Source of the DNA: Schizochytrium sp. TIO01
Lineage: Eukaryota; Protista; Bigyra: Labyrinthulomycetes
Reading direction: 5' to 3'
Assembly: GCA_004764695.1 (NCBI GenBank)
Contig: SMSO01000032.1
Coordinates: 8,774,483-8,838,482 of the forward strand
DNA length: 64,000 nucleotides
Under the pieces are notes generated by a model. That model had not been told where the DNA came from, did not search any database, and saw only the letters and a list, made by a program, of their open reading frames with translations. Position numbers and translations under genes: made by a program. Positions 1-64,000 of the stretch are shown piece after piece. Each line of letters opens with the position of its first letter. The first letter of the stretch is position 1.

Positions 1-1171
1 GGCTTCGCTTGATTCTAGCAGCCTTGACAGGATGATTGGAGATACCAACTTCTTCCTGCAGGATCCCGATGAAGATGACGAAGATGCCGTGCCTTCTGCT
101 GAAATCGAGATTATGATTGCAGAGCAATCTGCTCGTAGAAAAGGTCTTGCCAGTGAGGCTTTGCGACTCATGATGCGTTACGGTCACGACGTGCTCAAAC
201 TGGAGCGTTTCGTTGCAAAAATCGGAGCTGCAAATGCTCCTTCGCTTGCACTCTTTGAGAGCTTGGGATATCAGCGAGTGGCATATGTCGAGGCTTTTGA
301 GGAACACGAGCTTCGCTGGAATGCTTCGAATGAAGATGCCTTGACTAAGCTCCCTGCTTTGCAGACGGCAGAAGATAAGGATACCGAGAAGGACGTTTAT
401 GAAAGTGCAGCGTCTGTTGACCAGTATGTGGCGCTTCACTTTGGTGGCGAACAATGTCTTAGATTGCATGATGGTGCTCCCAAAAGTGCTCTTAACTTCC
501 CTCAGCGCTGTGCACAGATACTCCTGAAATTGGTGGAGGACTCTGCAAGCACCATGGGACCCATCAGCCGTGCAAATGCGCTCGATGTTGGATGTGCAGT
601 TGGAGGTTCTACGTTTGAGCTCTCAAAGTCGTTCTCGCTTGCTCTTGGTATTGATAAGTCGTCAAGTTTTGTTGCACAGGCGAAATCTCTTCGCGATGCT
701 CCGTCAGACCGTGCAGTAAACGCCAGTGTCCCTGTAGAGGGCAAGAGCAGGCGTACACTCGCAGTCCAGCTCGATGCTAATGTACGCCGTGCTCGTGTAG
801 AATTTGCAACAGGTGATGCCTGTGATCTCGGTTCTGTCTCCGCTGTAAAATCTTCAGGCCCGTTCAGTGCAGTTCTGCTAGGCAACCTGCTGTGCCGCCT
901 TCCGGACCCCGAAGCGTGCTTGCGCCAGCTGCCAGCACTGACTAAACCACAGAGTGTGGTTCTCATCGTGTCTCCATACACGTGGATGGAGGAATTTACA
1001 CCTCGCAGTAAATGGCTGGAACCTGGTGAGGAGCGTGTGACAGCTATCATGAATGATCTGGGTTTTGATCGTGTTCTTGTTGAAGACGTTCCGCTGATCA
1101 TTCGTGAGCATGAGCGCAAGTACCAGTACATTGTCTCACAGGCTCTTGGTTTCCGTCGTCGCTCCGAGTAG
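1..1171 (+). CDS. 5'-partial fusion protein: NAT9-like GNAT N-acetyltransferase plus OvoA C-terminal-type SAM-dependent methyltransferase
   Basis: The frame is open from base 2 with no stop before the ATG at 32, so the gene probably starts upstream of the window. The N-terminal part MIGDTNFFL...AEIEIMIAEQSARRKGLASEA...FVAKIGAANAPSLALFESLGY matches NAT9-family motifs. The C-terminal part YES..SVDQY..LHFG, ALDVGCAVGGSTFELS, GDACDL, NLLCRLPDP, SPYTWMEEFTPRSKWL, DVPLIIREHERKYQY matches the ovothiol OvoA C-terminal methyltransferase family. Confidence 0.85.
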   Translation, partial: ASLDSSSLDRMIGDTNFFLQDPDEDDEDAVPSAEIEIMIAEQSARRKGLASEALRLMMRYGHDVLKLERFVAKIGAANAPSLALFESLGYQRVAYVEAFEEHELRWNASNEDALTKLPALQTAEDKDTEKDVYESAASVDQYVALHFGGEQCLRLHDGAPKSALNFPQRCAQILLKLVEDSASTMGPISRANALDVGCAVGGSTFELSKSFSLALGIDKSSSFVAQAKSLRDAPSDRAVNASVPVEGKSRRTLAVQLDANVRRARVEFATGDACDLGSVSAVKSSGPFSAVLLGNLLCRLPDPEACLRQLPALTKPQSVVLIVSPYTWMEEFTPRSKWLEPGEERVTAIMNDLGFDRVLVEDVPLIIREHERKYQYIVSQALGFRRRSE

Positions 1172-2310
1172 AGGTTAAAGTTGATCTTTTCAAGAATAAG
1201 TTAATACCTCTGGCGTACCCGCGCCCTGACTTGACCACACACTGATAACATAGTCATCACCGCTTTGTTTTTATATGTTCCCTCCTTCGCTTCCTTCCAA
1301 TGTCTTGGATCTTTTGATGTTTTTGAGAGCGGTAATATATCGCGCTTAATCAGTAATTGAAACTCCCTTAGCCTATTTCTTTGCAACCCGTATGTGTCTC
1401 CAGGAGCTAGTTATATGCAGATGAAGCCTTAGGAAGAGACAATTAAGCAGGTCCTTCTTGCAATTTGGTAGCAGGGGCACTACTGCTAGGTCCCTCCCTA
1501 TGTGGGTGGCATTCGCCAGCAGATGAGTCTTAGCGAGGTTTCCTCTCTCTATTCACGTCCATTGGCCCCTTGTTGACTTTGAGCTACAATGAAGAACTTT
1601 TTGATCTCTCGTCGCAGTTTAATCTCTGTGATGCCCAGTACGCATCGATTCCAACTTCTATCGCATTATATTTGGAGTACTTTGCTCGATTCAGTCTCTG
1701 GCGCCCTATACTAGAGTAGTTGCTATTGAGCACATAGTCCTTTTTACTCATATGGCGTCCTTTCTTTCCGTGAGCATTCTTAGTTCCACTTTCTTTTCTT
1801 CATCCGCTCCATCCCGCGCCCCTTTCGCTGCGAATTCGCTGTGAAAGAGCCCTTTGCTCTGTCTTGGCTCTCTTCTCACGTGGGCCGGGGAACGCACGGA
1901 AGAGTTTTTGCGAATGTCCAAGTTGAACTGTATGTAGCTGGTGATGACTTCTTCTCCGCTTCTTCGAAGACGAGATCTTTTTTCCATCGTTAATTTAGTT
2001 TTGAAAGAAAAAGAAAACAACGATCATGAATTTAAGTAATAAAATGCGATTCTCTAAGCTTCGCGTCTCTCTACTTTCAGTAGGACTACAGTAAGTGGAA
2101 CTACCGCCATCATGGACTGATTTTGTTTGGTATTTTCTTGTTCTTCTGTCGAATCAATTCGGCTAAAGCAAATGCGAAACGAGAGCGGCGCTTTGACAAC
2201 GCAGGACTGAATCGATCGCAGAACTTCGGGCTAGCAACACCGCGATCGAACTCGATCGCTGAGTGGTTTGGTTTTACAAGGGCTGTTTAGTATCTTGGGA
2301 AGCTTTCAGG

Positions 2311-3303
2311 ATGGCTTCCAAAGTACTGGCCTTTAGCGACGCCATTGATGCCAAAGTCGATGAGTTCTTTGAGCACTTTGGCGTAGGTACTGAGGGTGTG
2401 GACGGTGGTCTGCGGCTGTGCTGCCTGATCTTTCTTGTAGTCACTGTTGTTTCATTCGTGACCGCCGAGCTCACCAACAATGTGTCTCAAACCGACAAAC
2501 TTTGGAGTCTGATGCCTCCGATTTACGCATGGGTTTTGCAGCTCAGCAATGACCACGGCAACGCAAGGCAGCTTATGATGACGTTTCTGGCATCTCTTTG
2601 GGGAATGCGACTCACGCTCAACTTTACCAAGCACGGTGGCTACAACTGGCCTCCATGGAAGGGTGAAGAGGATTACCGCTGGGTGCACGTGCGTAAGCTA
2701 CTCAAGGCCAAAGATTACCCCGTTCTTTGGATCCTTTTTGACTTGACCTTCATTGCAGGCTACTGCCATCTAATCCTTCTGGGCCAAATTCTTCCTATGT
2801 ACATTGTTGCCAAGAATGGCAATGGCTTGCCTCTCAACAAGTGGGACGCGGCTCTCTTCACGTTGGTGCTGTTCCTGATTGCCATTGAGTCCATCGCAGA
2901 TGAGCAGCACCAGGAATACCAGCAAGTTAAGGACGAGTACAAGCACCACCCAGGCCGCAAGCCTCAAAACATTCGTGATGGTTTCTTCCACTCTAAGCTC
3001 TTCTGGTTCTGCCGCCACCCGAACTATGCTGCTGAGCAGATGATCTGGATCACCATGTACCTCATTTCCGTTAATGTGCGAATGACCCACCCGTACAAGC
3101 CTTCCTCTGGCCCGGATCTTTGGATTCACTGGTCTATGCTCGGTGCAGTGCTTTTGGTTCTTCTTTTTACTCCGTCTGCAATGTTCTCCGAAAGCATCAG
3201 CAAGGGTAAATACTCCAATTACGCTGAGTACCAGAAGACCACTTGGATGTTCTTTCCTTTTGGCACCTGGGGTACCTGGGCTAACAAGACGGAGTTCCCT
3301 TAG
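2311..3303 (+). CDS. DUF1295 family (steroid 5-alpha-reductase-like) integral membrane protein
   Basis: First ATG at 2311 (caggATG). Motifs NVSQTDKLWS, LWGMRLTLNF, GEEDYRW, IESIADEQ, GF..SKLFWFCRHPNYAAEQ, SESIS..KY..YAEYQKTT..FFP; several TM segments. Confidence 0.9.
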   Translation: MASKVLAFSDAIDAKVDEFFEHFGVGTEGVDGGLRLCCLIFLVVTVVSFVTAELTNNVSQTDKLWSLMPPIYAWVLQLSNDHGNARQLMMTFLASLWGMRLTLNFTKHGGYNWPPWKGEEDYRWVHVRKLLKAKDYPVLWILFDLTFIAGYCHLILLGQILPMYIVAKNGNGLPLNKWDAALFTLVLFLIAIESIADEQHQEYQQVKDEYKHHPGRKPQNIRDGFFHSKLFWFCRHPNYAAEQMIWITMYLISVNVRMTHPYKPSSGPDLWIHWSMLGAVLLVLLFTPSAMFSESISKGKYSNYAEYQKTTWMFFPFGTWGTWANKTEFP

Positions 3304-4709
3304 TTGGAGAAGTTGAGATTTGAGAAGTAGTAGTACGATCACAGCTTGCAATGTCGGGCGGTCTCTATGGGTTATGTGGGGCCCCTAATATTTGTCGAAG
3401 CGTGACACGCATTGCGATAGGATAGACTGTTGCCGGTATATTCTGGTATCGCAATCTTGACTAAAATGAAGCAAGCGTGGCTTAGACCTTAATTCCGAGA
3501 AATGCTACACTGACAGCCGGCCTGGGAGGCTTCTTTAGGCACCTAAACCATCCATTTTCCATGCAACAACACAAGGCATGCATGATAAAATTTTAAATAT
3601 AGATTTATACTCCCGTAACTTCCTTCACTCGTGCTTTTCTGGTGGAACAAAATTCTATTTTTGTCGGATGGCCCACTCTAATGTTCAACGGAAGGTATCA
3701 TTGGGTATTTCTAAAGACTAGTTGAAGATATCGCTGGGCAACTATTCTTTCTTCTGTGATACAGAGATGTGAAAGAGTATGTATTTAGATTAAGATACAG
3801 CATTATTTCATCCTTCTCTTTATGCAGCCAACAGGTAAATTTCATAAATCTTTAAAGATTTAACCACGAGCATGAGAAAGAGGGTACTACTGTTCGTTCA
3901 CGAGATAAATATCTTAACTGGCGTCAACATATAAATATAAATCTACTCGCGCGTTAAGACGTGCTATTTAAGAGATAGCTATTTGTGGGAAACCAGCATA
4001 AAATAAAAGTTTGGGTATAGTGATTTGCATGGTCTTGAGCTATATTAAGAAGAAGATTGAATTACGATTATTATGTCTCTCAGTGGTTATCAAAGAAGCA
4101 AAATCAACAGGACTTATCCAAGGCATGAGTTCGCATGCATCTGTGCTCTCATGCACGTCGACAGCGCCCACTCACCCAGTATGAGGACGATCTGAGTAAA
4201 CAAGAGAAGACGGTAGTGGTTTCAAGTTATATGTATGTAGATCGCTGATCAATCCTCGCAGTGCACCTCAATACCCGCACCCACACAGATACACTTGCTG
4301 ACCGTCTATTAAAACGACCGTCGTCCCCCGTGGATGCATGCCTCGTAGGCGCGTGTTATTGAGCTATTACTGCGAAAGACTGATCGAGTGATCATCGATT
4401 GAATGGTTGTTTTTTGGTTGGTTGGTTCGTTGAACGAATGAATGGTTTAAAAGATCCCAAAGTTGCTTTTGCATATCCACGCCGACTTAGAGCACAGCTT
4501 CGTGCTAAGCGACGCAAGAAATACTCGGAAAGCCGCATTTCTCAAGATCCAGAATCATAGCATCTCCAAAGTTTCCTTCATGTGTGCGAGGCTTCTTTCC
4601 TAAAAATGCAAGATTTTCGGAACCTCCATGAAGCTCAGAAATAGCTGAAGACCCAAGATTTGGAGACCCGACTTTTCATATTTGGAGACCAAACATCTTC
4701 GTATCTAAC

Positions 4710-5396
4710 TCAGCTAAAGTAGCAGGCCCAGAGGGACATACCAAGGAAGATGAGGCTGACAGCTACGAGCATCTGCGCCTCTTTTTTAACGCTGGCGTCA
4801 AGGACCTTCTCGTCGAAGTTAAGGAAAACCGCTGCGACGGCCGCGAGGCCAAGCCAGACAAACATTCCGTACTGAAGCGAGTGCTTCTGGTCGATGGCCA
4901 CGCCCTGAGCAGCAGCGATGAATTGGCAGGCAAGTCCGAAGGTCACAAGACCGAGCGTACGCGTGAGGCTCGTGTGGAAGGCCTCAGGGCTTGCCTGGTA
5001 GCTCTTGAGGTGAGCGATGTGGTCCGGGAAGAACATGAGCACGAGACCAAGGACAAGGACGAAGCTGTAAGTCACACGGAGCACAAGCTTTGTGGCAGTG
5101 TCGTCGCCAGCGGACGGGACAGAGGCAGCAGCAACAGCGGCCTTGTCGGCAACGCTCTTGGCAGCAACCTTGGCAGCGTCTTCAAAGTCCGTGACCTCAT
5201 CCTCGGTGCCAGGCTCTTCGCCCTGCTTCGGCTTCTTCGTAGTCGTGCGGGGAGTGCGAGGAGTAGCGGACTTCGAGCGAGACGACTTTCCGGGAGTCTT
5301 AGTCGTCTTGCGACCGCGCGAAGTGGCGGCTGAGGTCGAAGTCTTCGAAGTCTTCGACGAAGGAGAGCTCACGGCGGTAGATTCCTTCGTGGACAT
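4710..5396 (-). CDS. Hypothetical membrane protein: low-complexity S/T/K-rich N-terminus plus about 4 TM helices (weak TP53I11/DUF4345-like pattern)
   Basis: ATG at 5396 (aaaATG), strong codon bias, four hydrophobic segments, LMFFPD and TRTLG pattern. The family assignment is weak. Confidence 0.75.
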   Translation of the reverse strand: MSTKESTAVSSPSSKTSKTSTSAATSRGRKTTKTPGKSSRSKSATPRTPRTTTKKPKQGEEPGTEDEVTDFEDAAKVAAKSVADKAAVAAASVPSAGDDTATKLVLRVTYSFVLVLGLVLMFFPDHIAHLKSYQASPEAFHTSLTRTLGLVTFGLACQFIAAAQGVAIDQKHSLQYGMFVWLGLAAVAAVFLNFDEKVLDASVKKEAQMLVAVSLIFLGMSLWACYFS

Positions 5397-5503
5397 TTTG
5401 CTCGCACGCAGATCAAGGCAAGGAGGACTGACAGGCACGCAGACGGAAGACGCGAGAGGACGAGAGAGATGTTGCCTTCGACGCCTGCTTTGCGAGATCG
5501 CTT

Positions 5504-5556
5504 TGATCTGATTTGATCTGATTGATCTGATTGATCTGATTGATCTGATTGATCTG
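5504..5556. repeat. 9-bp tandem repeat (TGATCTGAT)n, about 6 copies
   Basis: Read directly; lies just upstream of the 4710-5396 gene. Confidence 0.9.
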
Positions 5557-6654
5557 CTGCTGATGTTTCCGCCTTTCCTCCTATTATTCCTCTTCCTTAC
5601 AAGGTACTTAGTTAGTTAGCTATACCCTTAACTAAGCAATAAATAGCCTCTCCAAAGCTCGTTTGTTTCTTTGCCTCCTAATGATGTCTGTTGTTAACCA
5701 ACTAAGTGATTCTCGTTTCTCGCAAGTTTTCCGTCGCTGCGAGCTTAACACTCATTCCCAGCCTCCGGCTCCTCCGCTGGGCTCCAGTCTGCGCCAGCCC
5801 GGCAGCTCCTGCGCGGCAGCCGACTCGAGTCTCCTGCTCTGCTCTCGCGCTGCTCGTTGGTTATCCTTCGATCATCAGTCTAAGCAAATGCCAAATCAAA
5901 TGATTTCTTCTTCTTCTTCTTATTCTCCTATTTACTACAAATACATTAAAAAACATAAATCTAAGAAACAAAGAAAGAAAGAAAGAAAGAAAGAACTTTG
6001 AAAGAAAGAACTTTGAAAGAAAGAAAGAAAGAAAGAAACAAAGTGAAGGGCCATAAATAGACCACTCCCTCCTCATGTCGCACAGGAAGACCTCGAAGTG
6101 GAGGCCGCCGAGGCTCCGGCCCGCTGCCACTGAGCTTCCCCTCGTCCTTCTTCTGACGCCCACTCGCCTCGAACGCAGGCAGAGCGCTAGCTGAGAGCCC
6201 TGCGCCTCAGCACTCCGGTTCTAACGACTGACCCTCTTATTTACTTGCTACTAAGCCGTTACCGCACGGCCTTAGCAGTGGCGCTACCACCAGATAGGGG
6301 AAACAGCGCCGTTAAAAGAATAAAAGAAACCACTCGATGAGTGAGCAGATTTCCGGCCTTCGATGATGACACGGATCTCGAGCGGAGTGGGTTGCAAGGG
6401 CCCGCTCGTGGCTCTCCACTCCTCACGCACGCACTCATTGACGAGCAGCAGGCAGCTTCCCGCCTACCCATGCCTCCCGATGCGGCCGGAGTGAAAGCGC
6501 CTCGATCGAAGATGGGTTTTTAGCTTTGGACATATAACTAACAGTATTGGCCCTACCTGTGTCTCGTAGAACCTGGGCCTAGCGACTACTACTGCTACCT
6601 AAGAAAAGAAAGGAAAAGCAGAATCCTCTAAGTTGCCATCGAATCAATGGTGTC

Positions 6655-6776
6655 TTTATGAATGTGTTTATGAATGTGTTTATGAATGTGTTTATGAATG
6701 TGTTTATGAATGCATTTATGAATGCATTTATGAATGTATTTATGTATTTGTGAATGTATTTATGAATGTGTTTATG
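6655..6776. repeat. 12-bp minisatellite (TTTATGAATGTG)n, about 10 diverging copies
   Basis: Read directly; it produces the spurious ECVY/INTF ORFs. Confidence 0.9.
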
Positions 6777-7530
6777 TGTATTTGTATGTATATGCATGGG
6801 ATAGTAAAGAAAGAAGAAAAGGAAAACTCCTTCGTTTTCCATTTCCTTTTTCCATTTCCCATTTCTTCAAGTTCGTGGACATAGCAGTCCACCGAACTTC
6901 CTGCCTGCGATCCGTGAGAGTCATACTTCGGCGACAGGCGTCGATGCCGAGACGAAGACCACCTCTCAATGCGATGCGAAGAGCTGCTTCTGAATTCCAG
7001 ACACCATATTGACGGTGAATTTTGCCTCTTTCCTGAGCGCTTCGGTCCATGGTCCTTTACTTTGTCAGAGTAGAAGAAGATTGGCAAAGCAGCAGAACGT
7101 GTGGAATATGTGGAACATATGGAACATAGGCGTTCTTGCCGTTTTTGGATAACGCCCGGGATAGAGGGGGGAGGGGAGGGGACAGAAGAGAGAAATCTCA
7201 CTGGGAAAGGTCCCAGTGGAGGTATGAGCTTCAATGTGAGGAACAGGGAAAATTACTCTAATCTTGTCCGTTTACAATTCTGCCGTTCGTTTGCTTCTTT
7301 GTTTATTTGGGACTTACTTGAGAGGTTTCGCTTTGGGAATAAAAGGACCTTTTCGCTAGATTCGTTGCCGACCTTGCCCTCACCAGGCTGCCTGGAGATG
7401 CCTTAAGCTAGAGAATTTCGAAGGCAGTAGGTCGAGACGAAGATTTATTTATTTGTAAGAACAAATTTTGCTTATAGGGTCAAGTAAATTTGCAACCTAG
7501 GAGATAACCGCAAGGACGAAAATAGAATAT

Positions 7531-7887
7531 CAACTCCATGGGTTTTAGAATCATTGGGTTTTATAAGAATCGGGGTTCTTGCACCAAGTTCTGACTTTTA
7601 GAGTGCCAAGAATTATGATCCTCGGCTTGACGCTGTACCGCTATGCTCATCGTTTTTGACACTTTGAACTGCTTCACAAGCTCTAGTCTAAGTGCAAGAA
7701 TTTAGAGCAACTCCATGGTTTTTAGAATCATTGGGTTTTATAAGAATCGGGGTTCTTGCACCAAGTTCTGACTTTTAGAGTGCCAAGAATTATGATCCTC
7801 GGCTTGACGCTGTACCGCTATGCTCATCGTTTTTGACACTTTGAACTGCTTCACAAGCTCTAGTCTAAGTGCAAGAATTTAGAGCAA
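7531..7887. repeat. Near-perfect 177-bp tandem duplication (2 copies)
   Basis: Units start CAACTCCATG at 7531 and 7708 and end ...TTTAGAGCAA; only about one substitution is visible. Confidence 0.95.
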
Positions 7888-9249
7888 ATGGTTAGCTGGT
7901 AAGAATGATGTTTAACCTCTAGAGTGTGAGCAAGATTACAGAGCAGTATTATCATTTGTGGTCATTGAGAACTGAAGCTATCCAGAATGGGGGTTGTAAG
8001 AAAGCCAAAGTATCCATATATCGTTGATATCAAAGCAAGGTTACAGCACTTCACCATTGAGGTGCCTTAGTTGACCTAGAAGCCTGCTGGTCTATCAGCT
8101 ACGCTTGTACTCTCACCTTGCTGATATGGGTTTAACTAGGATCCCCACTGGTAGAATACTGACCTACTAGTTTGGTGTAAAGCACCATATCCAATCTCTC
8201 TAGTAGGGGGATAAAGTGAATATTCGTGGTGAAAGAAGGGTTCTAAAATTGTTTGGGAGTACTATGTAGAAAATCCGCAATGAAAAGAACCAGGTAATTT
8301 GTCATGGACTCCATCAGAGATACGTCGTCCTTGATCTTCTTGCAATAGATACATAACTAGTTAATTTATTGGTCATAACTTTTGTAAAGTGAAATCGAGC
8401 AACATGGGCTCAATGAGAGACGGCATACCAGCAAAGGAAGCGTTCCTGGTGTATCTTTTGGTTGGCTCGTCGCCGCCCACTTGGGTACTACTTGACAGAT
8501 GGAGCGATCCGCCAGAATAAGCTCATCTTACTTGATGTGAAACCAGCTCCTTGGATGGTTTGTAGGTTGGTAGTGTAGAACAGCGCTCTCACATTTGGCT
8601 GCAACTAATATGCTAGGTTGCTATGCTGTGATTGTTTCCATGAGATAACAGAGGGCATTTGCTGGCGCTAGCAACAACATTACAAAGCTTCAATAAAGCA
8701 ATACAACCAACTCAAACGCTTCGAAACCAGTCACTCAAATAGAGCATTAACCTAACAATCTACTGTGTACACGTTGTTTTAATAACTATTACTTCATTCA
8801 TCTCCTCATGAAGTCAGGTAAGCGAGGCAGTAATCTTCGCTGCAGCACTTAGTATTCTATCCTTATCTTTGTCATTACCCCTATCTCTCCTCTTTTTTTT
8901 TTTTTCTCTCTTTTTTTTTTTTTTTTTCAACTTGAAGATGCTTTGGGTGATTATGGTTCGCAAATCTCAGCTTAGTTAACTTCAGGAATGACTTCCGAAG
9001 CAAACGTGGAGCCTGCATGAGCCCAGTGCACCGTGTGCATGAGAAAAAAATCCATCTTTACGGTCGTTTTCTTCTGTGGCATGCCCCTTTGTTCGGAAAC
9101 GTCCGGTCAGGACCTCCAAAAGTAGCCCATTTGGGTGTAACGGCATGAAAGTGGATTCACATAGCAGCGAGTCGCTAGTATTAAGAAGCGAACAAAATCG
9201 CGTGCAGACCCTCCAAAGCCCGTGTCAAAGAGTACGGTCTGGAAGGCCC

Positions 9250-10612
9250 GTGCGAGCTTGGATCTTTGCACACATTGAGGACCGATGCCTGTTGTTTCCT
9301 TCTTATCTTTGAAAAGAAAACAGAACGTCTGAGTATGATCGGTTCTGATATATGTGGTATCTAGCACCGTTCTACGGAGAACACCTTGCAGAGGTAGATA
9401 ATATGACCACGATGGTGCTAATTAAACCTGAGGCCTGCTTTCTGCAAAGAGGTTCGCGTGGCAAGAAGCCATTGGCAAGATATAATGCTGCACGGTTTTC
9501 GAACCTCAAGTAATGCGAGTTTGCATTGGTGCGAAGAATATGCATGCGAAGAAGCATAGAAGCAAACGCTGACTTTCCCTGCCTTGGACTTTTCATACTA
9601 GTAGGACGTGCGAATTCGCATGCACAGCACAGAGGTCTCCATGAGATTTTGCGCTTGAAGCAAGAGTATAGGACAATCTCAGGAACAGGACCTTGTGCGA
9701 ATTCTGTGGTGCGCTGAGCAAATCGTTTCGTGCAGCAAAGTCTCATGATTATCAATGGTCATTCTCATGACATTATGGCTGAAGTAAGCAACAGATGATG
9801 AATCTGCACGGTTACGTCCAGTTTTCGTGAGTTGTGCTTTTTCACACGACTGCAACATAATGAGCAACACTAGAAGGCTATGCGAATTTGATGGCCACAA
9901 TGAGAGAATAAGCATGCGAAGAAGCTGCACGGTTATATCCAATTTCGTAAGTTAAATTGACTACAACTTATAAAGGTTGTGCGAATTTGAGCAAACAAGG
10001 AAGGACTAGCATGCGAAGAAGGTGCACAGTTACCTTTAGTCTCCATGCATATATTTGACTGCAACTTACAAGGGTATGCGAATTAAAATAAGAAAATATT
10101 ACAGTATGCGAAGAAATTGCACGGTTACATTCTGTTTACGTGAGATAGTACTTCCCGTAATTGAGACTCATTGACGCCTACTCAGTGCAAATAGTGAGCT
10201 GTGCGAATTTGACAAGAATTGCTGTGTGAATTCGAGCACGAAACTAGGAAGATTCATCCATAGTTCGAAAACTTTCCTGAGCAAAATGGATGAAAAGTCA
10301 GCTAGGCCTGCATAGCATGCGAGTTTATGATTACTAGTATTGTCTGGAAAAGCATAGAAAGTCGTGCGAGTTTGCGAGGTTTGCTCAGCGTTCTCTTGCT
10401 TCAGTTATCTAGGAATGCGAGTTTTCTACTTCTAGAGAATACTTGGGAAGGCTTAGGTGGCGATGCGAATTTGCTGTTCTCATGACTTCCGCACGAGCTT
10501 GGCTTATGCGAGTTTACTGCTCTCATGACTTCCGCACGAGCTCAACTTATGCGAGTTTACTGCTCTCATGACTTCCGCACGGGCCTGGGTCGTGCGAGTT
10601 TACTGCTCTCAC
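9250..10612 (+). repeat. RTGCGAR motif domain: 20 same-strand copies, including a degenerate ~97-bp repeat (about 9800-10130) and a 43-bp tandem repeat (10463-10612)
   Basis: RTGCGAR at 9250, 9513, 9529, 9544, 9608, 9695, 9880, 9914, 9979, 10011, 10076, 10106, 10201, 10317, 10364, 10415, 10463, 10506, 10549, 10592. TGCACRGTT at 9489, 9805, 9926, 10023, 10118. Confidence 0.9.
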
Positions 10613-11183
10613 TTCTTCAGCATAGTGGAAAACTCAAGTTACCATGTTAACATAAAAGGGGCCGCCATATCAATGTGGGGGTCCATCGACAAGCTGGTGT
10701 CCGCAGAGCAACAGCAAACCCCAAACAGCTCAACCACAAGCAACCAAACACGCAACTAAACAAGCAACCAAACAAGTAAACAAACAAGTAAACAAACAAA
10801 CAATGACACCAGACCTACAAAAGTAGCGATTGCGTATCACGAAACTGCGGATCGGCATTGTACGAGATGCTTAAAACTTTAGTTTCAATACCAACGCAAC
10901 AACTGCGATGACGATATCCAAGTCCTTCGCGAGTCTCACCCAGATGGGTTGAGCAAACTAAGCAACGCTCGTGTACCTGGTGTAAAACATACCAGGGGCA
11001 CTCACTCGAACTCTACAACAAACGGTTGTTCGAGTCCTTACAATCTCTTGATGTATTGTCACAATTGTTGACCTCGGCCTACTACAATGCTGCAACAACG
11101 GTGCATTGCGATTGGTGCGCTTCACAACACTGGTGGTGCGACTTAATCAGCCTTCTAAGCATTTCCAGAAAGCTCGTTTATTC

Positions 11184-13564
11184 TTGGACAAGGCCATGCG
11201 AGGCCCTCCAATGCTTAGACGTGGCTTTCAGAAAGGGCTTACAGCCAAGGATCTGAGCCTTCTCATGTATAAAGGTAGTAGTTATCCAGCGATGGTCCTG
11301 GCTGGATGTTTGCTGTAAACTGACTTCTTATCGAGGTTTAATCAAGGTCACGTCTCCTTTGACGATGTCATCTGGCTGACTTACTTTACAAGAGAATCTC
11401 CGGGATTGACCACGCGAGGTCTTTCCCTTACTATGGGCTCTATTACGTTACGGAGGTCGTCTCCGCGGATTTGCATGTGAACATGTCTGTTAGATAGACC
11501 AAGCATAGTCTTTCTTTTCTAATACAAGATCTGTAGATATGAAAGAATGATGTACTGTTCGGAGCCGAGCCAAGGGAGGCCTTTTCTGAACTTTGAAATT
11601 CTAGAGTGACCAAGGGAGGTCTTTCTAATCGAAAACTTGTATACATCTTTCAATATTCGGCATTAAATCATGCGAAGTTTTCTCACGAAGCGTTATCTGG
11701 ATGCATTTATCTTCAAATTGATCAAGGGAGATCAACTTTGAAGTATTGAGGTTAGAAAAGCTATTTTACACCCCAAATGGTAACTGTAGCTGATTTTGCT
11801 ACTATCAATGGAGGCTCTGAAGCGTGTTTGCAAATTGGTCAAGGGAGACCTTTGTGTGTAACATCTGGGCACATCATCGACAAGCATATGAAAAGCACAA
11901 GTTCAAGCTGACAATGGATTATGGCCAAGGGAGGTCCCATATTCGCAAAAACTTTGTGTAGGTCAAAATAACTCATGCTACACTTGCCATTAGGGTTACT
12001 TTTTGTCTGATGAAGCTATGTGGATAATGACCAAGGGAGGTCCCACAAACAGCATCAGATATTGTGGCTGCAAAAGCGATAGGATACAACTGAAATTTAG
12101 ATGCGAAATCGTGACCAAGGGAGGTTCTTTTTCAGCTGATGAACTTATTAGTGTCTCTGTCCTTTTACAGTTTGGAGTTGAGATAAATGAGAAGAAAATG
12201 AGGGGAAAGTTGCCGAAAGTACTGTGCAGATCAAGGGAGATCTTCATGGCGCCACCGGCTCAAACCCTCTCTTTCTGATCGTCAACGTTTTGGGGGAACG
12301 GAGACTTGGGGCTCAACAAAAGGAGGTTTGATACATGCCCATTTCAGGTACACCAACATGATCAAGGGAGATCTGGTTAGCCTAAATTTGGTCCTGACAT
12401 ATTTTCTTTTTGTGGCACCACTTTGGAGACACATGCACAATCATAACCATCACTGTGCTTCGAATGTGATCAAGGGAGATCCTCGAGCATACATATGATT
12501 ATGACTTCATTGCATTATTGTTGGTATATTTGTAGCTTGAAGATGACCAAGGGAGGTTCCTTCATTCAACAAATAAAGACTACAAATTTTCGATGCCACG
12601 CTCACGCTCAGTAAACCTGATGAGACCAAGGGAGGTCCTTCAAGTTACTGTGCAGAACTATACTGTGTGCTTGGGCTCTGTATGTAGGACAAAAACCAAG
12701 GGAGGTTTCCTACGCGTGGATCCAAGACACTTTAAATTCTCCTCTCAGTCAAGCCTCCTCCTCAACTTTTCTTCATTGAGTGAAAACACAAGATACAAGT
12801 GTCCTAGCATGAAAACAAATGACCAAGGGAGGTCTTTTATGTCTTCGACACACAAACCCGTGTTTGCTCTCCTTAAGGCAATGGTGAATGACCTTATGCA
12901 TGTCAGTTTTTCGACAAACCCTATTCACAAGACTAAGGGAAGTCCTTTGTGATGATGGCCACGTCTATGCGCTGTATGCATGTTTATTTATTGTGTGAAG
13001 AATTTGAGCCAAGGGAGGTTCTTTCTGCGTGCAATAAAGCAACTCCTTCAGTCTTCGCCCGAACCAATATAAACGTCCTCAATTCACAGCTATCACCTAT
13101 CTGTGCACTTTTCCATCACATCCAACTCCGATCATCCCTATCTCAACTTTACAATCAGTAAGATGACTACAAACTAAGTGACCCATAGTCTTCTGCCCAC
13201 TACCAATCTCCAGTAAATCGCTGCACCTAGCATCTTGTGAACGACACGTAAGTATTGTCCAAGGGAGGACTTTCCAAACTCGTGGCTTTCACAATATGCT
13301 ATAGATTTTGAAGGATATGCTGCAACGTCGAGCACCATCTCTGCCCAAGGGAGGACTTTGATGCATTTGCCAACACATTGTTGCCTTATCCTGATTGCAC
13401 ATTTTTCATACGCCAAGGAAGGCCTGATATACTGTGAGATGAGTAATAGGTCAAGACTTTAAAGTTCCACTTTATTATTCCCAGGGATCTGACAGAGTAA
13501 ACCATACTGCCATCGTTGAACAAAGTTCATGCATGACCAAGGGAGGTTTCATACTATGAGCTTT
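11184..13564 (+). ncRNA. Putative structured non-coding RNA domain: array of ~22 stem-loops with an AAGGGA hexaloop (19 exact, 3 loop variants)
   Basis: AAGGGA loops at 11572, 11612, 11724, 11841, 11927, 12033, 12117, 12233, 12364, 12472, 12549, 12628, 12698, 12825, 12935, 13011, 13261, 13347, 13539; variants ATGCGA 11196, ACGCGA 11412, AAGGAA 13415. Flanking 4-bp stems show compensatory changes and G-U pairs on the + strand. No credible ORF. Confidence 0.8.
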
Positions 13565-15140
13565 CACAACGTGCAGCGTCCTCACCTGGACATGTCTTCT
13601 ACACTCTTCTGTCTCTGAGTTACCCGTGGCACGGTCTATTTTATTGACCTATCTATTTTTTTTTTCTAACCCTTGCTTTCAGCATGTTCAAAGGCCAAGG
13701 GTCGAGTGCGGCCTTGGTTAGGTAGGGCCTTTGGGATGCGGCCACGAACGCTAGAAAATTTTCGCCAAATACCTTATTTGTAGCAAGGTACGCGCAACTT
13801 ACGATAACCAAGTAAATTGTGTGAATTGCTTCTATAGTGGCACCCAAACTTTAAGTACTTAAAACACAGAACACATTTTGCTTATATATTTTCATTTCCA
13901 CTTCGTTTCAGTTCTTACTTTTAATACAACTCTGAAGGCTTCCGAACATTGCAGTATCAGCACTGGCAGCTTTCCAAGTGCTTGCTTCCCTCCTTTTGGT
14001 TATCATTATTATGATTGCATAATTATCATTATCATTCTTGCTATTATACTTATTAAAATTGTCCCGACTCGGCAACACCAAGAAAGAACTCTAAATCGAA
14101 GACTCTCGGGGACCTTCTTAACGTCTACCTTTGACAATGTGTAGGTCCCGTGAAGCAGCGTGTAGATCGTTTTGGTTCTTCTTCAACATGGTTACTTTCA
14201 ATTTAAGTCTGATAGCTTGGAGTCGTACAATCCTCAGTCGGATAAAACTCTCGTAAGAGTCTCTGAAAGACGTTGAGAGGTAGCTCGGAGCAATGTTCAG
14301 CAATAGAGAGGTTGTTCAAATCGTCATACGTTTACGATAGCGTGGTGGTTTGGAACGCCACAGTGAGAGCTTCGTTTCAGACTAGTGTTACGATGTGTGA
14401 GAGTGACTTCGTTTATGATATGTGAACTGATTGCGAGCTTGCAAAATCTGAGAATGTGTATTGTCAAAAGGAAAGCAAGAGACAACATGGAGAGGAAAAT
14501 ACAATCGTTGGCAAGAAGATAGGGACAATAACAATTAAATATTGAGAGAAGCAAATGAAATGTCGCATGAAAAGTGGGGCTGATGATATTAACAGAGAAA
14601 CAGTTTCAGGATTTTTTTATTTTTTTTTAATTTGAAGCTACAAAGGAAGATTTTAGTCACAAGATCATCAGACAGGGAACAGATGTCAGAGTGGTGGAAA
14701 CCTCTACATAGATCTTAGTGAATGCAGTTGAAGAGCTCTGCTAGTACTTCGTCGAGGGTAACCCAATAATCTTTTAGTGGCGGCAGCAAAAACAAGAGCA
14801 GCGGCTGGAACGTTTCCCTTGGTGAAAGAATCCAATATAATGCTATGCTGCAAAAAGAAATCACTTTAAAGTGTATGAGTTCTGTGATGGGCTCGTTCTT
14901 TTCTTTTTCTTTTTTTTTTGCGTGATGCGCACATTTGATTTCCACATGCTGGGGTACACAGGGCAAAAGCGTCGTAGACAGGTTGTACAGGGCTACTCAA
15001 GTTTCTTGCTAGTGATGTGTGTGTGTTGGGGTGGGGGTATGAAGTGGGTTTGTTTGAATGTATGGTCGGGTTGCAGTCCTATTGTTTTGATTCCATGAGG
15101 GCGTTGATATGTTTGGCTCGCGTGCCTGCGAAAGAGGTGT

Positions 15141-15659
15141 TTAGACCTTCTCTACAAGGGACGTCTCAAGATCTAATGCGGGGTTTTCTGCACCCCCATC
15201 CAAGTCTATTGAGTTGGCCTTGTTGTTGGTATTAATGCGGCTGTTGAGCACGAACAGACCAATGATGAAGCCAAAGATGCCCAAAAATCCCGATACGAGA
15301 GCAAAGATTGCAATCGTGCGGGGTTGCATAACGCGCTTTTCCTCAGGCAGGTGGGCCTCGCGCGATCTGAGGCAATAGGTGCTCACAGCCATGAAGATCA
15401 GCGAGACGGTTACTGCAACGAGCATGCAGTGGTAAGGATAATTTTGTGTGCAGCGGATTGAAAATCTTTGGACCTTGTTGATCATGTCCTCGAGCTCGTC
15501 ATACTCATGGAGATTGTCCAGCACAGATGCCTTGTTTATCCATGGGCGGCTCACGCACTGAATTACAGTGGAGAAAATGTAGCATCCCCCGCTCTCGCAT
15601 AGATTCTCGCAGCAGCTGTCCTCTGCGCTGTAAAACTCAAGTGATTTGCAAAGAGGCAT
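15141..15659 (-). CDS. Small membrane protein with N-terminal 6-Cys module and TM segments (paralog of 25451-25927)
   Basis: ATG at 15659 (aaaATG). C-x11-CC-x3-C-x4-C-x8-C; shares REAxLPxExRV and GxxGFI...INxNxK with the paralog. Confidence 0.75.
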   Translation of the reverse strand: MPLCKSLEFYSAEDSCCENLCESGGCYIFSTVIQCVSRPWINKASVLDNLHEYDELEDMINKVQRFSIRCTQNYPYHCMLVAVTVSLIFMAVSTYCLRSREAHLPEEKRVMQPRTIAIFALVSGFLGIFGFIIGLFVLNSRINTNNKANSIDLDGGAENPALDLETSLVEKV

Positions 15660-16323
15660 TTTTCTGTTCGTCACCTCGACTCACGGAAGCAACAGCAGCA
15701 GCCGAATCTACAACGCTAATAATCCTCCACTCTAATGGTCCTGTTTGTCTCCGCTACAGGTGGAATGTCTGTTAGCGAGCTGATCCGTCGGCCCGAGCTT
15801 GTCCAGATAGCGCAGCAATCGAACGAGTGATGATAACGGGAGTGAATAAATTGGTACAAAAGTCACCCCTCCCAAAAGCAGAAGACCTTCTCCACAAAGG
15901 CAGACTTGCTAAGCTAAACACGGCCAGAATTAATTCTTGAGACTTGAACAAGCCTCGAAGCGTCCCTCTCGCGGTAGGCGGGGCGCGTGGTTCTGCTCCA
16001 CTATACTCCTCAGAGAGCGGAGACGAGCAAGAGAACCCTGGCTACGGTACGAGCAGCAGCGACAACGCTTTACAGCTACTGTAATAGTACAAGACTCTCA
16101 GGCAGCCGCACGCTTTGCGGTCTAACACTCTAACTCCGTCGCTCGCCGCGTACTCCAGGCAGGCAGCCAGGGGTACCGGCTTGTCCACCGCGGGCGTGCT
16201 TCTCTGTCGCGGCAGGCACGCAGGCAGGCACGCAGGCAACCAGCAAGCGTGAGCACCACGCTATCAGCGGGCGGAGCGACTTTGGAGGACCGAGCGGAAG
16301 TAGTTCTCAGTTTGCTTTCTCTC

Positions 16324-16324
<1 letters not shown>

Positions 16325-16378
<54 letters not shown>

Positions 16379-16495
16379 TTTCTTTTCTTTTAAACATTAT
16401 TTTAAATTTAAAGATGCTTGTTTGTTTGTTTGTCTGTTTATTTGTTTGTCTGTTTATTTGTTTATTTGTTTATTTGTTTATTTGTTTATTTGCTT
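16325..16495. repeat. Compound microsatellite (CTTT)n / (TTTG,TTTA)n
   Basis: Read directly; source of the spurious 305-aa and 239-aa ORFs. Confidence 0.9.
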
Positions 16496-17464
16496 TCCAT
16501 TATTTCATTTCATCCTCCCTTCCACTTCCTTTCGACACTTTCTGTGCTTTAAAAACGATTGTTCCATACCCAAAAAGGAAAGAAGAAGAAAAACAAAAAC
16601 AGAAGAAACAACAACAACAACCCTTTCTTTCCTTGCAGCGAGCAGGCAGCCTTCGCTCTTCAGCCATGCGTATGATCTTCTTGCTAGGCCCACGCTCCCT
16701 CTCACTTCAGGCCGTGCCTTCTTCCCTTCCTTCCTGCCTGCCTGCCTGCCTGCCTGCCTGCACCTCACGCCCCTGCGCATCCCCTTCGCGACTCCTGACT
16801 TTGACTTTCAAGATGGGTGCTTCTGCTCTTTCTTTTCTCTTTCTTTTCTCTTTCTTTTCTCTCTCTTTTCTCTTTTCTTTTATTGCTTTTCTCTTTCTTT
16901 TCTCTTTTCTCTTTCTTTTCTTTCGTGCAGTTGGAAAGCCCTACCGCCCCCTAGCAACTCCTACCGCCCCCTCTCTCGACATCAGCGTCGAGGTTCTCCA
17001 CGGCCTCTCAGGCTTGCATTCCTTCGAAGGCCCTCTGCACCGCCTGCGGCTGCCAGACCGTCTGGCCAGCTGGCCATCCAGGCACACCACACCAGCCAGG
17101 CACTGCCTCGCTTGCCTTCGGCCGCCAGCAGGCAGGGCTGATCTCGCCTGCCTGGGTCTGCTTTGATGCTGCGACGATTTTGATTCCCTCCGTCTCGCCA
17201 CCTCCATATCAAACTCGTATGAGACCTTCCGGCGCACACTGGAGTTCTTCGAGTTTGCGGCTGTTCTTTTCGCGCTTCGCATCTTCCCTTATCGACGCAT
17301 CTGTAAGAAAGAACAGGCAGAGGTCGTTTGGAACAGAACAGACAGAACCCACTCCCTCCAAAGGCGGTGCTACAAAACTGTCTGTTCTTTCTAGACTTGC
17401 GTTCTTTCTTTTCTTTGCGTTCTTTTCTTTGTGTTCTTTCATGAATGAATGATTGATTGATTGA

Positions 17465-17495
<31 letters not shown>

Positions 17496-18537
17496 CAATC
17501 AAAGTCACGAATCCAGAATCAGGAAAGCAGCGATCGACCCATTGGCTGCCTGGGCGATAGAAACCTCTGTGCAGAGATATACATTAGTTTAGGATATGGT
17601 GGGTACGTCTGTAGTCTGTACGGGTTGATTTCAAGACTCTGGGTTGGTTCCTGGCGCACAGAGGAGTTATTGACGACGATGGTTCGCCTCGAAGAACCCC
17701 AGCGCTTCCGCCTGCCTCTTCATGAATCTCGCTCGCTTCGTGCGCTGCCGAATGGCAAAAGCCAAGACGTTGACAATCGCTGACAATCGCTGTCAATTGC
17801 TGTGCAGTGCAGTCCCTCGCAGAAAGCTTCCCAGCAATGCATGAATGAACGAATGAACGAGAGAGTGAATGAGTGAATGAATGAATGGTGATACATACTA
17901 CGGTTTTCCTTTGTGCATCCAATATCAACCACCGCAGTTTTATCAGCATCCGTTTCTTTCGAAGCGCCATCGACCGGCCGGAGAATGTGCAATTTATCTA
18001 TCTACGCATCGGTCTTCAGGCTCGAGTTGACTTGAGAGCTTGGCGAACAATCGACTAAATTGAATAATACTCCACGAACGGAATCCAAGAGCGCTCTGCT
18101 ATTTCACTAACGTACATCCATCATTGTCGCACACTCTTTCTGATCTGAGGCGATAGATAATATAGATCCATATGACCGACCTTAGTTACCACGGAGACCT
18201 GCACTTATCTGTTTAGTTCTACGCAACTGTCCCCTCGAAGTTCTCCGCCTTTGGCTTCGACTTGGTGGATTGAGGTCGGTTCTCCGTGTGGTTCTAACGC
18301 CCAAACGCCAAAACTTCTGAGTTGGTTGGTTAGTTGGTTGGTTGGTTGTTCGTTCTTCGTGATTTCTGCTGTCCTTTCAGGTTTTCGTTAATCAATCGAG
18401 AGCCACGCCGCCGGTGTTCTTTTCTTTCCTTCACGAAGCGTTCCTCTCTCCGGGGCCTCCTATACAGGTGCCGTAGATACCGGTAGGCAGCTCGTTCTCT
18501 TCGCCGCTGAGAGACCGCCGCTGACTTTGCGCTCCGC

Positions 18538-18573
18538 TTCTTCTTCTTCTTCTTCTTCTTCTTCTTCTTCTTC
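18538..18573. repeat. (CTT)n microsatellite
   Basis: About 12 CTT units. Confidence 0.9.
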
Positions 18574-21500
18574 TCTTTTTATTACTTTCTCTTTTACCTT
18601 TTTCTTTCGAGGCGCCCTATGATCCCAGCTACCCGTTAAGCTAGCCTCGCGCCCTTGGTGGGGGAAAGAGTTCTTTCTCTTTCACTTCTTCCACTGATCC
18701 TCTTGAATAGTTAGTTTTCGCTAGCTAGAGCTCTTTTAATTATTGTTATTACTATTATTATGTTAAAAAAATAATAATAATTAAATTACAAAAATAAAAC
18801 AAATACCAAATCACTGTTATTCCATCATACTTTCAATTCACTTTAAAATTAAGTCACGAAATTTTAATTTTTAAAGCAAACAAGGAGAGAAAGAAAGGGA
18901 GAAAGAAAGAAAGCTGAAGCATGGAAGCCCAAAGCAGAGAGAAGAAAGATCTCCGCGGGCTCTCTTGCTCAGCCTCGCTCTGAAGACAGACAGACAGGTA
19001 GATATTCATTCAGATAGACAGAGAAAGGCAGAGAGCCAAGGCACAGCCAATACCAACCAGCCAGAAGCCGAGCAGCCCAGGGGCACTGGCGCCGCAAAGG
19101 ATCTCTCTCTCTCTCCTCGTCTCTTTGATTGATTATTTATTCATTCATTCTTCGCTTTGCCTCTTTGTCTCTTTGTCAGTCTGCCTTTCTGGTTGGTGGT
19201 TGGCGGTCTCTTAATGCTTAGCTGGCTCGCTGGCTGAAAAGAGACGCCTCCTTGAACTTGTATTGAAGTGTGAATCGCAGATGCTTCCAGCTTGAGAGAC
19301 ACTTTCCATTTGAAAGTGGAGACGCACTGCCCACCGTGCCCCACGTGCGGCGCAGACACAACGGCTTCGCATACGAGTACACTTGAAGATGCGGGTATTT
19401 CGTACGGAGTGGGGTGTATTAAGGGAGTTATGATATAATGGGTTAACTGGCGCTATTGGCATACTAGCATATAGAAGGTGTGAAGTGTGAGATTGGAAGG
19501 GATTGAAAGAAAGAGTGCGGAAAGGCGAAGGGAGAAGAAGGGGCGAGATAAGGGCGGAGGAGGGCGATTATTGGCTTAATACAAGTTCATCACACGATGG
19601 GCATGTGAGGGTATCCGTTCATCGCTTGAGCTTTGAATCACCTGTCTGAATGGATGAAATAATGGAGGGAGAAGTAGGTGCAACAGCTTCAAGAGTTACT
19701 ATCGCAACTCGAGGAGAAAACTCGAACGGGGATGATCGTTGGTCATCATTTCTCTGCGCAAAAAAAGCCTCAAATCCGTTCTCTCCGGACAGCCCAACAT
19801 CGAACTAGAACAAGACCGGTAGGGTAGGTAGGTAGGTTCATGTGAGTATGCGCAGGGAATCGATTTCTTGGAGTTCTCGCGACGCCCTGTTATATTACTA
19901 GCAGGGGAAGGAGGAAGGGTGCTAGCTAAACTGGTAGCTACGCCATAACTAAGAAACAGTGAGTCTCATCATGATGGTTTCCCTTTTTCTGCGACGATGT
20001 ATAGAATGATTGGTTTATTGAGTCGCAAGCTTCGAGCTGGCCTGAGGCGAGCAAACACAAGCAACCGCAGGTGAGGCTGGAGCTTTCCGTTTGAACTGAC
20101 TTGCGTTGGTCTTTTGTTTGATTTTGCTTGATTGCTTTCTGCGTGGCGGAAACATATTGTCTATTTATGGCTTGGGCAGGGGTGACGAAGTCTGGGGCGA
20201 GAAACGACTTTTATGGTTGTTATGGCGTTATGTTATCTTATTGTTGATGCGTCGCACTTTTTTTTCTTCTTCTTTTTTCCTTCTTTTTTTCCCTTCTTTC
20301 CCTCTCTTTGCCATGTTTATTTTGAAGTTCTCCTCTTCACGTTCTTTAATACTTCTCCTAGAGGACGCAAGTTGAGTAAAAATTAATCAAAGGTTGAGGT
20401 TGATTGTCTTGCGGAGAACCTGGAGATCCTGCCGGATCTGGATCAAGTACGTATACAGGATGATGGATGACTATGGTCCTATAGTGCTCAGTTCGAATTA
20501 CTTTTCTTTTACATTTACACTGCTTCGATAGATTCTTTTCTTTTCCCTCCTTTTTCTTGTGAAACATTTCTGCGTATAATATATATCATATCATATTTAT
20601 TTATTTTTTCAATTAAAAGATAAATTGAAAAATCAAAGTTTACAAAATTGATGATATTGGTGAAAAATGAAACTTTTAAAACTTACTATTTTGGAATCAG
20701 ACGCCTTGTGAATGAGTGAAGAAGAGGCTAGGAGCTTGTCTTGTGTATCATGATAATCTCCTGATTCGTATGGGGCACTCTGCTCTTCAAAAGTAGTATC
20801 TTTCAAGGTTTCGGTGAGGAGCACCTTCGAGAAAAACCTTCATACAAATGGTTAGTTCGCTAGGTCATATAATTTGACGCATGGCCTAGGCGCAATTAAT
20901 ACGACACTTGCAACTTTGAGTTCCCACTTTGCACAACTGGACATACTTTTAAAAGTTGCACACATAAAATAAACCCTAGCACAGCAGCTTTCACAGCATT
21001 AACAAAGAAGGCTCATCATCGTAACCTGGACCTGTGGCTGGAGCGAGTCATCATCAATAAAAAATGTGCATTGTGTGATGGTTACTGTTAAGGATAGAAT
21101 AATTTACAAATTGTTTTCTGATGGAGCTTAATTCTGCCAGGCGCAGGTAGGTATCTACGTGCGAAGAGTTGATGGATGAACTTGAATGGGGGTGAAAACA
21201 AACGAGTGAGCGAGTAAGCAACTTCAAGGCTACTACTGCTAGAGCTAACAGTGTCATGCGCTACTAGGTTGTTTTTTAATTTTACCAGTTGCTGTCGTTC
21301 GTTAGATAGTTGGGAAGAGTTTCTGCACACGACTGCCACTGCTTGCTGTTTCAATCGGTCCCAACCTCCATGCAGCAGCTATCTAGGTTCTAATCAGTAA
21401 TGTATGTACAGACTGCATCTGGACTCAGAAAACCATACATACTGCTTGCACCTGGAGACCATACGATTCTATCAGCGTCAGTTTGCACGTGCCTTTTACC

Positions 21501-24500
21501 TTTTTTTTTTTTTTTTTTCATTTTCATATTACAAAAAACGTTTTTAGGCGGTGCACGTGCCGAGTCTGCAGTTTTAGCATAGTCCATATTAGGCTAACTA
21601 GTCCTTCAGACCGCCCGGGCCAAGCAAGGGCTCTTGGGTAGGTAGCACTTGCACCCAGTTCCGAGTTGATCTTTAGACCTAGGATCACCACTATTGTGTG
21701 AAGAGTGCAAAACTACCGAGGCAGGCGATCATGGTAATGGTGGATTTTGCGACGACAGCAATACAAGTACGAAAAATTGAGGGCTTGTGGCAGATTTGTT
21801 TATCGGCAAGCCCGATCACTTCTGTGAGGCGCTAATAAGAAGATTTATGAAACTTCACTTCACCTCAAGAGCTCTTAATCACAATGCAGCTCACTAGAGG
21901 CCGTTGTGCCTTCGCCACGTGATGAAATCTGTTCAGCTTGAGCACCGCTGTCCTTATGTTGACCTTGAATCAATGGTACAAATGCCACATGATTGATGAT
22001 CTGTGGATGGTAATTTATAATGATGATCAGTATCAACGAGGGCTGAATAAGCGGTGTGTACCTTACCTACGCAGCCTTCTTGAATGTAAAGCCAGGATAG
22101 ACTGTTTGATATCTCTTTCATGCGTAAAGACTAAGTTGCGAGTTTTATGGCGTGCAATCGCGGTGGTGAAGAGGCCATTTCATATGTTGCACAGCAGCGA
22201 AGAGACGTGCCCACATTTGCGTTGTTCGATCTGGTAGTGCTTACTTTTCCAAAGTCATACTTGTCAAAGTCCTTTTTTTTTTTTTTTTTTTTTTTTTTTC
22301 TTGTTTTAAATAAATCAATTTAAAGAAAATAGTAAAAAGAAGTTTTCATTTTTCTCAAATTAAAATGTTATCAGGATGAAAAAATATTCTCCCATAGCGT
22401 TGTCTACCTATGCCTTACGACTCATCATTGTACTAAATACTTTTTCTCCTCTTTGAAAAATGTAAGTTAGTACTCCAAAAATGTTTTTCCTCACCCTTCA
22501 CTTTTCGCCTTGGTGCTTGGGATAGGTAGCAGCTATGATTGATACCAACTCATCGTGGCCAAATGCAACGGAGGACATAGCACTCACTCACACTTCTCTG
22601 GCGTGCCTTGTGTACGCATGATACCCGACTCGTCTGTGTCGACGCGAAGAACGTTCAATTTCAATGACCCTCAAATCGACGCTTCAAATAATATGATTTT
22701 TATCAATTCATCCTACTTCCTGCTCAGAGTTATCAACCAATCTTGAATGATGACACGACACGACTATTTTAAGGAAACAGGCAGTAGGAGGCCCTAAGTG
22801 CACACCTTGATGCGACGAATTGGAGGTGGAAGTGCTTCATGTTTTCTCTGGAGTCAGCGAAGCGATAGATGCTAGCGCCGAAAATGAGGCCATAAAGTTT
22901 GCGGAGGATCTTTGGACGCCTGGGCCGTCAATTTTTTGAAGTTAGCACAGGGTTGGACGATCAGGTGGGGCCAACTTGAACTTTGAGAGATTCAATGAAA
23001 GTCAAGATTGGGCACATGATGGTAATGGTGGAGAATTCAGATCAAGGTAGTGCACTTTCATGGCACGATCATCATTTGGATGAGAGTGAGAAGGTGAAAG
23101 AAATTCTTATAGGTTCTCTCTAGCTAGTATTCTTATTAGACTGGATCGTCGTATTTATGATAATGATATGACGAGATAAGAGCTTTAGAAAATGGTTGTA
23201 TTTGAAGTCTTTCGATGTCGATAATGATGGTGGAGATCTGATAGGGTGTTCTTCTTTTCGACACCTTCAGTAAGGCTATAGGTAGATAAGTATTAGTCGA
23301 ACCTCAAATGAGATGTGTTTGAAATGAAGAGATTGGGGGTTATATATTCCTTTTGTCAAAGAAACTCCCTACTAAAGAGAACTTGTTGATATGAAACTGG
23401 CTCAATGATATACGATTGAATCCCTCGACAAGCTCTCGCTTGAAGACAAATTATGCAAGTAAGATTTTAAAATGGAGACTTAAAGTAATTCAAGAAAGGC
23501 ACTAAAGAACGAGGTAATGCCGAGAAGAGGAACAAAGTGAAAACATGAATATATTGCTCATCTTGGTAGTCTTACTCAGCACAAGCTAGTTTCGATTTGA
23601 TGAAACTTAAGCTTTATTCTGTACAATAGAAATAATTGATAGAAGAAACCAATTATGCGCTATCTCTTTACGAGATATCATGCCCCAAACTTAAACTAAT
23701 TCTGAGTTATTTTAGAATAGTTTTGAGATTGCCAAATATTACAGCATCGAGTTGGTTACAAGCTTTGTTATTGCGTTAATTATCATGCAAGCAACAAAAC
23801 CCCCTGTTTTTGAACTCTGCATTACAACTTTGCATTTTTTCTTTGGTAACCTCGATTTCGTAAAAAGTATTCCATCGAATAAAATAATGTAAAACATGTC
23901 TTTAATATATATATTTACAGTCGGCCATTTGAAATCATCTCTAGAGAGAAAATAAGAGTGAGGTCAATAACGATTTTCTTCTATGTAGACATTTGATTGA
24001 CTACATGAATTCGAAACCTGCTTCAAAGATTGGAGATCTGCTGAATGCTAATCCATTATTACCCAGAGGTCGATTGAGAAAATGAAGGCAAGGCGCTTGG
24101 AATGCATGAAAATACTGAGAAGGGGGTGTATACTGCGGCTTACAGAATTGACGATGTTCAAATCTTGAAGATGAACAGCATAGTGGACTGGTTCATGTCC
24201 TAATTAGAAGACTAAAACAGAGTATATCTGTGTTACACAAAACTCTGGGACTTGGCCAACTTTCTCCCGCAACCACCGACTCAGGTTTTGCTCTTCCTAT
24301 ATTCATTTGATATTATAGTGTACTTTAACGTTTTTAGCGATTTTTCAATTCAAACTCCACCACATTTTAGTGAGTGCGTATCTACACTGTTGCTTTTCGT
24401 CTATCTTGAGTTCACGTCCATGCATCTGGTCGTCTGGTTGTCTGATTGTCTTGTTCTATTCTTATATTAATCATAAATCCTTGAGGATCTACAATGGAAA

Positions 24501-25450
24501 GCATAGAACTCTGGCAATACATTGTTTTATAAGCTTCTTCGATAGGAGATTTCATCAGTATTGTACAGACAAATCGTTGACAAAGTCCCCAGTAATCAAA
24601 TGTAAAGTTGAAGGAACTAGAGTATATTTGGTTATAGATTCTGGTAATTAAAAAATCGTTTCATGATGGATTGTTCCGTATATATTTGATGGACTAAGGG
24701 AAACATAATCTACCGTTGAAAGACTGCGTTGTTTGATGCCCCAGCCAACAATTTGAGTTTTAGTTGTTAGCATTGTATTGAATTTACAATTGTATCTATA
24801 TTTGACACATTGTTAAGCCTCACGAGGTATTCTCCAAACCTTCGAACATCCTGCCAATACATATCTTTACCGCTGACCTCTGGTTGGTAAACATGCAACT
24901 CGAAGTAGGAGCAGGAACAGCAGTAGTAGCAGCAGCAGAGAAAAAGACATTCTATGTATATTGCTATTTATTGTGGAATTAGCCTCAGGGCTAACTAATG
25001 TCCTCGAAAATTGATACAGGGTAAAGTGAGCAAATAAAGAAATCCACTACCTATTTAAAGTAAATAACATACGATTTAGTCCACAAAAATACGATAGTGA
25101 TCTGTTGTTGGTATTTACTTTAATTAAGGATGTTGGGAATACACATGACTTGCCACTGCAACAAAAAGAGCAAATAGAGAGAATACCTGGCCATAAAGAT
25201 CAACAGTGCATAACCCAGAACAGCCATGCTGGTATAAAGAGAGCAGCATTACAGGTCGAGGCACATTTGATAGCGCTTTAAGTACCATCCAAAAGGTTCA
25301 CCCCTTTGGACTAACGCTGCTGTATGTGTCGCAGAAGATTGAACTTGCCTAAGCCACATTTATACACAATCACAAAGCTGCTTGCTAAGCGACGCATGCC
25401 CCAGCACTGACATTTCTAAAGCTTGCACTCTGTGAAGAGGGTAGCATATT

Positions 25451-25927
25451 TTATACGCTGGCTGCATCAAAATCTTGCGGTGGTTTTGACGTAGAGGCCG
25501 GATCATCAGGCTTTACTTGATTTGAGTTATTTCCCCAAACAGTAGTTGCAGCAGAGACATATTTGTGGTTCTGATTTACAGTCATCTTGACATAGAAATA
25601 CATGGCGATGAAACCACAAGCGCCAAAAACAAGCGTAGCAGCGAACCAGCCAAGGGCGAGCTTTGCCGTAAGCACTCGAGATTCAGGAGGGAGGTCTGCT
25701 TCACGCTTTTTCATGAAATGCAAAGCAAAGAAAAAGACTATTAAGAAAACACCATAGTAAGCGGCAATGAAATAATACAAAGTCTTGCGCACTTGAAGCT
25801 CGTAGCTACTTCCACCGTAGTTCTGGCACTCCACGAACCATATATTAGGCAAGCACATGTCATGCCCCGTGCAGTACCCACTGCAGCACGCATCATCTGT
25901 GTTGTGGATACTGAACAAGCACACCAT
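25451..25927 (-). CDS. Small membrane protein with N-terminal 6-Cys module and TM segments (paralog of 15141-15659)
   Basis: ATG at 25927 (caggATG). C-x10-CC-x3-C-x5-C-x8-C (DDACCSGYC); READLPPESRV motif between TM segments. Confidence 0.8.
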   Translation of the reverse strand: MVCLFSIHNTDDACCSGYCTGHDMCLPNIWFVECQNYGGSSYELQVRKTLYYFIAAYYGVFLIVFFFALHFMKKREADLPPESRVLTAKLALGWFAATLVFGACGFIAMYFYVKMTVNQNHKYVSAATTVWGNNSNQVKPDDPASTSKPPQDFDAASV

Positions 25928-28900
25928 CCTGCTTGTGCTGTGACGTTGCGAGGTCAACTTGGTCGCCCAAACTAGCCAACATTGCGAAATTGCTTTCTTG
26001 AACTCATGAGTACTTTTACGCTATAGACGGCGACATCACTAGGTACTCTATTTTACTAAATACTTTATAACCATCCCTTTATTGTGCACGTGAAGTGCGT
26101 TCTATTCACTAAAGTGGCTTGTGCCTCTTCTATTTCTTCCTAGCCCCTACTACTCTTGGGTAGCCACGTGCTACTTGATTTGAGCGCACGCCAAGTCGAT
26201 CTGGTACCCATTTTGGTACAACAAGGATTAGTAAAATATGTTAGCTGGCTTAGCCGAGAGTTCTGAGACTCCATTAATTAGGCTGTCAAACGAGCGACCA
26301 AAAGGTAGCGCGTCGCACGCGAGTTACAACGCTGGTCGTTCAGGCTTACCTTTGGTGAGGTTTTGCTGATGTCTTATGTACAAACTCTCGGCTTGTTTAC
26401 CTAGAGGTAGTTTGTTGCCTTCTTCGTCTATTGCCCAATAAAGGATTTAAGGAACACGCAGCCTGTGTCAATAGCTTGTTCCATGAAATTTTGATCAGCT
26501 AAAGAGGAGCCAGCAATGCACACAAATTGTGATTAAAATGCTGAAGGAGGGACTCCCTCGTTCGCAACCGAAGTCCCTTTGTACAATCCGAACTAAGATT
26601 TCACATAGATTAATTCATGCCTGTCTTGCCTCCGAGGGAGTGAACATAGGTATATCCATTGAGATTGAGTCAAGAACATGATTTCCTTATTCCGCTCGGC
26701 CTATGGCAGAGACGACTTGCAGAGACAACATGAAGTTCACTTCTTGGAATCGCGAGATTTTTAATTGGTCCGGGACCACAGCTCCATAATGTGAGCGCAC
26801 ACACCAAAACCAAGGAGAACAGAACACAAAAACGCAAAGGTGAGGAAAACTTACTGCTACTAGGCTTAGTGAACGAAGCCTCCAAAAACTTGAACGAACT
26901 AGGCTACCTACGGCGGTGTTGAATCCCCAGTGCAGTTAAACATAAGAGTGGTGAAAAAATTGTAAAGTGAAAAGACTAGGGTACACCTTTATTCTTTTGG
27001 CTGTTCTGACCGCTCGGATTTTCTGACATGATCCGAAAGTTTATTGTACACGCGTTTGTAAAGTTCAAGATTGACTAGATTAGATTGTGTTTATTAATTT
27101 TAGGTTCTTGCAAAGTCTAAGTTGATCCTTGGGATTCAGTAATATACTACTCTACTTGAAGTGTGCTTACACGTGCCAGAGTATTACGAACCTCTGCGAT
27201 GTGAATTGACATGTTTTTCCGATGAGTGATTTCTGCGTTTATTCATATTTCATCCATATATTTATGAACCATTTAAGCTCATGCTTTACTTCACTACTTG
27301 GAGCATCACACTATGGCTTATAGGAGAAATGATCTATTAATAGAATATACTAATAAAATACATTTTCGATGGAAGTATCAACACAAAATTTAAACATTAC
27401 TACGAAAAGGCAATATGCCCATTTCCTACAACAATATTATATGCATCAACATGCGCCCAGAATTAAAGCTTAATAAACGCGTAGAGTAATTGATTGAACT
27501 CTCAACAACACATTTTAATAAAAATCGCATCTTTGATTACGATAAGGAAGCTGAGAATGATTTCCTTCCTATTCCATATCATGAATGGTGCATTCGTTAT
27601 GTGTTAAAGCATACAATGACAAGGTGTTCCCCAACAAAGAGGCAATTCGTTGCTACAAACTCATTATCTAAACGCCGACAACCCAGATCCCTTGGAACCC
27701 TAAAAGATATTCGCACTTCAGACTAAGATGTGCAAGTCAGATTGAGTTTTCACGAAAAGATTTGGTTGTATTAGAAGTTGAATGTTGCAAGAGTATGTTG
27801 TTATATGCTGTATTGCAAAGCTATCATTGTCAGAATTGTTATGCTGTGCCATTGCCCCGCGAGAACCGATTAAGATCTAGTTGAATTGCTGAAATATAAA
27901 TCTGGCCAGCTAGTGATTGACTGGGAAGATGAGGCCAACAACCTTAATGTATACTGAAGAGGGCTTGTTACGCTCTGGATCCTATTAGGGTCAGAGATCT
28001 GCCGTCTTTGAAATTGAATTTCAAGGTAGTCTGATTCATATTCTAATTAGGAGATTATTTCACTTTATTTCACTTTATTTCACTGTGTAGAGACATATAG
28101 ATAATTGCAGGAGCCGGGTCAACTCGTAAGTTCAACCATCGATCTAGATCCTAACATACTTGTTATATCAAACGGTGGGTATACAATATTGCCTCATGAA
28201 CAACCACGGACGTGGTAACCCTTTGTGATACTTTATTCTTCTTAGACTGAAAATAGCACAATAAGAACTCTAGCAAAGCAACACCTTGTTTGTCTCTATG
28301 TTTCTTTGTTTAGATATCTCACTTCAAGTAGTAACGTCAGCTCTATATGTATGTAGCTCTGTGATTAGATCTGGTAAGATAAATAGTCCAGGGATCGTGA
28401 AGACAGGACATCACCAGAGTCCTTTGTAACCGTTCAAATTTCTTGATAGGAAGACTACTTAAATAAAAGGACACATATAGACAAATAGTGAGATCCACAC
28501 ATGAATACACAATTGGTAGAATGTGAATTCGGATATTTTGCGATTATGACAGTGATTGATCTCTACTCTTCGACTTAACCGGACCAAAATGTGTCTGGTT
28601 ATCACACTCTTAAAAGTTTCGGCAAACTACCTTTTTCCCTCTAGAGAAGTTTGGCTAATTATTCCTTCATAAGTAACATTTTGCGTCTAATCATCAAGGT
28701 GTAACTAGCTACATGCTGTCTCAGGAAAATCAACACGTCTGTAGGTCGTGGGATTCCAGAAGAAGACCCGTCGAAGAATTATAGAGGAAGCACTTCAGAC
28801 CAAAGACATGCTGGGATAAAGATTGGATGCCAACGTAGACATATTCAAACATAATTCGGGGATATTTTCTCAATCTGTACATCATTGCAAAGACCAATTA

Positions 28901-30047
28901 CTCTTGGTTACTTCAATCATCGGTTGACGTTTTATTATCTATTAGCATTGTGTATTTAACGATAAAGATGTAATTCCTTATGGTGGGTTCTTAGTTTCAG
29001 ATCTGCTAATTCTCTTCTTGAGATATCACTGTTGTCTTACTCTGGCAGTGTCTTCTACACGATGTTTCAAGTTCGTGATCGCCGCATGTGAATGTTACGA
29101 TCTATTCAGCAGCTTCCTATCATGTGCGCTAGATAGTATCATAACATCTTTGTCCTACCACAAAAGAAAGTCATACCCTACTAAGTCAAGATGACTAATA
29201 CTTGTTAGTATTGAATTCTGTTGCAATGTATAGGGCTCATCGTAAATCTGATGGGTAGCCTTCACAGAAATATGGAGCTGAGCTAGTAGCAGGAGGTATT
29301 GGCGAAAGGGCTTGACTGTTGACTCATTCGTAATCACCAAGGTGATTTAGCGGTCATTTTTAATCTGTGGAGGGATTGGTAGTAGCTTTTTATTGTGGGG
29401 TCCGACTAGTCGCCGATGCAGGATGGCGCGTAACGTCACGAAGGACCATTTACATATATACAAGGCGATTCGCTTTTAAAAGGGTCAGTAAAACGAAGAG
29501 ATAGATAGACAAGCAAGCCAACAAAATGTTCTTCTTTGAAACTACAACCATGGTCTCACAAGAGATAAAGGAGACAGCTTGTATAAGAGCAACACGTACT
29601 CTGAAGAAGGAATTATCATCAGGAAAGAGAAAATTTTGAAACAAAAGAGAAACTTGCGCACGGAGCATATTCATGATTAGGGGGGGAAACAGAGTTATTA
29701 AAGTCAGAAAATCACGAAGGAAGACTCTGACGTGCGGGGTTGCAATGATTTCAATGTACAGCGATTTTTTTTTCTTTTTTCGAAAGAATGAAAGCAGGCA
29801 AATCTAAGCCGATAGACGAAGAGCTCGGGCACCCGAACAGGAAGCCGTTGCCTTGGAGTGTCATGCGCACGCAATAGCACATATGAGGTCTATCTCTAAA
29901 GAGAGGTCTCATGCCAAAGCGAGGAAAGGAGCGCATAGACAAGTGGATAATCTATGAATGTTTTGGGTTTTTGGGCATATGCGAATTGAATTTGATGTGG
30001 GCAGTGCAAGCACCACGAGCGTAGAAGCTTTCGTAATTCCAAGGCAC

Positions 30048-31001
30048 TTACTCATCAAGCAAGACGCCGCGGAGAGAGGTGCTAATCATCTCGTAAGAGC
30101 AGAAGATGATACCCTGGCCAGGGAGGGTGCGTGCGAGACGCGGGATCAAACCCTTGTAGAGACTGAGGGGGCCCTCCTCCTTGACCATGGTGTAACCGCA
30201 GTGGAACATGTTCTTGTAGCGGTGGCCGTCAAGACCCTGGGTGCGGGACTTGATGGTGTCAATGGGTGTGTTGCCGAGGGCTCCAAGAGCACCAGCAAGC
30301 ATACCGCCAAAGAGAGCCTGGCCAGCGGTGAGCTTCTGCTCGGTGGGGTTCTCAAGCATGTAGTTCTTGTAGGTATTGAAGATCACAAAGCGAAGAGCCT
30401 GGTTACTTGCGGACTTGGCGATGGTGGCGCCGCAGCCCTTGTACATACCGGAGATGCCCTGGGTCTGAATGATGAACTTGGTGCCCTCAACAAGGCCCTT
30501 GTTTGCGTGGATGAGCTGGGTCTTGACAGTCTCCATAGGAGTAACAACAAGAAGAGACTCGAGGATTCCGGCACCAATACCTGCGCAGAGTCCAGATGCG
30601 ACGGAGAGGCGACCAGTGGTGGGGTCTGCGAGAGTACGGTTAAAGTAGTCGAGGGTGGAGAAGCGGAGGAGACCCTGGAGGGGTGCTCCGATCAACAGCG
30701 GCGCCAAGCCACGGTAGATACCGAAGCCACGCTCCTTCATGTGGCTCATGATGCGGAAGTCTTTGTTGTCCTTGTTAAGTTGAAGGGCAGTTTTGGCGTA
30801 CTCTGCAGGCCAGAGCGTGGAGATCTCGATGGCAGCAGATGCGAAGCCAGAGATGGGAGCAATCATGCGCTCACGGGTTGAGTTGGGGACGCGGCCGACT
30901 GCAGAGACGCCACGGCGAACCTCATTTTGCACGGCACGAGCTGCCACAGCGGAGTTGCTTGCGTTGCGCTTAAGCACGGCATTAAGCTCCGTAGAGACCA
31001 T
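30048..31001 (-). CDS. CTP1: Mitochondrial tricarboxylate (citrate) carrier, SLC25A1/CTP1-like
   Basis: Three mitochondrial-carrier signatures (WPAEYAKTALQL, TPMETVKTQLI, TPIDTIKSRTQG). AIEI..WP.EY.KT.LQL, GMYKG...TIAKSASNQALRF and GNTPIDTIKSR are typical of citrate carriers. Confidence 0.9.
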   Translation of the reverse strand: MVSTELNAVLKRNASNSAVAARAVQNEVRRGVSAVGRVPNSTRERMIAPISGFASAAIEISTLWPAEYAKTALQLNKDNKDFRIMSHMKERGFGIYRGLAPLLIGAPLQGLLRFSTLDYFNRTLADPTTGRLSVASGLCAGIGAGILESLLVVTPMETVKTQLIHANKGLVEGTKFIIQTQGISGMYKGCGATIAKSASNQALRFVIFNTYKNYMLENPTEQKLTAGQALFGGMLAGALGALGNTPIDTIKSRTQGLDGHRYKNMFHCGYTMVKEEGPLSLYKGLIPRLARTLPGQGIIFCSYEMISTSLRGVLLDE

Positions 31002-31259
31002 CTTTCCTGCAGCTGATTCTGCTATTTTCGCAGTTGAATAAGCGGCTGGTGCTCAAAGAGACCTGCCTCACACTGCCAGCGGCCTGCTTGCTGCTTGCTT
31101 GCTTAAGCTAGCTGCTTTGAGGTCCGTGAGGTTGATTAGAAACTTGCGAATTACGGGTTTGCTGAGGCTCCAATCGGCTTTGGCTTTGGCGCTTTGATTC
31201 CCAATTCATTTATTATAAAGTAATGTTACCATAAATTACATACAGAACAGACATACACT

Positions 31260-33392
31260 TACCACTTTTTTTCTTTTCTTTTCTTTTCTTTTCTTTTCAT
31301 TCTTTCTGTTTTCCTCTGCTTCCTCCATAGTAACTAACTCTCAAGAAAGAGAAAGCACGCGAGAAAAGGCAAAAAGAAAAGAAAAGAAGAGGACTCCTTT
31401 TCACTTGTTTCTCTGATACTCTCAACTTTGGTGGGACGCGTGTGCATATATTAACTAGCGCACTTCCCATTCATTCATTCCTTCATTCCTTCATTCACTA
31501 TTTCTTCTGCATTAATCGATTGACTGATTGACTGATTCATTCATCGTTCTTTCACCAGACCAAGTCATCGATTCATTTCTTTGCGAAGGCACGAAGAAGC
31601 AGCAGCGACGTGCGTGATGTAAAGCACCTGAGTCCTTGGACGCTGTGCTTCTTTCCAAGAAGAAGAAGAAGAAGAAGCAGAAGAAGAGGAGCGATTTCCA
31701 CTCTGAAGGTGCTGCTTTCGCCTTTCTGTTCCTGTTTCTGTGTCTTTTCTTTTCTTTCTTTTCTTTTCCTGCTGCTTCCCTTTTGGAAGCAGCGTTTCTC
31801 TGTCCGCTTTTTTATTTTAAACATATATTATTCATTCTTCGACAATTCTTTTCTTTTTTCAGTTTAACAACAGCGCTTCACTCGCTCACTCACTCACTCA
31901 CTCTTTCATTCTCTCTCTCTTTGTCTAAATCTGACAGAGAAACAAAAATCGGTTCTTAGGTACAGCTCGGGTTTCAAGCTTTAGCTGACTGTCGATTGGT
32001 TCATGAGCGATTGGTTCATTCTTTCTTTCGTTTATTATTCACAATACTCTGTGAATCAATCAATGCGAAGAAAGTAATAAATAAAGAAAGTGATAAATAA
32101 AGTAATAAACAAAGAAAGTGGTAAATAAAGTAATAAATAATAAAGAAAGAAGGAAACGTGCGTTTTCTTCGTCGGCAGCGTTCTCCATTGCCGCAATGGC
32201 TGTGAACAGCTTCAATCTTCTCCAGCAGCCCGTAACCAAGCACGACATGTGGGTGGGTCCACGTACGTTCTCACGCATAAGCTCGTAGGCACCACCTCTC
32301 AATCACTCATCTTCTCCGTAAGGTCTCTGCTCTATTATCCACCCCTCGCGAATGAATGAATGAATGAATGAATGAATACGCACGCATCAACTCTTTCATC
32401 CACTGTCATATATGATGCCATAATGGCGATCGCTCAATGATAACCATTTCTCTTTTCTTTTCGCCCCTTTACAATAACAATTCTAAACTCAACAAACCTT
32501 CTCAATCATTCTTTCTTTCTCTAAGTAGTTCGACTGACTGACTACTTTCCCTCACTGCACGCCCTTAACATCTGACCACCCCATGGCCGTTGCATTAAAA
32601 CGGGTCCTCCAGCGTGCCACTATTACCGCCTCGACTCACGAGCGATCACAGGTGTTTCTTTGTTTCTTTGTTTCTTTATTTCTTTGTTTCTTTATTTCTT
32701 TATTTCTTTGATTAGAGAGGTCCAAAAAGGAAAGAAAGGAAAGAAGACATGAGTGGGTCTGCATCGATCGATCGATCGATCGATCGCTCAGAATGGCGCT
32801 TCAGAGCAGAGCTCCTCCTTCGATCGTGAGTGGCTAGCTAGCCAGCCAGCCAGCCTGCCTGCCTGCCTGCCATCCAGCCAGCCAGCGAGCTTGCTGCCTC
32901 ATTCATCGCACAGAATGGACTAGACTTCCGGCGCGAGGCGAAGCCAGCGAGCTCCTGGCTCCCGGCAATGTTGATGTTGTTGTTGTTGTTGTTGTTTTCG
33001 AGGAATAAGCACTCTTTTTCTTTTTGATTGGTTTGTTTGTTTGTTTGTTTGTTTGTTTGTTTGATTGTTTGTTTAATTGATTGATTGATAATGGAACAAA
33101 AGCAGCTCTATCGAAACTGATTGATTGAGCAATTGATTGATGGGTCTGTTTGGTTGGCTGGTCAGTTATTGGCACGGCGAAGAACAGAAAAGATCGACTC
33201 TGATCACGGTCTGTCTGTCTGCACGTACGTATCTATGCATGCTTGCATGCATGCATGAGTGAATGCATATATGTGTATCCACGCACGAGAGGCTTTAGTG
33301 CGAAAGAAAAGCATCAAAGGAAGCGCAGCAGTGTGAAGAAGAAGAAGAAAGAGGCCGTTTATTCGCTCATTCATTGACTCTCTTTCTTCCCT

Positions 33393-33428
<36 letters not shown>

Positions 33429-34048
33429 TGTTTAGGCATAAACAAAGCTCAGCACGCAGCGGGCGTAGCAGGCGGTAGGGACTCCTATGCCGTTCTCGCG
33501 GCAGGAGTGCGAAGGGAAAAAAGCCATACTGGAGATGAAAGGGAAGAAAGGCGGAGACCGGGAATAAGAAGAGAGGCCAAGAAAGAGAAAGAAAGAGAAG
33601 CACCAGGATGGGTAATCTTCTGCCAGCGCAGTGACATGGACAAGATCGCTCAAGTCAAGTCAAGTTAACTCAATTCAAGTCACTCGACAGGTCGATCGAA
33701 GACCACTCCACTCACCATCGCGATGTGTAGCCACGTATGCCACGAAGCAGCAGTCAATGTACCTCTGCGAAAGAGCTGCGAGATTGGGCAGAGTGCCAGT
33801 GGCATACATGATCTCAATTCGTCATATAAACATACATTCATCTCATTCTTTTATTCTTTCATTCATGCACACACACATTTACTAACCTGCCTTTGGTAGG
33901 TAAGACATACATATCTACATGGATAGTGTAGCACTCTGCTGCTTCGAGCAATGTCGCCGTTGATAACTAAGCAGAAAAGAGCGTAGTTCGCGATAGCAGT
34001 GCTGGCGACACTCAAAGTATGGTATTCTTTTGGGACTGACTGACTGAC

Positions 34049-34079
<31 letters not shown>

Positions 34080-37000
34080 CTGATAGATACATTCACTCAT
34101 ATATTCATTAACTGATCGTGGCCCACTCAATGAAGTACCTAAGGGATACAGAATCGAGGAATTGTCTTGCGTCGTCAGGTTTTCGTGGGTTTAATGAGGG
34201 ATTAGAGAGGAGAGCGATGCAGTTACGTTTCTTATTATGATGATACCACTGCTGCTTTTATACATATATATATATATATTTTTAAATAAATTATATACAC
34301 ATCTCTTTTTTAAAAAAAGGAAAAAAAGAGAAGGGCAATGGAGTTTGTTACTTCAAGAGAAGAAGAGTATCCATCATATCATGGCCACCACATCACACCA
34401 CATCGCATCGCACGTTCTTTCATCTGGCAAGGCTGGAAAACCAGTGAAAAGAGGCACATTTCCCCTGTCCAGCTTGGGCGTAGTGCACGTTGAAGAGTCT
34501 GCTGAAGGCCCCGATCGATGGCAATGTGGACTGACTGATTCATGCCAAACTTGGCGATCTCACCTTCGAAATTCCCATTTCGCCATTTATCTCATCACAA
34601 CATTTCCTTTTTTCTTTTTCTTTTCTCTTTTCCTGTCTGTTTTCTCTGCTAAACAGCACATTTAAGAAGTAAGTTCTATAGGTACGATGGTTATGCAGTG
34701 GTGCAATGATAGGCCCTGCAAACAACAAACCAACCGCCCGAGTCCCAATCCAGCCGGCCCAGGCCTGCGAAGGAGGTCGCGGGGAGGCGGCAGGCGGCTT
34801 GAATCGCAGTTTGCAGCAGCCTCCGGCCGGCCTCGGCGGCTTGAAGCGCGCGCCTCCAAGCTTTCCAGGGCGCGGGTTTCAAGGTTTCTCTTCTCTGCCT
34901 TCTTCAACGTACCAGCAACAACCGCCCTTCCAAGAAGACCGACCGTCCACCCACTTAAAAAAAACAAACAAAAAAAGTATTAAAAAAACTTTTATTCCTT
35001 TTCTCCCTCTTCTAAAGGTAAAGCAAAGCAGCGCAAATGCTGTTCGTTTCCTCCTACTCTGCTCTTGTTAACCTTTAAAAAATGAGTTAATTAAATTAAT
35101 TACAGAAAAAGAAAAGGAAAGGAAAGGAAAGGAAAGGAAAGAAAGCAGCCGGTAATATGCACTTATTTATACATACTTACTTACTTACTTACTTACTTGC
35201 TTACTTTGGGGATAGAGAGAGAAGAAGGAAGGAAGGAAGAACTTAAGACCCAAGTTTCCCTGTGAGATTTGCGCCATCGCCATTGCAGACTGTTTCGAAC
35301 TGCTCGAAACCAGCATTCTCGAGACCGGAGAAAAGGGCGGCCGCAGAAGCCGCGACTTTGAGCTCGAGCAAGCAGCAATCAATCCAGCAAGCAGGCCTCT
35401 ACCCGAGATGAACTGAGTGAGCTCGAGCTCGAGCTTGAGCTTGAGCTTGAGCTTTTCCGGTTGGCTTTGCTATCTATCTATGGAGGGAGGGCATTAGTTA
35501 GGAAGGTATGGAGGAGACGAGCAAATCTTTCATTCATTGCGCTGTTTATGCTGCATCAAATAGATGGACAAATGGATAAACAAAAGGGAAGTTGTAAACT
35601 GAAGGAATGAGAGAATTGAATTGGCTTCTGCAAGTTTATTTTTATTTGAAAATATTATTTATATGTGTGTATATAAATATACGTTTTTATTGATAAAGTA
35701 TATTAAATAAGGAATAAGAGATAAAAGGGTTTCACAGAAGCCGGAATTCTCTTTTGGGATGAAAATCGTATCTGACATGACGTCGCGATGACGTACCCGA
35801 ATTGAAGAATCGCTTTCTTCTTTCTTCTTCTTCTTCTAAAGCTCTGAGCGTCGCGTTGTAAAGATTCATCTGCAGCTCAGGGCTCTCTGCGCTTCGTCCG
35901 CGAGTCACCTTTCTTCTCTGGCCAAAGAGCTGTTCTCGCACTTGCTCCAGGCAGAAACGCCCATTAGGCACGTTAGTCTCTTGATCTCTTGATCTATTCA
36001 TTCATTCATTCATTCATTCATACGTTTATTTCTTTGCCATTGTCTCTTATTTCAAGCTACTATTTCTTGGCAGGCTGAGCTACTTGCGCCTAGGAGACTC
36101 CTACCACCAGCCAACTCGCGAATCAGCTGGCTACCCGGATCCGGTGCCTGCTAGAGTAATCGCTAGGCGGCGTGGGCACGAGTGACCACAAACGGATCGC
36201 GTTCTTCCTGTTCTTTTACCTGAGGACTATGGAACTAACCCCAGCAGTAGCAGAGACTCGAGTAAGTGAGGGACAGGGGGACAGAGGCCGAGAGTCGCGG
36301 TGGAGGACACCCTGGGCGATGGAGCGAAGAAAAGTGGTGAGAGAGCAAATCGATGCGGAGACGATCGATCATCTGCTCTGATGGATGGATGAGCTTTGGG
36401 CTCTTCTTTGTCTGCAGGGTTGGTCGGCAGCTCTGCAAAGTCTGTCGCTACCTGCAGCGGCGTGCGAGAGAGAGAGAGCGTTCCAGGGAGGGTCTTAGGG
36501 AGGAGCAGAGAAGATGAGATGAGATGAGCGTTTCCTGCAGGGTTCTTTGGGTTGTGGGGCGAACTGGACTAGAGCATCGCGCATGTTGGCTTTCGTGAGA
36601 TGCGCTTCAGGGCTAGGGAAAGCAAACATCACAGGAGTTCGAGGAGCGCAGTCCATTGCCGATTTCAACAACAACAACAACCGCCAACTCATCAATGAGG
36701 ACATCGTCCACAACGTCAACGAACATCGGCGATAACTGAGAGAGGTCACTCGAGGATGCTGTGGATCGTGCTTGCTTGCTTGCTTTTGGGTGTGTGCTCC
36801 GTGGATGATATCGATTGAATTGCGAATGCTGCGAAGCACGGAGTCCCACCCACAGAGTAGCCAATGCAGGTGGCTGTATCGATCGATCACTCGTCCACCT
36901 GCGAGTTTGCACCTGCCTGCAAGTTTGCTTGTTCAGAGGTGCATAGCCCTTGAGACGAACTGATGGATTGTCCAATGAGTTAGTTTAGTTTAGCTGACTT

Positions 37001-39400
37001 TGACTCCTTTGACCGCACGCACCCTTCAAATGGAGAGGTACGAGGCGATAGATACACACATGATATCACAGCGGACTGATCATGATGACGGATGGTCCTA
37101 CCAAGCGTGCAAATCTATGAAGCATCCCTCGACATTTCAGACTCCCGACTTGCGAGCACATTGAAAGAAGAATAAAGTCAAAGATGCAAAGGTACCGCCA
37201 CCAGGAGAGAACCTCGTTAAGACGAAGTCTGATGATACACGCCAGCACTGCGCAACTCGCAATTCAAGAAGTAGTCATAAAATTGACACCAGGACTCGTT
37301 GATCGATCTGTTATAATTAATTGTCAAGTCTTGTAGGTAGTACGTACCTTACCTACAAGTTTAGGTGTCATTCATTCAATTATATTCATTCATTCATTTA
37401 GTCATTGAATTGTATTTATCCATTGAATTGTATTCATTCATTCAAGTATATTCATTTATTCCAGTTGGATTCACTCATTCAACTATATTCATTCATTCAA
37501 TCGTGTAGTCTGAAAGAAAACCGAGTGAGCCAAGCTATAAATAAATTACATAGCAGGCCAGAGTAAGAAAAGTAAGTAAGCTAGTAAGTGAGTAAGTAAG
37601 TAAAGCAGAAATTCTCGGCTTGGGCGAGGGCGTCCACGGAGAGTAAGTACATATACATACATACAGTCATTCCTACGATGCAGCTAACGAAGCACCTAAA
37701 TGACTTTTAAAAGAAGTAGAAAAGTAAAAAAGTAAGTAAGTTTTATTTAAAATTGTAAACCACTAAGTAAAATAAAAGTGGGCACAAAGCTCATTCGTCC
37801 CATCAATCAAACCTCGAGACCAGCACCAAACCAGCAAGAACCGTGCGTGAAGTCGTCGCGCAGGCCGGCGCCAAGGAAGGCAGCGAGGCGGCAGGACAGC
37901 AGGCGGCAGGACAGCGCCCGAGCTCCCTGGACCGCCGCGGTGGTCTCTGCCGCACAGTGGTGGCGCAGAGATTGGCGGAATTCATAGATCTGATCACATG
38001 TGATTATTATTTAACCTTGGCTGTACAGCAAAAGCTCAAGAAAAGCAGAAGAAAAGAGAAGCGAAGCAAACTAAAGCAGAGCAAACGAAGCACAGTGAGG
38101 CAAACATACAAATAAACAAATGAATAAACAAACACAATCAAACACACAAACAAACAAATGAATGAATGCATAAACAAACAAATGAATGGATAAATAAATG
38201 AAGGAAGTAAAGCAGAAGTAAAGCAATAAGCAGAGCGATCACGGTCTGTTGTGAACAGTCGATGGACGGAGATTTAGGCAGGCCTTTAAAGTGACTTCGA
38301 AGCGACTTCTTCGCATCGAGTAACCCGCAAACGACAGCTGCATACACGCCCTTAATTTCACTGTCCCAGTGATATTTCCATGCAAACAAACGCAACTTAT
38401 CTTCTACAAATGATCGACGCAATGGAATGGAATGAAATGGAATTGTATGGAATTATCTTTTCAGTCGCAGCCAAGCATGAAGTGGGAGGTGGTGCTTCTA
38501 TTACCTGATACGCAGGAGGAGGCTTGCCATGATCAGAGGGCCTACGAGTAAACGCTAGCCACGTATTAGCATTGGTGCCACTTTATGGCGTAGCAGTCGG
38601 CTAGGCATGGCTAAGAGACCCCTTGAGGACGGCTGTAAGCCCAAGAGAGAGAACGGTGGCCAAGAAAGCAATCGACGGAGAGCGACGTACGAACGGGATA
38701 TCCAAAAGAGGCCGCAAGGACGCAAGGGGTGGAGAGGAAAGGCGCGAGGAGCACGGCTTAATTACAGGGCGTCCGTGAATATGGCGCAGCTTTCTGCAAG
38801 TATACAGCGGCAGAATGGAGATCGATAATCCCAAGAATTGCTCAAGTTTAGGGATTCTTTGGTTTTCTTTCATTCTGTAAAGAAAGCTTCTTCAGTGCTT
38901 TTTTACTTATTTACTTACTTACTTACTTACTTAGTTGCTTGCTTGCTTGCTTACTTACTTGCTTACCAAGAATAAATAAACAGCATTGTGCTACATAGTG
39001 TGGTAAGCACGGAAACTTAGGCTTTCGCTGGTTTATTGAAAAAGAATGGGACTGAAAGAAAGCGGAAACCAAGAATCTGAAAGATGGTCATAAAGGAAAA
39101 TAAAATAAAGAAGGCTGTACTTTAGAATAGTAGGAGGTGATTGTAGTTGGCAATGGGAAAGAGTGAAGATTATCTATTTGTTTATTTGTTTATTTGTTTA
39201 TTTGTTTGTTTGTTTGTTTATTTGTTTATTTATTTGTTTATTGGCTGCTGCAATTGTGATCCTTCCACAGGCAAATCAACAAGCACGCTCTGGCTGCAGG
39301 AATGCAATGAAAGTCATTGGTACCAGAAGGAAATCCAATCCCAACCATAGCTTGAAGCCCTGAAGTCCTGATTGATTGATTGATTGATTGATCGGTCGCT
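31260..39400. repeat. Microsatellite-dense non-coding tract: (TTTTC)n, (CATT)n, (GATT)n, (ATCG)n, (GTTT)n, (CTTT)n, (ACTT/TAAG)n, (GCCT)n
   Basis: Many short simple repeats visible; no credible ORF. Confidence 0.8.
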
Positions 39401-42400
39401 TGTGGCCATGAATACCATGAAAATACACGAAGTGGGCCTTCCATTGTTTCTTAACCTATAATTCAGCTTCGTCTTTATTTTTTAACAAAATCATTCTAAG
39501 TTTATTTATCAACTTAGAAAAAGCAATATTCATAAAATTAAATTATAAAATTAAAATTAAAATTGGAAGACAGCACTGAAGCAAACCCCCAAAAAGTGGG
39601 GACATAGGAAGCTTCTCTGCGAAAAGCTGCTATTACAAGACTGGTCTGATTGACTAGATGAAAAACTTAAATACACGGTGTCCGGTTCTACACAAGTTGC
39701 AGCTTTGATAGATCATCGAACCCGGTAGAACAGAACGAGGATGGAACCGGTGAAGAACCACATCTGTGCTGTCAAGACAACCCTAGTTGAAGACGATGAC
39801 TCAAATACTTTTGCTGCTGTTGCGGAGTTTGAAGCCCAAAATAATCGATCTCCGCGCTGAAGCCGACCGAGCAGGTCTTGAAGCAGACGTAAATCAGCTC
39901 ACGCTGATGGATTTGATTGCGGTGGTGCTGGAGTGTAGCATGAAATTGCACTAGTCGGAACTTCACCATGTATGTGCTGCGCTAGAAAGTATTAGGCGCG
40001 AGTAGTGGAACTGGTTCCTACACAGATTGTGGTGCAGTTGCAGAGCTCAAGGTCGCAGGATCTCCTTCAAGATCTCCTTCAAGATCTCCTTCAAGGTCGA
40101 GGCAAGCTTGAGGCAAGTTCGCAGGCAGCGAGGATAGACCATCGCGATTGGTTTGGTGGTGGTGGTGGTGGTGGCATACCTATGGACTGCCAGAGTGACG
40201 AGGTGTCCAAGGCAAACACGGACGCAATGAGTGGGTGGGCCTGCGCAGCAGTCAGTCAATCAGTCAGTCAGTCAGTCAGTCAGTCAGGTTGGTAGGTAGG
40301 TGCCTTGTACAGAATCTGCACTAGCTGCAGTTGCAAAGTGTTCACGAAATCACTCAACCCGCTGGAGCGTCTAGTTTAGTTTTACTGCTACGACGAAGTT
40401 GAAGGCGCCGCAGGAACTTTAAGTTGCACGAGGGCCGCCAACACCATCTTCACTGCAGGCTGTTTGGTTCTCTGAGGTCCCCACTGCAAGCGAGCGAGCA
40501 AGCAAGCAAGCAAGGAAGCTCGCGTTGTGGCCTTTGCGACCAGGTTCTTGGTCAGGTCTCGCTGCTCTACGCTTGCCGCTGCTCACAGAAACACGCCAGA
40601 GCCGTGCCTCAGGTCACACAAGCTCCGGCATCGCTGCTGACAGTGACTTGTGTCTCCACAGTTGCTTCGTCTCGTTTATCTCGAGCAGCAGCGATCTCTG
40701 GAAGGCACCAGGCAAGGTTGCAGCTCCTGCCTTAAGGCCTCGATTTCGCCAGCGCGCAGTACTAACCTGGGCACCACCACCATCACCATGAGACCTACGG
40801 ACTAGCCTGGGCCGTGGCATAGGTCTCGCTGTGCCGTTCTCGAGCCATTTGTGCGCACCGAATAACTTCTTGGTTGGCGCAACAAATGTAGCAGAAACTA
40901 AAGGAAGAGAACGTCGGTGCTGACAGGACAAGCTTTCGCAGCCGAGTCGGATCCTGGGCTCGGAGGTTACCACTCAGGCAGGATCAACGGTAGGATGACA
41001 GTTTCCCTCACCGGCGGCAAACTTCATGATTTCCTTCCTCCCGCATGCTGGGTTCCTACTAGCAGGTTCGAAGAATGCGCTCCCCGCTCGCTCAAGAAAC
41101 TAACACCCGTGAGGCTGCGGTGCCGTTCCTCATCGAGACTCGCAAGATGTTTGAGAGGAACAGGTAACCTAGCTAGACTTTCGAAGGCGGGCAAGAGCTG
41201 GCTGGGGTGCGCACCTCGATGAGTGAGTGGGTGGTTGGCGGGGCATGGCCTATGAATATGCTAGCTAGAGTGATGTGATAATCTTACCATTGCGCATACG
41301 CCGTGTATGCCACGAGTTGGGAGGAGAGGTGCAAATGTTGCTATGCAGTAGTAAATCAGCAGGAGGGCATAGATAAAGGGTACCTAGCGAGGCCTTTGGA
41401 TTTAATCGATCGTTGGGCAGCAGCTCGTGCTGCGTAGGGGTAGGTGTAATATTGCAGAGTAAAGATCATCAACTATCAGGTACTACCTATTCTGATCATG
41501 GCAAAAGAGCCTGTAGCATTCATCATCAGGTAGTCATCGAGCTAGCCGCGCGCCTCACAAGAGCCGCACGTTCCAGAGGTGGAGATAGGAAGAAGAGAGG
41601 GTAGAAAATAGGAGCTTGGTATTTGTACTTGAGAGGGTTGAAATTGTATGGTTGAAGGAAACATTATGATAGCCAGCTGTCCTCAACCTGGTTAGGAGTA
41701 AATCTCCAAAGTTTCTTGAGTTGAAACTAGTAGCACTTCCATTTCTTCATCGGATCCATAGATAACTAAGTACATACATATCTACCTAGTACCGAAAGAA
41801 AGGTATGCAGACATGAAAGGCAACCAAGTAAGAAGAAACATAAACAGTTGTGTTTTCATTGCCATGTTGATGTCACTAGGTAGGTAGGCAGGTACCTACC
41901 TAATATATATTTTGTTCAATCAATCAAGAGTCGTCTTTTTCTTTCTAGGAGATATTCGATGAGTAAGTCAATGATTGAACGAAGACTCCCATTTTGGTTC
42001 AATCGTCTCACTAAAACCGTATAAATTTGAACGTCGAAGTAAAGATTCTCCTTATTTATTCTAAATAAATAAATAAATATTATGATGTAAAATGCAGAGA
42101 CTATCACAGTACTTGTGGTTGTTTTTATTCTTCTCAATTTTATGAGAAGATTATGTGTTGAGGTGTTCCTGACGCCTGGAGATGAACTCTTCGAAGAAAA
42201 TATCTAGATAATTTTTAGCACCATTGGTAACCTTCGCTTTCTCATAAACTTCTTTGATCAAAGCGGTACTGATTCCCTTATCAGCAAAACACCACATTCT
42301 TAGGTTTTCTTTAATTCTTACGCTAGCAAAAGATTAGACAGTAATGACATCTCATAAGTAAAGGTCATATCAATGTTTGTTTCGAATGCCTACTTAAGTG

Positions 42401-43656
42401 GGTAAAAGTTCTTCCGTAGCGCTTTCCATAAATTGTTTGTACAAGTGTACAAGAAGGAAAGAAGATTCATCTACTACCTAAGAGACAATAAACAAAGATT
42501 GACTGATGTGGTCACTATGAGAGCTCCAGCTGCAATTTCCAACGAGGCAAAACGAAGCATTACGCACTGAATAATGCTTCTCTAGATGATGATGTTGACT
42601 GAAGCAAGCCTTTTGTTTGTTTCGATTGATAGCCCCAAAAGATTTATTTGATCTCGTAACGTACAGTAGATGCGTCAAGTCGCCAAAGTTTCGAAGTGAA
42701 GCAGCAAGAGAACATGCTGCGTCAGGCCCGATTGAGTTGTTCTGGAGACTGTGTTAATGTCAATACAAGTTAGTTCTCAATAATTTAAGAAGCGTGCGCT
42801 ATACGCCAACGTAGGATACATAAGTTGAGACAAGAACATGGCAGAGAGAACTGCTTGTGACCCTCCGGTCCTAATCAAATTGCAATTAAAGTCTATGCCA
42901 TATTTACTTTATCAAATCTCTGTATCTAGCAATGACTTACCTTCTCATCAGCAAGAAATTCGAAAAGAAACATATAAGCACAAGACAAACTGAGCAAACT
43001 CAATACAAAGGATGTGCCGTGTATTCATCTATATCTAGATTTTCCTGGCACAGGCTAGAGTGAAACATATATATTTTACGATGCACTTCTAAGTACTCTC
43101 ATGAAGCACCTGCTAAGGAGCTTGCACGCTTTACGTTGCGTTGAATCTAATAATGTAAAGCAGAAAATTTGTTGATGCTTTTCCTCTTTATTTCAAAAGT
43201 TATTTTGAAAGCAAACAAGTAAGAACAAGCAAAACATGTAGGTTTTCTCTCTTTTGCAAATGAGTAGTTTTATTTTGACAAGTAAGAATAGACAATTAGC
43301 TGGAGAAGTACGTGTTAAAAATAACAACGTCGATCGATTGACTATGATACGGACTGCTAACTACGAAACTCTTATTGATCCTGTAAATTCTTATATGATT
43401 CTTTTAGAAAGGACAAGCAAGCAGATGATCATACGACGTACGCTGATGCGCAATATTTTACACCAAACACCTACTGTCTTATTGCTTGTCTACTTGTACC
43501 TGAGCTCTAGCAACTTTCGTGCAAGGAGCAAATGCACAGAATGAGGAGGCAGCAACTGAACAAAATCGCTATTGAAAGAAATCGAAGTGATGTTCCCGAG
43601 AGAATGTGCAAAAAGATTCTCAAATCTACCAGTACTCCAATTTTATAGTGACATCA

Positions 43657-45006
43657 TTAACAATAGAAACTGTTCTTTCCTGCCGGGATCCATCGGTCCT
43701 TATTCTCACCTTTCGCTTCATCAATCTTAGAGTGATAATTATTCAAACCACGTTTGAAATTTTCAAGAAGACGAGCGAAACCAGGGCCCAGACGGCCCAA
43801 GTAAGCTTTGAACTTTGCCTCAAATGGGTTGTAAACAGCACTTTCGCGTGTGGTGATATTTTCGAGCTTAGCGTACATATCTGGGTATTTCTTTACATCA
43901 CGTAGACTAATGCCTGCTTTGCCTTGTTGCTTGCATTTCTCGTAGAGAATAGACTCGAGAGACCACCCAAAACGAAGAGCAAGGAGAAGAAGAAAGTCGT
44001 CAAGGTTGGATGTAATTCCAACCATAGAATACACTTGCTCGGCACGAGCCACTTCTTCAGCAGGGTTGCCTGGATGAGCAACCTCGTTACTAGGGTTGAG
44101 CCAGTTGCATGACTCGCAAGGACGAGATGCGGGGTTTGTTAGCTCTAGTTTCTTCAAATAACGCCTAAGTGTCATCTTCTTTCGCGCAGCATCATCGCGA
44201 CATTGGAAAGGCTTACGAAGTGGTGCTACGTCAGGATTCGCCCCTTCATAATTGCACTGGCGGGAAGGAAGATTGATGAAATAGTTCCGGTTCAAGCGCC
44301 ACGTGTTCCATGAAACATGCCGGCTCATCGGCTCACGAAGTACCGTGACATAGACAGGATTTTGAATGCATTGATTCATCCATTCTGAGCGCGGTGCATG
44401 CATAAAATACATTTCATAGTCCTTGCTGTCAGAGCATGAATGGGAAGTGAGTACTTTTTTTTTGTACTCGGTCGCAACGCGAAGGAGCGACGCTGCTACT
44501 GATGTACTACCAGTTTTGTGAAGTTTGATGAAGATCAAATTACGATTTCCCGTCGTCTTAAAAAGATCAAATTCTGCGTCTTCTGCAGCTAATGCGACGA
44601 GCTCCTGTTCAGCTAATGCTCTATTTCTTTTCACCTCATCCTCGTCAAAAAATGTGCCCAGCTCTGCGAGTCCAAACGAAGAAAGTTTGCTAGTCAGCAT
44701 TTCTGCCTCAGCTTTATCAGTAGTCGTGTCTTCAGGCTGCTCATTAGAATCTGAGCTCGTCCCATAGGAATTATCGTCACCTCTGTCGAGATCTGAAGTT
44801 TGACTGTTGTTAGTAAAGCCGGAGTCCCGGAGCAGCACGGGAAGACCGCCAACACCTTCGGTGATGCTGTCGGCATATGTACTTGTGTAAATAATAAGAA
44901 ACAAAATAAAAAACCCAAAGAATACCGTGCATTGGCGAAGACGTTGTCGTTGTTCAAGCGACTTGGCTTCCGCTTCATCACGAAGTCGCCGCTCGACGAC
45001 TGACAT
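43657..45006 (-). CDS. Golgi-type (type II membrane) sulfotransferase, galactose-3-O-sulfotransferase-like
   Basis: N-terminal TM anchor and acidic stem; 5'-PSB motif LIFIKLHKTGSTSV; 3'-PB motif YVTVLREPMSRHVS; MVGITSNLDDFLLLL. Confidence 0.85.
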   Translation of the reverse strand: MSVVERRLRDEAEAKSLEQRQRLRQCTVFFGFFILFLIIYTSTYADSITEGVGGLPVLLRDSGFTNNSQTSDLDRGDDNSYGTSSDSNEQPEDTTTDKAEAEMLTSKLSSFGLAELGTFFDEDEVKRNRALAEQELVALAAEDAEFDLFKTTGNRNLIFIKLHKTGSTSVAASLLRVATEYKKKVLTSHSCSDSKDYEMYFMHAPRSEWMNQCIQNPVYVTVLREPMSRHVSWNTWRLNRNYFINLPSRQCNYEGANPDVAPLRKPFQCRDDAARKKMTLRRYLKKLELTNPASRPCESCNWLNPSNEVAHPGNPAEEVARAEQVYSMVGITSNLDDFLLLLALRFGWSLESILYEKCKQQGKAGISLRDVKKYPDMYAKLENITTRESAVYNPFEAKFKAYLGRLGPGFARLLENFKRGLNNYHSKIDEAKGENKDRWIPAGKNSFYC

Positions 45007-47550
45007 CTCACCAGAGCGGTTCCCAGATTAAACTGCTCCTAGCTATTCCACAAGGACCTCTCACAAGTCCAGCGAAACGCACACAGTACACAGCACGCGC
45101 GCACTTCTGCGAGTGCCAGTGGCCCCTGAGTTGCGGTTTTGCCGGCTCCCGTTCTTCTCGTGCTGTTGTGCAAGTGGCTCCAAGAGAGCGTGGGGCGTGG
45201 CAGGCTAAAAAGAATCAAAATCAAAAATTAAAAAACAGGTGCAATGTCTTGCTAATACTAATCCGTAACAAGGTATAGTAACCTCTCTACTATCATCTTT
45301 TTGGCATAATTGATTCTTTTACCCAAAACCAAAGATGGATAAAAACAGCATAACAGAAGACTGTCTCAGCACTACTCGCATTGGTTTACGAAACAAGATC
45401 CCGACTGCAACAAACAACCTAACCTCTGTCCAGTGCAACGTATTGCAAACTGGCCCCTCAATCGTCAACTGCCGAGGAGCGGTCTGCGATCGAAGAGGCA
45501 CTAATGTCGTCGATGTAAAACATGTCATCATTTCTTTTAACCGAAAATGTCGATTGTTGATGTTGAAGACAAGTGCGACTGACGGGGATCATTTTCGGCA
45601 ATCGCGAAAGGGTGAAGTTTTTCGTCCAATTGGGTCTGATGGGTACACGAAACCCCTCCAGGCGTGACGAAATAAGAACATCTCGTGCTTAGGCAATACA
45701 TGTCTTCTTGACGGAGAGCAGCAGCGTACCCATTGGCAATTTGCATTTTATGGTTTGGCAAGCAGAGTCTTGAAGCGTCATCATCTTCAACGTCTCGGTT
45801 ATCAGAAGCTCCAATGACAAGTGGACTCCGATTGGAGAAAGAAAGAAATCGAGAGTTTACGGGCGCGATGCGATTCCTAGTGTGGCTCATCCTTTGCTAT
45901 ATTAGGTTCCCCAGAAGCAAAGTCGATCCGGCCCAAGTGGATAATCCATCACCTCAAGAATCCGTCGCAATGCCTCAAATCATGGGCTCAGATAGTCCAG
46001 TCGGTCAAACCTTGAGTTAAATTCAGCCAGTAAAAGGGCTATTTATTATGTTGTTGCGTTGGCAGCAGTTTAACTACATCCAGAAGAAGGCCGATGGAAC
46101 TACTGAGTAATTAATCTTTGCACGCTCGAGTACCCGAAACCAAAATGTCTCCTCGTTCCAGTGCCGGAAACCCGAGAATCCTTCGAAGTTTCCTTTCGCG
46201 CTAAAACTACCTTGCGATGTCCCTCTCTCAGTGTCTGGTGGAAATAAATTAAATTAACCTCGATATGCAAATGCCAATGGCAATTGCTAGATGCGTACCC
46301 ATACATCCCCTCAAGTCGAACAAGCTCTGAGTTCCAGCACGTACGACCTCCAGTTTGGGCAAGGAATTCATTCCGTTGAGCCCTAATTCGAGACAAGCGA
46401 ACAGAGAGAATAGATTTAATTCATCGTCGTGGTCGGAAATGGACCTAGGAATCGCTACCAGGTAGTTAGAGCTATCCTAAGTGTCAAAAAGGTGAATGGA
46501 TTCTGCAGAAAAGACGTTCGGTCTATAGCTGCTGAAGTGCAAGAAAAGATAGCCACGTCGGAACTGGCGGTGATAAGCCACGGTAGCGAATCAATTGATT
46601 GCATCATTTGTGGTGGCGGACAACTTCAAGGGTACAGGTGACAAGAGAGGTACTCGCGTACTCAACCCATTCTTACATGTATTTGTATATATCGTGACGA
46701 ATTAATTGGAACCCTTGCCGGATAGGGGTACTCGAGCCAAGATCGGTACTTGCAACTTGTATGTATGACGACATTATAGATGAATAATCAGAACGTCGAA
46801 GATCATTTCAGATGGAAGTATGCTAGCGAAGTCTATGAAGGTTTATCCTGCGATTGAGTATCTGGTTTCCCTTTGTATACTTACGAGGCAAAAAAGACGA
46901 CTAGCAATAGTTGTATTGGTGGGAAAGGCTGAAGTCATATCAAAACAACCATGATGACATCACCGTTGATCTAACGCAGGAAGATTCGACTCTCGAGAAT
47001 TTAGAAGAAAGCTTGATGGACGAATGATTCTATGTTCTTAACGAGTTGTGAATCCCAGAGGAAAATCATATCGAGACAACTATATAGGTACTAGATATAG
47101 TACATGTTGAGCAGGATGATTGGTGTATCAGCGGAATAGAAATATAAGAGTACATAGAAGGAAACTGCGACGAAATTGCAATGACGATAGATGAGAATTA
47201 TGAATTGCAATTCATAGCATGTTTCCTCGTTTTGTAGCAGAAATTCGGGATTCTTTGAAAGTACCAAGTTAAGTTGGACACCCCTTCAGATGACTCTGTT
47301 TCATTAATGTATTGCAACCGTATATTCATACATTTAAGAAATAGCACGTGTACAGAAAATTTCGCACTGTATCGTTATACCGTTACTGCATTGAAGTTTT
47401 GAAAAAAAAAAAAAAAAAAAGAAACGCAGCGCAGTTCTGCAGAAGAACGTATGAATACAAACAAACAAACAAACAAACAAACAAGTAGTCGCGCACAAAA
47501 ATATTTTAATAGATGCTTAAAATGCGGATGAACTTTAACGCAGCATATTT

Positions 47551-48221
47551 CTACAGAGAACTTGTGGCATGAAAGTCTTCAAGGGTGTCAGCCAAAAGAT
47601 CAAGGGCTGCTGCAGTAAATGAGGTCATATTTGCAACCCGATCGCTTGAGTTAGTTTCAATTAAACGAACTGCCATAACAGGCTTTCCGGTGCGGGGATG
47701 AGGCGGTCCCGCAACTCCCACCGCAGTAAACCCAGATTGAACTCCAGGGATGTAAAACTTGGGACCAGAAGTTCCGGACTCTACTACACACCAGTCAGTG
47801 CGGTAGTAGTCCCGCATAAGAGGAGCAACGGTCTCCGCAAATAACTTCTTGCTCTCAACGTAGTTCTCACGGTTCTTGTAGTTATTCTCACGATCGAACA
47901 CTGACGCTGCTTCAAGGACATTCTGTGGTAAGAACTTCTTATATCCTCGTCCAGAATAAACCACACACGAGGAAACAAAAAAGGCACTTGCACCGGCACA
48001 CCCAAGCAAACTCGCACTACAACACTCCAACATTGGATCAATCATCGCCCAGAATGCCATCATTTCCAGTTAGTCCTTACGTCAGTCCGTCTGAGACCCA
48101 AACCAAGCAATGAGCCCAATACTTACCCGATCAGGCCTCCCGAGGTGGCCTCCACCACCGAAACCCGCTGTTTATGCTTAGCCAGCAGCTTTGCGGCTCT
48201 CGTGGCGCGCTCCACGTCCAT
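47551..48221 (-). CDS. cinA: Two-exon CinA C-terminal/PncC (NMN deamidase-like) family protein, 186 aa; exon 1 48221-48127, intron 48126-48017, exon 2 48016-47551
   Basis: On the minus strand: GTAAGT donor at 48126, ACTAAC branch point, TAG acceptor at 48017 (110-nt intron). Splicing gives in-frame MDVERATRAAKLLAKHKQRVSVVEATSGGLIGASLLGCAGASAFFVSSCVVYS, which matches the CinA/PncC signature (AESCTGGLIA..L..PGAS..F....V.YS); later ESGTSGP corresponds to TG.AGP. Confidence 0.85.
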
Positions 48222-51200
48222 CGTTTTGATGTCTTGTACTCGGATAATCGCCGACCACTTCTCGCGCGCTGATCCCGTTCTGCAGAGACCTGTCTAGAAT
48301 CTGCACAACCCATTTTCATCTGACTCTTAAAGTAGAACAGAACATGTTTAGAACGTGAAGGCCTTGACATTGTGTGTTTTGCACAGGAACATCGAGAACA
48401 TGAATTTCACAAGTGCTTACCTCTAGAGGTATACCTACTTTTGAAGATCATTTATGATGATGACCCTTTGAAGTTATACTGGGAAACGACTTGTGCTTAG
48501 CCTAGCGGTCATGAAAGTGCTCATCAGTACAAAATGAAGTATCGACTTGTTATCCACATACTATACAGTGCACAGGGCATCCAAGTGCTAAATGTATTAC
48601 AACAAGCTATTTTGTTTTAACTTTAAAAAAAGATTAAAACCATCTGTTTTCTGATGAATTTATTTAAAATAGTAAATGTTTGAAAGATGTTAAATTAGAA
48701 AAAAAAAAAAAAAAAAAAAATTTAAAAAGTGACTCCGAAGAATGATTCTAAATATAAATGAGCACCTAAGTAATCAAAGTTTTGCTCTAGGGACACATAA
48801 TTGCTCACATTTAGTATTCTTGCCCATATTCACTGATATAAACAAACAGCCACACGTCATGAACCACGCATGATGCAGGTTTCGTGTGCAGAATTAATTT
48901 ACAAGTAATTTAAAAAAAGAAAAAGTGAAAAGACATAAATATATTTTTAAGATTCAAAAGGTGCGTGCTCACGTGACACAAAAAAGGAGTCCCCATTCCT
49001 TGATAGCTATAATAGATACCTAAGAGCGAGAAGTCAAGATTTGCCGAGAGGGTGATAAGGTGTGCACTAATCATTATTCAAAGATTGAAGCGGGTATCTG
49101 AAGAGCCGAAGGAAGAGAATGAAATCTTTATCGCAAGATCAGTCGGAGAGGAGTCTGATTGAAACGGTGTTGGTCTGAGGTATAAATCACAATTCATGAG
49201 TTACAGTTTAATACATTTGTATTTATTTAACAGACCGAGGCCACGAAACCATGGAAAAGCTTTGGGCCACAGAGTAATCGATTCCATTATATGGCTTACA
49301 AAAGGGAATAACTGACTCAGCACCACAGTCAGTATACATGGTAGAAACACTGCGAATTGCTCCCACTGCAGTCATGGTAGGGATATACCACGCCTTGTAC
49401 CCTCGGGTAGAAACTCGAGCTGAAAAGTAATCACCCATATACTTCTTCAAGTTGCCTATGATCCCTCGAAGAAATGTTGAGCAATACTACTACATCATGA
49501 ATGTTTTAATTTCATATACCTATGTTTTGTTTCCCCAAATGACAAGGGAGGCGTTTGAGAAAAACTTCAAACAATGATTTGGTGTGTGCATCACGGTAGT
49601 ACGTAATCTAAAATTCCGTTGCTGGTTCAACTTTAGAGAAGCCAAAGCTCCCACTTTAATAAATCATGAGTAGAGTTCGGCGGTGATATCTCTAGTACTG
49701 TGTAAAATTTTGCATGATATTGTACAAGAGATGCGAGATGATTTAGATTTGGGTGAATAAATTGATGATTGGTTTTTGTTTTACAGTTCATGTCCTGCCT
49801 ATGATGACGCTCTTGAATTTGCACAAAACGAAGCAGGGTTCGATGACATGAGTTGAAGTTTTAAACTTTGACGGCTATGCTTAACAAGGGGCAGCATTGG
49901 CGGTTGTGTTTCGTGGATCAAAAATGTGCCCCGAACGAATTGCATTGTAGGCTTGCGAAGCGTACTTGAAGTGGGACATTGAGCGCTATATTTCCCTTAC
50001 CCGTGCAAGTTTGTAACATCGCCAATCTAGTATAAACTCCAACGATATAACCCCAAGAGGTCGTTGCAGTTGGCATCTTTGCATGCATAGCAATAGAAAC
50101 GGCCGTGATTACTAAGAACTGCACAATCAGGCTTACAGCTAAGCCAAAGTTTCAAAGTACCTAGCACTTCAAGAGTCGTGCCATATTGTCTGCTCGCTGG
50201 TCCCCAAATGGACTCCGCATTAAAATCCGACGCGAGATGGTAGTTGAACGAGCCGTGTTCTTCAACCCGAAGTGCGTGTGCGCAGCGAGCTGCGCGGAGG
50301 TGGGTGTGCTGGATTAAGCAAGAGAAAGAGACAGCAAAAGGCCAACTAAATATGCCGCCTATAGTCTACTTGTGACCTCCTATAGCTTACTTTTGCAACT
50401 CTAAACCTCATTATATGGTATGATCCTCGTACTCAACTTGCACGCACAGGAAAGAAAGAATGATAAAAGGGCTCCTTAGCCTGAGTTGAGCTCTGATTCA
50501 AGATTTGTGTTTAATTTCAAAGAAGATAAGAACCAGAGATGAAGAGAGCAATGCTCGTAGCCACTCTACGTATTATTTACTGATAAACCCTCTACCTGGG
50601 TATGTATGTCCCTGTGTATATTCACTTATGCAGCTTGCCTTGCTCTTGTAAACCCACGATCCCTTTGTCCAACACAGCTTGCTCTGAAGCTGCCTTTCAT
50701 CGCTGTCCATTGTCCACACGTGCCGCTGTCCCTCTCCAAACAACCTACTTTACCTCATTCATTCAATTCATGCATTATCTCTGACCTTTGTGTGTATGAG
50801 AGTGTGTGCGAGAGTGAGAGAGAGTGTGTGTTTATTCACATACGTACTAAGAGGTACTTAGGTAGATCACCAACTTTAGCTCTCTTAGTTCTTTCTTCCC
50901 AGCTCCTAGTGTAGTCTTAGCTGAAAGCCTGAGAGGCTCGAGCCAGCTTGGCGCGGCTTTCTATGTGCCGCTCGGGCTCATGAGTTGCTTGCTCTAGAAA
51001 GCGTGGCAACAGTGGCAGCGATGGAAAGTTTGGCAAAGAGGTGCCTTTCATCGGCGCGGGCTCCGGCTTCTGCCTCTGCAATGGGGCCTAGCGATGCCCA
51101 GCCAAAGGGCTACACGTGAAGGAGCAGCTCTGGTTTGTTTCTTCGTCGTTTATTTGCCTCTTTCTTTGCATATTTCTTTCTTTCTTTCTTTCTTTCTTTT

Positions 51201-53699
51201 TGTATAGTTCTTTCTTTCTCTGCCAGCTCACGACGTGTGTATTCTGGGACTAGGACTGCACTATGCACAGTTATGGATAACTGGAGACTCGCTGAGAGAT
51301 GGTGTGAAAAAGGTCTCTCCGCTTAAGAGCTAGGAACTGAAGACCAAAGGAGCGAAGGATTGGGGAGGAGGTGGAGGGAGGAGGCTGAGAAGCCACGCTT
51401 AAGAGAGGCCGCAAAAGCCACGGTTTGCAGGCGACCGTGCAGACGCAAGGTCGTCGCTCAATGAATGTTTTTGGCTTTGGGGATAGCGGGCTTTTGATAA
51501 CTAACTGCTTGTGGAAAGTACTTTTGTTTCTTTTACTCCTCTATCCTGGAAGTGAGGTTTCTCCGAGAGGAGACTCGTGCTGGGTAGGAAGGCTCTTTAA
51601 AAGTTATTTTGCTCAGTCTTGTGTTGCACACACATGTTTTCTTTATCTTTTATTTACGCCTCCCATTCTAATTCCAGTCTCTCTCTGTTTCTAATGATAG
51701 TCTTACTCTTTCTTTCCTGTTTTAACATGTCTGTTTTTCATTCGCTGACATAGACATAGACCGTCCTAATGTGCCCTAACACTGCACACTACGGTAGTGG
51801 CTAAGTGTCCTGCTAGCCCATAGGTTTCTCCTGCCCTTGAATAGCGCTCTTCTAGATAATAAAGTAGTAGTGAAGCTCCAGAGGAGAGAATCAGAGTTCT
51901 CTTTACCGGGTGGTGCTAGATAGAAACCTAACGACTACAGTAAGCAGCACTCACTGTGTGAGAAGCTGTTCCTGTTCAAAAAGCATTCTCTCTTCTGAAA
52001 AGAATTCCTCCTCACTCTTTAGCAGTACATGATAAATAACACTCATCAATAGGAATATGTTAACCGTGAAAAGGAAAAGAAAGGCCCCATTGGTAGGGCC
52101 AGATAGGGACAACCGCTAAGCGTGGAGCGGTCGAAGAGGATCTGAGATGAGCTGAGATAAAAGGGCCGGCCCCAAAGCGGATAATAAGTGGCGAGGACGA
52201 GATATGCATTCCCTCAAAGAGGTCAAAGACAGCCAATGTCACACGATGGACGAAGCTGAAGAGGCGGCAGAGAAGAAGAAACCGGATAGAAAACAGAATA
52301 AGTTTTAGAGGCAGAAGATAGCGAAAACATCAAGTAAAAATTATAAGAATAAAATGCATGGTGTCGGGGAATTAGCAATGGTAGGAGAGGTTCCCCCGAA
52401 CCCCGTCTTTCTTTACTTTCTTTACTTTCTTTCTTTCTTTTCCCCTCTGTTTCTCTGTTTCTCTCTCTCTCTCTCTCTCTTTCGAGGTGAACCTTCTCCA
52501 GGTAGTCATGTATAGAGTAAACTATACCAGTGTCGATGGTGTGATGGTGTGGACTCTTCCTTCCTCTTCCACCACATATTAAGTTCGTATGTAAATGATA
52601 TGAGCATAAAACTAGCGGGAAGAATCATCAACTGTAGTCAAGAGAGATAGGAGCGATGGGGTGTTTGCTAAGGTAAAGCATAGAAGGCGCCGGTCTGGGT
52701 TTGAACGCGAACGACGAAAGAAAACAAAAAGAAGTAGGTAAATATGGTGAAAGAGGGAGCGAATAAATGAATGAATAAATAAATGAATGAATGAGTGAAT
52801 GAATGTGAATGATGAATTTATCAGCAAAGATCAGACATGGATTGGGCTGCATGAAAATGAGGTAGATACTGTGAATAAGCGGTGGCAAAGGAGCTATTTC
52901 GGGACCTACTTCATGCATTGATGGGGTCCGGGTTGTACATCATTTGGGCGATTAAATCCTTTGTTTACATGTATGGAGTACCTACTATAGAAAGGAGGTC
53001 TACAATTGAAATGACGATGAAATGAGTTGCAAATAAGAAGTGAACCTTATAAGATGTATATAGAGAAAATGATGTTTTCTACTTTGCACGGAGTTCTTTC
53101 TTTGGAAACGCACTGCTAGAGGGGTGCTATAGTTAAGCTTATACAAGAAAGGGGCGCGAAAGTAAACAAAATTAAACAAGAAGAAAACAAACAACATCTT
53201 TCTTGTAAATGAGAGAAACCCATCGACAGAAGCGGCGCTGAGATTGCTCGTTCTGTTGAATGAATACACGTGTTCACTTCTAAGACGCGCAGGATAAGTG
53301 AAGGACGGCAGAAACGAAGCTTTCCGGGAGAGAGAACGATGGCTTTCTCCATCCGTCTGCGCAAAAGGACCCAGAGAACGACCATGACAGCAAGTAATCA
53401 GAAGAAAGGCAAAATGTACCTTCATGAAGAAGGTGAATAAAACTTTTATATTTTTAGTTTTCAGATTAAAAAACTAGTTACCTGAAAAGTTTTTATTAGG
53501 CCTGTATGGAGGAAATAGAAGTGTTGAAGCATTGCTAATGAATAGGAGTAAAGAGGTGATTAACGATAAAAATATTGTGCAAAAAAGAAAATGTTGCGGA
53601 AAGGAATAATGAAAGAAAAAAGAAGAAGAAAAAAGAAGGATTAAAGAGAGAAAGAGAGAAGAAAGAGCGATTGATCGCCTTGTGCGCTGTCTGTCTGCT

Positions 53700-53960
53700 G
53701 CAGACTACTATCCCGCCCCGTGCTTGGTCCATTGCCCGCTGCCGCGCCCGCGCCAGGACCCCGCCGGCGCCGCCCCCAGCACAGCCGCCCTCCGCCTCGC
53801 GCGGCGACAGGAACGGCAGAGGCCCAGCCAGCCTCCCCCGCCCACGCCCTCGCTCGTCGGTCAATCCCGTCGCGCACCTCCTCGTGCCGGAGCCCTCAGC
53901 AAGTACGCCGAAGCCTGTGCGTGCACGCTCTACGCGAGCTTAGGATTATAAAAACGAACT
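53700..53960 (+). promoter_or_regulatory. Probable Rac promoter: GC-rich island followed by TATA-like TATAAAA (53947-53953)
   Basis: GC-rich block, then TATAAAA. A possible 5'UTR intron runs from the GTACGT donor at 53998 to the TTTCAG acceptor at 54661, before the ATG at 54726. Confidence 0.4.
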
Positions 53961-54725
53961 GGCGGCTCCCTAGCGCTGCGAGGTAAAACCATCGAAGGTA
54001 CGTAACACACTTGACGCAAGACAACCGCGGCGGAGATCTGCCTCATGGGCTTTCCCGTGCCTCATACTGTCTGTTTAACAATAGAGAGACTTTCAAATAG
54101 ATAGTCCCGTCATGGCTTATGCCAATATCCGCCAAGCATCCCAGAGCGGTTTGACGTGCTGCATGGCTCCAGGGGCACGAAGACCTCTTGTGAGAATCTG
54201 ATGGGGCTGGTCTCTCCCATGATCATGTCAAAAGGCGAATTCTTAGTTCGGTAGGATTCTGGGATGAGGGAATGAACGAACAACATCAGATTAATGCACT
54301 TTGCCATGCGAACATGTGTGGGAACGAGTAGTTATTTGCTGGTTATTTGCGAGCTTGATGTGTCTTCTATAATTGACTCTCGGTTGCAGAAAGGAAAAGT
54401 GGACGTGTGAACTGAATGACTGACGGATCAACTTTGGGACTACCTCTTCATTTTTATTCGTTTTGACTTTTGATCATTGTATGTTGGACTTATGCGTTTG
54501 CTTAACTCTTTTCGAACTGGCCTTGCGATATTATCCATTTCTTTCCGTGACAACAACATTAACAACACCTTGGTGATGGTGGTGGTGGTGGTGGTGGTGG
54601 AAATACGCAGAATTGCGAACACTAGCCCGCGTGAACTCGATCGGCCCTCACGACTTTTCAGAATTTTAGTTAATCTCTCGACGGTCGCACCGCGCTAGAA
54701 AGTAATAACAAATCCCCATTACAAG

Positions 54726-55319
54726 ATGCAGAAGCATATCAAGTGTGTCATCGTTGGTGATGGTGCCGTCGGTAAGACCAGTATGCTCATCTCATACACG
54801 ACGGGATCTTTCCCCCTCGAGTATGTACCTACCGTGTTTGACAACTACAGTGCCCTCATTGACGTCAACGGCGAACCAGTAAACCTCGGTTTGTGGGATA
54901 CTGCCGGTCAGGAGGATTATGACAGACTGCGTCCACTTAGCTACCCAGACACGCACGTGTTTATTATGTGTTTCTCGGTTGTTAGCCGATCCTCGTTCCA
55001 GAACATTACACAAAAGTGGTATCCGGAGATCCAGCAACACTGCAAGGGCACACCGTTTATCCTGGTGGGTACTAAGACTGACTTGCGGAATGACGCCGAA
55101 ACCATTCAGCGTCTTGTGCAAATTGGCCAGTCCCCGCTCAACCAAATGGACGGTGAGCGCATGAAGAACAACATCGGCGCTCTCCAGTACCTTGAGTGCT
55201 CTGCCTTAACCGGCCAAGGCCTCAAGGATGTCTTTGACACTGCCATCCGCATTGCAATTAAGGGAACCCGCAAGAAGAACGGCAAGTCAGGCGGTGGTGG
55301 TGGCTGCTGCCTCATTTAA
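54726..55319 (+). CDS. RAC1: Rho-family small GTPase, Rac-like
   Basis: [56 protein letters not shown], polybasic tail and CCLI CaaX box. Confidence 0.95.
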
Positions 55320-56470
55320 GGCAATCGAGAACTCCCTTCTGTCTTTCTCTCTGTCCTTGCCTCCCTTCTTCCCTCCACTTGCTTCCTCATAGCGGAGAAT
55401 CATGAAAAAAAACAAATACAAATTACGACCACCTCGCTCGCCTGCCCGCTTATCCGCGCGCCCGCGCTTTGTTGTCCAATCTGAACACTCTTTACACTTA
55501 CGACGATGAGGACGAGCTCTTTGTCACTCTCGCGTAAACCGTTCTTTATCTCTACATCCTCCCCCCTCTCGATGTGCCCTCCAGCCTCCGTCAACCCCTT
55601 ACTTTTTAAGCACCGCTCTCAGTTCTCAATAGTCCCCCTGGCCCGAACCCTCTTCCATACCCTCCACATTTACCTCTCTTCGATATCCCTCTCTCTCACC
55701 TTTCTGCGCTTTCTGCTACTAGACGAAACTTTTTTGCGCACACATTGTCATTAATGGCTGCGTCAGTGTCTACAACCGCACTGACGTATCGTTATGATGG
55801 AATTCCTCACGCCATGCCTCAGCCTCCATATGCATATCATTTGTTTCACCCATACGCATTCGCAGCTGTAATTCCAAAGGATCTTTGGCTCTCATACCTA
55901 CCTATCTACCTTCTTATCGCCCCCCCCCCTCCCCAACTTGAAATTGTACAGAGCTAGGTTTTATGGTGATTCCCATATGAATAACTCTGCTACTCTTTTT
56001 TTGGTGTGAAGTACTTGCTGTATGCCTTACTTATTCTTGCTAAACCTCGTTTGATAAATTTCAGTTCTACAATCATAGATATTTGCAAACGGGGCTCGAA
56101 TTCTTGGCGATGCTTTACCTGGGATTAATATGGAAATGATCTATTGAGGCTATTAAATCGTAGTGATTTCAAAGAAGATTGAACTTTTCATCTCTTAGAC
56201 ACTACCCACACCCCTACCCACTCCACATCCAGAGCCAAAACAAAGTACTCGAGACAACCAAACTATCCTTTAAATAATGCTGTTCTTTAAGAACTGCTCC
56301 ATCAAACACTCACTCTGAATTTCTGAAAAGCAAAATAATCTTGAATATGGAGGGGGGGCTATAGAGGTTACGTTAACTTTGGAGGCGGGGGGCAGGAAGC
56401 AGAGAATTACAATTACAGAGAGGGTATCAACATTAGCAAAGGAAACGCAAATTGAAATAATGTCATTCTT

Positions 56471-58318
56471 TTAGGTAGTACTCTCTGCATCTGTCTCTGC
56501 TACGATTGTCTTGGTGGAATTTCCGCTTGTCTTGCGACGGCGCAATGACTTGATGAAGCCTTTATCACCCTCACATGGATCTTGGGTATTATTATCTGCC
56601 TCCCCAGCAACAGATCCTTGTTCATTTGGAGCAACAGAAGGCAACACCTCTTTGTCATCATTCGAACCCTTCGATTCAACTTCCTCGTCATTTTTGGCGT
56701 TTTGCAAACGTGCCCTTTCACGCTCCTCCTCTTCTGCCTTCCGAGTGAAGAAGGTGCGCTGTTCGTCAGAGACCCAGCGAGCTCCGAGGTCATCATTCGA
56801 GGGGACACGGTTATACACTCCAATGAGAGCATTTTCAAGCCACCAGATACGCTCTTTTGAAGATTGGGAACTTGTAAAGAGAGGGGTAATGATCCACATA
56901 AAAATGCACAAACCAGGAAAGGAAAAGTTGAAAAAACGGGCAAATGATATTGCAAACCCTAGAAGAGACGCCGCGATGAACAAAACCATAAAGGCAGCTC
57001 GCGTGGCATTAGGGTCCGAAAAATTGCTCAGATTGATGATTTTTTCAAAGATGCAAGCTACATTGTTCAACATCCCTGCAATCTCTTCGATTTTCTGAAC
57101 CACACGTGCGTACCTTTGTAAAGGCGTCAGGCTTAGCTCTGGATCCAAATCGATCTCATCATTCCACATTGCCCAGGAACTCCGCTTACCCTCAAGCGGC
57201 TGTCGGGCTGCAATACTGCTAGCTACAAAGAAGCCAAAGAAAACCAAGGGAATCATAGGTGCCGTGACATAGCGAGCAAAGAGTAAAGCTGTACCAGCCG
57301 CCGTTGCTGACGCAAGGGGATTCTCCCAGGAAAGAATGTACCCAGCTATAAGTACCGGAACGCTTTCGGAAATGGCCTTCACGGCACTTCCGATACGAGC
57401 TCCATTGCGTTTCAAGTCAGAGACAGAATCAAGAATGGCTTGCGGCGAACTGGCCAGGGACTTCAAAGGCCCGGTCTTTACTTGAGGCATAAGATGCAAG
57501 TAGCCTGCATTGATGTAGTACAACGGCCAGACAGAGTCGCCAAATCGATATGCTTCATCAAGGACGAGCGAGTGCTCCACTGTAAGTTGAAGCTTGTCAT
57601 TAAACTCATTTCTGTCCATGGCTGTGTCCATTGCCCGTCGATGCCCAGGAATGGCGCGAACAGTTCGTGTTCGCACAGGGAAAAGAGCATAAGCAGCCGT
57701 CCCTACCGTTTCTACATTACCATCCTTATCAACTTTTGCATCAAGGTTAGTTAAAGGAATCCAAACGCGCCCCAGCAACGTATCCCCAGTCTTCAACAGA
57801 TTCTTGGACCACACGGTGCAGACAAAGCCGCCTGTGATGTCTGTTATAGGGAAACGGCCTCCAATCTCCCATACGAAAGACTTCCCTGCCTGCTTGAATG
57901 CCACCGGTGAAGTAAACTTTTCGTCTTCAATCTGCACCTCAAAATATGCTTTTGTATCTCCTAGCTTCTCTGCAACCATGGATTTGATACGTATGTGCAC
58001 TCGACCAATAACCTTACGGGGCCTCTGCGGAGGCTTTTCAGTCTTTTTGTCGATGGTTACGACTTTGCGATCCGTGTCACCGTCTTTAGTATCTTCGCTG
58101 TCTCCGTCTTTGGTATTGACACTGTCCGACGATGATCTTCGCTTCAACTCCTCCTCTCGTTCTGCCTGCGCATCATCGATGACCTCGAGACCACTGTTCT
58201 TAAGCATACGGCGCTCAAAGTCGTTTAACTGTTGCCTGACTCGGGCCTCAAACTTTTGCTTGGCCTCTACAATGTCAAGCTCCCAGTTTTGGAAGAGCCG
58301 CTTCGCGTTGCTTGTCAT
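56471..58318 (-). CDS. C2-domain plus PRT_C transmembrane protein (MCTP-like ER membrane-contact/lipid-droplet protein)
   Basis: C2-like strands (GRVHIRIKS, AYFEVQI, FPITDI..F.CTVWSK..GDTLLGRVWIPL), ILSWENPLAS, EKIINLSNFSDPNAT, hairpin TM segments, YNRVPSNDDL. Confidence 0.8.
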   Translation of the reverse strand: MTSNAKRLFQNWELDIVEAKQKFEARVRQQLNDFERRMLKNSGLEVIDDAQAEREEELKRRSSSDSVNTKDGDSEDTKDGDTDRKVVTIDKKTEKPPQRPRKVIGRVHIRIKSMVAEKLGDTKAYFEVQIEDEKFTSPVAFKQAGKSFVWEIGGRFPITDITGGFVCTVWSKNLLKTGDTLLGRVWIPLTNLDAKVDKDGNVETVGTAAYALFPVRTRTVRAIPGHRRAMDTAMDRNEFNDKLQLTVEHSLVLDEAYRFGDSVWPLYYINAGYLHLMPQVKTGPLKSLASSPQAILDSVSDLKRNGARIGSAVKAISESVPVLIAGYILSWENPLASATAAGTALLFARYVTAPMIPLVFFGFFVASSIAARQPLEGKRSSWAMWNDEIDLDPELSLTPLQRYARVVQKIEEIAGMLNNVACIFEKIINLSNFSDPNATRAAFMVLFIAASLLGFAISFARFFNFSFPGLCIFMWIITPLFTSSQSSKERIWWLENALIGVYNRVPSNDDLGARWVSDEQRTFFTRKAEEEERERARLQNAKNDEEVESKGSNDDKEVLPSVAPNEQGSVAGEADNNTQDPCEGDKGFIKSLRRRKTSGNSTKTIVAETDAESTT

Positions 58319-61300
58319 TCTGGCACCGTACGGGTTCTATCGTCTCTACACCAAGTTCTTTTCCCAAGCAGACACAAACTGCAGATCAAGCTCTCCAAGA
58401 TACCCTTTAGCACCTGCGAGGCCTTCGGTATGCTATGCTCGTGTGTCTAGGTTTACACAGAACTCAGGAAAAGGATTGTATATGTTTTCACAGACGAAAT
58501 AGCGCAACGAAGAAAGTGACAATTCGTCGAACTCGACGCCTTCTCCAACCGGACGCACGCCGCCTAAGCAAGTCACCTGCCAAAGAAAAACTGAAGGAAC
58601 AACACACCCCAAGTGGTCTAGGCCACCCGCACGCCACTACAGAAGACAAGGTTGGAGCTCTGCGAACTGGGACGAGTCCAGATCGGGGTACTGGCGCCGT
58701 CGCGACGCAGAGACACATACCCCTTGCCGCGGTGTGCGCAACCCATTTCCATTCCTCCCCCATAAATAACGATAAAGGTAGCAGTCCTCCTCTATTTTTT
58801 TTTTCTTTCTTCTTTTAGATAAGAATGGCAAATTAATTCTTTCTTTCTTTTACCAATTTTCTCTCTGTTTCTTTGCCTGGGAAGGAAAAGAGGGCCATGA
58901 TTCGAGGCTTAGAGCAGCGGGGTTACCGCAGGCCCCGAAGAGCAGGCTTGGCGCGAGGCTTCCGAGCAGCACGACGAGTGTGTCGCAGACGAGCTCGAGG
59001 TCTTCTACGCTGCACGGAGAAAGAACCTCAGCGGTCGGGGCTCAGAACCCTGCTGGAAGGCATATATGAGGCTTAGCAAGCGTCGGTCACGAGTGACCGC
59101 GGGCCAGATCCTTCAGAATTGAGAAGAGTGGAGCTCGTAGGAGTAGTATTACTGCTGGTTTCCTCGCATTTCCTGAGAGGGTCGCTCGCAATATTGGCAA
59201 TGGAGATGAAAGCGAGTGAGAGCATACGATCGACTTCGGCGATGGAGCACAATGGGCGTACCTCTTAGTTCGTTTTGAGCTTTGCCTTTGTTCGTCACCG
59301 ACGATTGAAGTTTGAGGGAGAGACGCTCGAATTGTAGGCAGCAGCGACGGTCTGGAAGAACACCCGTAGTGCCGTAGCTTCGAAATGGGGTTTTGATACA
59401 GACGAAGCTATGACGTGTGCTTCGTGAGGTCCATGTCTTCAGGTTCAATATCGACCTGCCTCTGTAAAAAAACAAAAGAACTGAAGAATGGTTGGATTGT
59501 TACATGAGAAGCTGGATCAGGAATTGCCACCTTGCGGTCAAGTTCTAGCGCTCTTCGGTGGGGCATACCAATGTTCACGTTGGATTACAAGCCTGGGATA
59601 GCACCTACGTGTATCGCGGTATGGATACTTTGTTCGTGTTGCTGCAATGCTTCTTTGAGCGTGTTCTGTAGTGAGTCAAGAAAGTAATCTACACTCAAAA
59701 CACAGTACTACTGCTCGCTCCGGTTGCATGTATGAATGTTTGCATGTATGAAAATATCTGAGTATGCATGGATAGCGTGTCTTGTTTTCGCTTTGGCGCG
59801 GCGACACGAGCGATATCTCGAGCATAAATGAAGGCATTTACTTATTTAGCCGCGCTGTTATTAGGAGCTAGTCCTCCAGTGCCTAGACTTTAATACGCCA
59901 TGCCATAGGTTTGGACTGCTCTGCGCTGTGCAGCAATTGTCTCTGAATAAGATGTCGCAGCAGGCGGTGCTCTGTAATTCGAACACTCCTATCCCCATCG
60001 TGGTGGAAAGGTAGGCCCAGAACCCCCAGGCTGAACATTTTGCGTCATAGTCCACACCACGATGATGTAGCATGATGCACAATGACCAAGGTGACCTTGC
60101 TGAGATAGTGTTGTATCTCCAGGGCTCCAAAACCTTTCTTCTCGTCCGAGCGACCGACGCTAAAGCTTGCTTCTTGAATTCTCTCGAAAAGCGAACTGAT
60201 GTCTCGTGGTACTCGCTCGCTCGTCGCAGGGTTTGCATTCCGCAGACTCGGGTACTTCACCTCGGCAATTGGCGAATTTCCAGCTCACTCGCAAAAAGAT
60301 TCAGGTCTCTGTCGAGCGAATCAGTGCAATCTCCAAAGGCAATCCCTCAAACCCTTTATGATGTCTAGTTCGGAATCCTCTGCTCGAAATGCATGCGCCC
60401 ATGAACGCAATCCGCCCTCAACGAGACGCAATCCGGTGCCATGCATGGCAGATCGTAGGCGGAACCTCAACCATGATTTAGCCATGGTATCCAAGACGGT
60501 TTCAGTCTACAAAACAGACGGAATCCTCCGGTACCTCTTGAACAGATCTTTCTTCAAGATCGAAGATCTTGCGCATCAAAGTTTGGGTCTTCAAGCCTTT
60601 TTGGGACATACAGTACCAAAGTAAAGCTGGGACCCCTAAGCAGCATAAGTAACTCCTAATCCTACAGAAATCGGGAGCATTAGGAAGCGATAAAGAGGGT
60701 TGTTGGCATTGTAAAATATAGGAAACGAATAAAGAGTCTTCGCAAATTCGAGTCAGCTATAGGCCATTGTAGGAGAGGCTGCAAACTGCAAAACCAACCT
60801 CACGACGTGGGAGACTGAATGCAAGCTGTTTTGCAGACCGGTTTAAGAATCCTAGCGACCACGCTGTCGAAAAGGGGACGGAGTACTTGTGGAACAATAG
60901 GAAGGAGTGAGTGATTGGTCATTTCGAGTCCATTTGTTTGGGTTTCACTCGTTGACCACAGTGAGAGTGGATTGAGACAACTGTGATACGAGATACGCGA
61001 GCGCACAACGAAACTGCGAATAACAGGTCGAAAGAAGCGGGGCTGCAAGAACCTGGTGACTTGATTTTAAAAACGCCGGCAATTGATTTTGTCATCTCCA
61101 TCGTTGTTTTGATTTCGGGGTTGAGATAAAGTTGAGGATTGTTCACAACAACACGTCCACTAGGTAAACGACGTGACCGGGGACCACAATTTATTGCTGC
61201 TAAGACGCAAACGATACATGGGCGAAAGACCAAGTCTCTGGCTTTAAAATTCTACAACAATCTACGTTGTACGATTTGCGCCAAAGACCTTCAAGAATAA

Positions 61301-61482
61301 CACAGTACTCGATACATCCTTCACCCAACCGCGCATACTTTAATTCGACTTGAGCTATCACGAAACCCAACTTGAGCAAGACAAAAACTGAGATATATTA
61401 AGGAGTGAATAAAGTAGCAGCAGGTGTGTTCAACCACAAACGCACCTTCGAAGATTGTAAGGGAAAGTTGCAAGGTTGCAAC

Positions 61483-63225
61483 ATGAATCATGCTACGTTT
61501 TCATTTGATGCAGATGCCCCTGGTATATCGGCACCACACAACTGCGAACTCCATCTCGATGACTCCGGTGCGATACCTCTCACACAAACCCAAAATTTGG
61601 ATTTTTTTGACCCTTTCCTTTTCGATACTGGGGACCAACAAGAGTGCGGCCAAAGCAATAAAAATGAAAAACAGCATAGCGGTCAAGATGCCGAGGCCTG
61701 GGAAGATAAAGATGGTAATTTTCAGCAGATGACAACACATACTCATATAGAAAACTGTGCAATGGCATATCACAACCATAGTATGAGAATGCCATCGAGT
61801 GTAAAGACGAAAGCTCAGAAACCAAGCAAACAAAAAGGTCAACATGATTTAGGAGGTACCGAGAGTGTTGCAGAAAAGGCAGCCAAGCGCCGTGGCGCAG
61901 AAGCGGAGAGCTTGGACGCTAAAGCTTGGTTGAAGCGACGTCGAGAGCAAATTGCTCGTGCTAGTCGCAAGGCACGTGAGAAGCGCAAGAACCAAGTAAG
62001 TGAACTTCAGGAAGAAAACGATCGTCTTCGCAATGAGCGAGCAGGATTCTTAAAAACTATAGACGACCTTCAGCGGAAAGTGAATGAATTTCGCAGTGCT
62101 GGCCAAGTTAACGTGCAAATGGAGAATGATTTATTGCGCGCCCAACTTCGCGAGCACAAAGAATTTCTCCGTGGGTGCTTTCAGCTTCAACATGGTCTGC
62201 CATCCTCTGATGTCGCCTTTAAACACTTGTACACACAAGGTCAAAGTTTCGCCCAGACTCATGTACACAGTATACTCTCGCAATCTGCGCAGGAGTCATG
62301 GGTCCCAACCAAATTCCCATCGTCTTATTTCGAAACCCTGACTCCAGGTTATAATGTAACAGCATGTCATCGTAAGATTGATACCCCAAACAACAAATGT
62401 ATGATGCTTCGGATCGACTTTGCCTTCAAGGACCTTTCTGCCGATATCGTAGCTGAAGCATACTGGCGTATGTGGAGCGACGCAGAAATGGTTCAGGATG
62501 GATTCAAATTAGATTTCCCTGTGGAGATCATGCCTCTTAATGTTCCTGGCCAGTCTTCAGACAATTTTGGTGCCTGGTGTTATAGTGAAAAGGTCGAACC
62601 ACCAAAGGTGCCGTCCGACTGGGTTTTTGTGACTTCGCGTTCGCGCGAGGACATTGTCAAGTCAACACTCAATATTTCAACAGAACTTTCCCCTGGCCTC
62701 GCACAGGGTATTTCTAAGGAGGAGGCTGTCCAGGCGTGGGATTGTCTTACAAAAGGAGATAGTGACGGAAATGAATTTTCATGTAGTCAACGCAGACGCC
62801 AAAGGCGCAAAGATGCCACATTAGGCACCTTCGGTAAAACAACTGGCTGGGTTCTTGCACGCTGCACAACAGAGCATTCCCCTGTCAACCATCGTCCAAG
62901 TGCTCGTCGCATAAACTCCTTGCTAGTTGAAGGTGGCGTCATTTGGACTCAAGGGATTGTCCGCGAGGATCAAGATTTAGAGGCAAATTTTGAAGATATC
63001 AATTCTAGCGAGCATCTTGTGGAACGCGAATCATGCACTCGTGTAGCACTTGTGGCCAACGTTCCTCTAAATTTCTCTATGAACATTCTAAACTCGCATA
63101 CGGATCTTTTGGAAGCCGATGGAACTATGACAGAGCGTTTTGCTAGACTTTTGGAAAAATTCTACTATTTCTCACGTCAAGTTTGTGAAGAGATCGAAGA
63201 TGATCTTCAGGCTGAAAATTTCTAA
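61483..63225 (+). CDS. bZIP transcription factor (atypical basic region) with C-terminal START/SRPBCC-like domain
   Basis: First ATG at 61483 (ORF open from 61405). KRRREQIARASRKAREKRKNQVSELQEENDRLRNERAGFLKTIDDLQ is a basic region plus leucine heptads. C-terminal MLRIDFAF..SADIV.EAYW, DWVFVTSR, WVLARCTTEH, TRVALV resemble the START fold. Confidence 0.8.
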   Translation: MNHATFSFDADAPGISAPHNCELHLDDSGAIPLTQTQNLDFFDPFLFDTGDQQECGQSNKNEKQHSGQDAEAWEDKDGNFQQMTTHTHIENCAMAYHNHSMRMPSSVKTKAQKPSKQKGQHDLGGTESVAEKAAKRRGAEAESLDAKAWLKRRREQIARASRKAREKRKNQVSELQEENDRLRNERAGFLKTIDDLQRKVNEFRSAGQVNVQMENDLLRAQLREHKEFLRGCFQLQHGLPSSDVAFKHLYTQGQSFAQTHVHSILSQSAQESWVPTKFPSSYFETLTPGYNVTACHRKIDTPNNKCMMLRIDFAFKDLSADIVAEAYWRMWSDAEMVQDGFKLDFPVEIMPLNVPGQSSDNFGAWCYSEKVEPPKVPSDWVFVTSRSREDIVKSTLNISTELSPGLAQGISKEEAVQAWDCLTKGDSDGNEFSCSQRRRQRRKDATLGTFGKTTGWVLARCTTEHSPVNHRPSARRINSLLVEGGVIWTQGIVREDQDLEANFEDINSSEHLVERESCTRVALVANVPLNFSMNILNSHTDLLEADGTMTERFARLLEKFYYFSRQVCEEIEDDLQAENF

Positions 63226-63536
63226 GCATGGAAATCTCCCATTCCTGTGGCTTCTCAATACACATTTATTATTGTTACTTTATAGAAGAACCAGACATTA
63301 TATTTAATTCTAAAATATTTCCACGTGGATGAAGAAACTTCCAAGGTTATTTACAGAGGTTTTCTTTGCTACAACTTTCCCGTTTTCAGCTTACCCGAGC
63401 TCCCATTGTTAAAAAGGTAATCCTAAACAACCAATACCAAAAAGGTGTAGGAAAACATGATCATGCTTGCGAATTCAAAAGTTCTGCTGTGCTCTCTGTG
63501 ACTCGAGACGGATCTACAGAAGTTTCAACGTCTGGT

Positions 63537-64000
63537 TTAGAAGGGTCCAAGGGCTCTGACTTCGATAAATAGGATGTGGGAACAATGCGCTGCAGGACCC
63601 TTCGACGAATAAAATTTTGAATTGGACTTCGCCCTAGCTTTCGAAAATGTCTCTTTGTAATGGTTAATCAATTGAACAAAAAATGATGGATGATATATAA
63701 CCATTAGCAGATGTGAGCAAGTCACAAATATGTTAGTTAGCGCTGCCGTCATCGTTGCTATCTGCATATCGCAGCATCCCGTGTTGCTATCCTGATTACA
63801 AAACGTAGAACTTACTTTCCATGACATGGGCAAGAATGCAAAAATCATTGCATCTCGCAAGGTTTGATTGCAGAAACCATAAACGATCGGGGAACACAAG
63901 CTACTGAAGGCAGCAGAAAGTCCTAGACACATTTCTGCAACTTCTTGACCTGGTGCCTTTTCACCCCTGATAAGAGACACCACAACAAAAACAAAATATA
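63537..64000 (-). CDS. 5'-partial rhodopsin-like (class A-type) GPCR: end of TM6, TM7 and helix 8
   Basis: Frame open to the window edge (YFVFVVVSLIRG...). TM7 LSAAFSSLCSPIVYGFCNQTLRDAM is an NPxxY-like SPIVY motif followed by a helix-8 pattern. Confidence 0.6.
   Translation of the reverse strand, partial: YFVFVVVSLIRGEKAPGQEVAEMCLGLSAAFSSLCSPIVYGFCNQTLRDAMIFAFLPMSWKVSSTFCNQDSNTGCCDMQIATMTAALTNIFVTCSHLLMVIYHPSFFVQLINHYKETFSKARAKSNSKFYSSKGPAAHCSHILFIEVRALGPF

Follow-up and report, generated by a model that had tools for sequence, protein, structure and literature searches.

What is the purpose of a stretch of DNA in which the same six bases, AAGGGA, recur 19 times on one strand within 2 kb, each time between short arms that can pair with each other? 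The locus lies in a window of 64,000 nt (the whole stretch of DNA analysed, from contig SMSO01000032.1 of assembly GCA_004764695.1, Schizochytrium sp. TIO01; all positions below refer to it) of a marine thraustochytrid, probably Aurantiochytrium limacinum. A first-pass annotation, made from the sequence alone, had described an array of covarying hairpins with an invariant loop and inferred a + strand RNA that presents about 20 binding sites for one protein, in analogy to the bacterial CsrB and RsmY/RsmZ RNAs. We asked whether the hairpins are real, whether they are transcribed, whether they belong to a known family and which explanation fits them best. The array proved to be as described. The interpretation is supported in part: selection on a single-stranded hairpin, transcription and the lack of a known family are supported, whereas the strand, the binding of a protein and a role as a sponge were not demonstrated.

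Results

The array and its hairpins

There are 19 exact AAGGGA motifs on the + strand between 11572 and 13544. Of these, 18 carry the core CAAGGGAG, against 2.0 expected in the whole window (largest shuffle 7), and the 19th (12935) is TAAGGGAA, in which the closing pair is changed from C-G to U-A. Every stem listed in the first-pass annotation is as stated. The features of the locus are the following:

10832..10990 (strand not assigned), 159-bp segment at the edge of the transcript, 100% identical to two other loci (contigs C35 and C6), which limits mapping of the transcript's left end.
10961..13868 (strand unknown), unspliced transcript of about 2.9 kb that contains the whole array; its left end is uncertain because it abuts this 3-copy repeat.
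11408..11421 (+), degenerate copy with the same stem and 3' flank (GACC...GGTC TTTC) but loop ACGCGA; 11.9 bits with the covariance model.
11497..11510 (+), degenerate copy, GACC AAGCAT AGTC TTTC; its unit is 71% like the unit at 11602-11636.
11568..13548 (+), the array proper, 19 hairpins with a 4-bp stem, the hexaloop AAGGGA and a 4-bp stem, written on the + strand; the covariance model scores all 19 at 23.3-32.6 bits.
11568..11581 (+), hairpin 1, AGCC/GGCC; 3 bp on the + strand, the outer A-C would be a G-U pair on the - strand.
11608..11621 (+), hairpin 2, GACC/GGTC.
11720..11733 (+), hairpin 3, GATC/GATC; the stem continues to 13 bp with one bulge.
11837..11850 (+), hairpin 4, GGTC/GACC.
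11923..11936 (+), hairpin 5, GGCC/GGTC; an inner G-U pair on the + strand, a 5-nt 5' bulge and then a lower stem.
12029..12042 (+), hairpin 6, GACC/GGTC; a 5-nt 5' bulge and lower stems, with a strain SNP at 12029 (G>A) in this stem.
12113..12126 (+), hairpin 7, GACC/GGTT; an outer G-U pair on the + strand.
12229..12242 (+), hairpin 8, GATC/GATC.
12360..12373 (+), hairpin 9, GATC/GATC; a 4-nt 5' bulge.
12468..12481 (+), hairpin 10, GATC/GATC.
12545..12558 (+), hairpin 11, GACC/GGTT.
12624..12637 (+), hairpin 12, GACC/GGTC.
12694..12707 (+), hairpin 13, AACC/GGTT; a 4-nt 5' bulge and a 7-bp lower stem.
12821..12834 (+), hairpin 14, GACC/GGTC; the best model score, 32.6 bits.
12931..12944 (+), hairpin 15, GACT/AGTC; closing pair changed from C-G to U-A.
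13007..13020 (+), hairpin 16, AGCC/GGTT.
13257..13270 (+), hairpin 17, GTCC/GGAC.
13343..13356 (+), hairpin 18, GCCC/GGAC; a C-A mismatch on the + strand that would be a U-G pair on the - strand.
13411..13424 (+), degenerate copy, GCC AAGGAA GGC; the other haplotype has a further loop change at 13417.
13535..13548 (+), hairpin 19, GACC/GGTT.

A further degenerate copy is perhaps present at 12316, so that three or four copies have to be added to the 19 of the first-pass annotation.

A lack of significant covariation had been named in advance as an outcome that would speak against a structured RNA. In the alignment of the hairpins, 74 of 76 stem cells (97.4%) form a standard pair and all four pairs show changes on both sides (11 cells). 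None of 500 shuffles reached the observed pairing or covariation score, and with slid-partner controls pairing dropped to 34-51%. It should be mentioned that no orthologous array from another species entered the comparison and, therefore, all covariation is among paralogous copies within one locus. The conserved island is wider than the loop that the first-pass annotation had described as invariant; it comprises about 19 nt (U-GACC-AAGGGA-GGUC-YUUU), from about -5 to +13.

The copies are spaced by 40-250 nt and the spacers are, as had been claimed, unrelated: the mean local alignment score is 13.57, against 13.55 for shuffled sequences. Tandem Repeats Finder reported no repeat in 11.3-13.7 kb, and head-to-tail units that are alignable over their whole length, as expected for a satellite, are not present; only a few short traces of old duplication remain. 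The module has therefore been kept while everything around it drifted. The lower stems, also claimed before, are real in aggregate, with a mean z of -1.35 against shuffled flanks (t-test, p = 3e-5). Native flanks raise the probability of the closing pair from 0.29 to 0.76 on the + strand and from 0.51 to 0.92 on the - strand. In the global minimum-energy fold of 2.3 kb, 16 of 19 loops are displayed as hexaloops. The covariation, the lower stems, the context-dependent hairpin probability and the unrelated spacers support selection on a single-stranded hairpin rather than on a satellite or a plain double-stranded DNA site.

Transcription and strand

Absence of transcription had likewise been named as a condition that would refute the proposal. 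RNA-like assemblies from at least three studies (P1, P4 and P6) cover 10.96-13.87 kb without splicing, between zero-depth flanks. In one run (X1), a single contig of 2905 nt spans 10961-13868 with a depth of 12, and the depth is zero at 9700-10684 and 14034-14427. A second run (X5) has contigs at 11005-11673, 11728-13438 and 13457-13954, and a third (X11) has pieces ending at 13865; no joints were reported. The assignment of these runs to RNA is an automated guess and is supported only by the uneven depth. Expression is modest, with a depth of about 12 compared to 261 for the neighbouring gene.

The first-pass annotation had assigned the RNA to the + strand because G-U pairs would be A-C mismatches on the other strand. 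This argument is weak. The five G-U pairs do need the + strand, but the two stems described as imperfect (11572 and 13347) become G-U pairs on the - strand, giving wobble-only pairs of 5 on + against 2 on -. Both strands fold equally well, with summed constrained energies of -242 for + and -246.6 for -, and neither the hairpin probabilities, poly(A) signals, contig ends nor one strain SNP decided between the strands. Of 16 strain SNPs, only 1 falls in the conserved islands, against 2.9 expected, which is not significant.

Search for coding potential, known families and relatives

The transcript is apparently non-coding. The longest ORF has 119 aa, no ORF gave a Pfam match and the spacings between the motifs fall in all three phases, which argues against a protein-coding repeat. 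In an exact look-up of the ORFs of the array, only one Logan ORF was on record, which is the sole member of its cluster. A match to a known Rfam family had been named beforehand as grounds for rejection; none was found in the window at gathering score, nor in 10500-14100 at E ≤ 5, and this includes snoRNA, miRNA, ribozyme, TAR and IRE models. tRNA or tmRNA genes were not detected. A C/D box snoRNA cluster was rejected for the lack of a C box (RUGAUGA) and a D box (CUGA) at fixed places: TGATGA occurs only 4 times in about 20 units, at inconsistent offsets, and CTGA 14 times, against 8.5 expected. A hammerhead core was rejected as well, since CUGAUGA occurs 3 times but no GAAA follows stem II.

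The DNA of the array is single copy in the 64-Mb genome. A genome-wide search with the covariance model gave 33 hits, of which 19 are the array, and only 4 others reached 23 bits, which is about the chance level. A pattern search gave 100 genome hits against 201 for the reversed control, and of 30 dispersed copies sampled, 9 are fully paired, against about 21% expected. There is thus no other cluster, no excess of dispersed copies and no sign of other RNAs using the same site, which a classical competing-target sponge would predict.

Relatives were not found among the metagenome and viral stretches that were inspected. A triple-motif scan gave at least 120 stretches in metagenome contigs and 42 in viruses, but the six candidates with paired flanks that were inspected are ordinary tandem repeats with conserved flanks. 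The neighbouring genes did not lead to a syntenic locus: the downstream gene is an orphan and the DUF1295 gene has no relative closer than 61% (Hondaea). Literature searches for the motif returned only incidental hits, as judged by title and abstract.

Discussion

The explanation that we favour, although we consider it only about as likely as not, is a long non-coding RNA of about 3 kb whose function is to display about 19 copies of one small structured module: a lower stem, a short A/U-rich bulge on one side, a 4-bp upper stem and an invariant six-base loop. The loop would read AAGGGA if the RNA is the + strand and UCCCUU if it is the - strand. Such an RNA would bind many copies of a single trans-acting factor, most likely a sequence- and shape-specific RNA-binding protein, and would then act as a scaffold, assembly platform or decoy. 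The module, its covariation, its uniqueness in the genome, its transcription and the lack of a coding or known-RNA signal come directly from the data; that the loops are read by a protein and that multivalency is the point are our inferences. A binding partner was not sought and binding was not assayed, and the data do not tell sequestration from recruitment.

Regulatory RNAs of heterotrophic stramenopiles are essentially unknown, and a full-text search for lncRNA work on Aurantiochytrium returned nothing relevant. The locus is an unusually clean case, since everything except the structured module has drifted to randomness, and the module itself is therefore a ready-made bait for its partner. 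A. limacinum is culturable, is used industrially for DHA production and has many public RNA-seq studies, so that the prediction is directly testable. If a partner is found, it would show that multivalent hairpin decoys or scaffolds, known from bacteria and animals, also arose in protists.

The closest parallel in logic are CsrB/CsrC and RsmX/Y/Z of bacteria, which are decoys for CsrA/RsmA. There, too, many copies of a purine-rich, GGA-containing motif are displayed in hairpin loops closed by a C-G pair, on stems of variable sequence within one non-coding RNA, for multivalent capture of one protein. However, the present locus is eukaryotic and nuclear, the RNA has 3 kb rather than 100-400 nt, and the loop in all 19 copies is AAGGGA rather than ANGGAN, as the first-pass annotation had pointed out, with the GGA shifted by one position. 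In addition, a search for PF02599 in all six frames of the 64-Mb genome gave no match, whereas the positive controls matched; the genome has no CsrA gene and the Rfam models of these families did not match. The analogy is therefore functional only.

The HIV-1 TAR hairpin has a similar architecture, with a lower stem, a short bulge on the 5' side, a 4-bp upper stem starting G-A, a hexaloop ending GGGA and pyrimidines after the 3' arm. This is no more than a lead and holds only if the + strand is the RNA. The first two loop bases differ (AA against CU), which makes the cross-loop C-G pair of TAR impossible, the bulge is 1-6 nt and A/U-rich rather than UCU, and there are 19 copies in a cellular RNA. 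Iron-responsive elements, of which five are present in the 3' UTR of the transferrin receptor, are also bulged hairpins with a short upper stem and a sequence-specific hexaloop repeated within one RNA, but their loop is CAGUGN, the upper stem has 5 bp and the bulge is a single C, and the host RNA here is non-coding. Xist with its A-repeat, roX1/roX2 with their roX-boxes, NORAD with its Pumilio sites and meiRNA of S. pombe are single-copy non-coding RNAs in which many copies of one short conserved element are separated by fast-evolving spacers; in Xist repeat A and in roX the element sits in a conserved stem-loop. Those RNAs have 8-25 sites with known binding proteins, whereas here the organism is unrelated, the motif differs and no partner, localisation or phenotype is known.

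It is tempting to speculate that a protist has independently evolved a CsrB-like or Xist-repeat-like RNA, a dedicated transcript whose only conserved content is about 19 TAR-like bulged hairpins with an invariant loop. It would capture or assemble many copies of one as yet unknown RNA-binding protein, possibly a host factor or a protein of the mirusviruses that persistently infect this organism, and would be the first hairpin-array riboregulator described in stramenopiles. This is a possibility that we put forward only tentatively.

Among the alternatives, a processing array survives best, although we regard it as unlikely. The RNA would be a polycistronic precursor and each conserved loop and stem a recognition mark for an RNase III-type or other endonuclease, as AGNN tetraloops mark Rnt1p sites in yeast; cutting would release about 19 small RNAs from the hairpin arms or the spacers. 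Several units indeed extend to 18-22 bp of imperfect stem in the global fold, the unit spacing of 70-130 nt is in the size range of small RNAs and the fixed distance of 4 bp between the loop and the first bulge would suit a ruler-type enzyme. On the other hand, the assemblies give one continuous contig of 2.9 kb at even depth rather than fragments, although contigs cannot rule out processing. Many units have only 12-15 bp with large internal loops. For a cluster of miRNA-type hairpins, stems of about 20 bp or more would be expected; a mean of 15 pairs within ±25 nt was observed and a few units reach about 20 bp, which, without small-RNA data, speaks neither clearly for nor against such a cluster. 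The spacers share no motif, the arms match no other locus in the genome, and the lack of a C/D box pattern and of snoRNA, miRNA or ribozyme matches in Rfam also argues against processing.

Less likely still is an element that acts at the level of DNA, that is, an old, decayed tandem repeat whose 19-bp island is kept because a DNA-binding protein uses it, as in a homotypic binding-site cluster (an enhancer, an insulator or an origin-like iteron array), with the transcript as a by-product. The same orientation of all copies follows from a tandem-duplication origin, and traces of that origin remain: neighbouring units are 92% alike over 25 nt at 11915/12021, and 71-73% alike over 25-35 nt at 11491/11602, 11516/11622 and 11994/12123. 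A second decayed repeat array lies directly upstream, and equal folding of both strands is expected if no particular strand is selected. However, a protein that reads double-stranded half-sites would conserve their sequence, not their complementarity. Position -2/+7 is C-G 14 times and T-A 5 times with no discordant case, which gives p of about 1e-4 under independence, as calculated from the column frequencies. Variable lower stems outside the island and flanks that favour hairpin formation have no role in duplex DNA, and 4-bp stems with 6-nt loops cannot extrude as cruciforms.

Least likely is a cis-acting or antisense transcript, in which the hairpins slow, pause or terminate RNA polymerase or stabilise an RNA whose transcription regulates the highly expressed gene at 14.6-16.4 kb: the array transcript ends 0.7 kb from the 3' end of this gene, which is about 20-fold more abundant, and a pyrimidine or U-rich tract follows each stem on the + strand, but the depth between the two units is zero in all three runs, so there is no overlap, and an invariant loop sequence is not needed for pausing or stability.

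Sequence and covariation of the hairpin motifs

The 64-kb window holds 55 AAGGGA motifs. Nineteen of them lie on the + strand between 11572 and 13544, and none lies on the opposite strand in that stretch. Eighteen of the 19 share the 8-mer CAAGGGAG, of which 2.0 copies would be expected in the whole window (largest shuffle 7) and of which the window has only one other copy. The 19th copy, at 12935, reads TAAGGGAA and its closing C-G pair has thus become U-A. The array noticed in the first-pass annotation is real, and every stem listed there is correct. In a gap-free alignment of the 19 copies, the four stem pairs form standard pairs in 74 of 76 cells and all four pairs include changes on both sides (11 cells). 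None of 500 shuffles reached the observed pairing or covariation score, and sliding the 3′ partner by 1-3 columns dropped pairing to 34-51%.

The module is larger than the loop. Information content is high from position -5 to about +13 relative to the loop start, with the consensus U, GACC, AAGGGA, GGUC, YUUU, and falls to background immediately outside. The spacers of 40-250 nt are no more similar to one another than shuffled sequences (mean local score 13.57 against 13.55), and Tandem Repeats Finder reported nothing. Faint traces of an origin by tandem duplication of a unit of about 106-117 nt are left; for example, 11915-11939 and 12021-12045 are 92% alike and 11491-11525 and 11602-11636 are 71% alike. 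Three or four degenerate copies sit mainly at the edges of the array, at 11408 (loop ACGCGA), 11497, 13411 and perhaps 12316. The simplest history is an old tandem array in which only the 19-nt module has been maintained.

Structure beyond the upper stem

When the loop and the closing pair were constrained, the native flanks gave more stable extended hairpins than shuffled flanks (mean z = -1.35, t-test p = 3e-5; 15.2 against 11.3 enclosing pairs). In a context of ±70 nt, the probability of the closing pair is 0.76 with native flanks and 0.29 with shuffled flanks (p = 2e-5), and in the minimum-energy fold of the whole 2.3 kb, 16 of the 19 loops appear as hexaloop hairpins. A recurrent architecture is visible, in which a lower stem of 4-9 bp is followed by an A/U-rich bulge of 1-6 nt on the 5′ side (in + orientation), the 4-bp upper stem and then the loop, whereas the 3′ arm runs straight on into the lower stem.

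The sequence CUGAUGA occurs three times on the + strand (12007-12013, 12136-12142 and 12617-12623) and TGATGA four times, against 0.7 expected, with none on the - strand. One copy directly abuts hairpin 12 of the array. It is not a hammerhead core, since no GAAA follows, and it is not consistently placed.

Strand of the RNA

The assignment to the + strand in the first-pass annotation rests on five G-U pairs that would be A-C on the other strand. However, the two stems described there as imperfect (11572 and 13347) are A-C or C-A on + and would be G-U on -. The summed constrained energies are -242 kcal/mol for + and -246.6 kcal/mol for -, with 12 of 19 units slightly better on - (Wilcoxon p = 0.47), and the hairpin probability is, if anything, higher on - (0.92). 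One strain SNP inside a stem (12029 G>A) keeps pairing only on -. In favor of +, its two mismatches lie in peripheral copies near the decaying edges, while the five mismatches of - include central copies. Taken together, we consider + only slightly more likely than -, and the displayed loop is therefore AAGGGA or UCCCUU.

Transcription and genomic neighborhood

The features around the array are as follows.
9487-10611 (+): second decayed repeat array
10736-10803: low-complexity tract between the two arrays
10832-10990: 159-bp segment present at three places in the genome
10961-13868: contig of run X1 that contains the hairpin array
14604-16400 (-): highly expressed neighboring gene
16249-17166: CT-rich, low-complexity region

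A lack of transcription had been named beforehand as an argument against the RNA reading, and the assemblies of sequencing runs were aligned to 9700-15600. Run X1 gave one 2905-nt contig over 10961-13868 at depth 12, with zero depth at 9700-10684 and 14034-14427 and a depth of 261 on the neighboring gene from 14620. Runs X5 and X11, which come from other studies, gave the same picture with pieces between 11005 and 13954, whereas run X3 has a low background everywhere. No joints were reported. None of the runs listed is on record as RNA, and they were only presumed to be RNA where their assemblies total 21-49 Mb of the 64-Mb genome, but the depth contrasts argue that these are RNA data and that the array lies in an unspliced transcript of about 2.9-3.1 kb, separate from its neighbors. 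ORFs in this transcript are at most 119 aa long and have no Pfam hit, and the hairpins fall in all three phases.

The left end of the transcript could not be placed exactly because the 159-bp segment at its edge (10832-10990) is 100% identical to two other loci whose transcripts are more abundant (L031:1501-1659 and L033:1501-1659, on contigs C35 and C6). There, the segment lies about 0.8 kb downstream of a kinase-like ORF, in loci that are 98.8% alike over 3.2 kb. It is probably a recent copy or conversion. Next to it, at 10736-10803, is the (ACAA)n / ACAAGCAACCAA tract, where reads appear cut. The second decayed repeat array, directly upstream, has 14 copies of TGCGA(A/G)TT at spacings of 43-185 nt, a recurring GCATGCGAAGAAG-N-TGCACGGTTA block in units of about 97-100 bp and a young 43-bp tandem repeat of 3.5 copies at 10463-10611. 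It has zero depth in run X1 and shows no conserved-loop hairpin.

The neighboring gene at 14604-16400 (depth about 260-317) has a 177-aa ORF (15141-15674) without a homologue in 5.8 billion proteins and with only a weak ABCC10_N-like hit; it encodes a lineage-specific, probably membrane, protein. The CT-rich region at 16249-17166 gives long spurious ORFs on both strands (CLFV/FLS repeats).

Uniqueness and search for relatives

The array DNA is single copy. Genome-wide, the pattern RNYCAAGGGAGRNY has 118 hits, 18 of them in the array, against 201 for the reversed control, and of 30 sampled dispersed hits, 9 are fully paired, against about 21% expected. A genome search with a covariance model had also been proposed in advance as a check. 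The model built from the module scores the 19 members at 23-33 bits, and only four other places in the 64 Mb reach 23 bits or more, each with E = 0.1-1.2, which is about the chance level. We found no second array and no excess of dispersed copies.

Metagenome and viral contigs were scanned for three cores at array-like spacing and many loci were returned. Those with paired flanks that we inspected are ordinary tandem repeats with conserved flanks; since the metagenome scan was partial, this does not show absence. Synteny was of no help either, as the downstream gene is an orphan and the collection contains no close relative of the upstream gene. The latter, 8 kb upstream, encodes a DUF1295 protein that is 100% identical to an entry held by MMETSP, JGI and EukProt, with a next-best match, at 61%, to the thraustochytrid Hondaea fermentalgiana. 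Thus, all covariation evidence comes from paralogous copies in one locus of one species complex, and the strain differences (16 SNPs across the array, 1 of them in a module) are too few to test selection. The genome searched comprises 64 Mb in 37 contigs; that of Aurantiochytrium (Schizochytrium) limacinum is reported at about 62-63 Mb (10.1101/2023.06.15.545109; PMC7179369).

Comparison with known systems and interpretation

A match to a described RNA family would, as stated at the outset, have spoken against the proposal, but Rfam gave nothing at gathering scores or at E <= 5. The genome has no CsrA, so the resemblance to CsrB/RsmZ is one of logic only: GGA-containing hexaloops closed by C-G, on variable stems. 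On the + strand, the module resembles HIV-1 TAR (bulge, 4-bp GA-initiated upper stem, hexaloop ending GGGA), and the core also resembles hnRNP A-type purine motifs. On the - strand, the UCCCUU loop resembles sites of poly(C)-binding KH proteins. These resemblances were not tested here. Functionally, the nearest eukaryotic analogues are the repeat-motif lncRNAs Xist repeat A, roX boxes, NORAD and meiRNA. Full-text searches for the motif and for lncRNA work in this organism returned nothing relevant, as judged by title and abstract.

The finding is real and statistically robust, and it matches no described RNA family. This much is shown by the analysis, whereas the function is inferred. The best-supported mechanism, in which we have moderate confidence, is a non-coding RNA that presents about 19 identical structured sites to one trans-acting factor. 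The interpretation in the first-pass annotation, a + strand RNA with about 20 binding sites for one protein, is supported in part; the strand and the partner are the two open points, and no partner was identified. Among the alternatives, a processing array is unlikely but ranks first, followed by a DNA-level binding-site cluster, which is less likely still. A cis-acting or neighbor-regulating transcript is the least likely of the three, and the remaining probability is unassigned.

A tandem repeat was seen in another stretch, L197 (G000:C31:7912700-7918700), at about positions 15-980. It has the core GTCCGCAGTG (11 copies) and CTGGTATAT (8 copies) and is unrelated to the AAGGGA module.
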